NCBI GenBank assembly: GCA_963752595.1 | Contig: CAVVYZ010000005.1 | Span: forward strand, 96,001-160,000 | DNA length: 64,000 nucleotides | DNA from: an uncultured delta proteobacterium | Lineage (GTDB): Bacteria; Desulfobacterota; Desulfomonilia; UBA1062 | Direction of reading: 5' to 3' | Notes under the pieces: generated by a model | The model's database searches: none | Told to the model about the DNA's origin: nothing | The model's input: the letters and a program-made list of their open reading frames with translations, nothing else | Made by a program: the position numbers and the translations under genes | Shown: positions 1 to 64,000 of the stretch, piece after piece | Layout of the letters: each line of letters starts with the position of its first letter | How positions within the stretch are numbered: position 1 is the stretch's first letter

Positions 1-589
1 GAGACTGGAGGGTAACGATCCTGTCTCCCGGGTTAATATACTGACCCGGATTGACCGAACCGATACCGAGCCTTCCGGCAAAGGGCGCACTCATTGTCTT
101 TTTATTTATCAGGGCGGCCTGCTGGGCAACGAGAGCCTGCTTGCTTTTCAGTTCGGCGGAGTCGATGTCCAGGGCAGCCTGGCTTATGGCCTGGGCTTCG
201 AGCTGTTTTCTGTCCCGCTCAAAAGTGGAGCGGGCAAGCCCCGCAGCAGCTTCCAGTGCCTGCAGCTGCGCGATGTCGGAATCCGCATTGAGCTTCACCA
301 GGACCTGGCCCGCCTTTACCTCATCGCCGGAGGTGAAGTGAACGCTTTTGACGAGGCCTGCGATCTCACTGGCCACCTCGACTCCGCGTACGGCCCTCAG
401 GCTGCCCACAGCCTTGATTTGAGGCTGCCAGGTATCGGTCGACGCTTTTTCCGCAGTCACGGTAACCGGCGGCATCTGGCCGGAAGACATGTATTTCTTC
501 ATCATGTTCGCCATGAAGGCCTTGTAGCCGAATATGCCGCCGAACAGAATCACGACGGCTGCCAGCATAATCACCATACGTTTGGTCAT
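1..589 (-). CDS. RND efflux periplasmic adaptor (membrane fusion protein), runs off window edge
   Basis: Not in ORF track. Hand translation from CAT at 587-589 gives MTKRMVIMLAAVVILFGG...AVGSLRAVRGVEVASEIAGLVKSVHFTSGDEVKAGQVL...APFAGRLG, with lipoyl-like MFP motifs. Lies downstream of the OM factor gene. Confidence 0.9.
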   Translation of the reverse strand, partial: MTKRMVIMLAAVVILFGGIFGYKAFMANMMKKYMSSGQMPPVTVTAEKASTDTWQPQIKAVGSLRAVRGVEVASEIAGLVKSVHFTSGDEVKAGQVLVKLNADSDIAQLQALEAAAGLARSTFERDRKQLEAQAISQAALDIDSAELKSKQALVAQQAALINKKTMSAPFAGRLGIGSVNPGQYINPGDRIVTLQS

Positions 590-655
590 CAGAAATCTCT
601 CCGTATCCTGGAAAATGAACCTCTACCGAGGTCCTTACACACTATGGACATGTTT

Positions 656-2170
656 CTATTCCTTCTTTGCCGCTGCCGGAGCCGTGTCTTGCGGGCGGTT
701 CCACCATCCACCGCCGAGCGCCTGGAACAGGGCCGCGGTATCGGCATAACGCAGGGCCTGGGCCTGAACGAGGCCGATCCTTGCCTGCTGCTCCTGCCGC
801 TGGGCGTTGAGCAGCGTCAGGTAGCTTACCGACCCGAGCTCGAACTGAATCCGGGCAAGGTCGAGGGTTTCTTTCGCTGCAGTCTCTGCCTCTGCCTGGG
901 CCTTCAGTGCCTGGGCATCCGCATCAAGTGCCCGCAGCACATCCGCCACGTCCTGGAAAGCCAGGAGAACGGTCTCCCGGTACTGCGCCTCTGCCTGGTC
1001 ATAGGCAGCGATAGAAGCCCTGCGAATGGCGGTGAGCTCGCCGCCGCGGAATACCGGCTGCAGCAGCCCTGCCCCAAGGTTCCAGAATGCCGAATTGGCG
1101 CCGAACAGATTGCCTGCCTTGATTGCCTGCGAACCGTAGGTGCCGCTCAAAGTAATCTGCGGGTAGAGATTCGCCGTGGCCACCCCGACCTGGGCGCTCG
1201 CACTGTGCAGGAGTGCTTCCGATGCAAGGATGTCGGGCCGCTGGCGTACGAATGACGACGGCAGGCTCACCGGCAGTTCCCGAGGCAGCGTAAAATCACT
1301 GAGGTCGAACTCGGGCAAGCCTGCCTGCCCGGGCAGGAGGCCTGCGAGGACAGAGAGCCGGTGGCGAATCTGATCGAGATCCTTTCCCAGAAGAGGAAGC
1401 GAGGCTTTGGTCTGGGCGAGCTGCGCCCTCTGCGCGAGCATATCGGCGCGCGATACAGCTCCAAGCTGCAGCTGGCGCTCGACGACGGCAAGCTGCTTTT
1501 CCTGGACATCCACGATGTCTCTCGTTGCCTTGATCTGTGCCCGGATTGAGGCCTCCTGCACCGCGGTAGTGACTATGTTCGAGGTGAGTGCGAGGTAGAC
1601 TCCTTCGAACTGGAATGCCTGGTAGTCGACCTGGGATTGCAGCGACTCCAGCTCACGCCTCATGCCGCCGAACAGATCAAGCGAATACGAGATACCCACC
1701 GACGCGTTATAGAGGGTAAAGGGACTGGTATCGGCATTCGGCTGTCTCGTGCCGGCACTCGAGCTCTTCTGCCTGGCGGCCGAGGTATTTGCATCCACAC
1801 GGGGGAGGTAGGATCCCTTCCCTGCAATCAGGTATTCTTTGGCCTGGCGCAGCGCCGCCTTTGATGCAGAAAGGGACGGGCTCCCCGCGAGCGCCTGACG
1901 GATCAGCCCATCCAGCTCCGGCGAACGATAGAGTTCCCACCACTGTCCAGGGATATCTTTTTTGAGGACAAAGCGCTGCTCAACGCCGCCGCCTGTGGGC
2001 GCTGCTGCGGTCTTTTCCGGCAGAGGCTTCACCGTGTAGGAGGAAGTGTCAGGGGCGGCAAGCGGCTTGAAATCAGGACCGACGGCACATCCGGCCAGGA
2101 GGGTACCTGCAAGTACAACAACGAGCCAGGATCTCAGTAACCAAAGATATGTTCTTTTCTTTCCTGCCAA
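656..2170 (-). CDS. RND efflux outer membrane factor lipoprotein (NodT/OprM/TolC family)
   Basis: Lipobox LAGC-AVGPDF, WWELY, RPDILASE and ALFQALGGGW motifs. Confidence 0.93.
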   Translation of the reverse strand: MAGKKRTYLWLLRSWLVVVLAGTLLAGCAVGPDFKPLAAPDTSSYTVKPLPEKTAAAPTGGGVEQRFVLKKDIPGQWWELYRSPELDGLIRQALAGSPSLSASKAALRQAKEYLIAGKGSYLPRVDANTSAARQKSSSAGTRQPNADTSPFTLYNASVGISYSLDLFGGMRRELESLQSQVDYQAFQFEGVYLALTSNIVTTAVQEASIRAQIKATRDIVDVQEKQLAVVERQLQLGAVSRADMLAQRAQLAQTKASLPLLGKDLDQIRHRLSVLAGLLPGQAGLPEFDLSDFTLPRELPVSLPSSFVRQRPDILASEALLHSASAQVGVATANLYPQITLSGTYGSQAIKAGNLFGANSAFWNLGAGLLQPVFRGGELTAIRRASIAAYDQAEAQYRETVLLAFQDVADVLRALDADAQALKAQAEAETAAKETLDLARIQFELGSVSYLTLLNAQRQEQQARIGLVQAQALRYADTAALFQALGGGWWNRPQDTAPAAAKKE

Positions 2171-2198
2171 GAACTACTCTCCTCTTATCTGTGATGGA

Positions 2199-2879
2199 TC
2201 AGCGATCGGGAAGGGCCTGGAAATCTTCCGTGTAATAACGGCGGATAACTTCTTCCTTCAGACCGATGCCGCGCAGCAGAAACCATACGATTTCCCTGAC
2301 GAGCTCTTTGCGTGCAATACCATAATCGATGACAGGGGTAGGCGGCAGCAGATCGGCCATGAGTATGAAGGTCAGACGATCCGCGAACCAGGCGCGCAGA
2401 TGAAGCGGCACCGGGCTGTCCACGATATCTCCGGATGCGACGGCTGCTTGTATATTTTTTTCGAGATTCGGGATCAGCAGTCTTTGAGGTTTCGAGAGTA
2501 CCAGGTGCGCAAACTCGCCATCCCCTGCCAGGCTCCTGAGATAAATCCGGGTTATGTCATCAAGCTCATCCGGGTGATCGGACAAGAGCGTGGAGACCAG
2601 GTTGTGTATAATCATGATGAGATTCGAGGTCGAAGGTTCGGATGACAGGTTTTCCCGGATCTTATCCGGCAGCTTTGCTTCGATGGAAGCCAGCATGGCA
2701 CGGTGGATGGCCTCTTTGTTGGGGAAATGCTTGAACAGCAGGCCCTCCGATATTCCTGCAGCCTGAGCCAGCTCGCGGGTCGTGGCACCTTCAAGGCCTT
2801 TGTGCGCGAACAGCTCCCGGACCCGCGTGATGATCAGCTTCTGCCTTTCATCTGATGGCATTCTGGTTTTAGTGCCCAT
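2199..2879 (-). CDS. TetR/AcrR family regulator of the efflux operon
   Basis: N-terminal HTH: LFAHKGLEGATTRELAQAAGISEGLLFKHFPNKE. Confidence 0.93.
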   Translation of the reverse strand: MGTKTRMPSDERQKLIITRVRELFAHKGLEGATTRELAQAAGISEGLLFKHFPNKEAIHRAMLASIEAKLPDKIRENLSSEPSTSNLIMIIHNLVSTLLSDHPDELDDITRIYLRSLAGDGEFAHLVLSKPQRLLIPNLEKNIQAAVASGDIVDSPVPLHLRAWFADRLTFILMADLLPPTPVIDYGIARKELVREIVWFLLRGIGLKEEVIRRYYTEDFQALPDR

Positions 2880-2888
2880 GGAACCGGC

Positions 2889-2917
2889 TATTTAGCAAGT
2901 ACTTACTTACCTGTCAA
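2889..2917 (-). promoter_or_regulatory. Putative sigma70 promoter of the tetR-efflux operon, with a possible operator in the spacer
   Basis: Minus strand reads TTGACA-17 nt-TAAATA about 10 nt before the ATG. The spacer contains the palindrome AAGTACTT. The -10 box is imperfect. Confidence 0.4.
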
Positions 2918-3020
2918 TGCCGAATGTTCCCCCTTAAATTCTCTCATAAAACTTATGATCACACCCAATAAGGGGTAACCCCTTAAGCCGGGATGCGCGG
3001 AATCATCTGATTGAGGTATC

Positions 3021-3254
3021 TCAATCAACGTCAATGATAACACCGCACTGTTCACACCGGTAGCGGGTCTTTCCATCCTCTGATGTGCCGGTTTCTTCAA
3101 AGTCGAAATTTTTCCTGCCGTGCGCCTCATAGCACTCAGGGCAATGACTGCCCTTAAGTTCTTCAGCAGTGATGGTCAAATGACACTGCCGGCACCGCAG
3201 CTTGTGTGTGGCCTGGGGTAAAAGAACCAGGTGTAGATGCCTGCAGGAGCTCAT
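3021..3254 (-). CDS. Small zinc-ribbon protein
   Basis: 77 aa with three CxxC motifs (CRQC, CPEC, CEQC); AGAAGGGA RBS upstream. Confidence 0.7.
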   Translation of the reverse strand: MSSCRHLHLVLLPQATHKLRCRQCHLTITAEELKGSHCPECYEAHGRKNFDFEETGTSEDGKTRYRCEQCGVIIDVD

Positions 3255-3396
3255 AACGTATCCCTTCTGAAAAGAATCACTCTCGTGATCAAATAACCTG
3301 TCTGAATACCTGATCGCTGTAACTTTCTATTATGCATCTTCGGATTTTTCAATATTTGCGCCCTCAGCGACCTCAAAGAATCATATTTGTCTGAGC

Positions 3397-3986
3397 TCAA
3401 ATTCGAAGGTGCTGACAACCCGGTTTTTTCAATGGCATACTGGTAGGGCTATAGGGTGCAGATTCATCATTTCCATCACTTCCGAAAATCCGGATTGTAC
3501 CCTGGTTGGCAGAGCGGATCTTGCCGACTCGTGCACCGGAATCTGAGGCAAACTGCTGGGCCGTCATGCGTGCATTCTTTGTAGCGTCGGCGAGGAGCTG
3601 AGGCCGCAGGGCATTAAAGGCAGTGATGACATATCGGGGATCGGCTGTCCCTCCTTCCTGTTGGCCGTCCAGGACTACGCCGGACTTGAGCAGCTCTTCG
3701 GTTGTCCCCACTGCTTTTGTCACGAGGTCGACCTTTGAAGTTGCCACAACCAGATTGCCCGGTCTGCCTTAACCTCTTTTTCCACCAATCCCTTGACAGT
3801 AACCGTTCGAGTATCAGACTTAAAGCGTGCAGCGCCCTTCCCAATGAAGTATCCTCCGAGCGTAAGCCCGGCGAGAAGACATACACCCACGATCATTGCT
3901 GCCACCAGCATGCTATGGTTTCTATCAGATGTCATACTGTTCGCTCCTCCTTCCGGAGTTATCCCATGTCCAACGGCACAGATCAC
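3397..3986 (-). pseudogene. SIMPL (DUF541) domain protein, split and apparently internally deleted
   Basis: ORF 3720-3986 has RTVTVKGLVEKEVKADRAIW; ORF 3397-3747 has LLADATKNARMTAQQFASDSGARVGKIRSANQG. The middle is shorter than usual. Confidence 0.75.
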
Positions 3987-4104
3987 CCGGCACCTGCAAG
4001 CATAAATTATTTGTTAAGATCTCAATATACACTTTTCACAGGAACAGGGAAACGCCCGTCTATCGCAGCTATGTTCACTCTCAACGCGGTGAATCTCAAC
4101 AGTT

Positions 4105-4788
4105 CTACAGCTTTGCCACATATACAATGTGCCGCAATCCTCCGTGGCCCGGCCGCGAGGTGCTCACGCGAAATCCGGCCCTGCACAGACGTTTGTCGAA
4201 CGCGCTGTCATAGTTCTCGCCCCACACAGCAAAGACACCGCCCGGTTTGAGCGCGGTGCGCGTCCACTCAATGGCGCGGCTGCCGTAGAACGGGTCGTCG
4301 CGCTTGTGGGACGCGGCGTGGGGACCGGTGTAGAGGTCCAGGATAATGGCATCGAAGCCTTCGGCGGCCTTGCGAATGAGGTCGGTCACATCGGCAATCT
4401 CGACATTGACGCGCGCATCTGATACGGCGCCCTGTGTGAGCCCTGCCAAAGGACCCCGACACCATTTCAGCACCACGGGATTGATCTCGGCCACGATGAC
4501 CCGGGCCGTGGCAGGCAGCGTATCAAGAGCAGCTTTGAGCGTGAACCCCATTCCCAGACCGCCCAGCAGAACGCGTGGGAACGCCTGCTGCCGGAGATGG
4601 CTGCATGCAATCCGGCCCAGGGCAACCTCAGAGCGATTCGCCGCACTGTTCATCAGCACCTGAGTGCCGAGCTTGATGAGAAAATCCCGTTCACCCCGTT
4701 GGCGCAGCTCAAGGACCCCATCCGTGGTGGATATGCTCTCGATGGTTTTCCAGGGTTGTGTCATGGGCGTTCCTGATACCTTTTTCAC
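4105..4788 (-). CDS. Spermidine synthase-like SAM-dependent methyltransferase
   Basis: VLLGGLGMGFT, VAEINP, FDAIILD and LKPGGVFAVW motifs. Confidence 0.85.
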   Translation of the reverse strand: MKKVSGTPMTQPWKTIESISTTDGVLELRQRGERDFLIKLGTQVLMNSAANRSEVALGRIACSHLRQQAFPRVLLGGLGMGFTLKAALDTLPATARVIVAEINPVVLKWCRGPLAGLTQGAVSDARVNVEIADVTDLIRKAAEGFDAIILDLYTGPHAASHKRDDPFYGSRAIEWTRTALKPGGVFAVWGENYDSAFDKRLCRAGFRVSTSRPGHGGLRHIVYVAKL

Positions 4789-4874
4789 CCGTTATACACG
4801 AACAACAGGCATTGTAAACATCCTGCCGGAGCACATAAAAACACTCTGCAGTGGAACCATTGGGGGCCGCGACT

Positions 4875-6182
4875 GGTTAAGTCTCTATAGTTCTGTAAAA
4901 AGGTAAAACGAGCCAAGAGCAACTCCGATAAAGCGAAGTGACCAAACAAACGCTTGAAGGAGGAGCAGATGGCTCGCAGGGAAGATGATAAGGATTTATT
5001 GGGTATTTGGCAAGAGGCGACGGTGCAAGGAGACGATGGTTTGCGGAGAGTAATGGAATCGGCAATACAAAGGATCCTTGAAGAAGAACTGACCTCATTT
5101 CTCCAGGCAGAGACTCAGGAACGGGTACAAGCCGAGGGCATTGATGACCCGGCTGGGACGGATGGAGCTTCTGGTGCCCAAGGACCGGGAAGGCCGGTTT
5201 CAGACCGAACTCTTCGATCGATATCAAAGGAATGAGAAGGCATTGATGCTGTCATTGGTAGAGATGTACGTGCACGGGGTATCGACCCGGAAGGTCAAAG
5301 CAGTTACCGAGGCCTTGTGCGGATTAGACATATCGAAGAGTCAGGTATCCCGGTTGGCGAAAGACCTGGACGAGGAAGTAAAGGCATGGAGAAGTCGTCC
5401 ATTGAAGAAGTCCTATCCGTATCTGGTGGTGGACGCCCGATATGAGAGGATAAGAATCAATCATCAGGTATTACCGCAGGGTGTTCTTCTGGTAGTGGGC
5501 ATAGGAGAGGATGGGTATCGTGAGATCCTGGGCACCTGGGTAGCCGATTCCGAGAACGAGGCGAGCTGGTCTGAGGTATTCAAGGAACTCAAGGAAAGAG
5601 GCCTCAATGGTGTACGGTATGTGGTGTCTGATGATCATGCCGGTCTTGTTAAAGCCATTGGAAGGCACTTTCAGGGTTGTCTGTGGCAGCGATGCCAGGT
5701 TCATTTTCTCCGCAACATCATTTCTCAGGTCAGCAAGAAGGATCGGCCCAGGATCATAGAGATGGTCAGGGACATCACGGCTGCACAGAGCTATGAGATT
5801 GCCCGTAAGCGGATGGATGAGGTCATCGAGGCCTTGGAGAAGACTCATCCAAAGGTATCTCAGATGCTCGACGAGCATGGAGAAGAGATTCTTTCTGTCT
5901 ACCAACTGCCTCTCCATCACCGGAGATCGATGAAATCCACGAACATGCTGGAGCGGTACAATCAGGAACTGAAGCGCAGAACTAGGGTAGTTCGCATTTT
6001 TCCTCATCAGGAATCCTGCCTCAGACTGGTGACTGCCATGGCCATGGAAATGAGTGAAGAATGGATGGTCCGCCGATACCTCATCTTCGAAGATGGGGTA
6101 TCGGATAAGAACATAAAAGATCAGCTGGCTGCTTAATGCTTATGTCGGAGATTGCAATTTACAGACAATCGGGGACTTGACT
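4875..6182 (+). mobile_element. IS256-family insertion sequence
   Basis: 8-bp direct repeat CCGCGACT at 4867-4874 and 6183-6190. Imperfect 25-bp terminal IRs (GGTTAAGTCTCTATAGTTCTGTAAA vs revcomp AGTCAAGTCCCCGATTGTCTGTAAA, 16/25 identical). Encodes a Mutator-type transposase. Confidence 0.95.
4969..6136 (+). pseudogene. IS256 DDE transposase, frameshifted by an apparent deletion near 5112
   Basis: Motifs VPKDREG, GVSTRKV, VVDA, VVSDDHAGL, WQRCQVHF and STNMLERYNQELKRR. The N-terminal part (ATG 4969, GGAG RBS) is out of frame with RNGYKPR...TRLG. Confidence 0.88.
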
Positions 6183-6257
6183 CCGCGACTCAAAATTCAA
6201 CAAAGTTGATGCCCTCAATCCTACTAAATAATTGTCGCTGAATTACGATTATCATCC

Positions 6258-6635
6258 GAGGCTGTCGGAAAAGTCCGAAGACTTCTTATGGAATATTTCC
6301 TAATAATTTCTTGCTAATGCCATTATAGCCTATTTCATGTGAGAAGGACCTCATCATCTATTTGAGCAGGGGGGAGCAGAGCTTTCGGCGTAGCCGGAAT
6401 GTGACAGCGGCAGCCGCTCTTGCTGAGGAACCTTATTGAAAGGTATATTAACCGTATGAAACATTTCAGATCCCTCGCAACTCGGTATGATAAATCAGCT
6501 TCAAGCTATCGGACCTTGTGGACCATTGGTGCTATACTCCTATGTCTCTAGCTTTTACTTTGCGTACAGCACCTAGATCATTCTGTGAGGTCGTTTTCTG
6601 ATCACCATTGATCATTTTACTTTTTCGACAGTCTC
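6258..6635. mobile_element. Divergent relative of the 147-bp MITE, interrupted by an IS5 remnant
   Basis: Termini GAGGCTGTCGGAAAAG and CTTTTTCGACAGTCTC are inverted repeats. Internal CATTCTGTGAGGTCGTTTT is shared with the MITE. Confidence 0.7.
6426..6576 (+). pseudogene. IS5-family transposase C-terminal remnant and right end
   Basis: Hand translation RNLIERYINRMKHFRSLATRYDKSASSY... matches the RN.IER...K.FR..ATRYDK motif. Ends ...CAGCACCTAG. Confidence 0.8.
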
Positions 6636-6694
6636 TATAGATATCTGCACATTATCCTATTCATCCTATTCAAGAAATAGCTCATATCTTCATG

Positions 6695-6841
6695 GAGGCT
6701 GTTGAAAAACTCCGGGAAGTGCAAAAACTATCAAATCGGGACCATCAAAACACAAGCCTCGATCAATAAATTTCCAATGTCGGGCATTCTGTGAGGTCGT
6801 TTTTTTGTCACTTTTCAACCTTTTAGTTTTTCAACAACCTC
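6695..6841. mobile_element. 147-bp MITE, copy 1
   Basis: TIRs GAGGCTGTTGAAAAACT / AGTTTTTCAACAACCTC, no ORF. Identical by eye to 10650-10796. Confidence 0.9.
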
Positions 6842-6900
6842 ATGGGATATCTGTAGTACTAGTCAACGCTGGAAGGTTCAAAGTATATCAATTTTAATGA

Positions 6901-6968
6901 ATATGTCTGTAATAAGTGTTATACATAAATATATGCAGAATTAATTCTGCATGTCCATTGTTCGAATC
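6901..6968 (+). promoter_or_regulatory. attI-like region and first cassette recombination point (G|TTCGAAT at 6960), with a perfect 20-bp palindrome
   Basis: GTTCGAA (6960-6966) is complementary to R'' TTCGAAC of the first attC. AT-rich upstream. ATGCAGAATTAATTCTGCAT palindrome at 6933-6952. Confidence 0.5.
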
Positions 6969-6981
6969 ATAGGAGTATAGC

Positions 6982-7611
6982 GTGGGATACACTAAAAAGG
7001 ACTGGGTAGCACGAATCCGCGAACGTACAGATATGAGCACCCTCTTGACTCATCTGACCAAAGAGGGTCCGGATGGTAAAATTTCTAGGGAGGTCCTTCT
7101 TAAGATATTACTTGAGCAACGGCTCATAGGGAGTACAAGTACTCAAGGATTCATTTGCGGTGACACTCCTGCGGTATGCTTCCAAGATGCTCCTCTTTAC
7201 TCGATTGCTCAGAACACGCTATTCGAGCAGAAGATGCGCCAAGATCGCAAATCATCAGTTGTCCGCTATAGGCCTCTTGGGTTAGCTTTCCCCAAACCAT
7301 ATCTCTACATGAAAGGGGCACGGCCAGTTGTGTACGATGATACCGAAAATGCAAAGAGGTTTCTCCCAAGAAATGAATGGTGGCGCATCGTTCGGCTTGA
7401 TCTTTCAAATGAGAATGCCTTCGTGGATTGGACTCATGAACGTGAGTGGCGGCTTCCTGGAAATCTTGAATTCAACTTGAGCGAGGTTACTTTACTCGCA
7501 GTCGACAATGAGGCAGTGAGTAATATCGCTGCGCTATATATGAAGGAAACTGGCAGGGAGATTAGAGACGAGATCGGAGGCATAGTGACCATGCGAGATG
7601 TTCTCTACTGA
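6982..7611 (+). CDS. AbiGi/DUF2971-like protein with ADP-ribosyltransferase-like motif order; putative phage defence, cassette 1
   Basis: THLT...AVCFQDAP...RY..LGLAF...GARPVVY...DWTHEREWR. GTG start with AGGAG RBS just after the GTT site. Confidence 0.65.
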   Translation: MGYTKKDWVARIRERTDMSTLLTHLTKEGPDGKISREVLLKILLEQRLIGSTSTQGFICGDTPAVCFQDAPLYSIAQNTLFEQKMRQDRKSSVVRYRPLGLAFPKPYLYMKGARPVVYDDTENAKRFLPRNEWWRIVRLDLSNENAFVDWTHEREWRLPGNLEFNLSEVTLLAVDNEAVSNIAALYMKETGREIRDEIGGIVTMRDVLY

Positions 7612-7624
7612 TTAGGACTGGAGG

Positions 7625-7681
7625 TTCGAACAAGCTAATTCAGCGGACGGCTTACATCCGCCGCTGATCCGCACGTTCGAT
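7625..7681 (+). other. Integron attC site 1
   Basis: TTCGAAC-5 nt-AATTCAGCGGACGG...CCGCCGCTGATC-5 nt-GTTCGAT. R''/R' pairing is TCGAAC/GTTCGA, and the L''/L' stem has two unpaired bases. Confidence 0.85.
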
Positions 7682-7721
7682 GCATGAGAAAAAGATACTG
7701 CCAGGCTTATGGAGGTGACCA

Positions 7722-9023
7722 GTGTCAGTAGCCGATATGTTTTCCGAGTTCATTGCCAATCTTGCGATCGACAACTCTGAAACGATCAGCTCACGTTACG
7801 GTGAACTGACCACGGCACTAAACAAGGCATTCCGGGACACAGAGTCGAAGACTGCAAACACGCTTCAAGTTGGATCGTTCGGAAGGAAAACTGGCATCAA
7901 AGGTATTTCCGACTTGGATATGCTTTATCTCATGCCCAAGTCAAAGTGGGACGCCTACAAAGACTCTAAGCAGCTCAAGCTTCTTCAGGATGTGAAGACA
8001 GCCATTCTCAATCGATATCCAAAAACTGACGTTCAGGTTGATCGGCTTGTAGTAACCGTCACCTACACGAACTTTTACGTAGAGGTGCAGCCCGTATTCG
8101 AGCAAGATGATGGAAGCTTTAAGTATCCTGACACGAAGAATGGAGGCGTATGGAAGACCACCAAACCACGAGAGGAAATGAATGCTATTGCAGAATTGGA
8201 CACGTGGAAGAACTCAAACCTTCGTCGACTCTGCAAAATGGCTCGCGCATGGAGGAATAAGCATGGTGCCGGAATGGGGGGCCTCCTTATCGACACGCTT
8301 GCATACAATTTTCTTAAGTCGACAAGCGAGTATGATACAAAGAGTTTCCTTTACTATGATGAACTCAGCCGGGATTTCTTCGAATATCTCTCTGAACTCC
8401 CCAAGCAAGACCGCTACGACGCTCCCGGAAGCAAGCAGCATGTCAAAGTCAAGAAAGCATTCCAACGAAAAGCAGCGAAAGCATATCGCCTCTGCGTCAA
8501 GGCAATTGAGGCGGAAGGCACAAAGGGCGTTAACGATAAGTGGAAGAAAGTATTTGGACGCCCATTCCCCGCTAACGCCGAACTGACAAAAGAGGTCGTC
8601 CTCGCGAATAGCACAGCGACTTGGGACGATACTGAGGAATTTATTGAAGACCGATACCCCGTCGACATCCGCTACACACTTAAGATTGACTGCGACGTAA
8701 AACAGAACGGCTTCCGCGAGGACCGCTTAAGCGCGATGCTCGCAAAGATGATTCCTTTGCTAGCGAAGAAAACACTCGAGTTCGAGATTGTGCAGATAGA
8801 TGTGCCAGGGAAGTATTCGATTGAATGGAAGGTTCTTAACAGAGGAGAGGAAGCCCGCAGGCGTAACAAAATAAGAGGGCAAATTGTCCGTGATGATGGA
8901 TCTCACACGAAGATTGAACCAACCTCTTTCAAAGGCGACCACGTTGTCGAGTGTTATGCAATAAAGAATGGAGTGGTTGTAGCGAAAGATCGAATCCACG
9001 TGCCAATCAGTACAAACGGTTAA
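7722..9023 (+). CDS. SMODS/CD-NTase (cGAS/DncV-like) nucleotidyltransferase with C-terminal AGS-C domain
   Basis: GSFGRKTGIKGISDLDM (GS...DxD), VEVQP, YPDT..GG.W..TKP and LCKMARAW motifs. C-terminal WKVLNRGEEA...RGQI...EPTSFKGDHVVECY is the AGS-C signature. Confidence 0.92.
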   Translation: MSVADMFSEFIANLAIDNSETISSRYGELTTALNKAFRDTESKTANTLQVGSFGRKTGIKGISDLDMLYLMPKSKWDAYKDSKQLKLLQDVKTAILNRYPKTDVQVDRLVVTVTYTNFYVEVQPVFEQDDGSFKYPDTKNGGVWKTTKPREEMNAIAELDTWKNSNLRRLCKMARAWRNKHGAGMGGLLIDTLAYNFLKSTSEYDTKSFLYYDELSRDFFEYLSELPKQDRYDAPGSKQHVKVKKAFQRKAAKAYRLCVKAIEAEGTKGVNDKWKKVFGRPFPANAELTKEVVLANSTATWDDTEEFIEDRYPVDIRYTLKIDCDVKQNGFREDRLSAMLAKMIPLLAKKTLEFEIVQIDVPGKYSIEWKVLNRGEEARRRNKIRGQIVRDDGSHTKIEPTSFKGDHVVECYAIKNGVVVAKDRIHVPISTNG

Positions 9024-9027
9024 TGCC

Positions 9028-9603
9028 ATGAAGAAAGAAGACATCCTTAGAAACATAGCCGAAACAGGGTATAATGTAGGCTTTGGTGCGAAGAAACACT
9101 TCGCTACGTACGACATTGTGGCAAAAGTTCCTGGTCTAATTGGTTTTGCATCGACTGCAGTTGGTATCTTCGCCCTCTTTATAGATTTTCTCTCCACGAA
9201 GCATCTATCCGCTGCGTTTATAGTCTTTGGTGTTGCGGGACTTTTCATCAGCCATTACGACCATAAAAAGCAGAGCTATGCGGACGCAGGAAGCGAACTT
9301 ACCGTACTATTTAACCGACTAAAGGCGCTTTATTTCAACGTAAAGGGGACCGATGCGCGCGATCTCAACGAGTTCGAAAATGAGCTGGTGAATATTGAAC
9401 ATGATTATTACGCTAAATGTATAAGCGAGCAGATCCTCTTTAGTGATTGGTATGCTCACTACAAGTTCTTCTGGCAGCACCAAATTGGTTGGATCGAAGA
9501 GCAGAAGCGATTTCGGTTCTTTCGCGATAAGGTACCGCTTAGCCTTATGGTGACGATTCTTTTTGTGGTGATCGTATCTGGTTTGGTTATCTGGTTGGGT
9601 TAA
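9028..9603 (+). CDS. SLATT-family transmembrane effector (CBASS-type)
   Basis: YNVGFGAKKHF motif, two N-terminal TM helices and a C-terminal TM. Starts 4 nt after the CD-NTase stop. Confidence 0.85.
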   Translation: MKKEDILRNIAETGYNVGFGAKKHFATYDIVAKVPGLIGFASTAVGIFALFIDFLSTKHLSAAFIVFGVAGLFISHYDHKKQSYADAGSELTVLFNRLKALYFNVKGTDARDLNEFENELVNIEHDYYAKCISEQILFSDWYAHYKFFWQHQIGWIEEQKRFRFFRDKVPLSLMVTILFVVIVSGLVIWLG

Positions 9604-9629
9604 AAAAACCATTAACGGTTCATAGAGCG

Positions 9630-9686
9630 GCATCGAACAAGGCGGCGGACGCCGACAAGTCGCGCCGCTGAGCTTAAACGTTACTC
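9630..9686 (+). other. Integron attC site 2, L'' arm apparently shortened
   Basis: GCATCGAAC AAGGC GGCGGAC...CGCCGCTGAGCTTAAAC GTTAC. GCATCGAAC is the exact reverse complement of GTTCGATGC at 7675-7683. Confidence 0.8.
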
Positions 9687-9699
9687 CAGGAGTCTGAAA

Positions 9700-10506
9700 G
9701 TGCCATCTTGTAAAATATGTAGAGAAGCTATTTTCGATGGTATTCATCTTTCCGATGGTGAGATGATCCATGAATCGTGCTTGAAAAACATTCAAGGCAA
9801 GGAAAAGGAAGTTGAAAACTACATATATGCACAGAAAGATAAATTGAAAAGGCTTAGGCAAGAAATTGAAAGACGTGAAGGGTTGGGATTTAAGATTATA
9901 TCAATATTTTCAAAGCCTGACATTGCTACCTTTGACATAGAAAGGGAAATTCCAACAATTGAGAAAAATATTTCTAGTTTGTCCAACAACTTGATATCCT
10001 TGCAAGCTTATACCACTTCTATTTACGATTACTTTCTTTCATATCCCCCTGATTGGGAAAAAAGAAGACGTCAAGTAATAGAAAGAGATGGTGAGCAATG
10101 CAGTGAATGCGGGAACGGGGGGCATCTTCACTTACACCATATCAAGCCCTTATCTAAGGGAGGCAGTAATAAAATATCAAATTTAAAACTGCTATGTGAA
10201 AATTGTCACTCGGAAGAGCACTGTGGGCGAAATTTCTCTGGTGAGTTTAACAGTTCGGAAACAGCATTTTCTAAACGTTTAGCAAATATACGATATGCCA
10301 TAGACAACGGAAAGCGTATTAAATTTAGCTACATGAAGTATAACGAAAAAAGCTATAAACAAAGAACCGTTAAGCCAGCTGAACTTGTAAATTTAGACCA
10401 TCATAGAGATAGTGGATCAACTCTTTGTGTTCGTGGATATTGTGAACTAAGGGAAGCGGAACGCGTATTTGCATTAAAGCGAATGAAGGGCCTGAAAGTA
10501 TTATAG
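9700..10506 (+). CDS. HNH endonuclease-WYL domain fusion with N-terminal Zn-binding motif and coiled coil, cassette 3
   Basis: CxxC...HxxC N-terminus. HNH: PPDWEKRR..V.ERDG..CSECG...HLHHIKPLSKGGSN...NL..LCENCH. WYL: AIDNGKRIKFSY...RTVKP...GYCELREAERVFALKRM. Very AT-rich. Confidence 0.85.
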   Translation: MPSCKICREAIFDGIHLSDGEMIHESCLKNIQGKEKEVENYIYAQKDKLKRLRQEIERREGLGFKIISIFSKPDIATFDIEREIPTIEKNISSLSNNLISLQAYTTSIYDYFLSYPPDWEKRRRQVIERDGEQCSECGNGGHLHLHHIKPLSKGGSNKISNLKLLCENCHSEEHCGRNFSGEFNSSETAFSKRLANIRYAIDNGKRIKFSYMKYNEKSYKQRTVKPAELVNLDHHRDSGSTLCVRGYCELREAERVFALKRMKGLKVL

Positions 10507-10531
10507 GCATAACAAGCCCATCAACTCGGAT
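10506..10531 (+). other. Truncated attC site 3 (R'' and L'' half only)
   Basis: GGCATAAC AAGCC CATCAACTCGGA directly after the stop codon. No L'/R' arm found before MITE copy 2. Confidence 0.6.
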
Positions 10532-10649
10532 AGGGGATTTCCCCCAGGAATAGATCTCAATAAGCACCAAAAAGTAGTTATCGGAATGGTCAAAACAATT
10601 GGCAGGGCTCAAAACCCTTCATATTGTTTTTAGTATACACATTATCCTA

Positions 10650-10796
10650 GAGGCTGTTGAAAAACTCCGGGAAGTGCAAAAACTATCAAATCGGGACCAT
10701 CAAAACACAAGCCTCGATCAATAAATTTCCAATGTCGGGCATTCTGTGAGGTCGTTTTTTTGTCACTTTTCAACCTTTTAGTTTTTCAACAACCTC
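10650..10796. mobile_element. 147-bp MITE, copy 2, same orientation as copy 1
   Basis: Identical by eye to 6695-6841; flanked by TA on both sides. Confidence 0.9.
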
Positions 10797-10851
10797 TATA
10801 GAGGTCTGTCCTTTCGGATGAAAATATAGATGCTTTGATATCCTTTGAACA

Positions 10852-12129
10852 TCAGGGATCAAGATTAGATACGTCCACGCATGATAAGGGACTTTTCTCA
10901 ATTTTGACCAGATACAGCGGGGAAAGCACTGTCAGGCCAAGAGCGATAATCATTAAGGCCTGACCTAAACCAAGATAGTCGGCCAGAAGACCGATTACAA
11001 AAGCCAGGACGGCGGTGTAGAATGCGGTTACCAATGAGCGGACAGACAGCGATGTCGCCAAGATTTCGCATGGTACGGTGTCACTCACGTAGGTTACGCT
11101 CATAGGCGACCTCAGGTTTTGGATAATAAAAATGCCCGTGAACAGAACAACTGCCGCAAAGCCATAGCCGAAATGATAAGTGAAGCCACAGAGGATGCCG
11201 AGACAGAAGCCTGTGAGCATCGTGAGATTCAGTGGTCTGGTAAGCGTATCGAAGTGCGCGGTAAATTTGCCTGAATACCTGCTGGCCCATGATGTCATTA
11301 AATAAATACAAAAGTAGACTATGCCTACTAATACAGCCGAACGCTGTTTAGCTTGAAACATGACCAGCACAGGCAAAGTCAGAGCTAAGCTCTTGATGAT
11401 GGGCTGCAGGAAATCTTTGACGGCATTGTAAAACCCGTCATAGATGCAGACATTGGTAGTTGCCCTGAAGGCCCCCTGTCCCCTGAACGTAACCTTCAAA
11501 CTCTGCCATACCATGAAGAAGCTTTCCTTGATACTGTCACTCTTATTAATTTCCCGATCCAGCTCCTGGGGATATGTGAGCATCAGGAATAGGTTCAGGA
11601 CATAGGGCAGGGTCGATATCAGAAAGATCACATCGTATCGTCCGCTCACGAAGACGATTGCCGCCGCGATCAGGGCTGAAACCGCCGAACCCTTCTGAGA
11701 CCAGGAACGGGTATGCCCGTAGTAGTCTACCTTTTGATCCTGCCAGCCGTTCATCTTGAGGTATTCGAAAATCATGGCCTTGTGAGTGCCTCCCCTGAAT
11801 GCTTCACCGAAGGCAAAAAAAGTCATGGCAAGCATCATGAGCCAGAAAGCTGATGCGTAATAGAAGATAAGGAAGGATGTGATGTAGGCCAGAAATGACT
11901 GAACCATTGTTCGTCGACGGCCGAGCGCATCAGCGATAACACCGGTAGGTACCTCCATGAGGCTTGTCATGATTTCCCGGTAGGCATAGAGCGTACCGAT
12001 CAGTGTGTAGCTCAAGTTTTTTTCCAGCAGGAACAGGATCAGAAAAGGCTCGAAGAGCTTAAGGTTTTTCAGGAAACCATAGGCGCTGAACTTGACGAAC
12101 TGGAGATCCTTTTTGTATTTTTCAGCCAT
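10852..12129 (-). CDS. MFS transporter
   Basis: About 12 hydrophobic segments; EVPTGVIADALGRR motif A. Confidence 0.9.
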   Translation of the reverse strand: MAEKYKKDLQFVKFSAYGFLKNLKLFEPFLILFLLEKNLSYTLIGTLYAYREIMTSLMEVPTGVIADALGRRRTMVQSFLAYITSFLIFYYASAFWLMMLAMTFFAFGEAFRGGTHKAMIFEYLKMNGWQDQKVDYYGHTRSWSQKGSAVSALIAAAIVFVSGRYDVIFLISTLPYVLNLFLMLTYPQELDREINKSDSIKESFFMVWQSLKVTFRGQGAFRATTNVCIYDGFYNAVKDFLQPIIKSLALTLPVLVMFQAKQRSAVLVGIVYFCIYLMTSWASRYSGKFTAHFDTLTRPLNLTMLTGFCLGILCGFTYHFGYGFAAVVLFTGIFIIQNLRSPMSVTYVSDTVPCEILATSLSVRSLVTAFYTAVLAFVIGLLADYLGLGQALMIIALGLTVLSPLYLVKIEKSPLSCVDVSNLDP

Positions 12130-12732
12130 GGGTTGTTGAGCGTCTCCGTGAACCTTTTACTATCCACCCCTAAAAAGATAACGTACACAAAGAATGCCCT
12201 CTTGAGTGCCTCTATTAACACGAAGATCATCTGTTATGGAATTGGGTTTAGTGCTACAATTTTCATCATGAGTCATGAAAAAACATTTTTTCTGCATAAG
12301 CAGGTTCTCGTCCGCTATCCCAACCCTGTCGGTGTGGGCATCGCTGTTGGAGGCAGTGCTGTATTTTTATGCGGCCGTCAGTCTGATCGCCTATATGATG
12401 GAGGATGACCGGGTAGCAAGCGGGAACTCTGATGTCATGGCTGTACACGTTATGGTAAAGGCATGGTCAATTGATGGGGAGATTATAAAGAGCTCTGCCA
12501 ATCGTTATAGTCTCAAGTATTAAGTAATTTTGTACGGATATATCTTGAAGATCATAAATTTCTAAATATTGTAAAACCAAAAATTTATCGCGAAACTGTC
12601 AGTACTTTTAGTAAGTCCCTTACATAGCTCTTGAATAAGTGAAGTGCATCGCTACAATAAATGTGTGGAATGCGCTACAGGTGAGCCTAGTTGATAGTAG
12701 AGTTTTATCAAGATATGAATGGAGCTTATTAA

Positions 12733-13038
12733 ATGAAAATTTCAGAATGGTTGGATAAAAAGGAAGCAGAAGGCTTCGATGTATCTCAAATCATATTGCC
12801 TGATGCCGTATCTTTTAACGATGATCCCACCGAAACTATTTTTTTTAAGGAGATTAGGCCTTGCGGAATCCTCTGCACAGGCAATCATCCGTTTTCTACT
12901 GTTGAACGCTTTGAACACTGGTATTATAGCAGAGGCCAAGACAAAGAGGCCGGTATTCACTCCTCCAAGATGAAGTGGTGGTTGTTTACAAAGGATAAAG
13001 ATACCGCTGTCGATGCAGCTAAGTCACACATAGAATAA
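12733..13038 (+). CDS. Hypothetical protein
   Basis: 101-aa ORF with GGAG RBS in AT-rich DNA; no family recognised. Confidence 0.55.
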   Translation: MKISEWLDKKEAEGFDVSQIILPDAVSFNDDPTETIFFKEIRPCGILCTGNHPFSTVERFEHWYYSRGQDKEAGIHSSKMKWWLFTKDKDTAVDAAKSHIE

Positions 13039-13384
13039 TCTGATCTAATTACGTGGCTATATGATCTTTTGAGGAGATCTTCGTCAGGCCTCTGTTTTGA
13101 TAAAATAGTGCCATGCAAAAGCAAGTGTTCAGTATTTATATTATTATAAACTATAATTATAATAATTGTCGTAACATTCATTATTCTCAAAGCTATATAC
13201 CTGGACTATAGAGATCATCACAGAATCTATGGTCTTGAAAAATCCAACTCGTTTCGTTGCCTCTAGCACAGGATATTCAATATTTCGGATATTTCGGAAT
13301 AATAGAGTCCGTGACATACAGTAAATTCTCATATTATCATATTACAAGAAATCAGTAAGCAACATTTTAATTAATAAATGATGT

Positions 13385-13414
13385 AAGGCAGGGCAGCATA
13401 CGCTGCCCTGCCTT
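13385..13414 (-). terminator. Hairpin, probable intrinsic terminator
   Basis: AAGGCAGGGCAGC-ATAC-GCTGCCCTGCCTT just downstream of 13433-15376. Confidence 0.65.
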
Positions 13415-13432
13415 TGAAGGTACATCTGATTA

Positions 13433-15376
13433 TCAGCCTTTTCCCTTGTCGTGAGGAACGATGATCTTGATGGTTGCCGAACTCTGGTTGCCGGCTGTGT
13501 CTGTTGCATAGATCGTGATGGTATACGTTCTCCCGATACCGGACCCTGATCGTTCAGACCTGAGCTGCAGGGTGATGATCCCTGTCTGCTGGTCGATGAC
13601 CGGGGTGATCCAGTCAGGTGATACATCGCCATCTCCCAGACCGTCTTCCGGCTCATTGCTTGTCACTGTGGCGGACAGGCTTACGGGCATCCCACTCGAA
13701 TCGAATGCATTGGCCACGATGTCAACGGTTACCATCTTGTGGTTCGGTGGCCACAGGATGCCTGTGTCCGCGTAGGGGGCGAGGGTCGGGGCTGTGGAAT
13801 CGATGACATTCACGGTAGTCTGCGTGCTGACAGGGTCATTCACGCCATCGCTCACGGAAAGGGTCAGCGTATGCTGGCCGAGCATCAGGCCTGATGCCGT
13901 ACAATACGGGATCTGAACAGGGCTGCCTGCAAGTATCGACTGGATGGTTCCAGAGCATATAGTCTGGCCGTCCGCTTTCCATTCGTAGCTCAATACATCC
14001 CCGTCAAAATCGGAAGCCTCTCCGCTGAGGAACACGTCCGCGCCGTATTCATACGTCCCGCCGCCTCCCAAGATCGCCGCATGGGGGGCTGAGTTGTTTA
14101 AGGTAAAGATCATGGTGTCGGAGGCGCTTATCACCCCGTCCGTTACCTCGAGGGTAAGGGTGTAGGTGCCGGGCGGTATTTGGGCGCCCTGCGGGACAGT
14201 GAGGATGCAGTCCATGTTCTGGCTGACCGGAGTCCATCCGAGGAGCATGGTCTGCCCGCTATACCATCGGTAGGTGAGCGGCCTGGAGCCGTTGTACTGG
14301 GCCTTCCCATACATGGTTGTGCCATAGAGATTTTCACTGTACACGGTGATGTTGGGTCCTGCGTCTGCGGATATCTGAATGACAGGGTCGGGCAGGATGG
14401 TGATCGTCATCGTGTCTGTGGAGCTTTTCACCCCGTCCGTCACCTCGAGGGTCAGGGTGTAGGTGCCGGGCGGTATTTGGGCATCCTGCGGTATGGTGAG
14501 GTTGCAGCCCATGTTCTGACTGACCGGAGTCCATCCGAGGAGCATTGTCTGACCGCTATACCACCGGTAGGTGAGCGGCCTGGAGCCGGTGTAAATTGTC
14601 TTCCCCTGAATGACGGTATTCGGTAAATCCTTTACGTACACGGTCATGTCAGGCCCTGCATCTGCTGTGAGTTCTGTGGGAACAGAGATCGGACTGAGAT
14701 CGAGCTGTGCGTAATCAAAGGCGATAAAGGGCTCTTCCGGGGCAACGATCTCAATCGTCACCACCCCATCCAGCATATCCGCCCAGGGCACCTCATAATA
14801 CGCTCGCCAGATGAGTCCATCCTGAAAAGTCCCTGCGGAAGAATTCCCACTGAGAATCACCTGCTGACCTTCCACAACTGCATACATGGTTCCCACATCA
14901 TAGTCAGCATAGAGAAAACTGACATAGTGATTCTTTCCATAATCCGCATCACCTGGCTCAGGAACAGCAAAGGTAAAGGTGAAATAGGCATCGTCTGCGA
15001 TTCCCGGGGGATTGTAAAGCAGGGGAAATTGCGTATGCATCAGATCAGCATAAGCAGACAGGGTTATATCCGTCCATCGTGCACCGTTTGAAGGATCCTT
15101 TTCCGAAGCAGAACGGTTGTCGAAGACATCCCCGATTTCCCCTGACTCGAGCTGCATATCCCCGTCCTGATCGATGTCCGGGAGCACGTCGCCGGCTCCG
15201 AGGATGCCGTCGCCGTTTCTGTCTGCAGGGAGCCCGTCGAATCCGAGAAGGGATGATGCATTGGTATAACCAAAGCCATCGATATCCCCGATTACAACTG
15301 ATACAGCATGAACATCCATGCAACTTAAAAACACCATGAGTCCAAATAGAATACTGAACAACCTAACTTTTTTCAT
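13433..15376 (-). CDS. Secreted protein with Ca-binding-like DxDxDG motifs, duplicated PKD/Ig-like domains and a C-terminal LWPPNHK Ig-like domain
   Basis: Signal peptide; DRNGDG and DIDQDGD; two ADAGP...YTLTLEVTDG repeats; LWPPNHKMV...RSERSG...GRTYTITI.ATDTAGN. Confidence 0.8.
   Translation of the reverse strand: MKKVRLFSILFGLMVFLSCMDVHAVSVVIGDIDGFGYTNASSLLGFDGLPADRNGDGILGAGDVLPDIDQDGDMQLESGEIGDVFDNRSASEKDPSNGARWTDITLSAYADLMHTQFPLLYNPPGIADDAYFTFTFAVPEPGDADYGKNHYVSFLYADYDVGTMYAVVEGQQVILSGNSSAGTFQDGLIWRAYYEVPWADMLDGVVTIEIVAPEEPFIAFDYAQLDLSPISVPTELTADAGPDMTVYVKDLPNTVIQGKTIYTGSRPLTYRWYSGQTMLLGWTPVSQNMGCNLTIPQDAQIPPGTYTLTLEVTDGVKSSTDTMTITILPDPVIQISADAGPNITVYSENLYGTTMYGKAQYNGSRPLTYRWYSGQTMLLGWTPVSQNMDCILTVPQGAQIPPGTYTLTLEVTDGVISASDTMIFTLNNSAPHAAILGGGGTYEYGADVFLSGEASDFDGDVLSYEWKADGQTICSGTIQSILAGSPVQIPYCTASGLMLGQHTLTLSVSDGVNDPVSTQTTVNVIDSTAPTLAPYADTGILWPPNHKMVTVDIVANAFDSSGMPVSLSATVTSNEPEDGLGDGDVSPDWITPVIDQQTGIITLQLRSERSGSGIGRTYTITIYATDTAGNQSSATIKIIVPHDKGKG
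14110..14665 (-). repeat. Intragenic tandem duplication, 297-bp period
   Basis: GSRPLTYRWYSGQTMLLGWTPVSQNM and AQIPPGTYTLTLEVTDGV occur twice with high nucleotide similarity (e.g. TGTAGGTGCCGGGCGGTATTTGGGC at 14161 and 14458). Confidence 0.9.
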
Positions 15377-15609
15377 TGAATCCCTCCTCTTTTGGTTAAG
15401 GTACTATCGAAGGTAATCGTTTCTGGAGGCCACCATCGTACGGTTAACGAGTCCCCTACGTAATGTAAATCGCTGCCGTCAGGATTACCCCATGCCAGGA
15501 CATAATAATTGTCCACACAGATGGTTGCCGTTACGATTTTGGCTGATGCCTGAACTGCATACCCAGCTATGAAAAAGGCCAGGAACAGAAAGATTACTCC
15601 CCTTTTCAT
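15373..15609 (-). CDS. Short secreted protein or truncated remnant overlapping the next start
   Basis: MKRGVIFLFLAFFIAGYAVQASA signal peptide; stop overlaps the ATG of 13433-15376. Confidence 0.5.
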   Translation of the reverse strand: MKRGVIFLFLAFFIAGYAVQASAKIVTATICVDNYYVLAWGNPDGSDLHYVGDSLTVRWWPPETITFDSTLTKRGGIQ

Positions 15610-15902
15610 AAGAAAACTCCATTCAGATATGTAAATTACTTTATTGGACAATGCGCTGAATAATCTTCTTAGAGGAAGGTACCTGAGATGCTAGTTAAAC
15701 TCATGGAGGAAAACCTACAGTCTAGAAAGAGATGCAAGATCTATGCTATATGTTCACTGATTAAATATCTATTAATATTAAAGAAATAAAACCTAATAGT
15801 TGCCCCATAGACCTCCTGTGGAGAAATATTCTTCCGCAAAGGTGGAAAATAATTTGTCAGATCTTTCTGTAGGGGGACGGGTTAGGGGATAGGGGACGGA
15901 GG

Positions 15903-16030
15903 GTAGAGTGAAACTGACTGCGGTACGCCTGTCGGGACTTTCATTAACGCCTTGTCTCACCGGAGTATCTACCTCATCAGTCTCCCCTCATCAAACCGTA
16001 CATATTGTTCTCCAACAACTGCTTTTCCGA
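15903..16030 (-). other. Group II intron 3' remnant (degenerate domain V and domain VI)
   Basis: Minus strand reads GGAAAAGC...ATGTACGGTTTGATGAGGGG GAGACTGA...TCAGTTTC ACTCTAC, resembling DV/DVI and the AY 3' end. No RT gene. Confidence 0.6.
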
Positions 16031-16121
16031 GTGACCAGACTCTTTATGTCAAAATAGGTCTTATAGGAAGTCAATATTCCTTGAAGTTATCTCTAGTCTG
16101 CTAATACATATGATCTCATCA

Positions 16122-16788
16122 GAGGGTGTTGAAAAACCCGTTTTGGAAGATGTACTTGTATCCCTGAACCGACCCATGGGAGGTCGTCATTATCGCTGAC
16201 TCGTTATCCGTCATGTTGCTCTTGATCTCCTTGCCTTTCTTCCCACCCTTCCCGTCGTTCTCCTCAAGCCATGCCTTTATCCGCTGTGCCTGCTTCGTGA
16301 GTTTCTCGATCTGCTTTTCCTTGCTGCTCCCGGATGGGGGAGGCGGATCATCATCCTTCCTGTCTTCATCCTCCTGCTCCTTGAGCATCTGCCGCACCTT
16401 CTCTTCGATCCGGGCCTTCTTCCGCTTCAGATCGGAGACCTTCCCGCTCCACTGCTTCGAAGCATTCGATGGAAGCTTGCACCCGTCCCGGGCAAAAAAC
16501 GTCCCGCCTAAAAGTTCCAACTCCTCACATACCAGCAGAATGTTCCTGAACAACGGCAGGATCTCGTCCTTCATGGTGGGGACAAACGTGGCTATCGTCG
16601 TATGATCCGGGCATTGCCCGCAGGATAAGGCCATGAATACGATATTCTCACGGCAGGCCTGCTCGATCTTCCTCGATGAGATCAATCCCCGAGAGTATCC
16701 CAGCAGCACTACCTTCAGCAGAATCTTCGGGTCATAGGCCGGACTGATAGCTTCCTTGAGACTTTCTGGGGACTTTTTCAGCAGCTTC
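16122..16788 (-). mobile_element. Internally deleted IS1182-family element with transposase fragment (ORF 16119-16802)
   Basis: AYDPKILLKVVLLGYSRGLISSRKIEQACRENIVFMAL...PDHTTIA, (D)GCKLPSNAS and NMTDNES motifs. Ends GAGGGTGTTGAAAAAC and CTTTTTCAGCAGCTTC. Confidence 0.82.
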
Positions 16789-17170
16789 TTCGAAGATCTC
16801 AACTGGCGGGAGATGAATCCTCAGTTTAAGTCCCTAAAAGAATTAAAAGATCCGAGGGGATCACAAATCGAACAAGCTGTATGTACGATAACTTCTTGAC
16901 TAAAGCAGTTTTTTTGCCTAATCAAATCTCAACTATTACGGCTTAAGATCCGGTCGGACATTCTTCAGAAAGATGACCACCTGGCGCACTCAGATCGGAT
17001 CATAGCTGCTACTCCCCCGATATCACGGAGTAAATATCATTCCATAAGGCTTCACAGATGTTGCATACATACAAATGACTTCGTCACAATTACTCGTCGG
17101 CATCAAGCTTTCATGGTTGAGAAATGGCGATCCCTGCGTGCTCGATTCACGTCCATTGGGAGTGAATCCT

Positions 17171-17827
17171 TCAGTGCTCCTCAACCCACCGTACGGCGAA
17201 GCGCACCAGCTCTGCGGCGTTCTTCAGGTGGAGTTTTTCCTTGATTCTTTCCCGGTAAGTGCTGATCGTGCGGACGCTCAAGTGCATCTGATCCGCTATC
17301 TCGCCTGTGGATCTGCCTTCACCGATCATTCTCAGGACCGTGAATTCCCGGTCGGACAGGGTTTCTATGGGGGATTTTTCCAGGGAGTCCGGGCCTGTCC
17401 TTACCCTGTTCAGAAGATTGCCCATGATATTCTGGCTGACATAAATATTGCCCTTGAGGATGTGGCGTATGGCCTTGACTATGGATTTCGAGGTTTCCTG
17501 CTTCATGATGTAGCCTTGGGCTCCTGCCTGCAATGACCGCTCGGCATAGAGGAGCTCATCGTGCATGGACAGGACAAGGACTTTCATATTCTGGTAAGAA
17601 GTGCTGATCTCCCTGATCAGGTCGATGCCGTTGCTGCTTTTCAGGGTGATATCGATAACCGCCATGTCCGGGTCCAAATCCCTGATCAGGTTGCGCGCCT
17701 CGCCCACATCCTCGGCTTCTCCGCATACATGCAGATCCGGCTCGTGGTTGATGAGCTCTTTGATCCCGAGGCGAAACACCTCGTGATCTTCAACGATAAG
17801 AATCCTGACTTTGCCTGGTGCACCCAT
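17171..17827 (-). CDS. NarL/LuxR-type response regulator
   Basis: REC (IVEDH, VIDIT, LSMH) plus LuxR HTH (LSDREF...IADQMHLSVRTISTY). Confidence 0.95.
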   Translation of the reverse strand: MGAPGKVRILIVEDHEVFRLGIKELINHEPDLHVCGEAEDVGEARNLIRDLDPDMAVIDITLKSSNGIDLIREISTSYQNMKVLVLSMHDELLYAERSLQAGAQGYIMKQETSKSIVKAIRHILKGNIYVSQNIMGNLLNRVRTGPDSLEKSPIETLSDREFTVLRMIGEGRSTGEIADQMHLSVRTISTYRERIKEKLHLKNAAELVRFAVRWVEEH

Positions 17828-17829
17828 AC

Positions 17830-19719
17830 TTAATCCCTCATCATCTGCACGGGTTCTTTCCGGCCGTCGTATTTGAATGACAGGGTGACCATCGTGCCTT
17901 CATCCGGGTTGCTCTGGATATTTAAACCTGCGCTGATCATTTTCGCACGGAATTTCATGATCTTCAAGCCCATCCCTGAAGAGGCATTGCCGGCCATGCC
18001 CTTGCCGTTGTCTTCGATGGTGAGCGTTACCACATCATCGTCGCACAGGAGCCCGATATCGACTCTCGTTGCTTGAGCGTGCCGGATGGCATTATAGATG
18101 GCCTCGTGCACGATGTAGTAGATATGGGTGCATACGGAGATATCATCCACCAGGATCGATTCGTGGTAGTTGAACGAGCAGGTGATCCCGTACACCTCCT
18201 GGATGTTCGATGCCATCTCCTGAAGAAGCGACTCCAGCCCGTGGTCTGCAAGGAACACCGGGCACAGCCCCCGGGAGAGCCTCCTGGTTTTTTGGATAGC
18301 CTCTTCAATGAGGCACCTGATCTTTTCCACCTCCCCGGTGGAGGGGACGATGTTCTCCTGGAGCTTCTTCTTCAGGAGCTCGCTCATCACCTCGATTCCG
18401 ATGAGGTGGGGGCCGAGATCGTCATGAAGATCCTGGCCGATCTTCTGCCTCTCCCGCTCCCCGATGGTCATGATTTCGCGCTCGAGTGTCTTTTTCTCGG
18501 TTACATCTTCGATGGTTGCGATCATGCACGGCTCATCCCAGAGCATGATCACCTCGGCAGAGATGGTGGCCATCCGGATATCGCCCGAACACGTGCAGAG
18601 CTCCGTATCGAATCCCCTCACCTGGCCCTGACTGACCAGCGCATTGATCATCCGTTCATAATCATCCGACGAGCGGAAAAGCCCGACGCCCTTGATCGTC
18701 CTCCCGATCACCTCTTCCCTCTTATACCCGGATATCTTGGTGAAACTTTCATTCACGTTGAGGAAAAACCCTCCGTCTATCTTCCATATGACGATGCCCA
18801 CCGGAGATGACCGGAATGCCTTTGAAAACATCTCCTCGGAATTGCGCAGGGAATGGGCCAGGATGTTCACATATTGGCTGATGACTCCTATCTCCCCCTT
18901 TGTAAGCAACGGGATGGGCTCGACGTTCAAGTTTCCCTTTTCAAGCTCTGCAAGATTCTTAACCGTCATCATGAGCCCTGAGTGAATCCCTGCATTCGAT
19001 TCATAGACCGTGACGAATATCGCAGCCAGGGATAAAAATAGAATGATGAAGACGTGGGTGGTCAGGTCGGTGAACCGGACTCCCCCCAGATTCGAGAGAA
19101 AAAGAAAGTGCCCGAGGGTGACGAGCGGTATGATGAGGGCGGAAACAACGATCAGGGCTGTCCTGTAGGAGACGCTGAAGAGCTTGTACATGTGCCGGGG
19201 GATATATACGCCTCTGATCCTCTCGTCCATGAGCAAAGGCGCCAGGAGGTGTTCGGTCGTGCTGTATGAGATGACGCTGTTTATGGGGATGCACAGCAGC
19301 AGAATAAAAACGGTCGGCAGCGTTTCGAACCACGTGAGCTCCACGAACGATCGCATCATGAGATAACAGCACAGAAGCCCGAATAACCAGCGGAGCGTGA
19401 TGATGGTGCTCTCGGAGCGCGGATACGAAAGGAGCCTGAGCTTTATGGAGGTATAGTCCTCCCTTTTCGCCTCCAGATCGGAGAGGATATTGGAGAGTTT
19501 CCATATCCTGACGAATATGCCGAAGAGCGTGGCCAGGGTAGCGGAAACGATGGATGCGGCGATGAGGTAGTTGAGCTTCTCACCTTTGTATCTGCCGGCT
19601 ATGGTCCCATAATACATGGCCAGAGGCACCACGATGAGATTGATGTAGAGCTCGAGCCGTACGGTAAGCCTCAGGATCAATCTCCATGCCGAGATCATAT
19701 GCACGCCCCGCTGATACAA
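17830..19719 (-). CDS. Membrane PAS sensor histidine kinase (HisKA_3 type)
   Basis: Multiple TMs, PAS domain, ERQKIGQDLHDDLG, EAIYNAIRHA and DNGKG motifs. Confidence 0.93.
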   Translation of the reverse strand: MYQRGVHMISAWRLILRLTVRLELYINLIVVPLAMYYGTIAGRYKGEKLNYLIAASIVSATLATLFGIFVRIWKLSNILSDLEAKREDYTSIKLRLLSYPRSESTIITLRWLFGLLCCYLMMRSFVELTWFETLPTVFILLLCIPINSVISYSTTEHLLAPLLMDERIRGVYIPRHMYKLFSVSYRTALIVVSALIIPLVTLGHFLFLSNLGGVRFTDLTTHVFIILFLSLAAIFVTVYESNAGIHSGLMMTVKNLAELEKGNLNVEPIPLLTKGEIGVISQYVNILAHSLRNSEEMFSKAFRSSPVGIVIWKIDGGFFLNVNESFTKISGYKREEVIGRTIKGVGLFRSSDDYERMINALVSQGQVRGFDTELCTCSGDIRMATISAEVIMLWDEPCMIATIEDVTEKKTLEREIMTIGERERQKIGQDLHDDLGPHLIGIEVMSELLKKKLQENIVPSTGEVEKIRCLIEEAIQKTRRLSRGLCPVFLADHGLESLLQEMASNIQEVYGITCSFNYHESILVDDISVCTHIYYIVHEAIYNAIRHAQATRVDIGLLCDDDVVTLTIEDNGKGMAGNASSGMGLKIMKFRAKMISAGLNIQSNPDEGTMVTLSFKYDGRKEPVQMMRD

Positions 19720-19839
19720 TGCAGCTGGTCCGGAATTGCATTCCTCATCAGCTCCTTTTATACTCTATATTCTCTCAACAGGAAACTCCATGAATATTTC
19801 GAAGCAGATGCATGTATCCGCCGCTTCAAAGTAATCTCG

Positions 19840-20385
19840 TCAGGGAATCACGACCCCGGCGCCAGGGCTCATTTTCCTCTCAATATAAGAGACGATCTCC
19901 CTCAGGAACTCAGGGTTATTGGTGTAGATGGGTGAGGTGATGATGTTCCCGTCAACCACCACGGGCACTTTATGCTGATAGAATGCCCCGGCATTGCGGA
20001 GATCGGCTTCCAGCGTCCAGTAGGCTGTGACCTTCTTACCCTTGACGACGCCGGCATTGATCAGTACCCACGGGCCGTGGCATATGGCTGCAATCAGCTT
20101 CCTGCTCTTGTCCATCTCACTGACGAACCGGACCACCTCGGGCATGATGCGGAGCTTATCCGGTGCTGCAACGCCTCCGGGGATCACCACAACATCGAAC
20201 TCATCTGCATCCAGATCCTTTACGGACATGGTGGCATCGGCAGGCACACCGTATTCTCCATACGCGATCTCTCCATCCGGCGTAGCCACTTCAACCCGGC
20301 ACATTATTTCCTTGAGCCGGTAGTAAGGGTATAAGAATTCTTCATCCTGAAAACCCTGTGCTGTGATAATGACAGCTGTAATCAT
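19840..20385 (-). CDS. PfpI/DJ-1 family type 1 glutamine amidotransferase-like protease/deglycase
   Basis: FQDEE, IPGG, AAICHGP and VVVDGNIITS motifs; GGAGG RBS before MITAV. Confidence 0.92.
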   Translation of the reverse strand: MITAVIITAQGFQDEEFLYPYYRLKEIMCRVEVATPDGEIAYGEYGVPADATMSVKDLDADEFDVVVIPGGVAAPDKLRIMPEVVRFVSEMDKSRKLIAAICHGPWVLINAGVVKGKKVTAYWTLEADLRNAGAFYQHKVPVVVDGNIITSPIYTNNPEFLREIVSYIERKMSPGAGVVIP

Positions 20386-20502
20386 ATGGTATCCTCCTTG
20401 AGAAGAATCATAGAGAGGAACGGGCAAGGCCTGCATAAGGTCTTGCCCGTAATGATACGTTGGATATGCCGCAAATCGGCAGCCGCTATCTTTTAAGAGA
20501 GA

Positions 20503-21687
20503 TCAGGATTCCGTGAACAAGATGGTGTACCCTCCGTTGATGGTAAAAGATCTTCTTTGCTCAGGTGTAAAGGTTCCCTCGGTTTCTTCCTCGATCTCGG
20601 TGTGTACGAGATCGGTAAAAATCACACCGCCCGTGCTTACCTGTTCGGGCCCGAAACCGAACTGCGTCATTACATCCACACTGTCCCTCTGCTCGGTATC
20701 CTTTATAAACCCGACAAGGTCGATCTGCCCGTTCATCAGATCGTCGATGATCCCTTCATCGGCATTGTCCCAACACTGCACAAAATTCCACCGGAAGCTG
20801 TCTCCGGCCCCGAGAAGACCGTCGTTATCGGTGTCGAGCCAGGTGAGCGTACGGGAAGATTCATCGGAAGAGCTTTCGGGGAATGTTCCGCAATCGAATG
20901 ACACGCTCCCGCTGCTTTCGAGTACATCTGCGCGGGCATTAATGGTATCTGTGGTCCTTGCCACGAAAATGGCCTGCTCGGCGAGTTCTTCGAGGACGAA
21001 AAAGGCCAGGCATGTTTTCTGCTGCCAGGGATAGATATTCCCATCCACGAGATCTTCAAAGGCGTCGAAATCATAAAAGACCGTCTCGCCATCATTCCTG
21101 CTCATATTTATGCCCACATTGCCATCGTTATTGACAAAGGCAGCATTGACTTTATTCCCATCATAGAAAAGCGAGAGCGAGCCCTGTGTGGGAAAATCAT
21201 CCTGGACTCCGGGGAGGCCGTCCTGAAATACGATCGGGTCTTCTACAAGGATGCTGAAATCCGTATCTGTCATCTCGCCCCAGAAGTTGCTCAGGACAAC
21301 ACGAAATGTCGAGCCGTCATTGAAGGTCACCTGCCTTGTCTGGGGATCATAGGTGCCGGTTATAGGATTATCGCTGCTGGTCCGTACCTGAAGCGTCCTA
21401 TCGCCTTGTGATCCAGGAATAGGCTGGGAAAGGGTCAGAAACGGATCGGTTGTATTTATGCTGAGGGTGAAATTGTAGAGATCGAGCATTTCCGGACCTA
21501 CCGGAGGCTGTTCGCCGTTATCTTCTTCCGACTGGTTTTCATCTCCCTGCTGGTCATTGTTTGCCTGCTCATCACGTGCTGCAGGATCGCTGTTGTGATG
21601 ATCACTGTGGCTGCAGGATGTGAGCATGATCGAAGAAACAATGAGTAAGACGAACACCACGAATATTTTCCGAAATCTTCTCTCCAT
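20503..21687 (-). CDS. Acidic lipoprotein, unknown function
   Basis: MERRFRK-hydrophobic-LTSC lipobox followed by a low-complexity linker. Confidence 0.75.
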   Translation of the reverse strand: MERRFRKIFVVFVLLIVSSIMLTSCSHSDHHNSDPAARDEQANNDQQGDENQSEEDNGEQPPVGPEMLDLYNFTLSINTTDPFLTLSQPIPGSQGDRTLQVRTSSDNPITGTYDPQTRQVTFNDGSTFRVVLSNFWGEMTDTDFSILVEDPIVFQDGLPGVQDDFPTQGSLSLFYDGNKVNAAFVNNDGNVGINMSRNDGETVFYDFDAFEDLVDGNIYPWQQKTCLAFFVLEELAEQAIFVARTTDTINARADVLESSGSVSFDCGTFPESSSDESSRTLTWLDTDNDGLLGAGDSFRWNFVQCWDNADEGIIDDLMNGQIDLVGFIKDTEQRDSVDVMTQFGFGPEQVSTGGVIFTDLVHTEIEEETEGTFTPEQRRSFTINGGYTILFTES

Positions 21688-22208
21688 GTTTTTCTCCTTT
21701 CTTACCGGTTCTGGTATGGTTTTCATCATCTCTTAAAGGCACCATACCGGCCCTTGAAGTAGGTATGCGGGTTTTGTGCACCGGCACGGAGCAGGTACAA
21801 AGGTCTCGGAATCGGGTTCGATTGGATTCGTACAGGGATACCCTGCAAAGGAATGGGGGAAACAGGCGTTATAGCCCATTGATTCGAACCTCCTCTCACA
21901 TGTCGTGCCTCAAAGCCCTGAGTAAATTCTTTCATGCATACCGGCATTCATAAAAGGTGCTCTCTCGATATATTCCAAGGATGTTTCAGATCAGTCCGGG
22001 AAAGGAACAGTACGACCCTTGCCCGGTAATGAATCTATTCAGAGGTGTACCCAAGGAATAAGAAAGCTGGAGCCGGTACCTTTACTCGTGATTTTTCCAA
22101 TTGAAAGTATAATAATGATCAGGTGTCAGAGGCTCAATACTGTGAGCAGAAATCACCTTGATCACAGGGAATTATCAGGCGGACGGAGGGCAACTTCGCA
22201 CGTGGCGA

Positions 22209-22880
22209 CTATGGAAGGTGCACAGTCGGATAACGGGAAAGCCTGTAAGCTGCTGAGCTCAAGGCCCGGTCTTCCGGTACTTGCCGGGCTCTATGGCCGG
22301 AGGGGTCATCATTTCCGGGTATTTCCCGGTGATGCCTGAGTAGAAAGAACTGATCTTCTCCATATCGGCTTTCATATCGCCCGTAGGGAGTCAATACCGG
22401 GCCGATGCCGCACGTCTTGCTGCGATAATCGATGAATGCCAGCACAAGAGGAACACCTGCGCCTACAGCGATATGATAGAACCCGGTTTTCCAATAGCTC
22501 GTCTTTCTCCGGGTGCCTTCCGGTGCAAGTGCAATGATCAGCCTTTCCTGCTCATGAAAAACCTGAATAATACGATCCACCATGTTCTGCGATCTGTTCC
22601 GGTTGATGGGGATACCGCCTATCCAGTGGAATAAATTGACGAAAGGAGGTTTAAAAAGATTATCTTTCCCTATCCAGTAGATCTTGGCCTTCAACACGAA
22701 TGCTGTAAGAATGCCGATGACGAAATCCCAGTTCGAGGTATGGTATGCAGCGATGATCACATATTTGGGCAAGTCCGGCAGCTGCCCTGTTACGCGCCAT
22801 CCCAATGCCTTCAGGCACACCCGGGAAAACAGCCGGAAGAAAGATCCGATGACAGGTGTCTCGAATATCGTGTACTGCAT
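22209..22880 (-). CDS. PlsC-like acyltransferase, C-terminus probably frameshifted
   Basis: HTSNWD, GGIPINR, APEGTR and WKTGFY motifs. Confidence 0.88.
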   Translation of the reverse strand: MQYTIFETPVIGSFFRLFSRVCLKALGWRVTGQLPDLPKYVIIAAYHTSNWDFVIGILTAFVLKAKIYWIGKDNLFKPPFVNLFHWIGGIPINRNRSQNMVDRIIQVFHEQERLIIALAPEGTRRKTSYWKTGFYHIAVGAGVPLVLAFIDYRSKTCGIGPVLTPYGRYESRYGEDQFFLLRHHREIPGNDDPSGHRARQVPEDRALSSAAYRLSRYPTVHLP

Positions 22881-23079
22881 GAGATGATAAAGCCCCTTTC
22901 TCTTGATGAGTGTACCGGCCCTTATCATACACATCTGCAAGCCGATTGTAAAACCACCTCTTCATCAGACCGTTTTGTCATTTACATATGATTCTCACGT
23001 AGCATGCAGCACAAGTGAACAGTTTCGTGGTCAGGTTTTTGATTTCTCTTGATGGACTGACTGCATGATCTTAAAAAGT

Positions 23080-23110
23080 CCAAGAGCCGATGGGGTTCAT
23101 CGGCTCTTGG
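23080..23110 (-). terminator. Intrinsic terminator
   Basis: CCAAGAGCCGATG/CATCGGCTCTTGG stem with a nearby minus-strand U-tract, downstream of the atpZ-like gene. Confidence 0.7.
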
Positions 23111-23150
23111 GGTGTGTGGGGGTTAAAACCTTTATCAGTTGCGTATAAGA

Positions 23151-23432
23151 CTAGAGTTGATATCGGTACCTCTTGATGTTCTCCCGTGTCTTGATGAAGT
23201 CACCGTACATCCTGCCGATGCAAAGCGCGATGCCCAAGATGAACAGACCGATCATGAACCCGGGCTCCGTCCCTATCTTCTCATCGATCCACCTGCCCGC
23301 GAACAGAAACACAAACGAGGAAACAACTATGGTAAAGCTCCATGCACTCATCATCATTATGTGATTGAGGTTCCTTGCATCCTGGACCTTCTTATTCATC
23401 CGTACCATACCTGTTCCCTCCTTTCTTCTCAT
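23151..23432 (-). CDS. AtpZ/AtpI (ATPase gene 1)-like small membrane protein
   Basis: Two TMs with the F.GRWIDEK.GT.P.FMIGLFILG signature. Confidence 0.7.
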   Translation of the reverse strand: MRRKEGTGMVRMNKKVQDARNLNHIMMMSAWSFTIVVSSFVFLFAGRWIDEKIGTEPGFMIGLFILGIALCIGRMYGDFIKTRENIKRYRYQL

Positions 23433-23506
23433 CCCCGCCCATAAGCCCCTTGCTCGGCTACCCTGCTCAAGGGCGGGTCCTCACCAGGTCCTTTATCCCT
23501 TCTCCC

Positions 23507-23782
23507 TTAGCTTACCAGATTCTTTACCGCTCCGATTACCGGAGCCGTGAACATCGCTACCAGCACCGCGTACAGCGCAAATGACCCAACCGCTTCGCTT
23601 AAGTACATCCTCGGATACCGGTGCTTCAATGATACGATCGTCATCCCGCCCATGATCAGACACCCAAGATGAAAGTACGGAAAGCTATCTCCTCCTGAGG
23701 TCGCATGCGCCGCAAATGCAAAACTTGACGTGATCAGTATTACAAAAAATGCTACGATTGCTGTCTGGACTGTTTTCTTCAT
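23507..23782 (-). CDS. Small membrane protein with signal-peptide-like N-terminus
   Basis: AAGGAGG RBS; signal-like segment plus two hydrophobic segments. Confidence 0.7.
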   Translation of the reverse strand: MKKTVQTAIVAFFVILITSSFAFAAHATSGGDSFPYFHLGCLIMGGMTIVSLKHRYPRMYLSEAVGSFALYAVLVAMFTAPVIGAVKNLVS

Positions 23783-23835
23783 GGTAAGGACCCTCCTTAT
23801 TATTCTCTTTTTGTGTGCTTGCTGCCCCTTCTCTT

Positions 23836-23852
23836 AGGAAAAACCGTGCCAA
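23836..23852 (-). promoter_or_regulatory. Sigma54-type -24/-12 promoter
   Basis: Minus strand TTGGCACGGTTTTTCCT (-12 box TTCC instead of TTGC), about 55 nt upstream of 23782. Confidence 0.55.
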
Positions 23853-24241
23853 CTCTCCGCAACCATGATTTTAACCTTCCAGCTTATTGTTTTTACTCGT
23901 TTTATCAGCAGATAGCCACTGGCACCCCTAGACAAAATACACCCGCATACTCGCTAAGAATTAAATGGAATGTTCAGCCCGTTCGATGAAACGTTGAATG
24001 AAACCAGCTTCGGCCGGTGCTGAAAAGTGAAAATAAAAACTTTCATCCGGAGACATGCACGAAGCAGTAAGCATACTCCCTTTCATTCGCCAAAGAAGTT
24101 AACAGGCATATCGCATGCGATTCTGATTACCTGTCGCACTTTTCGTTCAACGAGCGGGGGAGGGATTGAACGATATGTTTAATGGAAGGGGGATGAACCG
24201 GGGAGTGTGCCGTGGGTGGGGAGGCTGGAAATTAGGTTGTA

Positions 24242-24297
24242 AATCAGATGGTTGGTCAGGTTTCAGGAGGGAGGTATGCGATTGGCATATCTATTGC
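24242..24297 (+). promoter_or_regulatory. Sigma54-type promoter with an upstream IHF-like site
   Basis: TGGCATATCTATTGC at 24283-24297; AATCAGATGGTTG at 24242-24254 fits WATCARN4TTR. Confidence 0.7.
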
Positions 24298-24377
24298 TCA
24301 ATGGTAGTCAGCATTGAGAATTCATTCACTCGGTGCTTACGGTACGAAAACTATTGCACAATGAAAGGAGAAATAAC

Positions 24378-24755
24378 ATGTATCGCAATTCAGCTAAAAT
24401 TTTATTCTCTTTTGCAGCAACTGCAGCCGTCTGGATACTGGCTTCACCGGTTGCCGCCTTTGCAGCGGATGTCATCCCTCAGCAGGCGCCTTATGTAAAG
24501 GTCATCTTCTCGGTGGGCGCCATGATCGGCGCCGGCCTCGCTATCGGGCTCGGCTGTATCGGCGCTGGTGCGGGCATCGGTAATGCCGCGGCAGGTGCTT
24601 CCGAGGCAGTGGGCAGAAACCCGGCGGCTCAGGGCAAGATCATGATGACCATGATGGTCGGTATGGCCATGGCCGAGTCCATCGCCATCTACTCCCTGGT
24701 CATTTCGCTCATTCTCCTCTTTGTGAACCCGTTCAAGGCTTTCTTGTTCGGTTGA
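24378..24755 (+). CDS. atpE: F-type ATP synthase subunit c with N-terminal extension, orphan
   Basis: [22 protein letters not shown] loop and AESIAIY motifs; AAGGAG RBS. Confidence 0.93.
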
Positions 24756-24879
24756 TGTGCTGAAAGTGACTGACGGGAGAATATATAATTGTTACCAGTT
24801 TCACGAACAACTAAAGTATGAACAAACCGGCGTAAGAGTTTGTAAAGAATACGCTTCAAACAATAAGGGGGAAAAATAA

Positions 24880-26182
24880 ATGCCTGAAACAATCAAAGGA
24901 AGTCGCATTCTCACGGTTGCGAGGTTATTTTTCCTGCTCGTAGTCATCCCCTTATTACTGATATCTTCCCTCATTGCCTTCAGCATTGTCCACTTCGGCG
25001 GCATGTCCAAGTCAGGGGCCATGCTGGCTCTGGATCAGAAGTCTCAAGCAGGAGATCAAGGTGCGCGCGGTCGATCTGGGCCAGAACATCGCGGATTTCC
25101 TGCGTGAGCGCCAGAAAGACGCGCTCATCGCCACCATCATTCCTGCCACTGCTTCCGCATACAAGGATTTCCTCACCACCAAGACGGGCTCCCTGTGGGT
25201 CAAAACCGACCAGGGCATCGTCAAGGAGCAGCTGCCGTTGTATGTGGAGATGTCATTTATCGACAGAAACGGCCAGGAGGTCATCAAACTGGTGGACGGC
25301 CAGGTTGTTCCGGGAAACACACTCCAGAACGTGAGCAACCCTGCCAATACGACCTATAAGTCCGAAGATTACTTCCTCAAGGCAAAGGGTCTGGACAAGG
25401 GTCAGGTGTATCTGTCTCACATGACCGGGTGGTATGTGAACAAGGCTGAATTCGAGCAAGGGAAGAGATTCAAGGGGATCATTCGAATGGCGACACCGCT
25501 GTTCGACAAGCAGGGATTCATCGGGGTAGTGGCTCTTGCCCTCGATGCACGGCACCTCGCACGATATACGGACAACATCATCCCGACCGAGTCCGAGTAT
25601 GTCATCAAGGCAGATGCCTCAACCGGCAACTATGCCTACATGGTAGACGAGAAGGGTTTCGTCATCGCCCATCCGCTCGATTACCACATAGCAGGGTTGT
25701 ACAAGGACGGCACACAGGTGCCTCCCATCAATCCCACCAACTATGACGAGATGAAGAAGCTGGGCGAAGAAGTGCTCAACCTCATCTCAATCGACGGGAT
25801 CGAGCCCGGCATGCCCGAAATAGCCAGGGAAGCCCTGGCCGGCAAGTCCGGGATCAAGACCTACAAGTTCGATGAACGCACCAAGATGGTTGCCTATGCT
25901 CCCATCCCCTTCTACTCCGCCGATTATCCCAAACCCGCAGGCTTCGGGTTCGTAGCCTTGGGCGTGGATATCGAAAAGTTCAACGAGCAGGCCAAGGTCA
26001 CTTCCGACAAGATCGAGAAAGAAGGCCAGGTCTGGCTCGCCACCATCGTCATCATCCTTTTCGGCGCCATGATCATCCTGTTCTCCATCGCCGCGATCCT
26101 CGCCAAAGGCATCAACCGCTCCATCGCCTCAGAGGTACCCCCCGATGCGCAGAAACCCCATGTATATGACGACGAAGACTAA
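24880..26182 (+). CDS. Cache-domain membrane protein without a cytoplasmic output domain, frameshift near 25045
   Basis: TM1 lies in ORF 24880. ORF 24974 has Cache motifs (EDYF, MATPLF, YAYMVDEKGFVIAHP, KMVAYAPI), TM2 and a short acidic tail. Confidence 0.78.
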
Positions 26183-26211
26183 CTGACACATCATAAGCTC
26201 ATTCACTACGA

Positions 26212-26251
26212 AAAAAGGGAAAGGCCCCGGCTACCGGGGCCTTTCCCTTTT
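26212..26251. terminator. Bidirectional-type intrinsic terminator
   Basis: AAAAAGGGAAAGGCCCCGG-CTA-CCGGGGCCTTTCCCTTTT. Confidence 0.85.
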
Positions 26252-26385
26252 AAGGATTCACGCTTTCACAAAGAAAGACCCTGACGGCTTAAAGAACAAT
26301 ACCGGCCTTGCGGTTTATTCCTCTTCAATTCTCTGCTAGACTGCAAAGCGCAGACAAAATTCCTCGTTCAAAAGGGACAGCCGCG

Positions 26386-27231
26386 ATGACGACACCGCAT
26401 ATGCTCGGAATCCTGTTCGCACTTGCCTCTGCAGTATCATGGGGCACAGGCGATTTCAGCGGAGGATTCGCCACAAAATCCCATAACCAGTTTCAGGTGC
26501 TCTTCCTCATGACTATCCCCGGAATCATTGTATTAACGCTCATCGCATATGCGGTCGGAGAGCCTTTCTCACAGGGCTCAGATGCTCTCTGGGCAGTGTC
26601 GGCAGGCCTATTGGGGGCATTCGGCATCGCATCCCTCTACCGGGGACTCTCGATGGGAAATGCTGCCGTTGTCGCACCGACAGCAGCGGTTATCGGTGCC
26701 GGCCTGCCCGTTGCCTTCAGCACTCTGTTCATCGGATTACCTGGGATATGGAAGACGCTGGGCTTCCTCACGGCGATTGCAGGGATATGGTGCGTATCGC
26801 GCCCCGTGGACGGAAAGCCGCATCTATCGAGCAAAGGCTTTATCCATGCGCTCATTGCAGGAGCCTGCTTCGGAGGATACTTCATCCTGATTGCCCAGGT
26901 TGAGCAGGGCATGATCTTTGCCCCGCTGGTATATGCCAAGATCGCGTCTCTGCTCGTCGCAGTCCTCGTCATCTTTTTCAAACGGGAGAAGCTCCCTGCG
27001 CTCACGGCAAGCCCGGTTGCCATTCTGGCCGGGGTATTCGATGCAGGAGGGAATGCGTTCTACATGCTTGCCAGACAGCACGTACGCCTCGATGTAGCTG
27101 CCGTGCTCGCATCCATGTACCCTGCCGTAACCGTGCTCCTTGCGAGCCTGGTCACCCGCGAGAATGTGGGCCGGTCCCAGTTGGCGGGCGTTGTCCTGTG
27201 CCTTGCCGCCATCGCGCTGATCAGCGCCTGA
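26386..27231 (+). CDS. DMT/EamA family transporter
   Basis: About 10 TMs; WGTGDFSGG and LASMYPAVTVLLA motifs. Confidence 0.9.
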   Translation: MTTPHMLGILFALASAVSWGTGDFSGGFATKSHNQFQVLFLMTIPGIIVLTLIAYAVGEPFSQGSDALWAVSAGLLGAFGIASLYRGLSMGNAAVVAPTAAVIGAGLPVAFSTLFIGLPGIWKTLGFLTAIAGIWCVSRPVDGKPHLSSKGFIHALIAGACFGGYFILIAQVEQGMIFAPLVYAKIASLLVAVLVIFFKREKLPALTASPVAILAGVFDAGGNAFYMLARQHVRLDVAAVLASMYPAVTVLLASLVTRENVGRSQLAGVVLCLAAIALISA

Positions 27232-27248
27232 GATTGAAAGCATCTGCT

Positions 27249-28517
27249 TTACTGGTCGCCGTTCTTCATAAAGAGCATGGACGCATAGGTAACGGCACTG
27301 CGTGTGGCTGTTTCGTTATAGACCCTCCGGCGCAGGAGCTTCGGAGTGCAGGGCCGGAGAAGCCATGAGGAGAGCACCAGCGATGGCAGGCCGCATATAT
27401 TGCAGTAGTCTTTCGTTTCTGCGGCACAAGCAAAGATCTTTTCCGGGCTTCCTTCTTCAAGGGCTGCTATAACGGCCTCATCATATGCCTGCGCCTTCGG
27501 CAGAAGGCCTTCCGCAGGTCTGTCGTGTCCGAATTTCGGGCCTACGTGGGAGAAGTCCACCCCGGAGACGATCAGTGTCTTCAATCCTCTCTCGGCAGTC
27601 AGATCCTGCACGGCCTGTTTCATGGCAAGGAACCTGTGGTCTTTCAGCGGGTCTTTTTCCGCATGGATGAACTCGTGTATGCTGCCGCAAAGAATAGGTA
27701 CGATCTTCGGACCGTCGCCGAGATAGTGCTTGAGGAAGACCGTCTGGAACTCCACAGAATGTTCGGTTTTATGGTCGAAATCGCTCGCGGCCAAAGCCCC
27801 TTCGGGAAGCCTTGCGCGCAGCCCGGCCACGAAATCCCGGTCTGTATGCAGGGTGCCGAGTGGCGTGAGATAATCCTTGTCGGAGACTGACCAGAGCCCG
27901 TGAGAGCCGTTGTGGTTGATGCCGAAAATGATTACAAGGTCATACTGCCTGCCTTCGAGGTAGCGGTACGCGTCAACGTACGTTTCCAAGGCAATGGAGA
28001 TATCGATATGCGGGGCGAGTATGCCCAAGATATCACCGGAGAGGATCTCCTCATCCGGGGGCGGCAATTTCTGGCGGGCCTGCTCGATACACTCCCGGAG
28101 CCTTTCAGGGTCCTTCTCATAGCTTGTGCCCGCCAGGGATGCCGTACGTTCCCGGGCACGGCTGAACTCATCCAGGACAGCCTGTTTGCGGGCAAAAAAG
28201 AGCTCACTCTCGAGCAGCAGGGATTCGTCCAGCGTATGGATAAAGTCTTCGATCTCTTGAATGGGGATGATGTTTCCGCCGTTTGCATGCATAAGCTCTA
28301 TCTGGATATCCTTCACGCTGTGGGTGCCGTCGAGCATCCTCAGGAGCGGTACTACGCTTAAGTCCAGTGCTATCCCGGCCTCTGCAAGATGCAGCGGGTC
28401 GAGAAAAAAGATCATGCGCTGCTTCCCTGCAGAGACGGGAACCGGCTGAATATCGCTTCTCAACTTCAGATTGTTCACTTCATCTCCTTTTCTGAGCGGA
28501 AGATGACCGGGATTCAC
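27249..28517 (-). CDS. MEMO1-family protein (AmmeMemoRadiSam protein B)
   Basis: APHID, TPLG, HKTEHSVEFQ, VDFSHVG and ICG motifs. Confidence 0.88.
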   Translation of the reverse strand: MNPGHLPLRKGDEVNNLKLRSDIQPVPVSAGKQRMIFFLDPLHLAEAGIALDLSVVPLLRMLDGTHSVKDIQIELMHANGGNIIPIQEIEDFIHTLDESLLLESELFFARKQAVLDEFSRARERTASLAGTSYEKDPERLRECIEQARQKLPPPDEEILSGDILGILAPHIDISIALETYVDAYRYLEGRQYDLVIIFGINHNGSHGLWSVSDKDYLTPLGTLHTDRDFVAGLRARLPEGALAASDFDHKTEHSVEFQTVFLKHYLGDGPKIVPILCGSIHEFIHAEKDPLKDHRFLAMKQAVQDLTAERGLKTLIVSGVDFSHVGPKFGHDRPAEGLLPKAQAYDEAVIAALEEGSPEKIFACAAETKDYCNICGLPSLVLSSWLLRPCTPKLLRRRVYNETATRSAVTYASMLFMKNGDQ

Positions 28518-28616
28518 AAAGACAGGTATCCGCTTAAGGGCGTATTTCCCCTGCTGTCAAAGACCGGCGCTCTTAAAAAGGTCTGATGAGAAACAAAAAG
28601 CTTCGTGTAAGGCTGG

Positions 28617-28727
28617 TTATTCGGATTCTTCCTTGGTAACCTTTTTGCTCTTGCTCTTAGGCCTGGTCTTTCCGTTGGACCCACGCCAGATCTTTCCCCG
28701 CTTGCTCCGTTTATCACCCTTTCCCAT
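28617..28727 (-). CDS. 30S ribosomal protein bTHX (THX/S31), 36 aa
   Basis: Below the ORF-track cutoff. Hand translation MGKGDKRSKRGKIWRGSNGKTRPKSKSKKVTKEESE matches the MGKGD....RGKIWRG..GK.RP signature; GAGGAGG RBS. Confidence 0.9.
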   Translation of the reverse strand: MGKGDKRSKRGKIWRGSNGKTRPKSKSKKVTKEESE

Positions 28728-28917
28728 GTACTATCCTCCTCACTTCGTTCTTCTTGAGATGTCCTGCGCAATCAATGTCTTGGTTTGGATTCATTCAAAA
28801 CAAGTCGGCTGGTACGATGAACTCTTCACCTTTTTCCGCATGCGGCGGCATTTGTCAAGCCCTTTGAGGCATGACCGGCTCAATCCCCGCATTGCTGCTC
28901 ATACTTCCGTTGCTTGT

Positions 28918-29794
28918 TCATTGCATCTCCGTGAGCATCTGCTCAAGCTCTTCTTTGGAAAATATATAGTTCTTGCTGCAGAACTGGCAGGTGACATCCA
29001 CCGCGCCCTGATCAGCAATTATATTCCGGATCTCATCACTCCCCAGGGTGATGATGGCCTGCTCGATGCGCTCCCTGCTGCACGAACACATGAATGTAAG
29101 ATCTCGTTTCTCAATGATGTGATAGGGGACATCATCGAATATCGTCTGCAGAAGATCCTCCGGCAGCTTTCCTTCCCTGATCTGGGAAGTGACGCTGTCC
29201 ATGCTCTCGATCCGCCCGATGATATCATCGATGAGCTTCTTCTTCCGCACCCGGCAGAGATTGGATAAGAAAGCCGCCTGCCGCAGTCACCCCGGCATCG
29301 GGTCCGACAAAAACACCGAGGCCCACGGCCGAGGGGATCTGCTCGGATTCGGTATAATAGTAGGCAATATCCGAGGCAATCTCGCCATTGTAGAGGTGAA
29401 CCACGCCCCGGTAGGGCTCCTTGAGGCGCAAGTCCTTGGATACGGTGAGAAAGCCCTTCTTCCCGAGCGCACCGGATACATCGAGCTTTCCGTTCTTCGG
29501 AGGAAGGTCTACATGGGGGTTCATCACATAACCCCGCACAGTACCGTCCCCATCCGCCTCGGCGATGATCTTCTGCAAAGGTCCGTCGCCTTCGAGCTTG
29601 ATGGCAACCCTCTGCTCGGAGTCCAGGAGCGATGCCATGAGCTCACACCCGGTAAGCGCCCTTCCCAGGGCTGCCGTTGCGGTAGGATAGGTGTCGTGCC
29701 TTAAGGCTGCGTCTCTCACGAGATTCGTAGTCAGACACGCCACCCCGAGCACATCCTTCGCCCGGGTCATGATTTTCACCATATAATCATCCAT
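28918..29794 (-). CDS. hslO: Hsp33 redox chaperone, frameshift near 29240
   Basis: ALGRALT, SEQIPS, AGGFLIQ, CSCS and CQFC motifs spread over two ORFs. Confidence 0.92.
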
Positions 29795-29910
29795 GATCCG
29801 ATCCTTTTCTTCTGTTTCGTTATGAGCTCATCGCATTGCCTGTGTGGAAAGTCATGCAAGGAGATAATTTCCGGCTTGTTTCTTTATCACGATGTGCCAT
29901 ATAGGGATAT

Positions 29911-30804
29911 ATGCCTTTTCACATTCCGGATCGCAAGGAGATCATGAATGCCATAGGGAATACCTCGGGATTAACGTTGCCGCTCCAGCGCGCACTGATG
30001 CCCGGCGATGACTTCGACCCCATTCCCCTTCCCCATCCCGGCGACTGGCTGAGCGTTCAGCAGGAGCCCGGCCAGAGCTTCGATGACTTCGTGAAATCAA
30101 ACCCCCGGAAGCCCGATAGCCGCAAGCACGTAATCTATCTCACGCCTATGGGAGAATTCACGGAAGGATCGAGCCCGCGTTTAAGGCTGCTCAAGGAATG
30201 TGCGGAAGCATACTTCATGATGGAGGTGAGGACGCTGCCCCCGGTCAAGGCAGAGCGTTCGCGTTTCACCACGCGGTCCAATCCCGTGACCGGCAACTTC
30301 CAGATCCTCACCCTTGACATCCTCACTTATCTGAAAAAGCATTCCCCGGCCGATGCCTTCTGCATGCTCGGGATTACCATGGAAGACCTCTATCCCGGGG
30401 AAGAATGGAATTTCGTATTCGGCCAGGCATCTCACAACAGCGGCGTCGGCGTATTCAGCTTTGCACGGTACGACCCTGCCTTCTACGGCAACGGCCGCGA
30501 CAACAATTATATCGAGCTTCTGAATGCGAGGAGCTGCAAAGTCCTTGTCCACGAGACAGCCCACATGTTCTCTATCAGCCACTGCATCTACTCCCACTGC
30601 CTCATGAACGGCTCCAATCACCTCGCCGAAAGCGATGCAAGGCCCATGCACCTGTGCCCGGTGTGCCTGCGCAAGCTCCACCACGCTGTCGGGTTCGATG
30701 TGGTGCATCACTACCAGAAACTCTTTTACTTCTTCCGCAGCGCAGGGTTCGACAAGGAGGCGCGCTGGGTATCGCGGAGGCTGGAGCACATCCTGGGGAA
30801 CTGA
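29911..30804 (+). CDS. Archaemetzincin (peptidase M54) family Zn metalloprotease
   Basis: DLYP...NFVFGQA and HETAHMFSISHC...CLMNGS...LCPVC motifs. Confidence 0.9.
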   Translation: MPFHIPDRKEIMNAIGNTSGLTLPLQRALMPGDDFDPIPLPHPGDWLSVQQEPGQSFDDFVKSNPRKPDSRKHVIYLTPMGEFTEGSSPRLRLLKECAEAYFMMEVRTLPPVKAERSRFTTRSNPVTGNFQILTLDILTYLKKHSPADAFCMLGITMEDLYPGEEWNFVFGQASHNSGVGVFSFARYDPAFYGNGRDNNYIELLNARSCKVLVHETAHMFSISHCIYSHCLMNGSNHLAESDARPMHLCPVCLRKLHHAVGFDVVHHYQKLFYFFRSAGFDKEARWVSRRLEHILGN

Positions 30805-31123
30805 GAAACAAAGGTTTAGCCGATCAGTGCCGGGGACCTTCCGATGAGCTCTTTCATATCTTCGCTCGTTCCCTTGCCCACATGAACGAGAAAGGATGCG
30901 ATGCTCAAGTTCGCACGGACCTGGGATAGCTTCACTTCCTTCCGGAACCGGTCTGAATCGGCTTTATGCATTGCCGCAAGATAGGTCTCGATGAACTCCT
31001 CTTCCTCGTATTGCCTGATCACACCGGTATAATCCCTGAACTGGTTCTTGAACCGGGAAATGCTGATCCCATCAAAGCAAAAGGCTCCGCATGCTCATGC
31101 AGGGGAGATCTCGGAGTGGGGCC

Positions 31124-33104
31124 TTACTCGGTTCCGGTCCTCAGGACGAACTCGCCTTCATACATCCCCTCGATTGCATCGGCATAGTCGTTGAGGATGG
31201 CCTTTTTCCTGGTCTTCTGCGTGGGGGTGAGCCGGCCGTTTTCTTCCGTGAAACGGACTTTAAGGATGGTATATTTCCGTATCTGCTCGAAATCTTCCAG
31301 CATGCTGTTGGCAGATGCCACATCCTGCTCGATGAGCTCTCTGAGCCTCGGATGGTTTACAAAATCCTCGCCTGCTTCTACACAGACGCGCATGCCGCCG
31401 ATTTCCGAGTGCCGGAGCCCGTTCTTGTCATACGGGATGTTCTCGCGGTCGAAGAGATCGATGAAGTAATCCAGATTCGGAACGATCAGTGCCGAGATAT
31501 AGTTGCGCTCATCGCCTATGAAAAAGGCCTGCTCGATGACATGGGACAGGGAGAAGCGGTTTTCGAGCTTTGCCGGCGCGATGTTCTTGCCTGTGGCGGT
31601 ACAGATGATCGCCTTTTTACGGTCTATGATGCGGTAGTAGCCGTAATCGTCCTTTTTCACCACATCGCCTGTCTTGAACCAGCCGTCTTCGGTGAACGAT
31701 TCTTTCGAATTTTCGGCAACGTTGAGATATCCGCCGAATATTCCCGCCCCGGATATTTCGAGCTCGCCGTCGGGAGCCACCCGTGCAAACGATCCGTTTG
31801 CCTCGATTCCCATATAGCCCGGCTTGCATGCGGTGAGCGGATTCAGGATGCACGCGCTTGCACTCTCGGTTGAGCCGTAGCCTTCCATCACGGCAAGGCC
31901 CAGGGTGTAGAAAAACCTGAGCAGGTCGGGCGCAATGCCCGCACTCGCGGAAAAGGCAAATCGGAACCGGTTGCCGAAGAGCGCCCTCACCTGGGAAAAG
32001 AGCCTGTCTGCAAGCCGGTACTGCATTTTCAGGAACAGCGGCAGCCTCGCCTCCAGGTCATACCGGGGAGACATGTTGTAGCATCCCCTGTGGTCCCTGC
32101 GGTAGTCCAGGGCCTTCCTGCCCACGTGGAACGCCATGTCGAAAAGCTTTTCCTTGAGTGGGTTCTCCGACATCTTTTCCCGGAAGGCGATGTATATTTT
32201 TTCATAGAGCCTGGGCACGCAGTTTATCCAGGTCGGGTTGTACTTCTGCATGTCTTGAAGGAGCGTGCCGGGCTTGTCCGCATAGGCAATGCATGCACCC
32301 CGGCAGATGGCAAGCAGCTCGCAGGAGCCCCGCTCGAAGATATGGGAGAGGGGAAGGTAACACAAGGTTACATCCTCATGGGTGATCGTCATGCCGGAGC
32401 GGGAAAAGAACTCGTTCACCCCTTCGATGCGGGACGAAATACACCGGTGCGTGAGGACGACGCCCTTGCCCTTGCCCGTGGTGCCCGACGTGTAGAGAAT
32501 CGTGCACCAGTCATCCAGGGTCACGCCTTCCATTCGTTCGAGGAAGAGGGCGTGTTTTTCCTTTCTCCACTTCCTGCCCGTTTCCATAAGCTCCCAGAGC
32601 CCTATGGTGCGTCCGTCACAGCGTTTGTAGGATAAATCCATGACGATAATCGTCTCGAGCTTGGGCAGCTTACTCTATCCCGGAGAGAACTTTCTGCAGG
32701 TTTTCCTCGGAATCCACGAAGAGACAGCGGCTTTGAGAGTCGCTCAGGATATATGCTGTTTCACTTGCAGAGAGCGTCGGATAGATCGTCACGCTCACCC
32801 CGGCGACAGAGGCGATGGCCATATCGGCCTGAGTCCAGTACGGGCTCGTCCGGGACATGAGGCCTACCCTGTCCTGGTGGTCGAGGCCCAGGCTTAAGAG
32901 ACCGCACGCAATGCTCTCCACGCGCTCGCGCATCTCGTCGTAGGTGAAGCGGCCGTTGTTATCTCCCTGGTAGAGGCCTGCATTGAAACGCTGGGCGGGA
33001 CGGGACGGGTACCCTGCGCACGTCTGATAAAAATATTTAGGTATGGCCTGCAGGTCGTGATGGCGTTCCTTCATGAAGCGCTCCTTCGGAAGAGTGTTTT
33101 CCAT
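31124..33104 (-). CDS. Long-chain fatty acid-CoA ligase (AMP-binding), frameshift near 32670
   Basis: YTSGTTGKGKG, LPLSHIFER, EGYGSTE and WFKTGD motifs; N-terminus in ORF 32670-33104. Confidence 0.9.
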
Positions 33105-33409
33105 CCTTGCGCTTCCTGTATACCAAAGGAGGCAGACTTATCAAGTAAAATGGCTTGGCGAGCGGGCAATGCATTTATTCAGAAGAAATATTACCATTCT
33201 AAAGGGCTCGTAGTACATTTTAACCTTGACATGGAGTGGAGGATTACTTATCGATGTTTACGAATACTTTTGGTATTTCTTGATGCTTTTAAGGGGTTGA
33301 TTGCAGGGCTGTTTGTCTGATCCACTCTTTTCTGCAGGGGCAATGGCAGGTATAATAGAGAGGTTGGAGAACATATGTCCTTGATATCCGGCAATGGACG
33401 GCTCATCCA

Positions 33410-36400
33410 TTGAAAAGAACAACTCCTGAAGGTACCTCTATACAAAATCAGGAACTGTTTCCGCACGTTCCGGGGAAAATACCGTCACCAGCATCCCATG
33501 CCGGAAAAGTAACGCTGAGGAAGACCGGCATCGATGTTCTGGGGGATATTCCCTGGGGGACGGATTCCTGCCAGTTCTACCAAACCCGTGAAGATCTGAC
33601 GGATATTCTCGTGCCCTACTTTTCAGAAGGGCTCAGGAACAATGAGTTCTGCATGTGGATCACCTCAGAGCCTTTGACGGAGTATCCTGCGAGGGAGGCA
33701 CTGCGAAAAGGGCTTCCCGATCTTGACCGTTACCTGGAAAAAGGCCAGCTCGAGATCATTCCGTATGCCGACTGGTACACCCCGGGAGGCGGTTTCGATT
33801 CAGAGAAGGTTCTGAACGGGTGGATAGACAGGTTGAACCGCGCTCTGGCTGAGGGTTATGAAGGCTTGAGACTGAGCGGTAACACATTATGGCTCGAGAA
33901 AGACAGGTGGGAAGACTTCAGGGCATACGAAGAAGAAGTTGACGATATAATTACCGGATACCGCATGATCGCACTGTGTACCTACCCTCTGGATATATGC
34001 GGAGCCCGGGAGATTCTCGATGTAGTCAAATATCATCATTGTGCCGTGGCAAAGCGGGAAGGATCGTGGGAACTGATCGAAAGCTCCAGGCACAAGACAG
34101 TGTGGAGCGCGCTCCAGGAAAGCGAACTGCACTACCGCTCCCTCTTTACCGCAATGGCGGAGGGGTTTGCCCTGCATGAGATCATATGCGATGAAAGAGG
34201 AGAACCCATAGACTACCGTTTCCTGGATATCAATCCGGCCTTTGAAAAAGAAACCGGGCTGAAGCGGGAAGATGTCGTCGGCAGGCTCAAGAGTGCCGTC
34301 CTGCCCGGTGACGATCCTGATTGGCTTCGTATCTACGGCAAGGTGGCCCTCACGGGCGAGCCGGTGCGCTTCGAGAACTATTCTTCTGCGCTGGGCCGGC
34401 ATTATGAGGTACACTCTTATAGCCCGGCCCCCCGCAGGTTCGCTACGGTGTTCACCGATATCACTCGCCGCAAACGGATAGAGCAGGACCTTCGGGAAAG
34501 TGAAGAATCACAGCGGGATACGAACAAACTGCTGACAGCGATCTTCAACAGCACGCATGCATTGATTGCCTGTATGGATACAGAGTTCAATTTTATCACG
34601 GTAAACAGTATGTACGCCCTTGCAGATAACCGTGAGCCCGGGTTCTTTGTCGGCAAGAACCATTTCGATCTGTATCCGAACACTGAAAATGAGGCCATAT
34701 TCCGCCGGGTCGCTGAAACGGGTGAACCATACTACATATTCGCCAAGCCCTTCGAATATGCAGGACGTCCTGAACGGGGTTCAAGCTACTGGAACTGGAG
34801 CCTGATCCCGGTCAAGGATGAACTGGGCAGCATCAAGATGATCGTTATGAGCCTCCTGGATGTTACCGCCCAGATCAAGGCCGAGCAGGATTTGTGGGAG
34901 AGCCGGGCAGAGCTTCAGAAAATGAATGACGGGCTTGAAGAACGGATCAATGAGCGAACGAAGGACCTGGGCCAAGCAGCTGAAATGCTGGAAGAGCAGA
35001 AGGAAGTCCTCCAGAGCATTATCGATAATATCCCGGTCATGCTGGCTTTCTACGACTCAGAAGGCAGGATAAGGCTGGTGAACAGTGAGTTCGAGCGGGT
35101 CCTCGGCTGGTCCATTGATGAGGCTCAGAGCATGGATCTCTTAGCTTCCTGCTGCCTTCAATCCAGTGACAGGGAAGTGTGGGACGGTATCCTGGAAGCG
35201 AAACCCGTCTGGAAAGATTTTGACATTGCCACTCGTTCCGGTTCAATCATTCACAGTTCCTGGGCCAATGTCCGTCTGTCCGACAGCTCCCTTATCGGGA
35301 TCGGAATCGATGTCAGCACCCGCAGGAGGATGGAACAGGACCTCCTGAGATTGGCTGCCGCCATAGGACAGGCAGGAGAAGGCATCGTGCTGTTCAGTCC
35401 CGAAGGGGTCATCGAATATGCCAATCCTGCGTATGAAATCTTGAGCGGGCACAAAATCGGCGAACTGATAGGCAAAAACACCTGTTCCTTTGCCCATGAA
35501 ATGAATGTCGATTACAAAGCGATATTCGACCGGGTCAAAACCGATGGGAAGACATGGATCGGCCGCAGGACGATAAAACGGTGCACCGGAGATGTCCTGG
35601 AAGCGAACATAAGCGTATCGCCGGTGCTCGGCGCAACGGGCGACATCATCAATTACGTAGCCGTAACACAGGACATCACCCAGGAGATATCGCTCCAGCG
35701 CCAGCTTTCCCAGACCCAGAAGATGGAAGCCATAGGCACCCTGGCAGGCGGTATTGCCCATGACCTGAAGAATATCTTCACGCCCATCCTGATCAATACC
35801 GAGATCGCCCTGGATGATATCGGCGAAGACAGTCCTGTCCGTCCGCTGCTGCGAGAGGTGCTCGAGGCGACCAGGCTCGGTGTCGATCTCGTAAGGCAGA
35901 TCGTTACCTTCAGCAGGCGAGCGCCTCTGATAAGAAAACAAGTTGTTGTCTCCTCGATCATCAAGGAAGGCTTGAGCTTTATCAGGGCAGCACTGCCTGC
36001 CACCATCGAGATTCGATACCAGCTCAAAAACACCAGGTCCATGATCCTGGCGGATCCGACCCAGATCAAGCAGGTAATGATCAATCTCGGCAGCAATGCA
36101 GCGTATGCCATGAGGGATAAGGGCGGAATCCTGGAGATCAATCTCGACAACGTAGACCTGGATACAGGAAGTGCTACCCAGGTATCTCCGGACCTGCCTC
36201 CGGGGTCTTACGTCCAGATCATGGTGCGTGACATGGGAACCGGGATGGACGAAAAGACCGCTGCCCGCGTTTTCGAGCCCTTCTTTACCACCAAGAAGGG
36301 CGAGGGAACGGGCATGGGCCTGGCTGTAGTGCACGGGATCGTCAAAGATCATCAGGGCGCGGTCACGGTCCGGAGCAAGCCCGGCAAAGGCACCACCTTT

Positions 36401-36451
36401 ACAGTGTACCTGCCGAAACTGCGGATAGAAAAGTCTGATTTCATGTTTTAA
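33410..36451 (+). CDS. Cytoplasmic MEDS/multi-PAS histidine kinase
   Basis: MEDS-like N-terminus (CQFY...LCTY), four PAS domains, GGIAHDLKN, FEPFFTTK and GTGMGL motifs. Confidence 0.92.
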   Translation: MKRTTPEGTSIQNQELFPHVPGKIPSPASHAGKVTLRKTGIDVLGDIPWGTDSCQFYQTREDLTDILVPYFSEGLRNNEFCMWITSEPLTEYPAREALRKGLPDLDRYLEKGQLEIIPYADWYTPGGGFDSEKVLNGWIDRLNRALAEGYEGLRLSGNTLWLEKDRWEDFRAYEEEVDDIITGYRMIALCTYPLDICGAREILDVVKYHHCAVAKREGSWELIESSRHKTVWSALQESELHYRSLFTAMAEGFALHEIICDERGEPIDYRFLDINPAFEKETGLKREDVVGRLKSAVLPGDDPDWLRIYGKVALTGEPVRFENYSSALGRHYEVHSYSPAPRRFATVFTDITRRKRIEQDLRESEESQRDTNKLLTAIFNSTHALIACMDTEFNFITVNSMYALADNREPGFFVGKNHFDLYPNTENEAIFRRVAETGEPYYIFAKPFEYAGRPERGSSYWNWSLIPVKDELGSIKMIVMSLLDVTAQIKAEQDLWESRAELQKMNDGLEERINERTKDLGQAAEMLEEQKEVLQSIIDNIPVMLAFYDSEGRIRLVNSEFERVLGWSIDEAQSMDLLASCCLQSSDREVWDGILEAKPVWKDFDIATRSGSIIHSSWANVRLSDSSLIGIGIDVSTRRRMEQDLLRLAAAIGQAGEGIVLFSPEGVIEYANPAYEILSGHKIGELIGKNTCSFAHEMNVDYKAIFDRVKTDGKTWIGRRTIKRCTGDVLEANISVSPVLGATGDIINYVAVTQDITQEISLQRQLSQTQKMEAIGTLAGGIAHDLKNIFTPILINTEIALDDIGEDSPVRPLLREVLEATRLGVDLVRQIVTFSRRAPLIRKQVVVSSIIKEGLSFIRAALPATIEIRYQLKNTRSMILADPTQIKQVMINLGSNAAYAMRDKGGILEINLDNVDLDTGSATQVSPDLPPGSYVQIMVRDMGTGMDEKTAARVFEPFFTTKKGEGTGMGLAVVHGIVKDHQGAVTVRSKPGKGTTFTVYLPKLRIEKSDFMF

Positions 36452-36467
36452 GGCGCCGTCAGGTGCA

Positions 36468-37691
36468 TCAGGTGCACAGGCGGTTCCTGCCTTGTTTCTT
36501 TGCCCGGTACAGCGCCTTGTCGGCTGCCTTGATCACTTCCTGAGGCGTACGGTTTCTCTCGTCACGAAAGGCCATGCCGATGCTTATGGTCACGGAAACA
36601 CTTTTTATGGGGTTCCTGCTTTCCCTGATCCGTTTCGGTTTCTTCGGCGGACGCAGGCGCCTCCTGATGATGAAACCAGTTGATTCAATCTCCTGCCTGA
36701 GGTCTTCGAGATGCGACTTTGCATGGTCGGCATACCTGCCCGGGAAAATCACCGTGAATTCCTCGCCGCCGTAGCGGAAAGACTTCCCGCCTCCCGATAC
36801 CCGTGCAAGCTTCGTTGCCACCATGCGAAGCACCTGGTCACCCACGTCATGGCCGTAGGTGTCGTTGAACTGCTTGAAGTGGTCGATGTCCACCATGGCA
36901 AGGACATAGTGGTTCCCGAGCTTCAGAAGATCCTCTTTCAGTGCCCTTCGGGCAGGCAGGCCTGTGAGCTCGTCCCGGAACGCCATGGCATGGGAGGCCT
37001 CGATGATGGATACCAGGAGGATAAATCCCGCAACGGTAAAGTAAAACTCGCTCTCCATGCCGGGTTTTACGCTCAGCAGCGAAAAGAAAAGAATAAGGAG
37101 CGCCCAGAAGAATCCGCTTTCCTTGGCCCCCTGATTAATGAAGAATTTAATCCCCAGGATGAGAAAGGCCAGGATGAAGGCTATCAGCGCGGGCTGGGCA
37201 AGAGCCGTACGATCGAGGAGAGGCAGAGGTACGATATGCATCGTCAGGTACGCCAGCATGGGTTCGGAGTGGAGCCTGGCAAAGGCGGCCAGGGTGACCG
37301 GCAGGAGGATGATCAGCGATATGCGGAATATGCCGTGGAAGGTAAAGATGCCCCTCTCCTTCATGAGGCTTAAGATGACGAGATTGACCGGCAGGAGGAA
37401 TGCAATGGCATGAAAAACAATCTGACCTTTTACGCTTATGCCCGGCAGGTCTCTTACCGAGGCGATGAGCGCCCTGTCTGCGAATGCGAGTATGAGCACG
37501 GCAAAGACCAGAGAGCTGCGGTTGAACCGCCATCCGATCAGAGCAGCTGATGTGAACACCAGGTAGGGCGCAAAATCCATGATTGAAGGGATCACGTTCC
37601 TGAACGAGGATATGTTGACGATCAGCACGGCTGCACAAAAGAGAAAGCCGCCGGGCAGGAAAAACAAAGCACACCTCTTCATACCTTCCAC
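36468..37691 (-). CDS. Membrane diguanylate cyclase (GGEEF)
   Basis: Multiple TMs; DELTGL, DIDHFKQFNDTYGH and RYGGEEF motifs. Confidence 0.93.
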   Translation of the reverse strand: MEGMKRCALFFLPGGFLFCAAVLIVNISSFRNVIPSIMDFAPYLVFTSAALIGWRFNRSSLVFAVLILAFADRALIASVRDLPGISVKGQIVFHAIAFLLPVNLVILSLMKERGIFTFHGIFRISLIILLPVTLAAFARLHSEPMLAYLTMHIVPLPLLDRTALAQPALIAFILAFLILGIKFFINQGAKESGFFWALLILFFSLLSVKPGMESEFYFTVAGFILLVSIIEASHAMAFRDELTGLPARRALKEDLLKLGNHYVLAMVDIDHFKQFNDTYGHDVGDQVLRMVATKLARVSGGGKSFRYGGEEFTVIFPGRYADHAKSHLEDLRQEIESTGFIIRRRLRPPKKPKRIRESRNPIKSVSVTISIGMAFRDERNRTPQEVIKAADKALYRAKKQGRNRLCT

Positions 37692-37846
37692 AGGAACCTC
37701 CCTGGCCTCTTATGGACCTTTGAGCGCATTGCCCCACCGATCCCCCTATGCATTCTAACGGCCATTGAGGAAGACAACTTGAAAGAGAAATCCCTGCCCC
37801 TTACTCGCAGTTCTCAAATCTTGCCGGAAATGATACAACCATCCCC

Positions 37847-38830
37847 ATGAAACCTGCCGGAGATCATGATGTTTTTTTCTACGAGGCCTTTGCCGAAGAA
37901 GGAGAGGCGCTTCTGAGGCATCTTCCAACGGGTGTCCGTGCCGGATTCACCCCCTTGACCATCCAGGAATCCGGCCATGAGCATCCCCCCTGCGCTTTCA
38001 TCAGCACCCGCACCCAGTCCGTGATCCCAATTTCCTGGGCCGGCGAATTGACAGCCGTCCTTACCCGCAGCACCGGCTTCGACCATGTGAAACGCTTCCA
38101 TGAGGCATCCGGCGCGTCCGTGCCCGCCGGATACCTGCCTCTGTACTGCAACCGCTCCGTTGCTGAACATGCCCTGCTCATGTGGATGGGGCTCCTGAGG
38201 AAATTGCCACGGCAGATGCGGCAATTCGGCTCCTTCGACCGTGACGGCCTTACCGGGGGAGAATGCAAAGGCAGGGCACTTCTCGTTGCGGGCGTAGGGA
38301 ATATCGGCTCGGAGATATGCCGGATCGGCGGTGCGCTCGGGATGGAAACGTTCGGCGTAGACATTGTCTGCAAACACCCCGATATCCACTACGTGAGCCT
38401 CGAAGAGGGCATACCGGGAGCCGACGTGATCGTCTGCGCCATGAACCTTACCCATGAGAACCGGGCATACTTCCGCTACGAACGCTTGAGCAAGGCGAAA
38501 CCAGGTGCGGTCTTTGTAAACATCGCCCGGGGAGAGCTCTCGCCGGCAAGAGACCTTATCCACCTCCTTGATGAACACCGCCTGGGGGGTGTGGGCCTCG
38601 ATGTATTCGAGAATGAAAGCGAGCTTGGCGTGAGCCTGAGGACCGGCGCTCCGGGTACTGACCCGGAGGTGCAGGCATGCCTTGAACTATTGGAGCGAGA
38701 AAACGTCATCCTCACGCCCCATAACGCGTTCAATACGGCGGAAGCACTGGAGAGGAAGGCCGGGCAGTCGGCAGAACAGACGGCACGCTTCCTGGCGAAA
38801 GGGTCCTTTATCTGGCAGGTTCCGCTATGA
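37847..38830 (+). CDS. D-isomer-specific 2-hydroxyacid dehydrogenase
   Basis: RSTGFDH, VAEH, GVGNIG, VNIARG, LDVFENE and TPHNAF motifs. Confidence 0.9.
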   Translation: MKPAGDHDVFFYEAFAEEGEALLRHLPTGVRAGFTPLTIQESGHEHPPCAFISTRTQSVIPISWAGELTAVLTRSTGFDHVKRFHEASGASVPAGYLPLYCNRSVAEHALLMWMGLLRKLPRQMRQFGSFDRDGLTGGECKGRALLVAGVGNIGSEICRIGGALGMETFGVDIVCKHPDIHYVSLEEGIPGADVIVCAMNLTHENRAYFRYERLSKAKPGAVFVNIARGELSPARDLIHLLDEHRLGGVGLDVFENESELGVSLRTGAPGTDPEVQACLELLERENVILTPHNAFNTAEALERKAGQSAEQTARFLAKGSFIWQVPL

Positions 38831-39850
38831 AGGCAGGCGCTTCGCTCATATAGCCTGCCGAGAGGTGATAGATCACCTTGTCGTAGAGGAAGATGATCCG
38901 GTTGTTGAGCTCAAGAGTGATATAGATCTCCAAGGGTGAAGAGAGGATCTTTTTCTGGATGACATGCATCCAGATCCCCTTCCTGCTCAGCGCCATGGCA
39001 TTAAAGATATCCGGGAAATCGATGCCCAGACGCCTGATGTCCTTGCCCGTATCCTTGAACTTGAGGTATTCGAGCATGTCTCCCTTGCCCTGGAGGCCCT
39101 TGCGGATGCTTTTGAGCACCTTCCTGTTCACATCCAAGAGAAAATTCATGTGGATGGACAGCGCAGGGATCCCGGATCTCACCTCCCGGGCCCACTCGCT
39201 GGTTATCTCGTCCGCATTTTTCTCGATGAGTTTCACGAGAACGTTCGAAAGGAACGCTTTCTGCTCCGTGAGGCCGGGCGTAACCTCTCCCATGGAATGC
39301 ATCTCGGGGAAGAGCTGCCTGTATGAGTCTATCATGGCCCAAATATCCCGGTAGAACTCGGTATAGATCTTCAACGCCTTTTCATTGGAAGACCATGCAA
39401 GCGGCGGCAGTTCCAGGACCGGGAAGAACCTCGCATCCTCGGCATCGTCTCCCGGCGTGGGCGTGCCGCCGGTATGCCTCACTTCATACGTAACGATGGC
39501 AAGACTGCCGTAGTAATAGTTATCCACGGTATCGACATCCACGAGGCGCACGATCTCACCCTCGACGCAAGTCTCTTCCTTGAGCTCGCGGAGCGCGGCG
39601 TCCTTTACCTCTTCGTCGGCCTCGGCAAAGCCGATGGGCAGGCACCACATCCCCTTGTAGGGGATCTTTGCCCCGCTTGACGAGCAGTACCCCCCTGTCC
39701 TCATTCACCACGATGACTGCATGCAACGGGCAGCGGGTTTTCATAGAAGACACTGGAGCACTCCATGCAGAAATCCCGTATTTTGCCTTCCATGTGCCGC
39801 TGGACCACGGGCTCTCCGCAATATGGGCAATAGATCCTCTGTTTTCTCAT
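38808..39850 (-). CDS. Zn-ribbon NUDIX hydrolase with helical C-terminal extension, frameshifted
   Basis: N-terminal YCPYCG; Nudix box GFAEADEEVKDAALRELKEET. Confidence 0.82.
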
Positions 39851-39854
39851 TCCA

Positions 39855-40723
39855 TTAAAGACCTCTTTCCCGAGGCAGGCTGCATCGGAAATACCGCATC
39901 ATCCTTGGTAACGATGATCTCTCCGTGCAAACGTGCATGATCACACACCATCGCGTTGAAATACCATAGCATACTTCAAGTTTGTGGGGATAGTTTTCTG
40001 AAACGTCCTTCATAATGAGGTATCTCTTCTTATCGAGATAGCTGATGCATTCCATCACCCGGTCCAGCGGGAAGAGCAGATCGTTGAGATAAACGATCCG
40101 TTCCACACGGCCGAAGTACGGTGCAAGCTTCTCCTCGCCGTCCTCCAGGCAGAACGACTGGAAAAGCCTGTTGATGGCTATCTCCGAGGGCGGCTCTATC
40201 CCTACCATTTCCATGCATCTGGGGACGTACCTCGTCACTTCTTTCAGGGAATGCTTGCTGTGGGTGACGGTGAGGAAGATGCCGTCCGGCACTAGAGTCC
40301 GGGCAATTTCCCTGATAAGGTGCGGGAAGAAGTACAGGGAATAGCTTGCAATGACCAGGTCGAAGCTGAAATCAGGTTAATGTCCCTGATGAAATCCGCC
40401 TGGGCATGGATGAATTCCCCCTGATAGCAGACCGTATCCAGGGTCTGCAGGAAAGCATCCCGGTTATGCCGGTCCACGACATCGATGCCTACGATCCTTG
40501 CGCCCTCATGCAGCCTTCCTTTGAGCTTTTCCGTAAAAAAACCGTAGCCGCAGCCGATGTCAAGCACACGCTTGATGCGTGAGAGATCCAGGTCGTAAAG
40601 CGCCACCTCCCGGATGTCACGGTGGTTCAGGGCGTATTGCACGATGATGTGCTTCGTACGTATGTGATCCCTGATGGGCTCATAGGTATTGCGGATATCC
40701 TCGTGAGAGTACACATTTCCCAT
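39855..40723 (-). CDS. Class I SAM methyltransferase, frameshifted
   Basis: VLDIGCGYG in ORF 40292-40723; L.PDGIFL continues in ORF 39855-40292. Confidence 0.78.
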
Positions 40724-40809
40724 ATCGACCCCTTCAGACGGACATACATATTACAATCATAAGATATGCCCTTGCCATATGCAAATTTTAATGTTTACTT
40801 ATCCAAGCT

Positions 40810-41817
40810 ATGGAGGATGCCATGGCCAAGCAAGATCTGTATCGTGAACTTTCGGAAAAATTATTAATGGAACATTCTACGGTACTGCCCAGGATCTGGA
40901 GCACGGTCTGCTCCGAGAATGAGGCGGAAATTGTCAATGCCCTGCCCGCTACCGCCGACGAACTGGCGGGAAAGTTCGGCTGCACAACCGATGAGATGCT
41001 CTCGATCCTGCAGGAGCTCTTCCACAGAGGTGCAGTTTTTGAGGCAATCAAAGGCGGCGTAACCACCTACCGGATGCCCCGGCACATGGTCCAGTTTCAC
41101 GATTCGACCATCCTGTGGGAAGAAGCACCGCAGGAGCTTATGGACCTCTGGGTCGAGTTCGACGAAACCGAATATCCCGGCCTGCTCGAGCTCGTCACCC
41201 AGATCAAGCTGCCGTCGTTCATGCGGGTGATCCCCGTCGGGGAGACCATTGCCACAAAGAACCAGGTCCTTGCCTACGAGGATGCTCTGAAAATGTTGGA
41301 GTCGGCGAACGCCCTAGCAGTCACCACCTGCGTCTGCCGCAAACTCATGAAAAAGTGCGACAAGCCGCTGGACGTATGCCTCCAGCTCAACCGCGGGGCG
41401 GAATACACCATCAAACGGGGAACGGGCAGAAAGATCGATCTCGATGAAGCAAAGCAGATCCTGAAGCGCTCGCAGGAGGCAGGCCTCGTCCATCTTACGG
41501 AGAATACCCCGGGGAGGTCGAACGTTCTCTGCAACTGCTGCAGCTGCTGCTGCGAGATGCTCCGGTTCGCCCACGACACGAAAACCAAGGGCGTGCTCGC
41601 CCCGAGCCGCTACCAGGCCCGACTCGGCAGTGATGCCTGCACCGGCTGCAGCCTCTGCGAGGACATCTGCCCATTGAATGCGATTTCTCTGGGATCGGAA
41701 GGCGTTGCGGAGATAAAAGCCGATTCCTGCATCGGCTGCGGCCTCTGCGCAACCGTATGCCCGGGCAATGCGATCAGCCTTGTCGAGATAAGACCCACAG
41801 ACTTTATCCCTGCGTAG
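40810..41817 (+). CDS. Fe-S protein with C-terminal 2x[4Fe-4S] ferredoxin domain
   Basis: CVCR, CNCCSCCC and two CxxCxxCxxxCP motifs. Confidence 0.9.
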   Translation: MEDAMAKQDLYRELSEKLLMEHSTVLPRIWSTVCSENEAEIVNALPATADELAGKFGCTTDEMLSILQELFHRGAVFEAIKGGVTTYRMPRHMVQFHDSTILWEEAPQELMDLWVEFDETEYPGLLELVTQIKLPSFMRVIPVGETIATKNQVLAYEDALKMLESANALAVTTCVCRKLMKKCDKPLDVCLQLNRGAEYTIKRGTGRKIDLDEAKQILKRSQEAGLVHLTENTPGRSNVLCNCCSCCCEMLRFAHDTKTKGVLAPSRYQARLGSDACTGCSLCEDICPLNAISLGSEGVAEIKADSCIGCGLCATVCPGNAISLVEIRPTDFIPA

Positions 41818-41864
41818 ATCGATAATACCCTTGGAAACGGGTAAAGCAATCCTGAGGAGAAGGG

Positions 41865-42042
41865 GAGCCAGGGGTTCCATGCTGACACGGCGTCGTTTTT
41901 TGATGCATCCAATCGGTTCGCTCAAAAGGCTGCCCCCGGAAACTCGCTCCGCTCAAACATCCGGGGTCAAGATGCCTTTTGCCCTTCACCGGGATGCATG
42001 AGCAAAAAAAGCCTGAATGTGTCCACATGGAACCCCTGGCTC
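41865..42042. repeat. 178-nt long imperfect hairpin (REP/MITE-like element)
   Basis: Perfect 17-bp TIR GAGCCAGGGGTTCCATG / CATGGAACCCCTGGCTC, with nested stems GACAC/GTGTC, ATGCATCC/GGATGCAT, AAAAGGC/GCCTTTT and CCCCGGA/TCCGGGG. Confidence 0.8.
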
Positions 42043-42195
42043 GCCTTTGAGCCTTTCTGGGACGGCACGAATGTACTTGTGATGGATGCCAACGCTCTCC
42101 CGTGTCACTCCCGAATCACTTCATCCGTTCTGCCCTGCAACCTTTCGTCAGCATCATTCCCTTATACGAGTACTTCTCGGAAGTGATTCTATATT

Positions 42196-42747
42196 TTAGT
42201 GAGCTGCTGCAGGTTTTGTTGCTCCGTGCTCAAGGACGATCTCGTGGAGGTCTTCCAGGGAGGCTTCCATGGTTGAGGTGTTGAGCACGTATGCGTCTGC
42301 AAGGGCAATGGGGATGGCGGCTCCGTAGTAGATTTCGCGCCGGTCTCTCTCTTCGAACCCTTCGGGAGAATCATCCGGCCTGCCCCGGGATATGATGCGC
42401 TGCCTCCGGGTGGGCCGCGGTGCAAGGAAGGCGACGACCACCGCTTCGGCCTGTTCCCGAATCAGCTCGATCTCCTGCCAGGAACGCATACCTTCGAGAA
42501 AAACGATTGCACTCTTTTCTGCAAGTGCGGTCTTCAAGGCCACCCTGGTCACGCCCATGCCGTCGGCACCCCTGAGCTCGTCGGAGACTGCCGCCATGAT
42601 ATCCGGCCCGGGTGCCAATCCGCGGGATTTCACCTCGGCCCTCACGATATCGCCCGTTGCATAATAGGAGTATCCTTCGGTCAGCGCGTATTCCTTGGCG
42701 ATGCTCTTTCCCGAGGCAGGCATTCCCACAATGATAAAAATCTTCAT
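42196..42747 (-). CDS. P-loop kinase (dephospho-CoA kinase-like/UPF0200)
   Basis: GMPASGKS, TGDIVR, EGMRS and RGRPDD motifs. Confidence 0.78.
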   Translation of the reverse strand: MKIFIIVGMPASGKSIAKEYALTEGYSYYATGDIVRAEVKSRGLAPGPDIMAAVSDELRGADGMGVTRVALKTALAEKSAIVFLEGMRSWQEIELIREQAEAVVVAFLAPRPTRRQRIISRGRPDDSPEGFEERDRREIYYGAAIPIALADAYVLNTSTMEASLEDLHEIVLEHGATKPAAAH

Positions 42748-42766
42748 ATAAGAACCTCCCTGGATA

Positions 42767-43936
42767 TCAGGCTTTATGGAGCCACTCGTTCATGGCCTTC
42801 AGGATCTGCGGCCAGTGGCCCGATACTCGGTCCGAGAGAAAGGCGGCGAAGAGGCTTTCGAAAAGCTGAAGTCCCGTTTCCATGAGAGACATCCGCTCGT
42901 AGAAAACCGCGTCTCTCTCCATAGTAGGATCCGTCATCTCGTCCTTTTCGATCTTTACGGGCGGGCAGGTAAAGGAGCCGAAGGCAAAGACATCTCCCTT
43001 AAGGCTTATCTTCCATTTGAGCATATCCTTTTCGAAATACAGGAGGGCTTCGGTGATATTCTTTCCGCTCTGGATCGATTTGCGCGCCTCGGAGAAATCC
43101 TTCTGGGGGCCGCTGATTGAATTCTTCCGGTTGCCGTCTTCATGCTCTTCGGTCAGAACGAACCGGTCGTAGAGATAAGCGATGAACAGATCACCCGGTT
43201 CGGCAGGTCCGACTTCCGTCACCACCTTGTATTCCGAGCTTCCTTCTGCGCTCCTGTACATGAGCCACAGGAAAAAATCCCAGCCGAGCCATCTGTTCTT
43301 TTTGATCTGCAAAAGCACATCCCGCGAGGATGCCTGATTCAGCCTGTCGAGAGACTGCCGGTGCTCTTCGGAAAGGACCCTCTCTGCCCGGCGAATGGGA
43401 TGGATGGGAACAAGCGTCATCCCCTCGAAGGTCTTTTTGAACTGATCCTCGACGAAATCCAGGGCCTTGGTACTGATGCTCGCGATCGAGACGATGTTCG
43501 TTTTCGTGTTCCACAGAACGTCGCAGACAGACGGGTCGGGCAGCGATTTTGCGAGAAGGGCTGCATGGATGTTTTCCCTGATCTCCCGCTTCCTCTGAAA
43601 CGGCACCCTTGAGAGCTTTGGCCGTTCCTTGAGCCACTCGCCGCATTCCTTTTCCACGAGGTTCTTGAGCAGTGCGGCAGGCACTTTGCGCACATCTTTC
43701 CGCAACGCGAAGATATAATAGTCCTCAAAAGAGAACGAGGCGAGGGAGACGAAATCCGAACTCATATGTTCATCGAAGCGCACCCAGCCTGTGGACTCGG
43801 GGTCAGAGGTAGTGTCGATGGGTTCGAACCGGCTCTTTTCAAGACACTGCCGGACCCACAGTCTTTTATCGTTGCCCGGTATTTCGCCTATGACCTCGTA
43901 CTGGTAGATGCTTACGGTGTTTGACATTATGCCCAT
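42767..43936 (-). CDS. rdgC: Recombination-associated protein RdgC-like
   Basis: STGWV, FALRKDVRKVPA, FKKTF and LGWDFFLWL motifs. Confidence 0.72.
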   Translation of the reverse strand: MGIMSNTVSIYQYEVIGEIPGNDKRLWVRQCLEKSRFEPIDTTSDPESTGWVRFDEHMSSDFVSLASFSFEDYYIFALRKDVRKVPAALLKNLVEKECGEWLKERPKLSRVPFQRKREIRENIHAALLAKSLPDPSVCDVLWNTKTNIVSIASISTKALDFVEDQFKKTFEGMTLVPIHPIRRAERVLSEEHRQSLDRLNQASSRDVLLQIKKNRWLGWDFFLWLMYRSAEGSSEYKVVTEVGPAEPGDLFIAYLYDRFVLTEEHEDGNRKNSISGPQKDFSEARKSIQSGKNITEALLYFEKDMLKWKISLKGDVFAFGSFTCPPVKIEKDEMTDPTMERDAVFYERMSLMETGLQLFESLFAAFLSDRVSGHWPQILKAMNEWLHKA

Positions 43937-44065
43937 GGAGCCCCTCCAAAGATTGTTTCAAGACAGGGGAGGGAATACACCATTGTCACCCTGGAGGGCA
44001 ACGGTAAAATCCTTACAAAATACGGTCAGGAGGAAAACGAGCCGGGGTGGCCGTGCGGGCACTGC

Positions 44066-44914
44066 TTAAGAACCGGTATTTCTCTTTACCGTGTCTGTCA
44101 CCCAGGGTGCTTCCGGCTTTATATGTCCGGGGAGCGGGGGTGGTTCGTTTATTTTGGCTTTTGAATCGATCACGATGCTGATGCGCCGGTTCTTCGGATC
44201 TCCGGGGATCTCTCGGACGAGGGGCCTGGTATCCGCGAAGCCGGCAACCATCTCGACCTGCTGAGGCCTTACTCCGTTTTTCTCGAGCTCGATCCGCGCT
44301 GCAGATGCACGCTGCGTGGAAAGCTCCCAGTTGGTGAAGACATTGCTCTTGTATCCAAGAGAATCCGTATGCCCTTCGATAATGATCTTGTTCGGGACAG
44401 AGGTAAAGACCGGGGCTATTTCCTGTATGAGGGCCTTCCCGCTCTCGCTGAGCTCTGTGCTGCCCACTTTGAAGATCGACGATCCGGCTGTATCGGTGAG
44501 TTCTATCCTCAGGTTCCCGCTGTCTTCGAAGACAAAAACCCTGTCATTGAATTCCTTCGTCTTCGACTGGACCTGCTCCTTGATCTTTTTTGCGATATCG
44601 CTGGTCACAAAGGTTCTTTGAGCGATCGCAGGGGTGATGCTGTTGGAATCGAGTACGCCGTCTCCGGCAACATCCGCGTACCGCCCTACGGCTGTGCCGC
44701 CTCCCTTTTCAAAGATCGAGTGATTCTGAAAGTATTGAGAGAGTGCGACCTTTTTCTGTGCAGAAGTCATGTTCAGGAGCCAAAGGAGAAGAAAGACGGC
44801 CATCATGGAGGTGATGAAATCTGCATAGGCGACCTTCCATGATCCGCCGTGACCCTCGCCACCACCTTTTTTATTCTTCTTGATAATGATTGTCTGGTCC
44901 GTTCTGTCGGACAT
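44066..44914 (-). CDS. motB: Flagellar stator protein MotB
   Basis: GGSWKVAYADFITSMMA; OmpA-like GHTD, NWELSTQRA and NRRI motifs. Confidence 0.93.
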   Translation of the reverse strand: MSDRTDQTIIIKKNKKGGGEGHGGSWKVAYADFITSMMAVFLLLWLLNMTSAQKKVALSQYFQNHSIFEKGGGTAVGRYADVAGDGVLDSNSITPAIAQRTFVTSDIAKKIKEQVQSKTKEFNDRVFVFEDSGNLRIELTDTAGSSIFKVGSTELSESGKALIQEIAPVFTSVPNKIIIEGHTDSLGYKSNVFTNWELSTQRASAARIELEKNGVRPQQVEMVAGFADTRPLVREIPGDPKNRRISIVIDSKAKINEPPPLPGHIKPEAPWVTDTVKRNTGS

Positions 44915-44916
44915 AG

Positions 44917-45771
44917 CTACTTCTTACCCTTTATGATCTTTTCAAGCTCATTGAAGCCCGGACGCTCACTCTCGGGTATGGCCCTCCGTGCAAATTCGAT
45001 GGCGATCTGGGGGACGGAGCGCGCCACAAATGAGACGAGCGCAATACGGATAACGTGGTAGTACTCCTCTTCCTCCTTGATCTGGTGCTCAAGGAGGGTT
45101 GCGAGGGGTCCTACGAAACCATAACACAGGAGCACGCCCAAGAAGGTACCCACAAGGGCTGCACCGATACTTTCCCCGAGGACCTCCGGCGGCTCGTTGA
45201 TCTTGCCCATGGTGAGGACCACGCCGAGAACCGCGGCAACGATTCCAAGTCCGGGCAGTGCATCTGCGGTCTTTGCGATGCGGTGAAAAGGAATGCTCTG
45301 CTCTTCGGTATTTGCCGCAATGTCCACTTCCAGGAGATTGTCGAACTCATATGGTGTGATTTCAATGGAGAGCAGCGTTTTGATGCTGTCGCAGATGAAA
45401 TCGAGCGTGCGCTTGTTCTTCAGGATCGCGGGATAACGCTTGAAGATCTCGCTTTTCATGGGATCTTCCACATGGGCCTCGACAGCGATGATACCCTCTT
45501 TGCGCATCTTGTTGAAGATCTCATAGAGCAGCGTGAGTACTTCGATGTATTTCTTGGAATCGTAATGACTATGAGAAACGACGTTTTTCAGACTTACGAT
45601 GAGGGCCTTCAGTACCTTTACTGGCGAAGAAATGATCAGAGCCCCGGTAGCAGCCCCTCCGATGATAAGCAGTTCAACGGGCTGGAAGAGCAGTGAGAGA
45701 TTCCCGTGCTCCAACACATACCCGCCGAAGACTGCAAAAAATACTAAAGTTGCGCCGATAATTGCGTTCAT
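44917..45771 (-). CDS. motA: Flagellar stator protein MotA
   Basis: ELLIIGGA, ADALPGLGIVAAVLGVV, GAALVGTFLG and AIEFARR motifs. Confidence 0.94.
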   Translation of the reverse strand: MNAIIGATLVFFAVFGGYVLEHGNLSLLFQPVELLIIGGAATGALIISSPVKVLKALIVSLKNVVSHSHYDSKKYIEVLTLLYEIFNKMRKEGIIAVEAHVEDPMKSEIFKRYPAILKNKRTLDFICDSIKTLLSIEITPYEFDNLLEVDIAANTEEQSIPFHRIAKTADALPGLGIVAAVLGVVLTMGKINEPPEVLGESIGAALVGTFLGVLLCYGFVGPLATLLEHQIKEEEEYYHVIRIALVSFVARSVPQIAIEFARRAIPESERPGFNELEKIIKGKK

Positions 45772-45924
45772 TCTGCTTAACTATCGGCTGTTTGTAAAAA
45801 AAAATATACGCTTTGTAGTTTCAGGATCCTTCCTACAGTGACAAGAAAGGCATGGTACTGAGCAGGAACGGACTTCGCATAAATGCAGGAGCTCCTGTCC
45901 ATCTGCATTCAAACAAAGAAACAG

Positions 45925-45962
45925 AAAAACCGGCCTGGGCACCTTGCGAGGTGCAGGCCGGT
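45925..45962 (-). terminator. Intrinsic terminator
   Basis: ACCGGCCTG..CACC/GGTG CAGGCCGGT stem with a minus-strand U-tract. Confidence 0.7.
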
Positions 45963-45974
45963 AGGGATTAAAGA

Positions 45975-46649
45975 TTATTGCTGCTGGGTTAGGGGTGCGA
46001 GCTCGAGCTCTACCCTGCGGTTCTGCTGGCGGCCTTCAGGCGTGTCGTTGCTGCCTTTGGGCCTGGTCTTGCCGAAGCCCAGGGTCATCACCCTGTCGGG
46101 GAGGATCTGGTGGGATATCAGATACTGGCCGACGCTTCTTGCCCGCCGCTCGGAGAGGCCCTGATTGTACTGGTCGTTGCCGACGCTGTCCGTATGGCCG
46201 TACACATTGATGAGCGTCTTATTGTATTCATTGAGCACGAGCACTACCGAGTTGAGCACATCATAGAAATTTCCTGCGATATCCGAGCTGTCTGTCCGGA
46301 AGGTGATGTTGCCCGGCATATTGAGGACGATGCGGTCGCCCTGACGGCTCACGCTCACGCCGGTACCCTGGAGCTTCTGGCGGAGCTTGGCCTCCTGCTG
46401 ATCCATGTAGTAGCCCACACCGGCTCCTGAAAGACCGCCTACCCCTGCTCCGATGAGCGCCCGTTTCCGGCGGGATTCGCTGTCATGGCCGGTAGCCGCA
46501 CCGACCGCTGCACCGCCGGCAGCGCCTATTATGCTGCCCCATGCCGTTTTGCTCATCTTTCGATCACCTGTGTACGGGTCTGTTGCGCACCCTCCCACAA
46601 GAAACGTGATCACGAGTAATACAAAAATCCAATAGAAAGTACTCCTCAT
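45975..46649 (-). CDS. OmpA-family lipoprotein (YiaD-like)
   Basis: Lipobox VGGC, glycine zipper, YMDQQEAKLR, GHTDS and NRRVE motifs. Confidence 0.92.
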   Translation of the reverse strand: MRSTFYWIFVLLVITFLVGGCATDPYTGDRKMSKTAWGSIIGAAGGAAVGAATGHDSESRRKRALIGAGVGGLSGAGVGYYMDQQEAKLRQKLQGTGVSVSRQGDRIVLNMPGNITFRTDSSDIAGNFYDVLNSVVLVLNEYNKTLINVYGHTDSVGNDQYNQGLSERRARSVGQYLISHQILPDRVMTLGFGKTRPKGSNDTPEGRQQNRRVELELAPLTQQQ

Positions 46650-46821
46650 ATTTTTATCTCCTTTCTTTACCATGGGATAGAACCAAAAGTGTGGACGATA
46701 AACCTGCTGCACGTCCGGCCTTTCAGATTTATCATATTCGCACCGGCAGCCAGGTTTCAATAGCTTTTTAAATGTATTGAAACCATTATAGTATATCTCC
46801 TGTCTGAAATATCCTCGCTTA

Positions 46822-47802
46822 TTAATGGAACAGCAGGTAGGTAATTGCAGCGACTGTGCCTGAACAGGGAATCGTTATGATCCAGGCCCAGACAATGCGG
46901 CCTGCAACACCCCACCTGACGGCACTCAAGCGTCTCAGAGAGCCCACACCCATAATGGCCCCTGTTATGGTGTGAGTCGTGCTTACCGGAACCCCCAAGG
47001 CGGTGGTTACAAAGAGCGATATCGCCGCACCGCTCTCGGCACAGAAACCGTCCACGGGCCTCAGCTTTGCAATCCGCTGGCCCATGGTTTTCACGATGCG
47101 CCAGCCGCCGAACATGGTGCCCAGAGCGATCGCTCCCTGGCATGATATGACCACCCAGAACGGAATGTAGAAGGTGTCGCCAAGGAGGCCCGCGCTGAAG
47201 AGAAGGCCTGCGATGATGCCCATAGTCTTCTGGGCGTCGTTTCCACCGTGGCCGAGACTGAACAGGGCAGCCGACACGAGCTGCCCCTTCCGGAAAACAT
47301 GATCTACATGAAGGGGGGTAGCTCTTTTGAAGAACCGATAAACGACCGCCCCGATAAGGAGACCGAGTATCAGGCCCACCAGAGGAGAGATGAAGATAAA
47401 GGCAACGACCTTGAAGATGCCTGTCAGAACAAGCACATCCGGCCCCGCCTTCATGAGGGCCGAGCCGACAAGACCGCCGATGAGCGCGTGGGACGAGCTC
47501 GTAGGCAGCCCGACATACCATGCGGCAATGTCCCAGAGGCAGGCGCCCACCAGGGTCGCAAGGATAATGTAGGGATCGATTATATTCACGTCCACGATGC
47601 CCTTCCCGATGGTGTTGGCAACATGCAGACCAAGGAAGAGAAATGCGATGAAATTGAAGAAAGCCGCCCAGATCACGGCCCTCCGGGGGGTGAGCACGCG
47701 GGTGGAAACTACGGTGGCGATGGAGTTGGCAGAGTCGTTGAACCCGTTCAGGAAGTCGAATACCAGGGCAAGGAGAATGAGGAAGATGATGAAGGGCGTC
47801 AT
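46822..47802 (-). CDS. pit: PiT-family inorganic phosphate transporter
   Basis: NGFNDSAN, PTSSSH, HGGNDAQK and PVSTTH motifs. Confidence 0.94.
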   Translation of the reverse strand: MTPFIIFLILLALVFDFLNGFNDSANSIATVVSTRVLTPRRAVIWAAFFNFIAFLFLGLHVANTIGKGIVDVNIIDPYIILATLVGACLWDIAAWYVGLPTSSSHALIGGLVGSALMKAGPDVLVLTGIFKVVAFIFISPLVGLILGLLIGAVVYRFFKRATPLHVDHVFRKGQLVSAALFSLGHGGNDAQKTMGIIAGLLFSAGLLGDTFYIPFWVVISCQGAIALGTMFGGWRIVKTMGQRIAKLRPVDGFCAESGAAISLFVTTALGVPVSTTHTITGAIMGVGSLRRLSAVRWGVAGRIVWAWIITIPCSGTVAAITYLLFH

Positions 47803-47810
47803 CGCTTCGC

Positions 47811-48437
47811 TTATGCTTGCTTCACAATAATCGACTCTACCACATGGGCCACGTCTTCACAGATATCCAGCACGGTCTCTGCAAACTGAAAGATCTCCTT
47901 CCATTTGATCAGGTAAACCGGGTCCGTAGCCGTTTCGAATAGTTTGGCAAGGATGGCGTCGCGCATGTTGTCGCCGATATTTTCCAGCCTGTTCACCTCG
48001 ATGCATGAATCAAGCGCGGTCTGGGGCCTTTTCGTATCTTTCAGGCTCTCGATGGCAACGGTCAGAGCTCGGACGGATTTTTCAATGACATTGGCAAACT
48101 CCACCAAGTCATGATTGATTTCCTTGATCCGGTAGACCCGCATGCGGTTCGTGATGGTGTAGATCATGTCGATGACGCTGTCGAGCTCTTTGGTGAGTGT
48201 AAAGATATCTTCGCGGTCAAAGGGAGTGATGAAGGTCTTATTCAGGCGTTCGATAATCTCGTGGGTTACCTCGTCGGCCTGATGCTCGAGACTGCGCATT
48301 TTTCGTACGGTCTCCTCATCATAGGTCCCATTCGATGTAATCTCCACGAAGAAGACAGCTGCACTGACAGCCAGCTCTGCCTGCTTGCTGAATAAAACAA
48401 AGAAGTTTGATTCTTTGGGTAGAAAGCTGAACCCCAT
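47811..48437 (-). CDS. DUF47/PhoU-like Pit accessory protein
   Basis: EHQAD...TFITPFDREDI and LE..GD motifs; AAGGAGG RBS. Confidence 0.9.
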   Translation of the reverse strand: MGFSFLPKESNFFVLFSKQAELAVSAAVFFVEITSNGTYDEETVRKMRSLEHQADEVTHEIIERLNKTFITPFDREDIFTLTKELDSVIDMIYTITNRMRVYRIKEINHDLVEFANVIEKSVRALTVAIESLKDTKRPQTALDSCIEVNRLENIGDNMRDAILAKLFETATDPVYLIKWKEIFQFAETVLDICEDVAHVVESIIVKQA

Positions 48438-48828
48438 TCGTTCCTCCTTAAGGCTCGCGTTTCGTTTTGAATCGGATATGTCGAGCCCTTCATAGTAGGA
48501 TTCCGGCGTTCCGTCAAGGATCGTCACCGGGAGATTTCATCAGGATATGAGAGATAACGGGAGTAATGGGTTATCATTTTTTATCAGCCGCCTCCCCTGA
48601 GGCTCCGGTATGTCCAATGGCCTGAGGCACCCTTTCTTCCGCATCCCAAGCATATAGAGGGGATTACCCATAAAAAATGTTATCCATTATCAGGCTCAAT
48701 CACCAGTTATATAAAATCCCAGAAAAGCTGTGACCTGCTGCATATTTCTCAATAAATCCTTATTAATCAAAGGGATCTTTTCCTGCTTGGAATAGCCACT
48801 CGCCCGATCCACGCCCGGACTGGGACCG

Positions 48829-49038
48829 GTGGATGGGGTGGCCCCCGGGCCAATCTGGACACCGCTCATTCCTTCATCCTTTGATGAAGAAAAGGTTTCG
48901 ACGTTCGGGCTCAATACCCCATGGGGCGCGCCGGCCAGCCTATTGACGTCGCTCCATGTATTCCTCGCTTCGGACGATGCCGCCTTCATAACCGGGCATG
49001 TGCTCCACCCGAACGGTGGAAGGGTCGTAAACGGATAG
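48829..49038 (+). pseudogene. C-terminal fragment of an SDR oxidoreductase (general stress type)
   Basis: VAPGPIWTPL...VFLASDDA.FITG.VLHPNGG, with no N-terminal Rossmann motif. Confidence 0.75.
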
Positions 49039-49098
49039 CCGGCAGTTATTCTCTATATACATCAGGATGAAAGGACTGTTTAGAGAAGGAGTATCACA

Positions 49099-49524
49099 AT
49101 GACCAGTACCGGAATCGATGGATTGGAAAGTACCATCCATAAGACAAATGAATGGCTGAATGACATAATGGAAGAAGAAGGGTGGACGGATAAAAATAAG
49201 GCATATCTGGCCTTGCGTTCCACCCTGCATGCCTTACGGGACCGCCTTGTGGTTAATGAAGCCATTGACCTCGGGGCCCAGCTTCCCTGCTTATTCGAGG
49301 CATATACTACGAAGGATACACGACATCGGGCAAGCCGGACAGATCACAAAAAAAGGGTGATTTTTTCTCTCTCATCAGGAGGGATCTCGAAAGGGCTCCT
49401 CATATCGATGCAGAAGAGGCAGCCCGCGGTGTATTTTCCGTTCTCCGCAAAAAGGTATCCAAAGGAGAAATCAACGATATCCAGAGCATGCTGCCCGAGG
49501 AAGTCCAAGAGCTCTGGCACTAAT
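49099..49524 (+). CDS. DUF2267 family protein, frameshifted
   Basis: KTNEWL...AYLALRSTLHALRDRL...LGAQLP; continues in another frame to ...LPEEVQELWH. Confidence 0.78.
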
Positions 49525-49665
49525 CCTTCTTCCATGCGCCGACTGATAGGCGAAAGCAGCCAGCAGAGATAAATAAATGTACCTTTACAGGAGAATAATT
49601 ATGGCGGGAAAAACAAAATCATCAAGGAGAAGAAAGCTGCTTTTATCCTGCCCGCGGTGAACCTG

Positions 49666-50322
49666 TTACTGCAGCTTGATCTTGTTTATGTTGATGCCCT
49701 TGCCGAGCACCACCAGGATGTCGCTGTCTTTGATGATGAATTCGCCCTTGGGGATGACGGAGAATCTCTCGGGAATGAGCTCTTTGACTGCAATGACCTG
49801 GATATTGAAGCGCTGGGGGAGCGCCAGCTCGGCCAGGGACTTCCCGATGAAGCTGCTTGGAGGGGCGATTTCGGCGATCTGATAATCCTCGGACATCTCG
49901 ATAAAATCCAGGATATTCGGCATGACCAGGCTTTTGGCGGTTTTTATCCCCATATCCTTTTCAGGAAAGATGATATCCGTGGCGCCCACCTTCCTCAGGA
50001 TCTTCCCGTGATCTTCATCAACCGCCTTCACGAGTATCTTGGTTGCGCCCATTTCCTGCAGATACAGGGTGATGAGCGTGGATGCACTCGTGTTGTCTCC
50101 GAGACTTATCACCACGGCATGAACCTCTCCAAGCCCGAGACTTATGAGCGTTTCTTTTTTGGTGGCATCCGCGAGTACGGGATTATTGGTAAAGTCCCTG
50201 ATCTTCTGGACCCTTTCCTTGTCCATATCGATTGCTATGGTTTCCTGCCTCAGTTCATAGAGTGACTTCACCACCCATGTGCCGAAGTTCCCCAATCCGA
50301 TTACTGCGTATTTCCTTGCCAT
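49666..50322 (-). CDS. TrkA/KtrA potassium uptake NAD-binding subunit
   Basis: VIGLGNFG and PEKDMG motifs; RCK domains. Confidence 0.93.
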   Translation of the reverse strand: MARKYAVIGLGNFGTWVVKSLYELRQETIAIDMDKERVQKIRDFTNNPVLADATKKETLISLGLGEVHAVVISLGDNTSASTLITLYLQEMGATKILVKAVDEDHGKILRKVGATDIIFPEKDMGIKTAKSLVMPNILDFIEMSEDYQIAEIAPPSSFIGKSLAELALPQRFNIQVIAVKELIPERFSVIPKGEFIIKDSDILVVLGKGININKIKLQ

Positions 50323-50335
50323 CTCCCCTCCAGTC

Positions 50336-51673
50336 TTACCCGATCAACACATTTTCTTCTGCGAAGCAGTATCGCGGGGCCTCTCTACGGTTTATTATGA
50401 CATATACAAGGGTGAGGATTCCCAGCCTGCCTACCAGCATCGTAATGATGATGAGCAGCTTGCCCAGGCTGTCCATTTTCGAGGTGATCCCCATGGACAG
50501 GCCCACGGTGCCGAAAGCGGAAATGGCCTCGAAGAAATATTCGAGGAACAATCCCCGGCTCTGCTGTATGAGCACAAGACCCTGCTGGTCAATCATCAAT
50601 AAGGATAGTATGAAGATAATGAAAAAAATTGAGACGATAAAGACGGTAATGGTGCGCGATACGATCTCCTGCGGGAGCGTAGCCTTGAAAATATTATTCG
50701 TCTCGCTTCCTTTCAGCCTGTTCCACAAGACGACGAACAGGGTGCCGGCGCTCGTTGTCTTGATACCCCCACCGGTAGAGCCGGGAGATGCTCCGATAAA
50801 CATGAGGAGAATGGCGAACATCAGCGTAGCGTTTCCAAGCAAGGAGAAATCCATGGTATTAAACCCGGCCGTCCGTGTCGTTACTGACTGGAAATAGGAC
50901 ATGAGAATCTTCTCCCACCACGACATGCCGGCCATATAATGATCGCGTTCCAGAATCCAGAAGATGAACGTGCCGAATAGTATCAGCACGGCCGTCACGA
51001 CAAGGGCCAGTTTCGTATGGAGCGTCAGCCTTGCCCTTTTCGCCTTTTTCATGGCGGACAGCAATTCCCTTATGACCGGGAACCCGATCCCCCCAAGGAT
51101 GATGAGACTCGTGATTATTATATTGAGGAGAATATTGTCACGGTAGCCTACGAAGTTGTCGGGAAACAGGGAAAAACCGGCATTGCAGAAAGCGCAGACA
51201 GAGTGGAACAGGGAATAGAAGATGTTCTGCCCGAGAGAAAATCCCTTATTCCAGCAGGGCATGAGCAGGAGAGCGCCTGCGAGCTCTGCTATGAAGGTAA
51301 ATGAAAAGATGAAGATCACAAGTTTTTTGATATCTCTTAAGAAGTCCGAGGAATAGGTTTCCTGGATGAATGAGCGCTGCCGCATGCTGATGCCCCACCC
51401 TGTCGTAAGGTAGAGGAGTGCGGCAAAGGTCATTATGCCCAAGCCTCCCAATTCTACAAGGGTCATGATCAGCATCTGGCCGTAGAAGCTGAAGGTGCTG
51501 CCCGTATCCACCACGGTAAGGCCGGTAACGCAGAGAGCTGAAGTGGCGGTAAACAGCGCATCGATCCAGGCCATATGGCCTTCCCTCGTTGCCCAGGGCA
51601 TCATAAGAAGGCTGCTTCCGATGAAGATTGCAACGAGATAGCTTATGATGAAGACCATTCCGGGGCTGAACAT
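50336..51673 (-). CDS. TrkH/KtrB potassium uptake membrane subunit
   Basis: SALCVTGL, FCNAGF, RTAGF, PGSTGGGIK and SAFGTVGLS motifs. Confidence 0.94.
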   Translation of the reverse strand: MFSPGMVFIISYLVAIFIGSSLLMMPWATREGHMAWIDALFTATSALCVTGLTVVDTGSTFSFYGQMLIMTLVELGGLGIMTFAALLYLTTGWGISMRQRSFIQETYSSDFLRDIKKLVIFIFSFTFIAELAGALLLMPCWNKGFSLGQNIFYSLFHSVCAFCNAGFSLFPDNFVGYRDNILLNIIITSLIILGGIGFPVIRELLSAMKKAKRARLTLHTKLALVVTAVLILFGTFIFWILERDHYMAGMSWWEKILMSYFQSVTTRTAGFNTMDFSLLGNATLMFAILLMFIGASPGSTGGGIKTTSAGTLFVVLWNRLKGSETNNIFKATLPQEIVSRTITVFIVSIFFIIFILSLLMIDQQGLVLIQQSRGLFLEYFFEAISAFGTVGLSMGITSKMDSLGKLLIIITMLVGRLGILTLVYVIINRREAPRYCFAEENVLIG

Positions 51674-52009
51674 AAGGAATCGTCTTGCAAGGGACGCTAA
51701 GGGGTCGTGTAGTTTCAGAGCTCAAGAAATCGGCCCTATTCTTACCGGAAGTTAAAGAGATACATATCCAAATAACATAATCTGTTCATAAATTCGTCCA
51801 TACATTGAAAACCACATTATGTCCAGTTCATAGGTTTATCATGACGCATACGGGATTCATTGATGTTTGGAAGATTCTCTTACGGGGAAAGGGACCGATC
51901 CGGGGGATCACCCTGGCCAAAGCACTTCGGGATGATCGTATCCGCTTGACAGAACAAGGGTACCGGCTGGACGGAGGAGTCTTGCACCCTTCCTCCGTCC
52001 GGTATGGTG

Positions 52010-52444
52010 TTACCGCTTGGTATGGCTCGGCTCAGATACCTTCTCGAGAACTTCCCCGCTCATTTCTTTTTTAGCGGAAGACTTTGTGGCAATATCACCG
52101 AGAGAAATGATTCCGACAGGCTTACCCGAGGTATCGGTAATTACGAGCCTGCGCACCTTGTTCTTTTTCATAGTTTGTGCGGCATCCCGGATATCGGTAT
52201 TTTCAGGGCAGGTGAGTACATGGCTGCTCATGACATCCCTGACTGCGGTCATGGAAGGGTCACGCTGTTCCGCGATGCCCCGCACGACGATATCCCGGTC
52301 CGTAACTACACCGACAACAGAGTTTTCCCGTGACACAGGCATGACGCCCACATCGAGGTCCTTCATTTTTTTCGCTGCATCCATCAGAGATGTATCAATT
52401 GATACCATCTCAGGATTCTTCGTCATGATCTCCTTTACCTGCAT
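52010..52444 (-). CDS. CBS domain protein
   Basis: Tandem CBS domains (GVVTDRDI, GIISLGD). Confidence 0.92.
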   Translation of the reverse strand: MQVKEIMTKNPEMVSIDTSLMDAAKKMKDLDVGVMPVSRENSVVGVVTDRDIVVRGIAEQRDPSMTAVRDVMSSHVLTCPENTDIRDAAQTMKKNKVRRLVITDTSGKPVGIISLGDIATKSSAKKEMSGEVLEKVSEPSHTKR

Positions 52445-53110
52445 ACGATTTCTCCTTTCATCTTTTGTACCCCTGGAGGGAAGCCTTAAAAGGCACTAAT
52501 CCCTGTGCAGGCAGGCCAAGACAGCCATTGCCTGTTTTTGCCTGCCTCAAACGGATAATTACAATGCGGTTGGCACAAAGGTTTATGCATGCATGGAATT
52601 CAGCAGAATTGCATCTATCAAGGCCAGGCATTGTGTTTCACTCGATCAAGATATGTCTTTGAGAGTTAAGATAGGCCGGTTACCTTGCGATATCAACCTT
52701 TCAGGGCTCATAGAAGACTATGGCACAAAAGTCGGAAACCCTTCCTCTTGAAAAATATGATCGATCCATTAGAGAGAACGCCGAAAGTGCTTATTATATT
52801 TTTAGTCACCTATGAAAAAGGCGGAAGCCTTTGAGGGAATAGCCGGATCCTTTTCCCCTCATCTTGGCTGAATCCTCTCCACCCTAGAAAAAAGGGAGTT
52901 TTTTTTATTTGGAAAGTCAATTTTCGCAGAAATGTCAATATTTGGAAATAAAAGTAAAGAAACCTTATGAGCCGGATTACTAATTGCAACAACCTGCCCT
53001 TTCTATACAGTAGCTATCCTGAACAGCCCAAAGTCATCCTTGTATTTTTCCACGGAAAGAGTATGAAGGCTGCAAATAACATAAATTTTTCGATATTTGA
53101 GGGAAAGGGG

Positions 53111-53644
53111 ATGAATATGAAGGATAAGGCAATCGCTTACGCAGCTGCGATTTTGATGATTCTCACTCTCGTTGCAGCAGGTTGCGCCCCTAGACAACCG
53201 GCCGAACAGTCAGCCGAGGTGTCAGGTCCACAGGGAACAGTCGGAGGAACTCCGGCAGGTACGACACCTGGTCAGGCTCCTGATGGTACGATCTCTGCCC
53301 CCACCCAGAGCGGGTTCAACAAAATAGTCTATTTCGATTATGACAGTTATAATCTCAAGCCGGAGGCGAAGCAGGAACTTACCGAGCTTGTGAGCTATAT
53401 GAAGGCGAATTCCACCTTCAAAGTACAGATAGCCGGCAATTGCGATGAGAGAGGCACCAACGAATACAATGTCGCCCTGGGAGACAAGAGAGCAAGGGTT
53501 GTACAGGAATACTGCGTATCGTCAGGCATCGACCCGAAGAGGATCTCAACGATCAGCTACGGTGAAGAGAAGCCGTTACACCCTGGCCACAACGAGGAAG
53601 CCTGGTCAAAGAACCGCAGGGATGAGTTCGTATTCAGCAAGTAG
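53111..53644 (+). CDS. pal: Peptidoglycan-associated lipoprotein
   Basis: AAGC lipobox; VYFDYD, GNCDERGTNEYN.ALG.KRA, SYGEEKP and NRR motifs. Confidence 0.9.
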   Translation: MNMKDKAIAYAAAILMILTLVAAGCAPRQPAEQSAEVSGPQGTVGGTPAGTTPGQAPDGTISAPTQSGFNKIVYFDYDSYNLKPEAKQELTELVSYMKANSTFKVQIAGNCDERGTNEYNVALGDKRARVVQEYCVSSGIDPKRISTISYGEEKPLHPGHNEEAWSKNRRDEFVFSK

Positions 53645-53723
53645 AGACGTAGCAAATAAGTGATGATTTTGCTGGTATTATCTGCTATTTAACTGGGCAG
53701 AAATAAATAAAATATAGGAGATA

Positions 53724-53999
53724 ATGAAAATGAAAAAGAGCTTTTTAACGGTTTGTTTTGTGTTATTGGTATTTGGGCTGATGTTCTCCCTTTCCAGCTG
53801 CCAGAAGAAGCAGGAAGCAGAAACCGGCCAGCCCGGCGTAGAGAGCACGGACACCGCAGCACCCGCTCCTGAAGCAACCCCTGCTCCGGCACCAGAGATG
53901 ACCCCGGCTCCTTCAACCGAGGCTCCGGCTCCTTCAACCGACACAGCAGCACCTGCTCCCGGCGCAACAGAAGTACCGGCACCTCCTGCCGCACAGTAA
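53724..53999 (+). CDS. Small Pro/Ala/Thr-rich lipoprotein
   Basis: LSSC lipobox and PAP repeats; AGGAG RBS. Confidence 0.75.
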   Translation: MKMKKSFLTVCFVLLVFGLMFSLSSCQKKQEAETGQPGVESTDTAAPAPEATPAPAPEMTPAPSTEAPAPSTDTAAPAPGATEVPAPPAAQ

Positions 54000-54129
54000 T
54001 TAGTTCGTTGGAGAAAAGGGTGGGTGCCGGGATAGCCGTCTTAGCTGTTTCCGGCACTTACCCCTGTACTGAGCACATAACAAAGGGAAATCATCAGGAC
54101 CGACCAATTCCTTAAGCAAAAGAAGCTGA

Positions 54130-55512
54130 AATCAGCCTAGAACAGCCATCTGACCAACCCCATCTTGAACCGGTACGGGGTATAACGTAAGGGTATATCA
54201 TACTGCAGGGTGTTCCTTACGATGCTCTTGGTGTGGCTGAAGGTATCAAACCCGGCTTTACCCGTGATACAGTCCCATGCCGCTGTCGCCTACACCCCCA
54301 AATGGCAGCAGGGAAGGAGACGCCAGATGGACCATTGCGTCATTGATGCAGAATCCACCCGACGATGTCTCCTTCTTCGCCTGCTCCTGCTTTGGCCTGT
54401 CACGGGTAAAAAGATACAGGGCAAGGGGCTTGGGGCGAGAATTTACAAAATCCAGAGCTTCAGAAAACGTGTCGAAGGTAAACGCCGGCAGGATGGGGCC
54501 GAATATCTCTTCCTGCATGAGCGGCGAATCAACCGGTACGCCTTCCATTATGGTAGCCGCGATGTAGGGTTCCTTTTGAGAGGGCCTGTCCGCCTATGAC
54601 TATATCTCCCTGATCCATGAGGGCTCAAATCCGGTCGGAGTGTGACCTGTTGACGATTCGTGCTTAGTAGGGACTCTTTCTCGGGTCCTGCCGTATAACT
54701 TGATAACCGCCTTTTTGAGCGCATCTAGAAACGGCCCTTTGATTCCGTTGTCCACCAGGAGATAATCAGGGGCAACACATGTCTGCCCGGCATTGAAAAA
54801 TTTGGACCAGACAATCCTCCTGCTCGCATAATCGATCTGAATGTCCCTGTCCACGATACAGGGGCTCTTGCCTCCAAGCTTTAAGTGTTACCGGAGTGAG
54901 TGACGTGATGCAGCCTCCAGGCAATCTTTGCTACGCGTGCCCCGCCGGTGAAAAATATGTGATCGAAGCGGTGAGAGAAATTTCCCCGGCAACATCGGCC
55001 CTCGGGTTGCTACCGACACATAGCCGGGATCGACGTGTCTTGTTATGATATCTTCGAGGGCCCTTGCGGTATGGGGAGCAAGTTCCGAAGGCTTGAGAAG
55101 GACACAGTTTCCTGCGGCGATAGCGCTTACAAGCGTCACCATGGAGAGCATGAAGGTAGTTCCAAGAGGCTATTACCAGCACGATCCCCAGGGGCTCTGG
55201 AACGGTGAAACAGGATGACGGAAGGAGCGGAATAACAGTCCTGTGCCTGGAGCTGCCTTGCTCAGGAGGAAAGATTCCTGATTGCATGCGTGATTTCATT
55301 GAGCGTGATGGCTATATCACTTGCGTAAGCCTCAAGCTCGGGTTTGGCCATATCCTTCTTCTGGGCATCCAGGATGAAGCCTTTCTCTTTTTGTATGATG
55401 CTATGAAAGCAGCTTCAACTGCGACTTGCGGCTCTCCACATCCTTCGTAATACCTGTCCTGAAAAAAAAGTCTCTGCTTTTCAACAACCTCCGAAATCAT
55501 TGCAGACTCCAT
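54130..55512 (-). pseudogene. Aldehyde dehydrogenase with numerous frameshifts
   Basis: Fragments EPLGIVLVIASWNY, LKPSE, (E)LGGKSP, FNAGQTCVAPDY, EEIFGP and PFGGVG.SGMG are spread over at least five frame segments. Confidence 0.85.
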
Positions 55513-55675
55513 TGTTCTCTCCTCTCGTTTATCCTATAGATAATTATAGAAGGAGGGATATCCCGGTCTAAGTACAGGGAATTCCCATCATTCTAAGAAT
55601 CAGAAGATATTCGCCCTCCTATCGAAGGACGATATAATGCTCTTCCTTGACAATGGGGAGAAATAGAACAGCTCT

Positions 55676-56416
55676 TTGGATGATCGCAGGGGTATGGTGA
55701 TGCATACATTCATCGGGACATCCGGGTGGAATTACGATCACTGGAAAGAACGCTTTTATCCTGCAGGATATCCCAAAGCCCGTTGGCTTGACTATTACAT
55801 GAATATCTTTTCAACTGTTGAAGTGAACGCAACCTTTTACCGGCAGATGAACACGGACACCTTTTTGAAGTGGCGGATGAAAGGCCCTGATGATTTCGTT
55901 TTCTCTCTCAAGGCAAACCGGTACATCACTCACATCATGAAACTGAAAAACGTGGAGGATTCCGTAAGGACCTTTATTTCATCCGTTTCCGTTCTCGGCC
56001 TTAAACTCGGGCCCCTCCTCTTCCAGCTTCCTCCTTCACTCGTTTTCGATGAAAACATACTTGAGACTTTTCTGGCCGTCCTGCCGGATGGTTACCGGTA
56101 CACGGTCGAGGCCAGACATAAGAGCTGGACCTCTACCGATGCCCTTTCTGTCCTTGGCAGGCATAATATTGCATGGTGCATTGCTGATACGGCCGGACGC
56201 TTCCCCTACCTGGAGGCCGTTACCGCCGATTTCGTCTACATCCGGCTCCATGGTTCGAAAAAGCTCTATGTATCTGATTATACCACAAATGAACTTGACG
56301 AATGGGCAGAGAAGATCAGGTCATGGGGCGTTGATGCATATGTTTATTTTGACAATGACTTTATGGCACATGCGCCCGGGAATGCATTGCAGCTCCGGGA
56401 AATTCTTAAACGATAA
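55676..56416 (+). CDS. DUF72 family protein
   Basis: IGTSGW, VEVNATFY, LFQLPP, YIRLHG and YFDND motifs. Confidence 0.92.
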   Translation: MDDRRGMVMHTFIGTSGWNYDHWKERFYPAGYPKARWLDYYMNIFSTVEVNATFYRQMNTDTFLKWRMKGPDDFVFSLKANRYITHIMKLKNVEDSVRTFISSVSVLGLKLGPLLFQLPPSLVFDENILETFLAVLPDGYRYTVEARHKSWTSTDALSVLGRHNIAWCIADTAGRFPYLEAVTADFVYIRLHGSKKLYVSDYTTNELDEWAEKIRSWGVDAYVYFDNDFMAHAPGNALQLREILKR

Positions 56417-56478
56417 ATAAATCCTCAGCCAGAAAGGTCGCGTTGTATTTCAATGATCGATAGTTATTATTAAAGGCA

Positions 56479-57060
56479 ATGGAATCATTTAAATATTCGG
56501 AGGCAGTCACCATGAGAAAGATCCTTTTCTTATCTTTCCTGACAGGCCTGTTTCTCGTCTGTACGGTAAGCGGCCAGACCCTTGCAGCCTCAAAAAGGGG
56601 AAGAGTTATGGAAATACAGAGTTCGGCTTTTCATCAGGGGGGATTGATCCCTCCTCAATATACCTGTACCGGAAAGAACATATCACCTCCTCTCTCCTGG
56701 AAGGGGATTCCGGAAGGTACCAAAAGCATCGCGATCATAACCGACGATCCCGATGCACCCATGGGGACATGGGTACACTGGGTCTACTATGACATTCCTG
56801 ATCATGTTTCCGGCTTGCCGGAGCATGTACTCCAGGGGAAGAAGCCTTCCACCGGCGGTACGCAGGGCATGAACGATTCCCGCAATATCGGATACGACGG
56901 CCCCTGCCCTCCATCCGGAATCCACCGGTACTATTTCAAGGCCTATGCCCTCGATGCCATGCTCAATTTATCCCCGGGAGCGAGTAAAAGAGAGCTCCTC
57001 AATGCCATGCAGGGGCATATCCTCGGAGAAAGCGTACTCATGGGAAAGTACGGCAAATAG
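56479..57060 (+). CDS. YbhB/YbcL (PEBP) family protein
   Basis: SPPLSW, DPDAP, WVHW, GPCPP and HRY motifs. Confidence 0.93.
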   Translation: MESFKYSEAVTMRKILFLSFLTGLFLVCTVSGQTLAASKRGRVMEIQSSAFHQGGLIPPQYTCTGKNISPPLSWKGIPEGTKSIAIITDDPDAPMGTWVHWVYYDIPDHVSGLPEHVLQGKKPSTGGTQGMNDSRNIGYDGPCPPSGIHRYYFKAYALDAMLNLSPGASKRELLNAMQGHILGESVLMGKYGK

Positions 57061-57109
57061 TACAATCGGCCGTGAAATACGAGCAGGGGCACAGCACCCC
57101 GGGGAAACT

Positions 57110-58059
57110 TTACCACTTGTTGTATCTCCAGAGGATCATGACACCGAGAGCTGAGAAAAATGCCATGGCCACGATGATCCAGAAGGCGAACGGATTATCG
57201 TGCAACGGGATGCCCACGTTCATGGAAAAGGCGCTCACCACGAAGGTGGGTATCATGATGCATATCGTGATGATGTTCAGGATTTGATGAGGATATTGAG
57301 ATTGTTGCTCACGATCGAGGCCCGGGCGTCCATGAGGCTCGCCAGGATGTTCGAATAGATCTCGGCCTGCCGGTAGCACTGGTTGTTCTCGATGAGAATG
57401 TCGTCGAGGAATTCGGTCTCCTCGGTGAGGAACCCTACTTTCGTGGCATAATTCTTCAGCTTTTCGATGACCACGGTGTTTGCATGGATGGCGTTCAGAT
57501 AGTATACGAGGCTTTTTTCCAGAGTGAACAGGTTGATAAGATAACGGTTCTCCATAGAAATGTTGATTTTCTGCTCCAGTTCATCCGTAACGAGGTTGAT
57601 GACCTTGAGATGCTCCATGAAATGATAAGCTGACCGGTTGATGAGCTTAAGAAAGAGGCCTCTCAAGGAGTAGATCCGGTTGAACTGTTTGCCCTCGAAG
57701 AGCGAAATATCCTCGGAAAGAATTACGATCAACTGATCCTTGAAAAGGAAAACTCCTGTGGAAACGACCCGGAAAGCGAATTCTTCATCACCTGAGTAGC
57801 TCTTGGGCATCTTGAAAATAAGGGCCAGATGGTCCGGTTCAAGCTCGATACGGGATATTTCGTCAGGGTCTAATGCGGAATTTAAGGTATGCTCGTCGAT
57901 CTTGAGCTCATCTACGAGGTAGCGCCGTTCTTCGATCTCCGGGTTGATGTACACCTGGATGGAACAATCGGAGTCATGGGACATGACGATTCTGTTGTCG
58001 CAGACTTTATATTTCCTAAGCATCCTTCTTCCACCGTCTTTTCTCCAAAAGCGACTCAA
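57110..58059 (-). CDS. CorA-family divalent cation transporter, frameshift near 57290
   Basis: DEHTL.SALDPDE motif; SMNV (GMN-like) motif and two C-terminal TMs in the second frame. Confidence 0.85.
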
Positions 58060-58367
58060 TCACTGGCATAATGACTATATTGAAGCCCCTGCAGCATTGA
58101 GGGGTTTCAACCCAAACTTTCCGTCTCGTGTCTAATCCGGGCTGTAATGACTAATACGAACAGACCTTTTCGCAATATGCCCGATTCCGCTGCCGGTCAA
58201 GCTAAAATAACAGATTCGTGTTTTTCCTTTCAGTAATATCCGACCTCTTCCTGCCGCTTCTATCGGTGGATCCAACAACTCGCGGGACTAAGCAGAAATC
58301 CTTTTTTTGCAATATTTTACCTTTTGCGATCTGGACATCGCTCTTATGAGGATTATCTTTACCAAGC

Positions 58368-59882
58368 ATGATTGCAAGTGTTCATTCAGCCTGTCTGTGG
58401 GGTACGGACGGCTTAAGTGTAATGGTGGAGGCCGATATTCAGGGAGGGATTCCGGGGTTTTCCATTGTGGGCCTGCCCGATAACGCGGTGAGAGAAAGCA
58501 GGGAGCGCATCCGGTCTGCGATCATAAATTCAGGGCTGGATTTCCCGCCCAGGCGTATTACGGTTAATCTTGCCCCTGCAGATCATAAGAAGGAAGGCGG
58601 CATCTTCGACCTGCCAATATGCATAGCCATCCTCGCGGCACTTGATGTTATTCCCCAGGATCGCATCGATGATATCATGTTCGTGGGCGAACTGGGCCTC
58701 AATGGCGGGGTGAGGCCGGTACGGGGTGCGATATCTTTTGCTTTCCTGGCAAAGCAGAAATCGTTCAGAGGCCTTATCTGCCCGGCAACGAATGCGAGAG
58801 AGGCTTCTTTGTCCGGCGTCTGTATATGGCCTGTCCGCGATCTCAAAGAGATTGTAGCCTTTCTCAAGTCCGATTTTCCAGACCCTTTCCTGACTGACAA
58901 GCCCATTACGGATTGCATCCACAAGCATCTCCTCGATCTCTCGGACATTACCGGTCAGGCCATGCCCAAGAGAGCCCTGGAGATCGCTGCTGCCGGTTCT
59001 CATAATCTTCTTTTCCTGGGACCTCCGGGGGCGGGCAAGTCAATGCTCGCAAAGCGCCTGCCTACAGTGCTTCCCGATCTCTCTCAAGACGAGGTCCTTG
59101 AATGCACCCGTATATACTCGGCTTCAGGGAGGCTCAAGAAGAACTCCATCGTAACCGGCCGGCCCTTCCGATGCCCTCACCATTCAATCTCGGACGCAGG
59201 TCTCATCGGCGGCGGATCGATTCCGGCCCCCGGGGAGGTCACCCTGTCTCATAACGGGGTGCTGTTCCTTGATGAGCTTGCGGAATTCAAGAGAGGTGCT
59301 CTTGAATCGCTCCGGCAGCCTCTTGAGGACGGTAATGTCACGATATCCAGGGCTCAAAGGGCGCTCACCTTCCCTGCCCGCTTCCAGCTGATTGCCGCCA
59401 TGAATCCCTGCCCATGCGGATTTCTCGGTCATCCCTCGAAAGAGTGCAGATGCACTCCCGCACAAGTTTCAAAATATCGGAGCCGTATCTCCGGCCCGCT
59501 CCTGGACAGGATCGATCTCCATGTCTGGGTTGACCCTGTGGATGCATCAAGTATCCTCTCTCCGAAACACACCTCTTCATCCTTGCCCGTACGAGACCGC
59601 ATAGCAAGAGCGCGGTCTGTCCAACAGGCAAGAGGGTTTCTGAATGCGCATATCCCCGAAGGGGAAATCGAGAAGATCTGTGAGATGGACTCGAAAAGCA
59701 AAAATCTCCTTATCAGTGCCATGAAGACCTGTAATTTGAGCATGAGGGGTTATAAGAGGGTTATTAAGGTCGCCCGGTCCATTGCGGATCTGGAAGGATC
59801 AGCTGCCATACGACAGGACCACCTGGCTGAGGCGCTTCAATACCGGCCCGAACTCGCAGATGCCGTATCACGAGGCCTCTGA
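58368..59882 (+). CDS. comM: YifB/ComM Mg-chelatase-like AAA+ ATPase
   Basis: VGLPD.AVRES, NLAPAD, GPPGAGKS, PFRCPHH, LFLDE and SGPLLDRID motifs. Confidence 0.92.
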   Translation: MIASVHSACLWGTDGLSVMVEADIQGGIPGFSIVGLPDNAVRESRERIRSAIINSGLDFPPRRITVNLAPADHKKEGGIFDLPICIAILAALDVIPQDRIDDIMFVGELGLNGGVRPVRGAISFAFLAKQKSFRGLICPATNAREASLSGVCIWPVRDLKEIVAFLKSDFPDPFLTDKPITDCIHKHLLDLSDITGQAMPKRALEIAAAGSHNLLFLGPPGAGKSMLAKRLPTVLPDLSQDEVLECTRIYSASGRLKKNSIVTGRPFRCPHHSISDAGLIGGGSIPAPGEVTLSHNGVLFLDELAEFKRGALESLRQPLEDGNVTISRAQRALTFPARFQLIAAMNPCPCGFLGHPSKECRCTPAQVSKYRSRISGPLLDRIDLHVWVDPVDASSILSPKHTSSSLPVRDRIARARSVQQARGFLNAHIPEGEIEKICEMDSKSKNLLISAMKTCNLSMRGYKRVIKVARSIADLEGSAAIRQDHLAEALQYRPELADAVSRGL

Positions 59883-60010
59883 GTTCCGAAGAGCCGCCCG
59901 AAACCGTCCCTGTATCCTTATCTCCTTTATCCATGCCATATCAGATATCCAGACCTGGAATGATTAAACATTTCACGGTGATTAGACGATACGGTTGCTT
60001 GTGGTGAACT

Positions 60011-62588
60011 ATGAAACATCTACACCACGAGAAGCAACATCATGGGAGATGTATGCCGGTGAAAAGCAACCGTTTCAAGGTGACCGATCATGTGATCGCA
60101 TTGGGGCTCATCCTTGCCGTTTTCTTTTGGATAGTCGAATCAACGGCACATGTCATCATTTCCAGAGACTGTGAACTCATCGGCGAAATATTCAATAAAG
60201 ATCCTCATGAAATATGGACACGTTCCATCTACTTTGCCACGATCATCCTCTTTGCATTATTAGCCCAGTATCTGTTATCCAGACAGAAGAAAATCGAAGT
60301 AGAGCTGAAGGAAAGTGAAGGGAAATACCGCACCTTTGTGGAAACGCTTACGGATATCGTCTTCACCCTGGACATAGAAGGCAGATTTACCTATCTCAAC
60401 CCCATGATTCAGACAGTTTCCGGCCATAGGCCTGAAGACCTCCTAGGAAGGTCATTCCAGGACATCCTGACGCCGGAGATCAAACAGTTCACCGTTGACA
60501 GGTTTAAAAAAGAAATGGCAGGCGAAGAGATCCCCCTGTACGAGATAGAGATTTTTGGGGCTGACGGACGGATAATACCCATGGAGATCAGCATGAGAAC
60601 CATGAGGGATTACAGTGATACGATCACGGGAAGGATAGGTGTTGCCAGAGATATCAGCCTTCGCAGGTCTGTGGAAACAGCCCTGAAGGAGACCGAAGAA
60701 AAGTTCAGGGTTCTGGCTGAATCAACGCCGACTGCCATTATGCTCTTCCAGGACGATACATGGATCTATGCGAACCCGGCCGCCGAGAAGATAAGCGGTT
60801 ACTCAATGGAAGAACTCCGCACCATGTATTTTTGGGAGATCGTACACCCTGATTTCAGATATCTGGTACAGGATCGGGCCGCAAGACGCCTGAAAGGACT
60901 CGCGCCGGTCAAGCGTTATGAGTTCAAGATCATTTCGAAAGAAAAAAAGAGATCTGGGTGGATCTCTCCGGTGCAACCATCATGCTCGACGGGCGGCCGG
61001 CTGGTATTATTTCCGCCTTCGATATCACCGAGAGAAAAAACTCTGAGCAGGCCCTCAAGGAAAGCGAAATCAAATACCGGACCATTCTCGAACGTATCGA
61101 GGAAGGATATTTTGAGCTTGACCTGAACGGGTATTTTACCTTCTTCAACAACTCCCTGTGCAAGATCCTTGAATATCCGAAAGAACACCTGATGGGTATG
61201 GATTACCGGGTACTCGTCCCGGCCGCGACAAGGAGGAAGATCTCCAGAACCGCCAGGGCGATCTACGATACGGGAAAGCAGCAGGAAATAATCAATTTTG
61301 AGGCAATCCGGGGAGACAAGAACATCGGCACACTCGAAATGTCGATCTCACTCATCCGTGATCAACTTGAAAATGCAGTCGGGTTCAGGGGAATCGTCCG
61401 GGATATCACTGATCGAAAGCGCCTTGAAGCTCAACTCCTGCAAGCCCAGAAGATGGAAGCCATCGGCACCCTTGCAGGCGGCATCGCCCATGATTTCAAC
61501 AATCTCCTTATGGCCATTCAGGGCAATACATCTCTCATGAGCATCGGTATGGATACCGATCACCCCCATTACAAGAGGGTCAAGCATATCGAACAATGCG
61601 TACAGAGCGGATCCGATCTGACCAGACAGCTGCTCGGCTTCGCCAGAGGCGGGAAATATGAGGTCAAGCCCGCAGATGTCAACTATATGATCCAGAAGAC
61701 TTCCGAAATGTTCGGGCAGACAAGAAAAGAGATACGAGTCCACAGGAAATACCAGGAAGATGCCTGGTGTGTGGAGGCTGACAAGGGGCAGATCGAGCAG
61801 GTACTGCTGAACCTTTACGTAAACGCATGGCAAGCCATGCCCGAGGGAGGAGATCTTTATATCGAGTCATGCAATATTACCCTTGATGAGAACGATGTCC
61901 GTACGCACGATACAAAGCCGGGTCCCTATGTGAGGATTTCCGTTACCGATACCGGTGTGGGAATGGATGAAAAGACCATGAGGAGGATCTTCGAGCCCTT
62001 CTTCACGCACCAAGGATATGTCCGGGGATCCGGTCTGGGCCTTGCCTCGGCCTACGGGATCGTCAAAAACCACGGAGGATTTATCACGGTCTCCAGCAAG
62101 AAAGACAAGGGGAGCACCTTCCATGTCAATCTGCCCGCCTCCGACAAGGTTGCTTCAGGCGAGGCCAAGGAAGGTTCCCAGAAGATGCTTCCAGGGACCG
62201 AGACCATCCTTCTGGTAGACGACGAGGACCATGATCATCGAGATCGGCAGCGAGCTCTTGAAACAGTTGGGCTATACGGTCAATGACAGCTTCCAGCGGC
62301 CAGGAGGCCCTTAAGATATTTACCGATCAGAAGGATACGGTGGACCTTGTTATCCTGGATATGATCATGCCCGGGCTTGGGGGCTCGGAGACGTTCGACC
62401 GGATCAGACAGGTCCGCAGTGACATCAAGGTGATCCTATCGAGCGGCTACAGCCTCAATGGTCACGCTGCAAAGATCTTGAACAAGGGATGCAACGGATT
62501 TATCCAGAAGCCCTTCGATATTGCAGCCTTTTCAAGGAAGATCCGCGAGGTTCTCGATTCACACCCTGCCGGAAACGATCTATCCTAG
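60011..62588 (+). CDS. PAS hybrid histidine kinase/response regulator, frameshifts near 60945 and 62230
   Basis: Two TMs, three PAS domains, GGIAHDFNN, GSGLGL and REC (LVDDE...ILDMIMP) across three ORFs. Confidence 0.9.
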
Positions 62589-62643
62589 AACGCGGCCAAG
62601 CTCCTCAGTTGTTGATACACAGTTCGTTTAAGGCCGAACCTGT

Positions 62644-63608
62644 CTACGATCCTTTGGCATCGTTCCAGAGGAACAGCTCGCTCACTGATTCATCATGATA
62701 GATCCGTTTGATTGCCTCTGCAAGGAGCGGTGCCACGCTCAAGACCTTATCTTCTTGCAGGTCTGCGGCTTCCCCCTTGAGCGGAATGGTATCCGTGACA
62801 ACCAGCTCTTCCAGAGGAGAAGCTGTGATCCTGTGGATGGCGGGACCTGAGAGCACAGGATGGGTACAGCAGGCAAGACCTTCACGGCGCCGGCATCTTT
62901 CAGATGCAACGGCGGCATTGGCAAGTGTCCCGGCAGTGTCTACCATATCGTCGACGAGCAGGCACACCTTGTCCTTTTACATCACCGATGATGTGCATGA
63001 CATCGGATTCGTTCGCCCTCTCCCGTTTTTTATCGATAATCGCCAGGTCTGCTTTCAGCGGTTTCGCATATGCACGGGCCCGCTCCACGCCTCCTGCATC
63101 CGGAGAGACCACGCAGAGGTGATCCATGAACTTGTCCTTGATATAGTTCAGCATGACAGGCTTTGCATACAGATTATCAACCGGGATATCGAAGAATCCC
63201 TGAATCTGGCCTGCATGGAGGTCCATGGTCAGCACCCTGTCCGCCCCTGCAGACCGTGAGCAGGTCTGCGATGAGCTTTGCCGTGATAGGAGTGCGGGGA
63301 GAAGCCTTCCGGTCCTGACGGGCATATCCGAAATAGGGAATGACTGCAGTGATCGTCTGGGCCGATGCGCGTTTGACCGCATCGAGCATGACCAGAAGCT
63401 CCATGAGATGCTCATTTGTAGGAGAACAGGTAGACTGGACAATGTAGATGTCTTTACCCCGGATGCTCTGGTGAATATCCACGGCTGTCTCGCCGTCGGA
63501 GAATTTCTTTACCTCGGCGCTCCCGATTTCGATGCCCAGAATAGTGCAAATGCTTTCCGCCAATTGCCTGTTGGAGTTACCGGAAAAGACACAGATGCTC
63601 GTCTCCAT
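62644..63608 (-). CDS. prs: Ribose-phosphate pyrophosphokinase, several frameshifts
   Basis: [33 protein letters not shown] and [10 protein letters not shown] motifs across three ORFs. Confidence 0.95.
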
Positions 63609-63636
63609 TTGACCACATTCTCCTTATTTGCTGATT

Positions 63637-63710
63637 TGGCTGGGACGGGTGGACTCGAACCACCATAACGAGATCCAAAATCTCGTGTCCTGCCATTAGA
63701 CGACATCCCA
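63637..63710 (-). tRNA. tRNA-Gln(TTG)
   Basis: TGGGATG acceptor arm, anticodon arm CGAGA-TTTTGGA-TCTCG, GGTTCGAGTCC T arm, encoded CCA; located between spoVG and prs. Confidence 0.96.
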
Positions 63711-63760
63711 ACATATGAGACCACTACCTCATGGTGCTTCGGGAATATCCTATAGTAAAA

Positions 63761-64000
63761 TTACATCTCGCTGGCAATCTTTTGTTGATAGGAATCCAGA
63801 ATGGATTTCTCTATCTTGTCTCGTGTCTCCATGTTCAATGGATGAGCCGTGTCTCTGAAAGTACCGTCCTTCCGTTTACGGGAAGGCATAGCTACAAACA
63901 ATCCCGTTGTCCCATGAATGACCCGTAAATCCCGGATAACGAAGCAATCATCGAATACTACCGAAGCATACGCCTTCAATTTGTCGTTATCCTTGACCGG
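63761..64000 (-). CDS. spoVG: SpoVG family regulator, start beyond window
   Basis: LKAYASVVFDDCFVIRDLRVI.G..GLFVAMPSRKRKDGTFRDTAHP. Confidence 0.95.
   Translation of the reverse strand, partial: PVKDNDKLKAYASVVFDDCFVIRDLRVIHGTTGLFVAMPSRKRKDGTFRDTAHPLNMETRDKIEKSILDSYQQKIASEM

Follow-up and report, generated by a model that had tools for sequence, protein, structure and literature searches.

Three integron cassettes with likely anti-phage cargo and a likely attI head, lacking an adjacent integrase gene, in an uncultured member of the Desulfobacterota

The DNA analyzed here, a 64,000-nucleotide stretch (the window) from the assembly of an uncultured delta proteobacterium, contains a row of three integron gene cassettes that is integrase-less. 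Judging from the sequence of its leader, the array is likely to be headed by its own attI docking site, and its cargo is likely to consist of anti-phage genes. We consider it moderately probable that this integrase-less array, with its likely attI head, received its cassettes in trans through an IntI whose gene lies on contig C20 of the same assembly and that the flanking MITEs are separate and later arrivals. Defense cassettes, CALINs, and MITE-flanked integrons are already known. CALINs outnumber complete integrons, and questions persist over where they come from and whether they are active. To our knowledge, standard tools are blind to attI sites outside a few classes. The features of the region are as follows.

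6258..6635, + strand: context element of 378 bp with the same type of ends as the MITEs and no duplication (TCC/TAT)
6695..6841, + strand: left MITE, 147 bp, imperfect 17-bp terminal inverted repeats of IS1182-like type
6884..6960, + strand: attI-type leader, inverted hexamers at 6933-6938 and 6947-6952, 7-nt spacer, crossover between G6960 and TT
6982..7611, + strand: cassette 1 gene, 209 aa, predicted ADP-ribosyltransferase fold, nearest DarT
7625..7681, + strand: attC1, intact, R'' complementary to the attI crossover at 7/7 nt
7722..9023, + strand: cassette 2 gene 1, CD-NTase (SMODS + AGS_C), 433 aa
9028..9603, + strand: cassette 2 gene 2, SLATT_6 two-TM effector, 191 aa, SLATT_6 E = 5e-74
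9630..9686, + strand: attC2, damaged, with approximately 5 nt of the L'' box gone; R'' against the cassette start 9/9
9700..10506, + strand: cassette 3 gene, HNH-WYL, 268 aa
10507..10594, + strand: attC3, left half recognizable; right half truncated at ~10547 or degenerate to 10594
10638..10649, + strand: direct repeat, 12 bp identical to 6648-6659 (13 bp if read across the MITE)
10650..10796, + strand: right MITE, identical to the left MITE, flanks CTA/TAT, no 3-bp duplication

Crossovers between G and TT at G6960, G7675, and G9680 delimit + strand cassettes at 6961-7675, 7676-9680, and from 9681 onward, as originally predicted, and the first ORF of all three opens with the claimed RBS and GTG start. 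The cassette ends are self-complementary at 7/7 nt for cassette 1, 9/9 nt for cassette 2, and 5/7 for cassette 3; cassettes 1 and 2 therefore combine complementarity between R'' and their own 5' end with the crossover bounds that define an integron gene cassette. A covariance model trained on 29 attC sites, none of them from the window, gave three matches in the 64 kb at E ≤ 2, all on the + strand and all at the predicted places. Among them only attC1 is a good site (59 bits, E = 4.7e-12, fold z −4.1); attC2 (12.9 bits, E = 0.61, fold z 0.06) and attC3 (12.6 bits, E = 0.73, fold z −0.48) fold no better than shuffles, and in the long reading of attC3 the R' box has GTC where GTT is absent. With this family-specific model, the attC count relevant to a CALIN is one significant site plus two below threshold. 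A tblastn search of the 64 kb with three IntI queries yielded no IntI-like match (best E 0.43), which agrees with the claim that the window has no intI and with the CALIN definition of no intI nearby. All four ORFs of the array are intact. The integron cassette reading is upheld. On its 5' side the array is bounded by an attI-like leader and not by an attC. This leader, at 6884-6960 at the start of the array, had been overlooked in the original prediction.

Approximately 80–90 bp of the leader recur in the leaders that head integrase-less arrays of relatives, and it is ~75% identical to the cassette-array leaders of two genomes, G004 and G054. In G054, comparison of the first cassette with its own crossover gave 9/9, and attC sites lie further along. 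A hybrid leader in genome G011 (locus L173) has a window-type upstream part fused to a canonical core. The register TATRCVGA-N7-CKGYAT-N7/8-GTT is common to the leader and the intI-adjacent sites of two further genomes (G056 and G062); this pattern, partly derived from the window itself, had nine matches in 7 of 122 genomes and one in the reversed control. Local alignment of the leader with the DNA preceding 24 family intI loci stayed mostly at shuffle level, and the link to intI sites is drawn because of register, not overall identity. The GTT crossover heading the array lies in the family's L-box register and scores low (2.8 bits) on an attI matrix made from 11 intI-adjacent sites, ranking 43rd of 91,109 GTT sites and 11th of 5,435 AT-rich ones. 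Resident attI sites reach 24–30 bits, far above the window site; the leave-one-out range (−3.4 to 28.9) includes 2.8.

The low score would also suit an off-target (attG) event, in which IntI placed the cassettes at a GTT that happened to follow an AT-rich regulatory sequence, with the common leader acting as a promoter module instead of a docking site. IntI is described as using GWT sites genome-wide and possibly creating small CALINs (bioRxiv 2022.09.11.507474, in the available part of its text), and some window-type leaders precede genes with no detected attC. We see very little probability in this explanation. The cassettes start in the same register behind homologous leaders at unrelated loci (G004, G054, and G011), which is not expected from chance insertion, and the spacing agrees with that of intI-adjacent sites. 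A scan for + strand promoters in the leader found none that was clear (12 sites against 8.0 ± 3.0 in shuffles, the chance level), and at gathering level Rfam returned nothing for the leader or for the motif past intI.

Searches for further leaders of this type gave a mixed picture. None of 12 window-type leaders adjoins intI, and neither the window array nor the 11 related leaders have intI or an intI remnant upstream. Of nine new window-type leaders, five end in GTT, two have a strong attC downstream, and none (0/9) has an exact R'' match; over all 12, GTT is lost in four. Homologous leaders carry differing first cassettes. When metagenomes were scanned with a 19-nt leader motif, nine loci emerged, all of unrelated context by inspection. 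A fuller leader pattern run against the genome collection retrieved two records: L090, which holds the leader itself and was left out as an independent case, and L091, which was rejected as a likely chance match.

The original prediction described the array as cut off from its integrase. This holds for the window; in the assembly as a whole (84% complete, 6.8% contaminated), one intI above cut-off was found, on C20, intact looking and with all catalytic motifs, and the array has kept an attI-type head. An IS splits the C20 intI from its attI, so its expression is uncertain. Three more orphan heads occur in this genome, on C13, C16, and C26. Across 52 family genomes, 48 attI-core sites were found (controls, 3 and 0): 9 linked to intI, 4 with integrase fragments, and 35 orphans, without an upstream IntI match or any intI within 1.5 kb. 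Of these 35 orphan heads, 19 show the footprint of cassette integration, an R'' complement exact over 7 bp and no more than 1.5 kb away, compared with 4.7% (maximum 18.8%) in a swap null. One head linked to pyrG has five different first cassettes in five genomes. In the window, R'' of cassette 1 agrees with the crossover at 7/7, like intI-linked sites. Among the 34 other orphan heads, 11 keep the motif that normally lies just past the 3' end of intI, and three of these retain what appear to be the last intI codons, which points to an origin of orphan heads by intI deletion. A literature search, which reached few subscription papers, found no description of such an orphan or multiple attI arrangement.

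These remnants are also consistent with a frozen relic, in which the leader is the attI of an integron whose different IntI has been lost, the resident IntI is not a user of it, and the array is a fixed defense islet. The low score of the window site on the resident-type matrix, the damage to two of the three attC sites, the loss of GTT in a third of the window-type leaders, and the scrambling of the DNA upstream of the array by IS256 and MITE-type elements all fit such a history. We nevertheless regard it as somewhat unlikely: attC1 falls in the attC family found in the arrays on C20, C13, and C16, the ORFs have stayed intact, first cassettes differ among homologous leaders, and orphan heads of the canonical type exchange cassettes across genomes.

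Loading in trans by the C20 integrase, our preferred reading, resembles the CALIN/SALIN arrangement in attC-bounded cassettes, the lack of intI nearby, and an IntI encoded elsewhere in the genome; intI loss and rearrangement are among the origins proposed there (PMC4889954; bioRxiv 2022.09.11.507474). Unlike CALINs and SALINs as presented in the available portions of these papers, the array probably keeps an attI head, such heads recur many times per family genome and show signs of continued uptake, and only one attC of the array passes the model threshold. IntI would insert circular cassettes successively between G6960 and TT, the ART-like cassette presumably last, and the leader probably supplies the cassette promoter too. 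Damage to attC2 and attC3 probably fixes the CBASS and HNH-WYL genes where they are, and the array would then gain cassettes at its head without easily losing these.

The originally predicted cargo assignments held up in domain and fold searches: type I CBASS, an ART-like fold nearest DarT, and HNH-WYL. In the cassette 1 protein, H24-x-T26 and H152-E-R-E-W-R are invariant across 107 aligned sequences. DarT was the best of Foldseek's candidates (probability 0.94–0.96, E = 0.012), with Z 8.5 and rmsd 4.2 over 154 residues at ~10% identity; no Pfam DarT or DUF2971 match was obtained, AbiGi stayed below cut-off, and some homologs are annotated DUF2971. The modeled ART fold and the conserved E-x-E motif liken the protein to DarT, whereas the DarG antitoxin of DarTG is absent from this single-gene cassette, whose neighbors are the leader and the CBASS cassette; Aristaios, a single-gene DUF2971 system, is 316 aa against 209 aa here (PMC11381338, PMC12522546, as far as their available text goes). 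Six distant homologs of the gene were found in 400 genomes, none beside a significant attC. The protein is predicted to ADP-ribosylate nucleic acid in an NAD-dependent manner.

The CD-NTase of cassette 2 (SMODS E = 6e-45, AGS_C E = 1e-50) has an intact GS...DLD nucleotidyltransferase motif and is 82% identical to an attC-bounded cassette gene of genome G006. PADLOC models matched it as a cyclase (E = 1e-198) and its neighbor as a 2TM effector (E = 8e-87); matches to the NCBIfam CBASS cyclase models were below cut-offs. A CD-NTase with this catalytic motif intact beside an effector, with ancillary genes absent, corresponds to the type I CBASS layout, in which a phage-triggered cyclic nucleotide signal is predicted to act on the membrane effector. 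The two-gene layout and domains are identical to those of CD-NTase-AGS-C plus SLATT6 type I CBASS, of which EcCdnF04-SLATT6 strongly restricts phages in E. coli (bioRxiv 2023.05.21.541620, available text). The cassette 3 protein comprises a short Cys-rich N terminus, a long helical hairpin (25–109), an HNH nuclease, and a C-terminal WYL domain, and sensing by WYL is predicted to switch on the nuclease. It has one homolog in 400 genomes of the phylum, with an attC ~0.8 kb upstream and none found directly downstream, and no plasmid match at E 1e-30. Our literature search, again largely beyond subscription papers, found no description of HNH-WYL in defense.

As compact one- or two-gene defense systems, these cassettes resemble the anti-phage cassettes described from Vibrio chromosomal or mobile integrons, which include the CBASS type 1-like brc135; the available main text of those reports, supplements aside, names neither a single-gene DarT fold nor an HNH-WYL fusion (bioRxiv 2024.07.02.601686; bioRxiv 2024.07.02.601719). 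The array also offers two single-gene defense candidates.

The paired MITEs proved as claimed: both 147 bp, 100% identical, and in direct orientation. They are short, non-coding, and multicopy, with terminal inverted repeats and target duplications. Five full-length copies occur in this genome and others in 10 further genomes (122 searched); 15 of 20 complete copies have a 3-bp duplication, including the left one (ATG at 6692-6694 and 6842-6844). It had been noted that the outer flanks share no duplication, and they do differ (ATG/TAT), but the ATG/ATG of the left copy itself was missed. A 12-bp direct repeat brackets the whole block and is unexplained. The 378-bp context element carries part of a host gene alongside an IS5-like 3' fragment.

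The original prediction allowed that the MITE pair could move the block as a 4.1-kb non-autonomous composite transposon; such a unit would carry the leader and cassettes and use an IS1182-type transposase in trans. Identical direct MITEs do enclose the entire platform. An IS1182-family element whose ends match and which shows a 3-bp duplication is present in the genome, a link based on 16–18 bp of ends plus duplication length. The right MITE lacks a duplication and so took part in a rearrangement, and a published Integron Mobilization Unit (IMU) transposed experimentally despite having no duplication in situ (PMC3575428, available text). As a past event this is very unlikely: a target duplication of its own surrounds the left MITE, the sequences outside the pair do not agree, and searches of the genome and of 40 relatives turned up the block nowhere else. 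In addition, each IS1182 copy in the assembly has a frameshift or is incomplete, none of 11 partial-match loci contains an autonomous element with the MITE interior, and related leaders and a related CBASS cassette are found without MITEs. MFS homologs in three relatives have different neighbors, leaving no orthologous site to compare as an empty site. The two MITEs were therefore likely inserted separately and later rather than as one mobile unit. Targeting of integrons by MITEs was also considered and set aside as too weakly supported, with attC sites at 3 of 28 other MITE loci and no array near the copies examined in this genome and in G012.

MITE-flanked class 1 integrons and the IMU share identical short elements that bracket an integron segment and the need for a transposase in trans; in the Acinetobacter cases, duplications lie outside the unit and the cargo is resistance rather than defense-like, and the MITE here is set apart by its 147 bp, IS1182-like ends, and 3-bp duplications (PMC3575428, in the text available). 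Given the IMU, which moved when provided with transposase, the block may still move as a unit in the future. Homologous recombination between the identical MITEs would delete or duplicate it more readily than transposition, and we consider it improbable that the pair could lift out the whole platform together with its docking site.

The array is likely to be one of several satellite platforms that depend on one shared integrase. We tentatively extend this, with somewhat less confidence than in the loading of the array itself, to a distributed integron in which each genome has one IntI and many dispersed attI heads, lacking an integrase of their own, that continue to capture cassettes. The array would then be a satellite locked by attC decay and loaded with three defense cassettes, including an antitoxin-free DarT-fold enzyme and a putative HNH-WYL nuclease. 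If so, many CALINs would be active acceptor sites rather than relics. If one integrase loads distant heads, several cassettes could be kept first and expressed at once in each cell. The sequence allows direct reading of the attI of this family, and intI is missing next to most copies, so the question whether one integrase loads several distant heads lends itself to a simple test.

The cassette array is real; its cargo is probably defensive, and part of it is likely locked in place. Four intact ORFs, all on the + strand, lie between the two MITEs, and the G|TT crossovers fall where they had been predicted, at G6960, G7675 and G9680. Complementarity of R'' to the start of its own cassette was 7/7 for cassette 1, 9/9 for cassette 2 and 5/7 for cassette 3. 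A covariance model was built from 29 attC sites of relatives and other contigs, excluding the window sites, and its covariation exceeds that of all 500 shuffles. Run unfiltered on the 64-kb window, the model gave three matches at E ≤ 2, all at the predicted places. The original prediction also closed each cassette with an attC-like site; this holds for attC1 (59 bits), whereas attC2 (12.9 bits) is damaged, with approximately 5 nt missing from L'', and attC3 (12.6 bits) is truncated or degenerate, with a clear left half; its right side may break off near 10547 or else extend to 10594, where GTC replaces GTT. Folding agreed with the model scores (z = -4.1, 0.06 and -0.48 for attC1, attC2 and attC3, respectively). 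As predicted, no IntI-like sequence was found in the 64-kb window.

The assigned cargo identities also hold. In cassette 2, gene 2 carries SMODS and AGS_C domains and gene 3 a SLATT_6 domain, a CBASS-like pair that PADLOC labels as cyclase and 2TM effector; the gene 2 catalytic motif is intact, and its matches to the NCBIfam CBASS cyclase models are below cut-off. Operons of a CD-NTase with SLATT6 restrict phage in E. coli, according to the consulted part of one report (bioRxiv 2023.05.21.541620). An 82%-identical homologue of gene 2 in a relative, G006, is also an attC-bounded cassette gene. Its locus (L031, contig C41) has a SLATT_4 effector in place of SLATT_6, and the cyclase cassette is preceded by a two-gene cassette encoding an OLD-TOPRIM ATPase and UvrD, which we take to be Gabija-like; defence cassettes thus appear to cluster in this relative too. 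For gene 1 (cassette 1), 306 homologues were found at E ≤ 0.001; in those aligned, an E-x-E motif is invariant. Its structure model is confident (pLDDT 89), and the best fold match is DarT (Foldseek E 0.012; Z 8.5, rmsd 4.2 over 154 residues), in keeping with the ART-like assignment. Gene 1 is without an antitoxin and matches AbiGi below cut-off; its nearest tested analogue is Aristaios, a single-gene DUF2971 system (PMC11381338, consulted in part). Gene 4 (cassette 3) combines HNH and WYL domains with a long helical hairpin; the nuclease residues are conserved across 68 aligned sequences, and the WYL domain matches PafBC, BrxR, CapW and DriD. For genes 1 and 4, domains and context suggest a part in defence. 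Integron cassettes carrying defence genes, one of them CBASS-like, have been described in the portions seen of two preprints (bioRxiv 2024.07.02.601686, bioRxiv 2024.07.02.601719).

The bracketing MITEs, at 6695-6841 and 10650-10796, were confirmed as identical 147-bp elements whose terminal inverted repeats are imperfect. The source assembly contains five full-length copies and one half copy, and the family is present in 10 other genomes among 122 searched. Both ends were present at 20 of 28 loci examined, 15 of the 20 having a 3-bp duplication, a count in which two MITE pairs share flanks and are therefore non-independent. The sequence that the MITEs target is loosely palindromic around GATMT. 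MITE pairs with identical flanks occur at two places (L180/L191 and L181/L206), which suggests insertion into another repeated element, and in three relatives (L197, L199 and L208) a same-family MITE lies at or within ~65 bp of an array-end attC. On contig C2, an IS1182-family element has MITE-like ends and a 3-bp duplication but is frameshifted, and three other copies are partial.

Other mobile-element features in the window
5141-6136, + strand: IS256-family transposase; a piece upstream, at 4954-5235, appears to be separated from it by a frameshift
6258-6635: element of 378 bp whose ends are of the MITE type, containing an IS5-like 3' fragment and ~94 bp that match a stretch of a host gene of G004, a relative, at 89% identity
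16119-16802, - strand: truncated IS1182-family gene, its end matching the MITE ends

A 4.1-kb composite transposon had been proposed; as the history of the block, this is unlikely. Arrival as a whole unit predicts matching outer flanks, but these differ (ATG vs TAT), and only the left MITE has matching flanks of its own (ATG/ATG; right MITE, CTA/TAT). No second copy of the block was found in the source assembly or in 40 relatives. The left MITE therefore likely inserted by itself, after its target DNA had become joined to the leader, and the right MITE likely went through a rearrangement. The block is bracketed by a 12-13-bp direct repeat, one copy (6648-6660) lying a little beyond the left MITE and the other (10638-10649) at the right MITE's inner edge; it may be the scar of the rearrangement that took the right duplication. 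Identical direct repeats 3.8 kb apart favour deletion or duplication by homologous recombination. The block might nevertheless move as a unit in future, because the Integron Mobilization Unit, lacking a duplication in situ, was moved with transposase in trans (PMC3575428, consulted in part).

The DNA preceding G6960 is not an attC. Over 80-90 bp, this leader shares ~75% identity with DNA that precedes cassette arrays lacking an integrase in the relatives G004 and G054, and the G054 first cassette matches its own crossover at 9/9 positions. In the leader, two inverted hexamers are followed by 7-8 nt and GTT, a spacing shared by the intI-adjacent sites of G056 and G062, although the pattern was written partly from the window itself. 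On an independent matrix of 11 intI-adjacent sites, the window site ranked 43 of 91,109 GTT sites, yet scored 2.8 bits. A model of these three leaders recovered nine more in the family at E < 1e-3; GTT ends five, a strong attC follows two, and all nine lack both IntI upstream and an exact R'' match. In one of them, the window-type upstream part is fused to the canonical core. The leader is probably a divergent attI; its continued use by the resident IntI is less certain. The related leader in G004 (L030, contig C17) heads HNH, unknown and ADP-ribosylglycohydrolase cassettes, adjoining a divergent recombinase-like ORF (no Pfam match) and a gene that by eye looks tRNA-like.

One intI above cut-off was found in the source assembly, on contig C20, with all catalytic motifs present; an IS lies between its start and attI (C20:131500-132700; L007:13496-14620). 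Translations from the C20 array also read as IS110- and IS4-like elements. With 150 of 1,806 candidates scored, the attC model gave 33 matches, spread over seven contigs. At C2:224173-226732, a long ORF starting directly at an attC reads by eye as a group II intron reverse transcriptase. Three further arrays each start at an attI-type head without an adjacent intI.

Orphan attI-type heads in the source assembly
C16:18506, - strand: carries ~52 bp identical to the C20 attI; its matrix score is high by construction, as a copy of a training site
C13:107309, - strand: attI-type head
C26:~46170, + strand: a different attI type, found beside other intI genes of the family; first-cassette match 8/8

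Across 52 family genomes, one attI-core pattern matched 26 sites (reversed control, 3) and a second matched 22 (reversed control, 0). These sites comprise nine intI-linked, four with integrase fragments (one spotted by eye and removed from the orphan count) and 35 without an IntI match up to 1.5 kb upstream, of which three have shorter upstream DNA and one, inside an ORF, may be chance. An exact 7-bp R'' complement lay downstream of 19/35 orphan heads, against 4.7% with heads swapped, and a same-strand attC match accompanied 22/35 (13/26 among heads not used in model building). Because the genomes are related and so not independent, the counts should be taken as describing a pattern, not as a statistical test. 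Many upstream ORFs are housekeeping genes, and none of 67 scanned (99 listed) was a transposase. Five genomes share a conserved head downstream of CTP synthase (L107, L113, L115, L116 and L117), and the first cassette differs in each.

Most family integrons carry a conserved non-coding motif, TTCACCC...ACGGACGGAGT, after the 3' end of intI; Rfam gave no match to it at gathering level.

Loci with the motif
Just past the intI stop: L001, L054-L056, L058-L070, L077
Upstream of orphan heads: L107, L109, L110, L113, L115-L117, L120, L124, L139, L143

It is retained at 11/34 orphan heads, five being one orthologous locus (shuffles, 2/760), suggesting that these heads cleanly lost intI while retaining attI. 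The motif was not seen at the head in the window.

In the parts consulted, earlier work already describes CALINs and proposes origins for them, IntI acting in trans being one (PMC4889954, PMC8618304, bioRxiv 2025.06.18.660453), with CALINs at conserved loci in Xanthomonas (bioRxiv 2025.06.18.660453); archaeal attI sites adjoin intI (bioRxiv 2022.02.06.479319), and a phage study concerned attI1 (PMC9892861). Multiple integrase-less attI heads were not found described in the literature searched, the coverage of which was incomplete and without supplements.

Most likely, IntI would have integrated the cassettes at the leader in the order HNH-WYL, CBASS and ART-like. The local intI would have been lost or never present, later attC damage would have fixed the two inner cassettes, and MITEs would have inserted on both sides. 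Of this account, the cassette boundaries, the damaged attC sites, the relatedness of the leader to others and the target duplication are shown, and we infer the order of integration, the action in trans, the expression and the role in defence. Any enzyme acting in trans is likely the C20 IntI, and the array likely sits on a satellite attI platform.

Follow-up and report, generated by a model that had tools for sequence, protein, structure and literature searches.

Two adjacent genes in the genome of an uncultured delta proteobacterium, one for a putative nucleotide cyclase and one for a putative membrane protein, lie between two sequences resembling attC sites. Do these genes constitute a minimal CBASS, were they delivered together as one integron cassette, and is this cassette still able to move? 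The window referred to below is the whole stretch of DNA that was analysed, 64,000 nucleotides in length.

Two-gene CBASS operon

The operon consists of the following features:

7711..7716, + strand: Shine-Dalgarno-like GGAGGT, recognised from sequence, 5 nt upstream of the GTG start
7722..9023, + strand: CD-NTase of 433 aa, with matches to SMODS (E 6e-45, 153.8 bits, aa 1-158) and AGS_C (E 1e-50, aa 303-430)
9028..9603, + strand: SLATT_6 effector of 191 aa (SLATT_6 E 5e-74, 248 bits)

The HMM search placed the SMODS and AGS_C matches in one open reading frame, which corroborates the CD-NTase-AGS-C fusion proposed in a first-pass annotation of the locus. The cyclase is the sole SMODS match in the genome. 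It has the hGS motif, the DxD motif and the third acidic residue expected of a type I CBASS cyclase, and its catalytic residues are G51-S52, D64-x-D66 and E121. The residues G51, S52, D64, D66 and E121, as well as N373, G405 and H407 of the AGS-C domain, are invariant in 29/29 close relatives. The protein matched the PADLOC model PDLC00796 over its full length (659 bits) and scored below the cut-off of the NCBIfam CBASS cyclase models (110.6 of 200 bits). The AlphaFold model (pLDDT 85.6) consists of a nucleotidyltransferase body and an all-beta C-terminal domain, and the linker at residues 285-302 is loose and of low confidence. The best PDB matches of this model are CD-NTases, including CdnD (6p82, E 4e-15, TM 0.77 over the target). 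Judging from the AGS-C and SLATT6 architecture, which is that of EcCdnF04 and EcCdnF05, the cyclase probably belongs to clade F.

The effector gene begins 4 nt past the cyclase stop, so that a recognised effector adjoins the cyclase as in a type I CBASS. The assignment is confirmed by the NCBIfam SLATT_6 model, and a PADLOC match to the 2TM effector PDLC00695 (288 bits) agrees with the SLATT transmembrane effector named earlier. The protein is all-helical, with hydrophobic stretches at approximately aa 33-55, 57-75 and 165-191. Foldseek gave no match to the model at E<=0.001, VIA-align returned generic helical bundles only (best Z 10.8), and the tetramer prediction score was 0.19.

No gene for Cap2, Cap3, HORMA or Trip13 was found at the operon, and the neighbouring genes are unrelated. 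The two genes stand alone between the attC sites, and Prok-JAB had no match in the genome, which is 84% complete (8/14 controls matched). The absence of Cap2/Cap3 and HORMA genes from the operon was thus noted correctly. Genome-wide searches for HORMA and E2 domains matched no control and are hence uninformative. The domain matches and the CD-NTase fold argue for the minimal CBASS that had been postulated. The SMODS/SLATT scheme reportedly goes back to Burroughs in 2015.

By analogy with known systems, phage infection would switch on the cyclase with the help of AGS-C, which phage sensing would require. The activated cyclase would then make a cyclic nucleotide. SLATT_6 would bind this nucleotide and oligomerise in the inner membrane, and the resulting membrane breach would abort the infection.

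Boundaries of the gene cassette

The attC sites were located with a covariance model built from 13 sites of the host contigs C20, C13 and C16, with the sites of the window left out. The model gave 33 matches in the whole genome. Applied to the 64-kb window, it gave three: attC1, attC2 and one match at chance level (E 0.68). The sites and the cassette between them are:

7625..7681, + strand: attC1, intact (48 bits, E 1e-10); forms the end of cassette 1 and the start of the CBASS cassette
7675..9679, + strand: CBASS gene cassette of 2,005 bp; it begins with the R' core GTTCGAT and stops where attC2 ends, ahead of the next crossover point
9632..9686, + strand: attC2, damaged (24.8 bits, E 2e-4), the lowest of the 33 genome matches

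The cassette contains the two genes alone, both on the + strand and 4 nt apart. On the upstream side it is bounded by the R' core of attC1, a valid attC site. At its 3′ end it has an attC site of its own, the R'' of which is complementary to the 5′ end of the cassette over 9 bp. The sequences GTTCGATGC at 7675-7683 and GCATCGAAC at 9630-9638 are exact reverse complements, at the positions given in the first-pass annotation. There, the unit had been drawn from 7675 to 9686. It is indeed a single cassette, but it stops at 9679: the last seven nucleotides, 9680-9686, are the R' of the following cassette and lie outside the CBASS cassette.

The 9-bp match had been described as expected of a unit that was once an excised circle. 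It is a genuine cassette signature, but it is not special in this genome. Among the 24 other attC-to-attC intervals shorter than 4 kb in the host, complementary ends with a 7/7 match occur in 13, and nine consecutive matching bases in two. The match was therefore rejected as special evidence, being a true signature that is ordinary in the host. A third, unrelated copy of the 9-mer is present at 18205.

attC sites and mobility

The boxes of attC1 are R'' TTCGAAC, L'' AATTCAGC, L' GCTGATC and R' GTTCGAT. Its bottom-strand hairpin is more stable than expected by chance (z -4.1, with 1/200 shuffles as good), and the site looks usable.

In attC2, the R'' ATCGAAC pairs with the start of the cassette, and L' and R' are present. 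About 5 nt have been lost; in the model alignment, the 5-nt gap falls within the spacer and the L'' box. AAC and the conserved GAC are 9 nt apart in attC2, versus 14-15 nt in 24/32 host sites, one partial match being excluded. The spacing and the gap together indicate that the L'' arm is shortened, as had been suspected from inspection. Seven other host sites are also short: three are apparently IS-interrupted, and L'' is intact in the other four, two of which have an early GAC inside it and two a short spacer. An intact L''/L' box with an extrahelical base, as expected of the own attC of a still mobile cassette, is missing from attC2. The integrated form of attC2 folds no better than its shuffles (z 0.0). 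Folding of the reconstituted circular attC, a check proposed with the original observation, gave a hairpin of -17.3 kcal/mol in which the R box pairs as a 9-bp stem and L' is left unpaired. In view of this hairpin, residual recombination may remain.

Removal of the extrahelical bases from one attC site lowered attC x attC excision 130- to 490-fold in published experiments (PMC2727003). Single bases were taken out in that mutagenesis, whereas attC2 misses half an L box. Excision of the CBASS cassette would require attC1 to recombine with attC2. By comparison with these mutants, the loss of the L'' portion of attC2 probably blocks excision and leaves the cassette stuck.

Cassette array and flanking elements

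The CBASS cassette is the middle one of a three-cassette array. The other features of this region are:

4954..6136, + strand: transposase of the IS256 family in two frames, at the position upstream of the array that intI would be expected to occupy
6258..6635, + strand: non-autonomous element of 378 bp with ends related to the MITE
6695..6841, + strand: left MITE of 147 bp with terminal inverted repeats, flanked on either side by ATG, a 3-bp duplication of its own
6960..7674, + strand: cassette 1, starting with GTTCGAA, a 7/7 complement of the attC1 R''
9680..10530, + strand: cassette 3, with an HNH+WYL ORF (9700-10506, 268 aa) followed by the left half of an attC only
10650..10796, + strand: right MITE of 147 bp, identical to the left copy (147/147) and in the same orientation, flanked by CTA and TAT

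The ORF of cassette 1 (6982-7611) encodes 209 aa with a sub-threshold AbiGi match (E 0.009). The half site at the end of cassette 3, attC3, has GCATAAC at 10507-10513 and the L''-like CATCAACT. It was not matched by the attC model in the 64-kb window, and its left-arm letters are the same as those of the host site C13:233899. As attC2 is without an L box and only half of attC3 is left, excision should be rare for both cassette 2 and cassette 3.

The array is not adjoined by intI. Neither TIGR02249 nor tblastn gave an integron integrase match on its contig, C5, and a full intI (TIGR02249, 458 bits) is found with an array of its own on C20. A cluster of attC sites without an integrase is called a CALIN, and this short array resembles one in having no intI beside it; IS1182-like and IS1111-attC are names of elements. 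The region 6844-6975, considered as a possible attI, has no similar sequence elsewhere in the genome, and an Rfam search over 4800-13500 gave one chance snoRNA match only. A Pc promoter was not recognisable, with 12 promoter-like sites versus 8.0 +/- 2.5 by chance. The sole + strand promoter-like site upstream of the cyclase falls within cassette 1, and the 5′ leader of the CBASS cassette is 47 nt long.

Homologous operons and their genomic contexts

Relatives of the cyclase are numerous: 3,849 of 7,998 scored candidates matched at E<=1e-50. Two further cyclases were found among 400 genomes of the phylum. Homologous loci with DNA numbered 39, of which 12 came from genomes, 26 from metagenomes and one from a genome of the same genus. 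After the exclusion of four duplicates, four partial cyclases and one locus without a SLATT match, 30 distinct loci were retained. A core-site test on these homologues was dropped as noisy, and the context counts rest on attC-model matches and coupling to hsdS.

An attC match is present at the operon edge in 5/30 distinct loci. Four of them have matches on both sides, namely L011, L015 and L033, which carry SLATT_4, and L020, which carries SLATT_6; on the upstream side, L011 and L020 match only weakly (E 0.018 and 0.07). Some relatives lie in multi-attC arrays. The cyclase of a further locus, L069, one of the two found among the 400 genomes of the phylum, is also situated between attC sites. 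It has 293 aa, is 43% identical to the window cyclase and is without AGS-C. The first-pass annotation had staked its reading on homologous operons occurring next to attC sites, and they do.

In 14 of the 30 loci the operon directly follows hsdS of a type I R-M system, and none of these has an attC match. The upstream gene is Methylase_S in 13/13 tested cases, and the fourteenth locus has 62 nt of upstream sequence only. An E. coli homologue pair, L061 (66% and 61% identical), is likewise inside a type I R-M operon. The remaining 11/30 loci have neither an attC match nor hsdS. The cassette is thus one of several vehicles of this operon.

Origin and fate of the cassette

We consider it likely that the unit is a type I CBASS of two genes carried by one integron cassette, with a predicted cyclic-nucleotide signal and SLATT_6 membrane action, that it was probably inserted by IntI, and that it probably became stuck through the loss of part of the attC2 L''. 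The domain matches, the CD-NTase fold, the attC model and the attC-flanked homologues support the delivery of the operon as one cassette. The unit would have come in through IntI recombination and then become fixed. An ordinary chromosomal CBASS with attC-like flanks arising as chance palindromes has next to no probability. The 25/30 homologous loci without an adjacent attC match would fit it, but an independently built model scores attC1 at 48 bits, both matches within 64 kb fall at the operon ends, these ends are complementary, and relatives sit in multi-attC arrays. The attC model and the homologue contexts refute it. It is also very unlikely that attC2 owes its shortness to misassembly, or is a tolerated variant, and that the cassette is still mobilised by the host IntI in trans. 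The genome is a draft of 31 contigs with 6.8% contamination and 84% completeness, the circle junction retains its 9-bp R stem, and the spacer is also shortened in two other attC sites of the host. These two sites, however, keep the L'' box that attC2, the lowest scoring of the 33, has lost, and the neighbouring attC3 is broken too.

The same cassette might instead be stranded and silent. IS and MITE insertions would have separated it from intI and Pc, leaving it in second place in an array without a promoter, where it would give the host no protection. The missing intI on the contig, the IS256 element and two non-autonomous elements upstream, the promoter signal not above chance, the short leader and the decay of both attC2 and attC3 are in favour of this. 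All three ORFs are nevertheless intact and the active sites conserved despite the decayed recombination sites, consistent with selection acting on the genes or with a break of recent date, and integrase-independent cassette expression has been reported in V. parahaemolyticus (PMC12409362). We regard silence of the cassette as unlikely. Less probable still is a composite element in which the two MITEs captured the three cassettes and were moved by a transposase in trans, in the manner of IMU units. As in an IMU-like composite, two identical elements bracket the cargo: the 147-bp copies are 100% identical, in direct orientation, and enclose exactly three cassettes. The sole other close copy found in the genome, on C20, is 98% identical, and in the relative G004 the neighbours of the left-flank gene are unrelated. 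Class 1 integrons flanked by MITEs or IMUs have been published (PMC3575428); the array described here is similarly surrounded by two identical non-autonomous repeats. The published cases are resistance integrons, whereas the cargo here looks defensive. Three of them have target duplications of the whole unit, unlike the outer flanks here, which are ATG and TAT; the original IMU is likewise without an outer target duplication (PMC3575428). The left MITE has its own ATG/ATG duplication, and an empty site with joined flanks was not found among 30 relatives. Composite transposition of the MITEs is thus not supported by the target duplications, and separate MITE insertions are likelier than a composite jump.

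Comparison with known systems

The combination of SMODS and AGS-C with SLATT, cited by the first-pass annotation as an established architecture, is that of the phage-tested operons EcCdnF04-SLATT6 and EcCdnF05-SLATT6 (Richmond-Buccola et al., 10.1101/2023.05.21.541620). These also consist of two genes, for an AGS-C-fused CD-NTase and a SLATT6 protein, and have no ancillary genes. The likeness is one of architecture, and no integron context is given for them in the part of the source available to us. EcCdnF04-SLATT6 restricts phage at least 10,000-fold, AGS-C occurs in ~40% of type I CBASS, the product of clade F was undetected in vitro, and close cyclases beside diverse effectors were already noted (10.1101/2023.05.21.541620). 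The E. coli pair L061 shares the architecture of these operons and need not be one of those tested.

The closest description of a CBASS cassette is that of brc135 (gcu135), a two-ORF cassette with a predicted type I CBASS that protects against HK544 (Kieffer et al., 10.1101/2024.07.02.601719). It also combines a nucleotidyltransferase and a membrane protein in one cassette and was found without a mobile-integron context. The attC of brc135 recombined in an assay, whereas attC2 is damaged. The resemblance is one of description, and brc135 may or may not be a close homologue. Darracq et al. list 783 known defence systems in cassettes, never of more than two genes, and the accessible part of their text does not mention CBASS as one of these systems. 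The accessible parts of PMC12409362, PMC12082036, PMC13434031, 10.64898/2026.03.17.712381 and 10.64898/2026.06.24.734381 likewise contain no CBASS cassette.

In DancE-Cap15, the AGS-C residues N372, G403 and H405 are essential and AGS-C mutants lose defence; the product is c-di-AMP, DNA activates the enzyme and DnaK represses it (10.64898/2026.10.06.757031). DancE is also a type I CD-NTase with AGS-C, and these residues agree in kind and in spacing with N373, G405 and H407 of the window cyclase, as judged by position, not by alignment. The effector differs, being Cap15 in that system and SLATT here. Protection is also given by a lactococcal AGS-C cyclase paired with SLATT_4 (PMC11381338).

The first-pass annotation was right in its observation and, overall, in its interpretation. 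Since both the two-gene CBASS cassette and the exchange of effectors among type I CBASS have been published, the locus is of low surprise and is a new example of a published arrangement.

Exchange of the effector gene

Over the 39 loci, the effector is of the SLATT_4 type in 31, SLATT_6 in seven and neither in one. Thirteen distinct loci have a cyclase 77-83% identical to that of the window, and 11 of these carry SLATT_4 and two SLATT_6. The two effectors have no BLAST similarity (E 3.5), and the DNA similarity to the SLATT_4 loci ends within ~30 nt of the cyclase stop. Cyclases of ~80% identity are thus paired either with SLATT_6 or with the dissimilar SLATT_4, which is new.

The effector label requires five changes on a 37-row tree (bootstrap 5-6), and two of the changes are forced by well-supported branches; the backbone is poorly resolved, and two long outgroup branches meet. 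Of the labels, 17/37 were assigned by pairing contigs of equal length across match tables, with ~0.8-0.9 chance matches per set. A single SLATT_6 clade, meaning one origin of the pairing, was rejected (AU p 0.008) in a test made after a first look at a tree. No effector-linked crossover was found inside the cyclase: grouping by effector is seen in neither domain, and only two columns differ, weakly. The catalytic domain is 79% similar between effector groups versus 80% within them, and none of the pocket residues checked differs between the groups. These sequence comparisons suggest that SLATT_4 and SLATT_6 may read one messenger.

The spacer of the SLATT_4 locus L014 contains an apparent decayed start of SLATT_6 (z 5.0). 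Such a relic is clear in 1/11 SLATT_4 spacers, weak in L015 and L013 and absent in the rest; the search was chosen after the BLAST extension had been seen, and the relic is a lead only. The SLATT_4 proteins of L069 and L015 are 82% identical, although the cyclase of L015 has AGS-C and that of L069 does not.

It is possible, although we would not count on it, that these loci belong to a widespread integron-borne CBASS kit. One cyclase lineage would repeatedly trade SLATT_6 and SLATT_4 behind its stop, SLATT_4 would also serve an AGS-C-less cyclase, and the kit would have been fixed here by attC L-box loss inside a MITE-bracketed three-cassette defence island. Of the leads from this locus, the repeated exchange of SLATT_4 and SLATT_6 within a single cyclase lineage is the most useful. 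The locus extends cassette-borne CBASS to an AGS-C/SLATT lineage in environmental bacteria. The same operon is carried by an integron cassette in some cases and by a type I R-M operon in others. Cross-activation tests of the messenger, reported as undetected for clade F, are made possible by the ~80% identical cyclases that have either SLATT_4 or SLATT_6 as partner, and by the 82% identical SLATT_4 found with cyclases having or lacking AGS-C. If the kit exists as proposed, both effector families would read the same messenger, and the natural swaps would be ready tests of that messenger and of the role of AGS-C.

Integrons and mobile elements in the host genome

Across the host genome, 33 attC matches were found. 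The main integron is located on contig C20 (G000:C20 114500-134499), where an insertion sequence separates intI from the first cassette, and two near-identical copies of another insertion sequence, of the IS110 family, are inserted at attC sites. A copy related to this pair is present on contig C2 (222720-224183), also at an attC. At least four further attC clusters, on contigs C13, C16, C26 and C2, have no full intI nearby.

In the window, the region ahead of cassette 1 contains the following features:

6900-6960, AT-rich stretch 5′ of cassette 1
6933-6952, perfect palindrome within this stretch
6957-6928, promoter-like site within this stretch, directed leftward

The AT-rich stretch is placed like a remnant of attI and Pint from which intI has been lost. 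The non-autonomous elements of the window (6258-6635, 6695-6841 and 10650-10796) prefer targets with TATC...GATA symmetry and make duplications of 3 bp. Ends related to theirs bracket a DUF772 transposase homologue on host contig C2. Nearer the window start lie two short open reading frames:

3397-3986, minus strand, two short frames resembling a single putative SIMPL-type protein split by a frameshift

Homologous cyclase-SLATT operons

Another attC-flanked cyclase-SLATT pair is found in locus L069:

1419-3042 of L069, cassette encoding a cyclase without AGS-C and a SLATT_4 protein

The cyclase stop codon overlaps the SLATT_4 gene, whose product is 82% identical to the SLATT_4 of the AGS-C cassettes. 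A sister group of the same operon is located within type I restriction-modification operons (L012, L018, L019, L040-L049, L051, L053 and the E. coli pair L061), in most cases with its start codon overlapping the hsdS stop codon.

Products of the neighbouring cassettes

The sole match of the cassette 1 protein (6982-7611) is AbiGi, below threshold. Its relatives were found in 19 of 400 genomes of the phylum, in open frames of either about 200-310 or 420-730 amino acids; because some of these frames are of the longer class, the protein also exists as a domain of longer proteins. Cassette 3 carries one reading frame:

9700-10506, N-terminal helical region, HNH nuclease and C-terminal WYL domain

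This architecture matches an unnamed Atlas cluster with a score of 0.96. The cassette 3 product is likely a stand-alone defence nuclease.

Follow-up and report, generated by a model that had tools for sequence, protein, structure and literature searches.

What does a protein do that carries an HNH nuclease domain and a WYL domain in one short chain, and does it act alone? The gene in question (9700-10506, forward strand) lies in a 64,000-nucleotide stretch of DNA from an uncultured delta proteobacterium, here called the window, and a first-pass annotation of this stretch saw in it a candidate sensor-nuclease. Direct coupling of a ligand to an enzyme through a WYL domain has been proposed since 2014; the cases that we found worked out comprise transcription factors, the tether of a helicase and a system of two proteins, and the 268-aa product encoded here offers a small test object for WYL-to-effector coupling. 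Its family comprises well over a hundred diverse clusters and supplies natural controls, namely a Poribacteria clade whose HNH domain is probably dead and relatives anchored by a transmembrane helix.

Domain architecture and the WYL ligand

The reading frame starts at a GTG codon, with AGGAG at 9688-9692, and encodes, in order, a zinc finger, a helical hairpin, an HNH domain and a WYL domain. Its GC content, 36.8%, is below that of the window (51.6%) and of the genome (53.0%), so the gene is AT-rich relative to its host, as had been remarked. Most differences from four close homologues are at third codon positions, with 98-125 there and 39-55 at second positions, which fits a gene under selection. 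Conservation is given below for 121 full-length representatives, that is, the proteins spanning the whole length among the 150 representatives of 50%-identity clusters listed.

The N-terminus forms a predicted zinc finger, C4-x2-C7-x16-H24-x2-C27 (9709-9780, forward strand, as for all domains that follow), which is present in 119 of the 121 representatives and is putatively zinc-binding. It leads into residues 28-109 (9781-10026), where AlphaFold2 places helices at 25-59, 62-70 and 77-109; the coiled coil of the first-pass annotation is this antiparallel hairpin, and the proposed single polypeptide of zinc motif, coiled coil, HNH and WYL is borne out by Pfam, by the AlphaFold2 model and by the conserved finger. 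A YPPDWxxR motif and a zinc-binding HNH domain (C134, C137, H146, H147, N161, C166, C169, H170 and H174) occupy 10042-10221, with a Pfam match at residues 134-174 (E 4.6e-11, above the curated cut-off). The WYL domain, residues 189-268 (10264-10503), is recognised by Pfam (residues 194-267, E 2.2e-10, above the curated cut-off), by its fold and by residue conservation. HNH precedes WYL as first described, but not directly; the two are joined by a 14-residue linker, and pLDDT falls to about 60 at residues 181-190.

The AlphaFold2 model (69-row alignment; pLDDT 91.2, pTM 0.78) ends in a five-strand barrel that superimposes on the WYL domains of BrxR, CapW, PafBC and DriD with Z of 9.7-11.5 and an rmsd of 1.6-3.4 Å over 72-79 residues (VIA-align); Foldseek matches the same four proteins with the C-terminal barrel. 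The barrel is an Sm-like SH3 fold with the conserved basic groove and the cysteine of the family. Neither a helix-turn-helix (HTH) nor a WCX domain is matched by Pfam at E≤0.1, and the protein stops at the last WYL strand, as first noted; any C-terminal extension is at most 15 aa in 111 of the 121 representatives. Two proteins (P0250 and P0260) carry an extension that by inspection resembles a second WYL domain.

The HNH part aligns with the HNH domains of McrA and IscB. Together with the Pfam match, the conservation of H146, H147, N161, H170 and H174 predicts metal-dependent DNA cleavage; residues of this kind serve in HNH nucleases as the general-base histidine, the asparagine and the metal-binding histidine. 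H147, N161, H170 and H174 are jointly kept in 116 of the 121 representatives and H146 in 144 of 149 clusters. For the N-terminal part, fold searches return generic coiled coils only, the finger has no library match and no N-terminal relative in Atlas (best 0.77), and no whole-protein structure is found among the PDB and BFVD matches listed. Residues 1-117 folded alone without an alignment give a poor model at the finger. A homodimer prediction scored 0.00 and is counted neither for nor against a dimer.

The tip of the hairpin (residues 61-72, 9880-9915) is a hydrophobic, acid-poor, Phe/Leu-rich helix and is a predicted membrane contact. A sequence criterion for such a tip is satisfied in the middle third of the hairpin in 98 of 114 representatives; the outer thirds satisfy it in 19 and 10, and shuffled sequences do so in 709 of 2280 cases (31%). 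By an amphipathicity criterion the count is 68 of 136 at the tip, and 15 and 12 at the helices on either side. In two of 253 proteins (P0153 and P0162) an N-terminal transmembrane helix stands in place of finger and hairpin in front of the same HNH-WYL core; in a quick tree, whose inner support is weak, the two do not share a branch. The conservation of the tip and these transmembrane relatives suggest that the tip is a membrane tether; it could also be a protein interface.

The family profile places the WYL domain among solved structures. The Pif1 helicases 8bns and 8bnv rank highest among WYL proteins (E 1.5e-9 and 5.7e-9), against 1.7e-3 for CapW and 0.026 for PafBC; by profile, the domain is closer to the accessory ssDNA-binding WYL of Pif1 than to the WYLs of regulators. 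In TePif1 the WYL is an ssDNA-binding accessory of a monomeric enzyme (bioRxiv 10.1101/163188), and in DdPif1 five arginines, R464, R491, R495, R498 and R501, are predicted ssDNA contacts (PMC9964779). R464, R491, R495 and R501 align with R222, R251, R255 and R261 here, and R498 aligns with A258. R222, R251, R255 and R261 (or K) are all kept in 115 of the 121 representatives, C243 is present in 117 and A258 in 103; C248 is also conserved.

Comparison with PafB leaves more doubt about the ligand. Binding of ssDNA by PafB is abolished by Y196A, by R181A and by R211A/R214A (PMC11804915). The HNH-WYL protein keeps counterparts of R181, R204, R208 and R214 but has C243 in place of Y196 (by ungapped mapping) and A258 in place of R211; its ligand may accordingly be something other than ssDNA. 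Since the Pif1 WYL also lacks the tyrosine, ssDNA is still the likeliest predicted ligand. The path of ssDNA is a WYL-WCX tunnel in PafBC (PMC11804915) and a crevice formed by both WCX domains in CapW (PMC11662680), and an HTH is found in over 90% of WYL proteins (PMC6789036); this allosteric machinery of the regulators is missing from the HNH-WYL protein.

The same Cys/Ala WYL subtype also occurs without an HNH domain. Proteins of about 165 aa (L064:3395-3889, L066:3924-4409, L067:7740-8240, L135, L139, L140 and L172) consist of a transmembrane helix, a CxDG...GACSHHGGV motif, a second transmembrane helix and then the WYL domain; the part with the motif we take to be DUF3761-like. In L066 and L140 the genes have attC sites on both flanks. 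A 785-aa kinase-looking protein (L137:2153-4507), presumably YegI-like, has a transmembrane segment and ends in the same WYL subtype, with attC sites behind its gene.

The cassette array

Three co-oriented units make up 6982-10506: a gene for a 209-aa protein, a CBASS cyclase with SLATT_6, and the HNH-WYL gene, all on the forward strand. The 209-aa protein (6982-7611) has a weak AbiGi-like Pfam match (E 0.0088, below the cut-off) and no match in PADLOC, NCBIfam or PHROGs; it is a possible stand-alone defence candidate. Its cassette is closed by an attC site at 7625-7681 (51.8 bits, E 1.2e-11; hairpin z -4.0) whose identity to repeats in other arrays of the host is 81-89%. The CBASS cassette (7722-9603) holds the cyclase, with SMODS and AGS-C domains (7722-9023), and the SLATT_6 2TM effector (9028-9603); a complete two-gene CBASS is thus packaged in one integron cassette whose ends match at 8/8 positions.

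A weak attC-like site at 9632-9686 (14.5 bits, E 0.22 by covariance model) closes the CBASS cassette. Its left core (9631-9638) complements the CBASS cassette start (7675-7682) at 8/8, and the G at 9680, at its right end, marks the start of the HNH-WYL cassette, just ahead of the gene start at 9700. A truncated attC likely follows the gene, its left half being 10507-10530: bases 10507-10513 pair with 9680-9686, where the cassette begins, at 5/7, compared with 7/7 for the first cassette, and neither the covariance model nor folding finds a complete attC downstream. The gene's own attC therefore looks truncated. Because an attC-like site intervenes and the cassette ends pair, the HNH-WYL gene is a separate integron cassette stacked beside the CBASS cassette; the two are adjacent, as the first-pass annotation had it, and do not share a cassette.

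The covariance model, derived from 14 attC sites in other arrays of the host, favours host-like sites; an attC-like stretch visible by eye behind the gene in L002 escapes it. Of the 67 family loci, six have strong matches, and these six belong to the 26 loci with an identity of 48% or more; the model finds none at the 41 more distant ones. The relative in L092/L005 has matches on both sides of its gene. Among 63 control loci, those of Poribacteria give 0 of 30 and the other 33 give three, all of them at genes for proteins with the same WYL subtype. Another attC detector, made ad hoc, was dropped: with hits in 4 of 49 loci and in 32 of 490 shuffles, it gave no gain over chance.

The integrase gene intI of the host lies on another contig, where C20:113001-133851 is a full integron, comprising intI together with nine or more attC sites; integrase-less arrays are found at about 102000-107300 of C13 and about 14700-18000 of C16. 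The integron and the two arrays (L173-L175) contain toxin-antitoxin pairs and many unknown cassettes. Around the array in the window, which has no integrase of its own, two miniature elements of 147 bp with 17-bp terminal inverted repeats lie to the left (6695-6841) and right (10650-10796), identical at 147/147 positions and in direct orientation; further copies (77-98%) occur on C20, C13 and C9. The pair could mobilise the array as a unit; their outer flanks share no target duplication. An IS256-family transposase gene whose start is apparently split over two frames (4954-6136) and a DUF772 (IS1182-like) transposase fragment (16119-16802) are also present in the window. Rfam yields nothing meaningful at 6100-13400, and a promoter scan is at chance level (12 against 8.0 +/- 3.0).

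Family distribution and neighbouring genes

An unrestricted search at E≤1e-30 gathers 149 clusters (50% identity), and a word search finds 152 proteins at E≤0.001, with both Pfam domains in 115 of 120 of the matches listed. Pfam, NCBIfam, PADLOC and PHROGs match single domains only and hold no whole-protein model; the nearest Atlas clusters are annotated Poribacteria WYL/HNH (0.96) and Melainabacteria HNH/WYL (0.87). Loci L069-L080 and most of L143-L160 are WYL-only matches and are excluded from the family counts. The distribution is patchy: the gene is found in 0 of 11 genomes of the same genus, 60 relatives yield one full-length match (a second match is a WYL-only protein), and a phylum sample has it in 1 of 300 other genomes. 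At E 1e-15, searches of 72,556 plasmids and 50,697 phages yield no match; three IMG/VR contigs match the family. Family genes split into two frames are seen in L006 (7917-8798) and L141/L142, in a prophage-like or integrase-containing region.

Fifty Poribacteria loci (L008-L024, L026-L050 and others) form a distinct group, and the 11 rows sampled for the quick tree fall on one branch (SH-aLRT 96). In their HNH domain, H147 is kept in 50 of 50 and H146 in none; H174 is lost in 45, with tyrosine at position 174 in 43 and at 170 in 24. The finger is kept, as are R222, C243, C248, R251, R255 and R261 of the WYL domain in all 50. As the lost histidines correspond to metal ligands of HNH nucleases, the Poribacteria members are likely dead nucleases; with H146 gone in 50/50 and H174 in 45/50, nuclease activity appears dispensable in this clade. 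A gene for an AAA_35 ATPase lies directly upstream in 32 of the 50 loci and is missing there in 18; none occurs among the scanned neighbours of other loci. Type ISP restriction-modification (RM) and DarTG genes are frequent Poribacteria neighbours.

Neighbours were scanned in two sets, one covering 114 of 160 listed ORFs (partly family genes themselves or WYL-only loci) and the other 150 of 166, with a subset rescanned by PADLOC. Defence genes lie nearby in 9-12 of 49 related non-Poribacteria loci, and the remaining 37-40, many of them on short contigs, have no recognised defence neighbour. In genomes the count is 6 of 12: Abi_alpha (L001); Kiwa, type I RM, Abi_C and PDC-S31 (L005); Mrr_N and AbiU2 (L007); a methylase, an SNF2 helicase and GmrSD-Schlafen (L059); type I RM (L060); and a DUF4011 helicase (L063). 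Among metagenome and viral loci, where L092 is omitted as a copy of L005 and many contigs are under 3 kb, it is 3 of 37 strictly (type I RM in L104, HEC-07 in L110 and GmrSD in L163) and 6 of 37 loosely (also L089, L098 and L134). Control genes outside the array in the same window give 0 of 53 (Pfam at 1e-8; neighbours scanned at 1e-6) and 0 of 41 with PADLOC. The defence-gene enrichment is moderate, and its control is narrow, being one region of one genome. The first-pass annotation had proposed looking for homologues enriched in defence islands and integrons; the former holds to this moderate degree, and the latter comes to the 6 of 67 loci with attC. Around the 49 other non-Poribacteria loci, the scanned neighbours include no cyclase, and no partner recurs.

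Function and relation to known systems

The combination of WYL with an HNH endonuclease was stated by Makarova et al. 2014 (PMC4012209), with two such proteins in the supplement. The first-pass annotation did not recognise the architecture as a named system, and none of the libraries models the protein whole. The two listed proteins, likened here by their listed domain architecture, have 402 and 524 aa (one is SIG+HNH+HNH+WYL) and share HNH followed by WYL in one chain and a proposed ligand-binding role in defence; the zinc finger, the hairpin, the cassette context and the dead-HNH clade are features not described in the part of that paper available to us. The literature searched, which does not extend to most subscription journals and defence-screen supplements, holds no characterised or named HNH-WYL protein. 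The architecture class has thus been known since 2014, and the family is an unnamed one, a candidate one-gene defence nuclease.

Among better-known proteins, Pif1 (TePif1; DdPif1 and SsPif1, PDB 8bnv/8bns) likewise ends in a WYL domain without WCX and shares four of five predicted ssDNA arginines and a conserved cysteine (PMC9964779); it differs in being a helicase rather than a nuclease and has R498 where the family has alanine, and the invariant C243 is added here. The crystallised 8bnv and 8bns constructs lack the WYL itself. CapW, BrxR, DriD and PafBC share the WYL fold and most basic groove residues; the HNH-WYL protein has finger and hairpin at the N-terminus instead of an HTH, lacks WCX, has Cys for the Tyr/His of the WYL motif and FA for FR, and has a predicted enzymatic output. 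KELShedu, likened by description, pairs a WYL-like barrel with a DNase against phage, in two proteins, with a PD-(D/E)XK nuclease, dsDNA binding by KELA and NTP depletion as trigger (PMC12577705). With McrA, ZorE and IscB-type zinc HNH proteins the family shares the HNH core, four zinc cysteines and the HH-N-H-H residues; matches cover the HNH only, far below family cut-offs, and a methylcytosine reader, RuvC, guide RNA and Zorya partners are missing. IscB/OMEGA (NF040563, 54.9 bits against a cut-off of 175, HNH only) and Zorya type II ZorE (NF041791, 18.3 bits against 600, with no zorAB beside the gene) were rejected.

A defence role of some kind is probable, because the spread is patchy, the cassette mobile, the catalytic residues intact and defence neighbours frequent (6/12 and 3-6/37, against 0/53 for control genes). 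Compact anti-phage systems are known to be carried by integron cassettes (10.1101/2024.07.02.601686); the main text of that preprint contains no mention of WYL. The reading that we prefer, and hold tentatively, is a stand-alone HNH nuclease defending against phage or plasmid DNA, with the WYL domain tethering ssDNA or tailed DNA, probably at the membrane. The WYL domain would grip ssDNA or an ssDNA tail much as the related Pif1 WYL does, serving more to tether the substrate than to switch the enzyme allosterically; finger and hairpin would form a stalk whose hydrophobic tip keeps the protein at the inner membrane, the entry point of foreign DNA; and captured DNA would be nicked by the single HNH site. 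The host would be spared because it has little ssDNA of its own, all of it covered by protein, and because the enzyme is kept off the chromosome. Under heavy activation the cell could still die. The tether is suggested by Pif1 being the best WYL match and by the kept DdPif1 arginines.

The first-pass annotation had proposed a one-gene abortive system with a nuclease activated by WYL ligand binding. In this reading HNH stays off until the WYL domain binds a phage-induced ssDNA or other nucleotide signal and then cuts DNA indiscriminately, killing the cell; we consider this possible but somewhat unlikely. No antitoxin, methylase or other fixed partner accompanies the gene outside Poribacteria, so a built-in restraint would be needed, and the WYLs of CapW, PafBC and DriD are ligand-triggered switches (PMC11662680, PMC11804915). 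Coupling of ligand to effector was proposed by Makarova et al. 2014 (PMC4012209), KELShedu acts by abortive infection (PMC12577705), and the WYL residues held invariant in Poribacteria with a degenerate HNH fit a sensor. Against this, the allosteric WYLs known so far work as dimers whose ssDNA crevice depends on WCX, a domain that the family lacks, the nearest enzyme-fused WYL, that of TePif1, is a tether (bioRxiv 10.1101/163188), and the linker between HNH and WYL is of low confidence. The one-gene part of the earlier proposal fares better, given the lack of a fixed partner, the mobility and the frequent nearness of defence genes. A bolder synthesis, which we rate as unlikely, would have a one-gene immune nuclease family in which the tip sits at the inner membrane and the Cys/Ala WYL catches entering or phage ssDNA and is thereby switched on, the dead Poribacteria clade being reused as a pure sensor.

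Other readings place the protein outside immunity or subordinate its nuclease. A nuclease specific for DNA structures, serving repair or the processing of mobile-element ssDNA and spread for that reason by cassettes and islands, would fit the use of WYLs in DNA-damage responses and Pif1 helicases, the integrases or transposases near L089, L101, L128, L142, L162 and L163, the position of the L057 gene behind a RecN/SMC-like gene and the long retention in Poribacteria; it is improbable, as the distribution is very patchy, no repair-gene neighbour recurs, and direct neighbours include Abi, AbiU2, type I RM, GmrSD, HEC-07, PDC-S31 and DarTG genes. Even less probable is a sensor or adaptor for a host or phage protein bound via tip or finger, with HNH secondary. 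The Poribacteria branch, which lacks the HNH metal ligands, keeps finger and WYL and often has the ATPase upstream, speaks for it, as does the same WYL subtype on small transmembrane proteins and a kinase-like protein; the loci without the ATPase, both within Poribacteria and elsewhere, and the intact HNH in 116 of 121 representatives speak against it. That the gene is a third component of the neighbouring CBASS is very improbable. The SLATT gene, also on the forward strand, ends 96 bp upstream of it, but an attC-like site separates them, the CBASS cassette ends pair with each other, no cyclase is seen among the scanned neighbours at non-Poribacteria loci elsewhere, and Pfam finds no SAVED or CARF domain; the context largely refutes this reading, and the adjacency is cassette stacking.

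Should phage protection by the preferred stand-alone nuclease prove true, it would add a family for which the four libraries scanned have no whole-protein model. A WYL domain that gates the nuclease of its own chain would be the first such case in the literature searched; if it only tethers the substrate, the addition is modest. A different nuclease joined to WYL is encoded at L089:810-1646, where a DEDDh exonuclease-WYL fusion (PADLOC PDC-S48 in the exonuclease part) lies near an integrase gene and an HNH-WYL gene.
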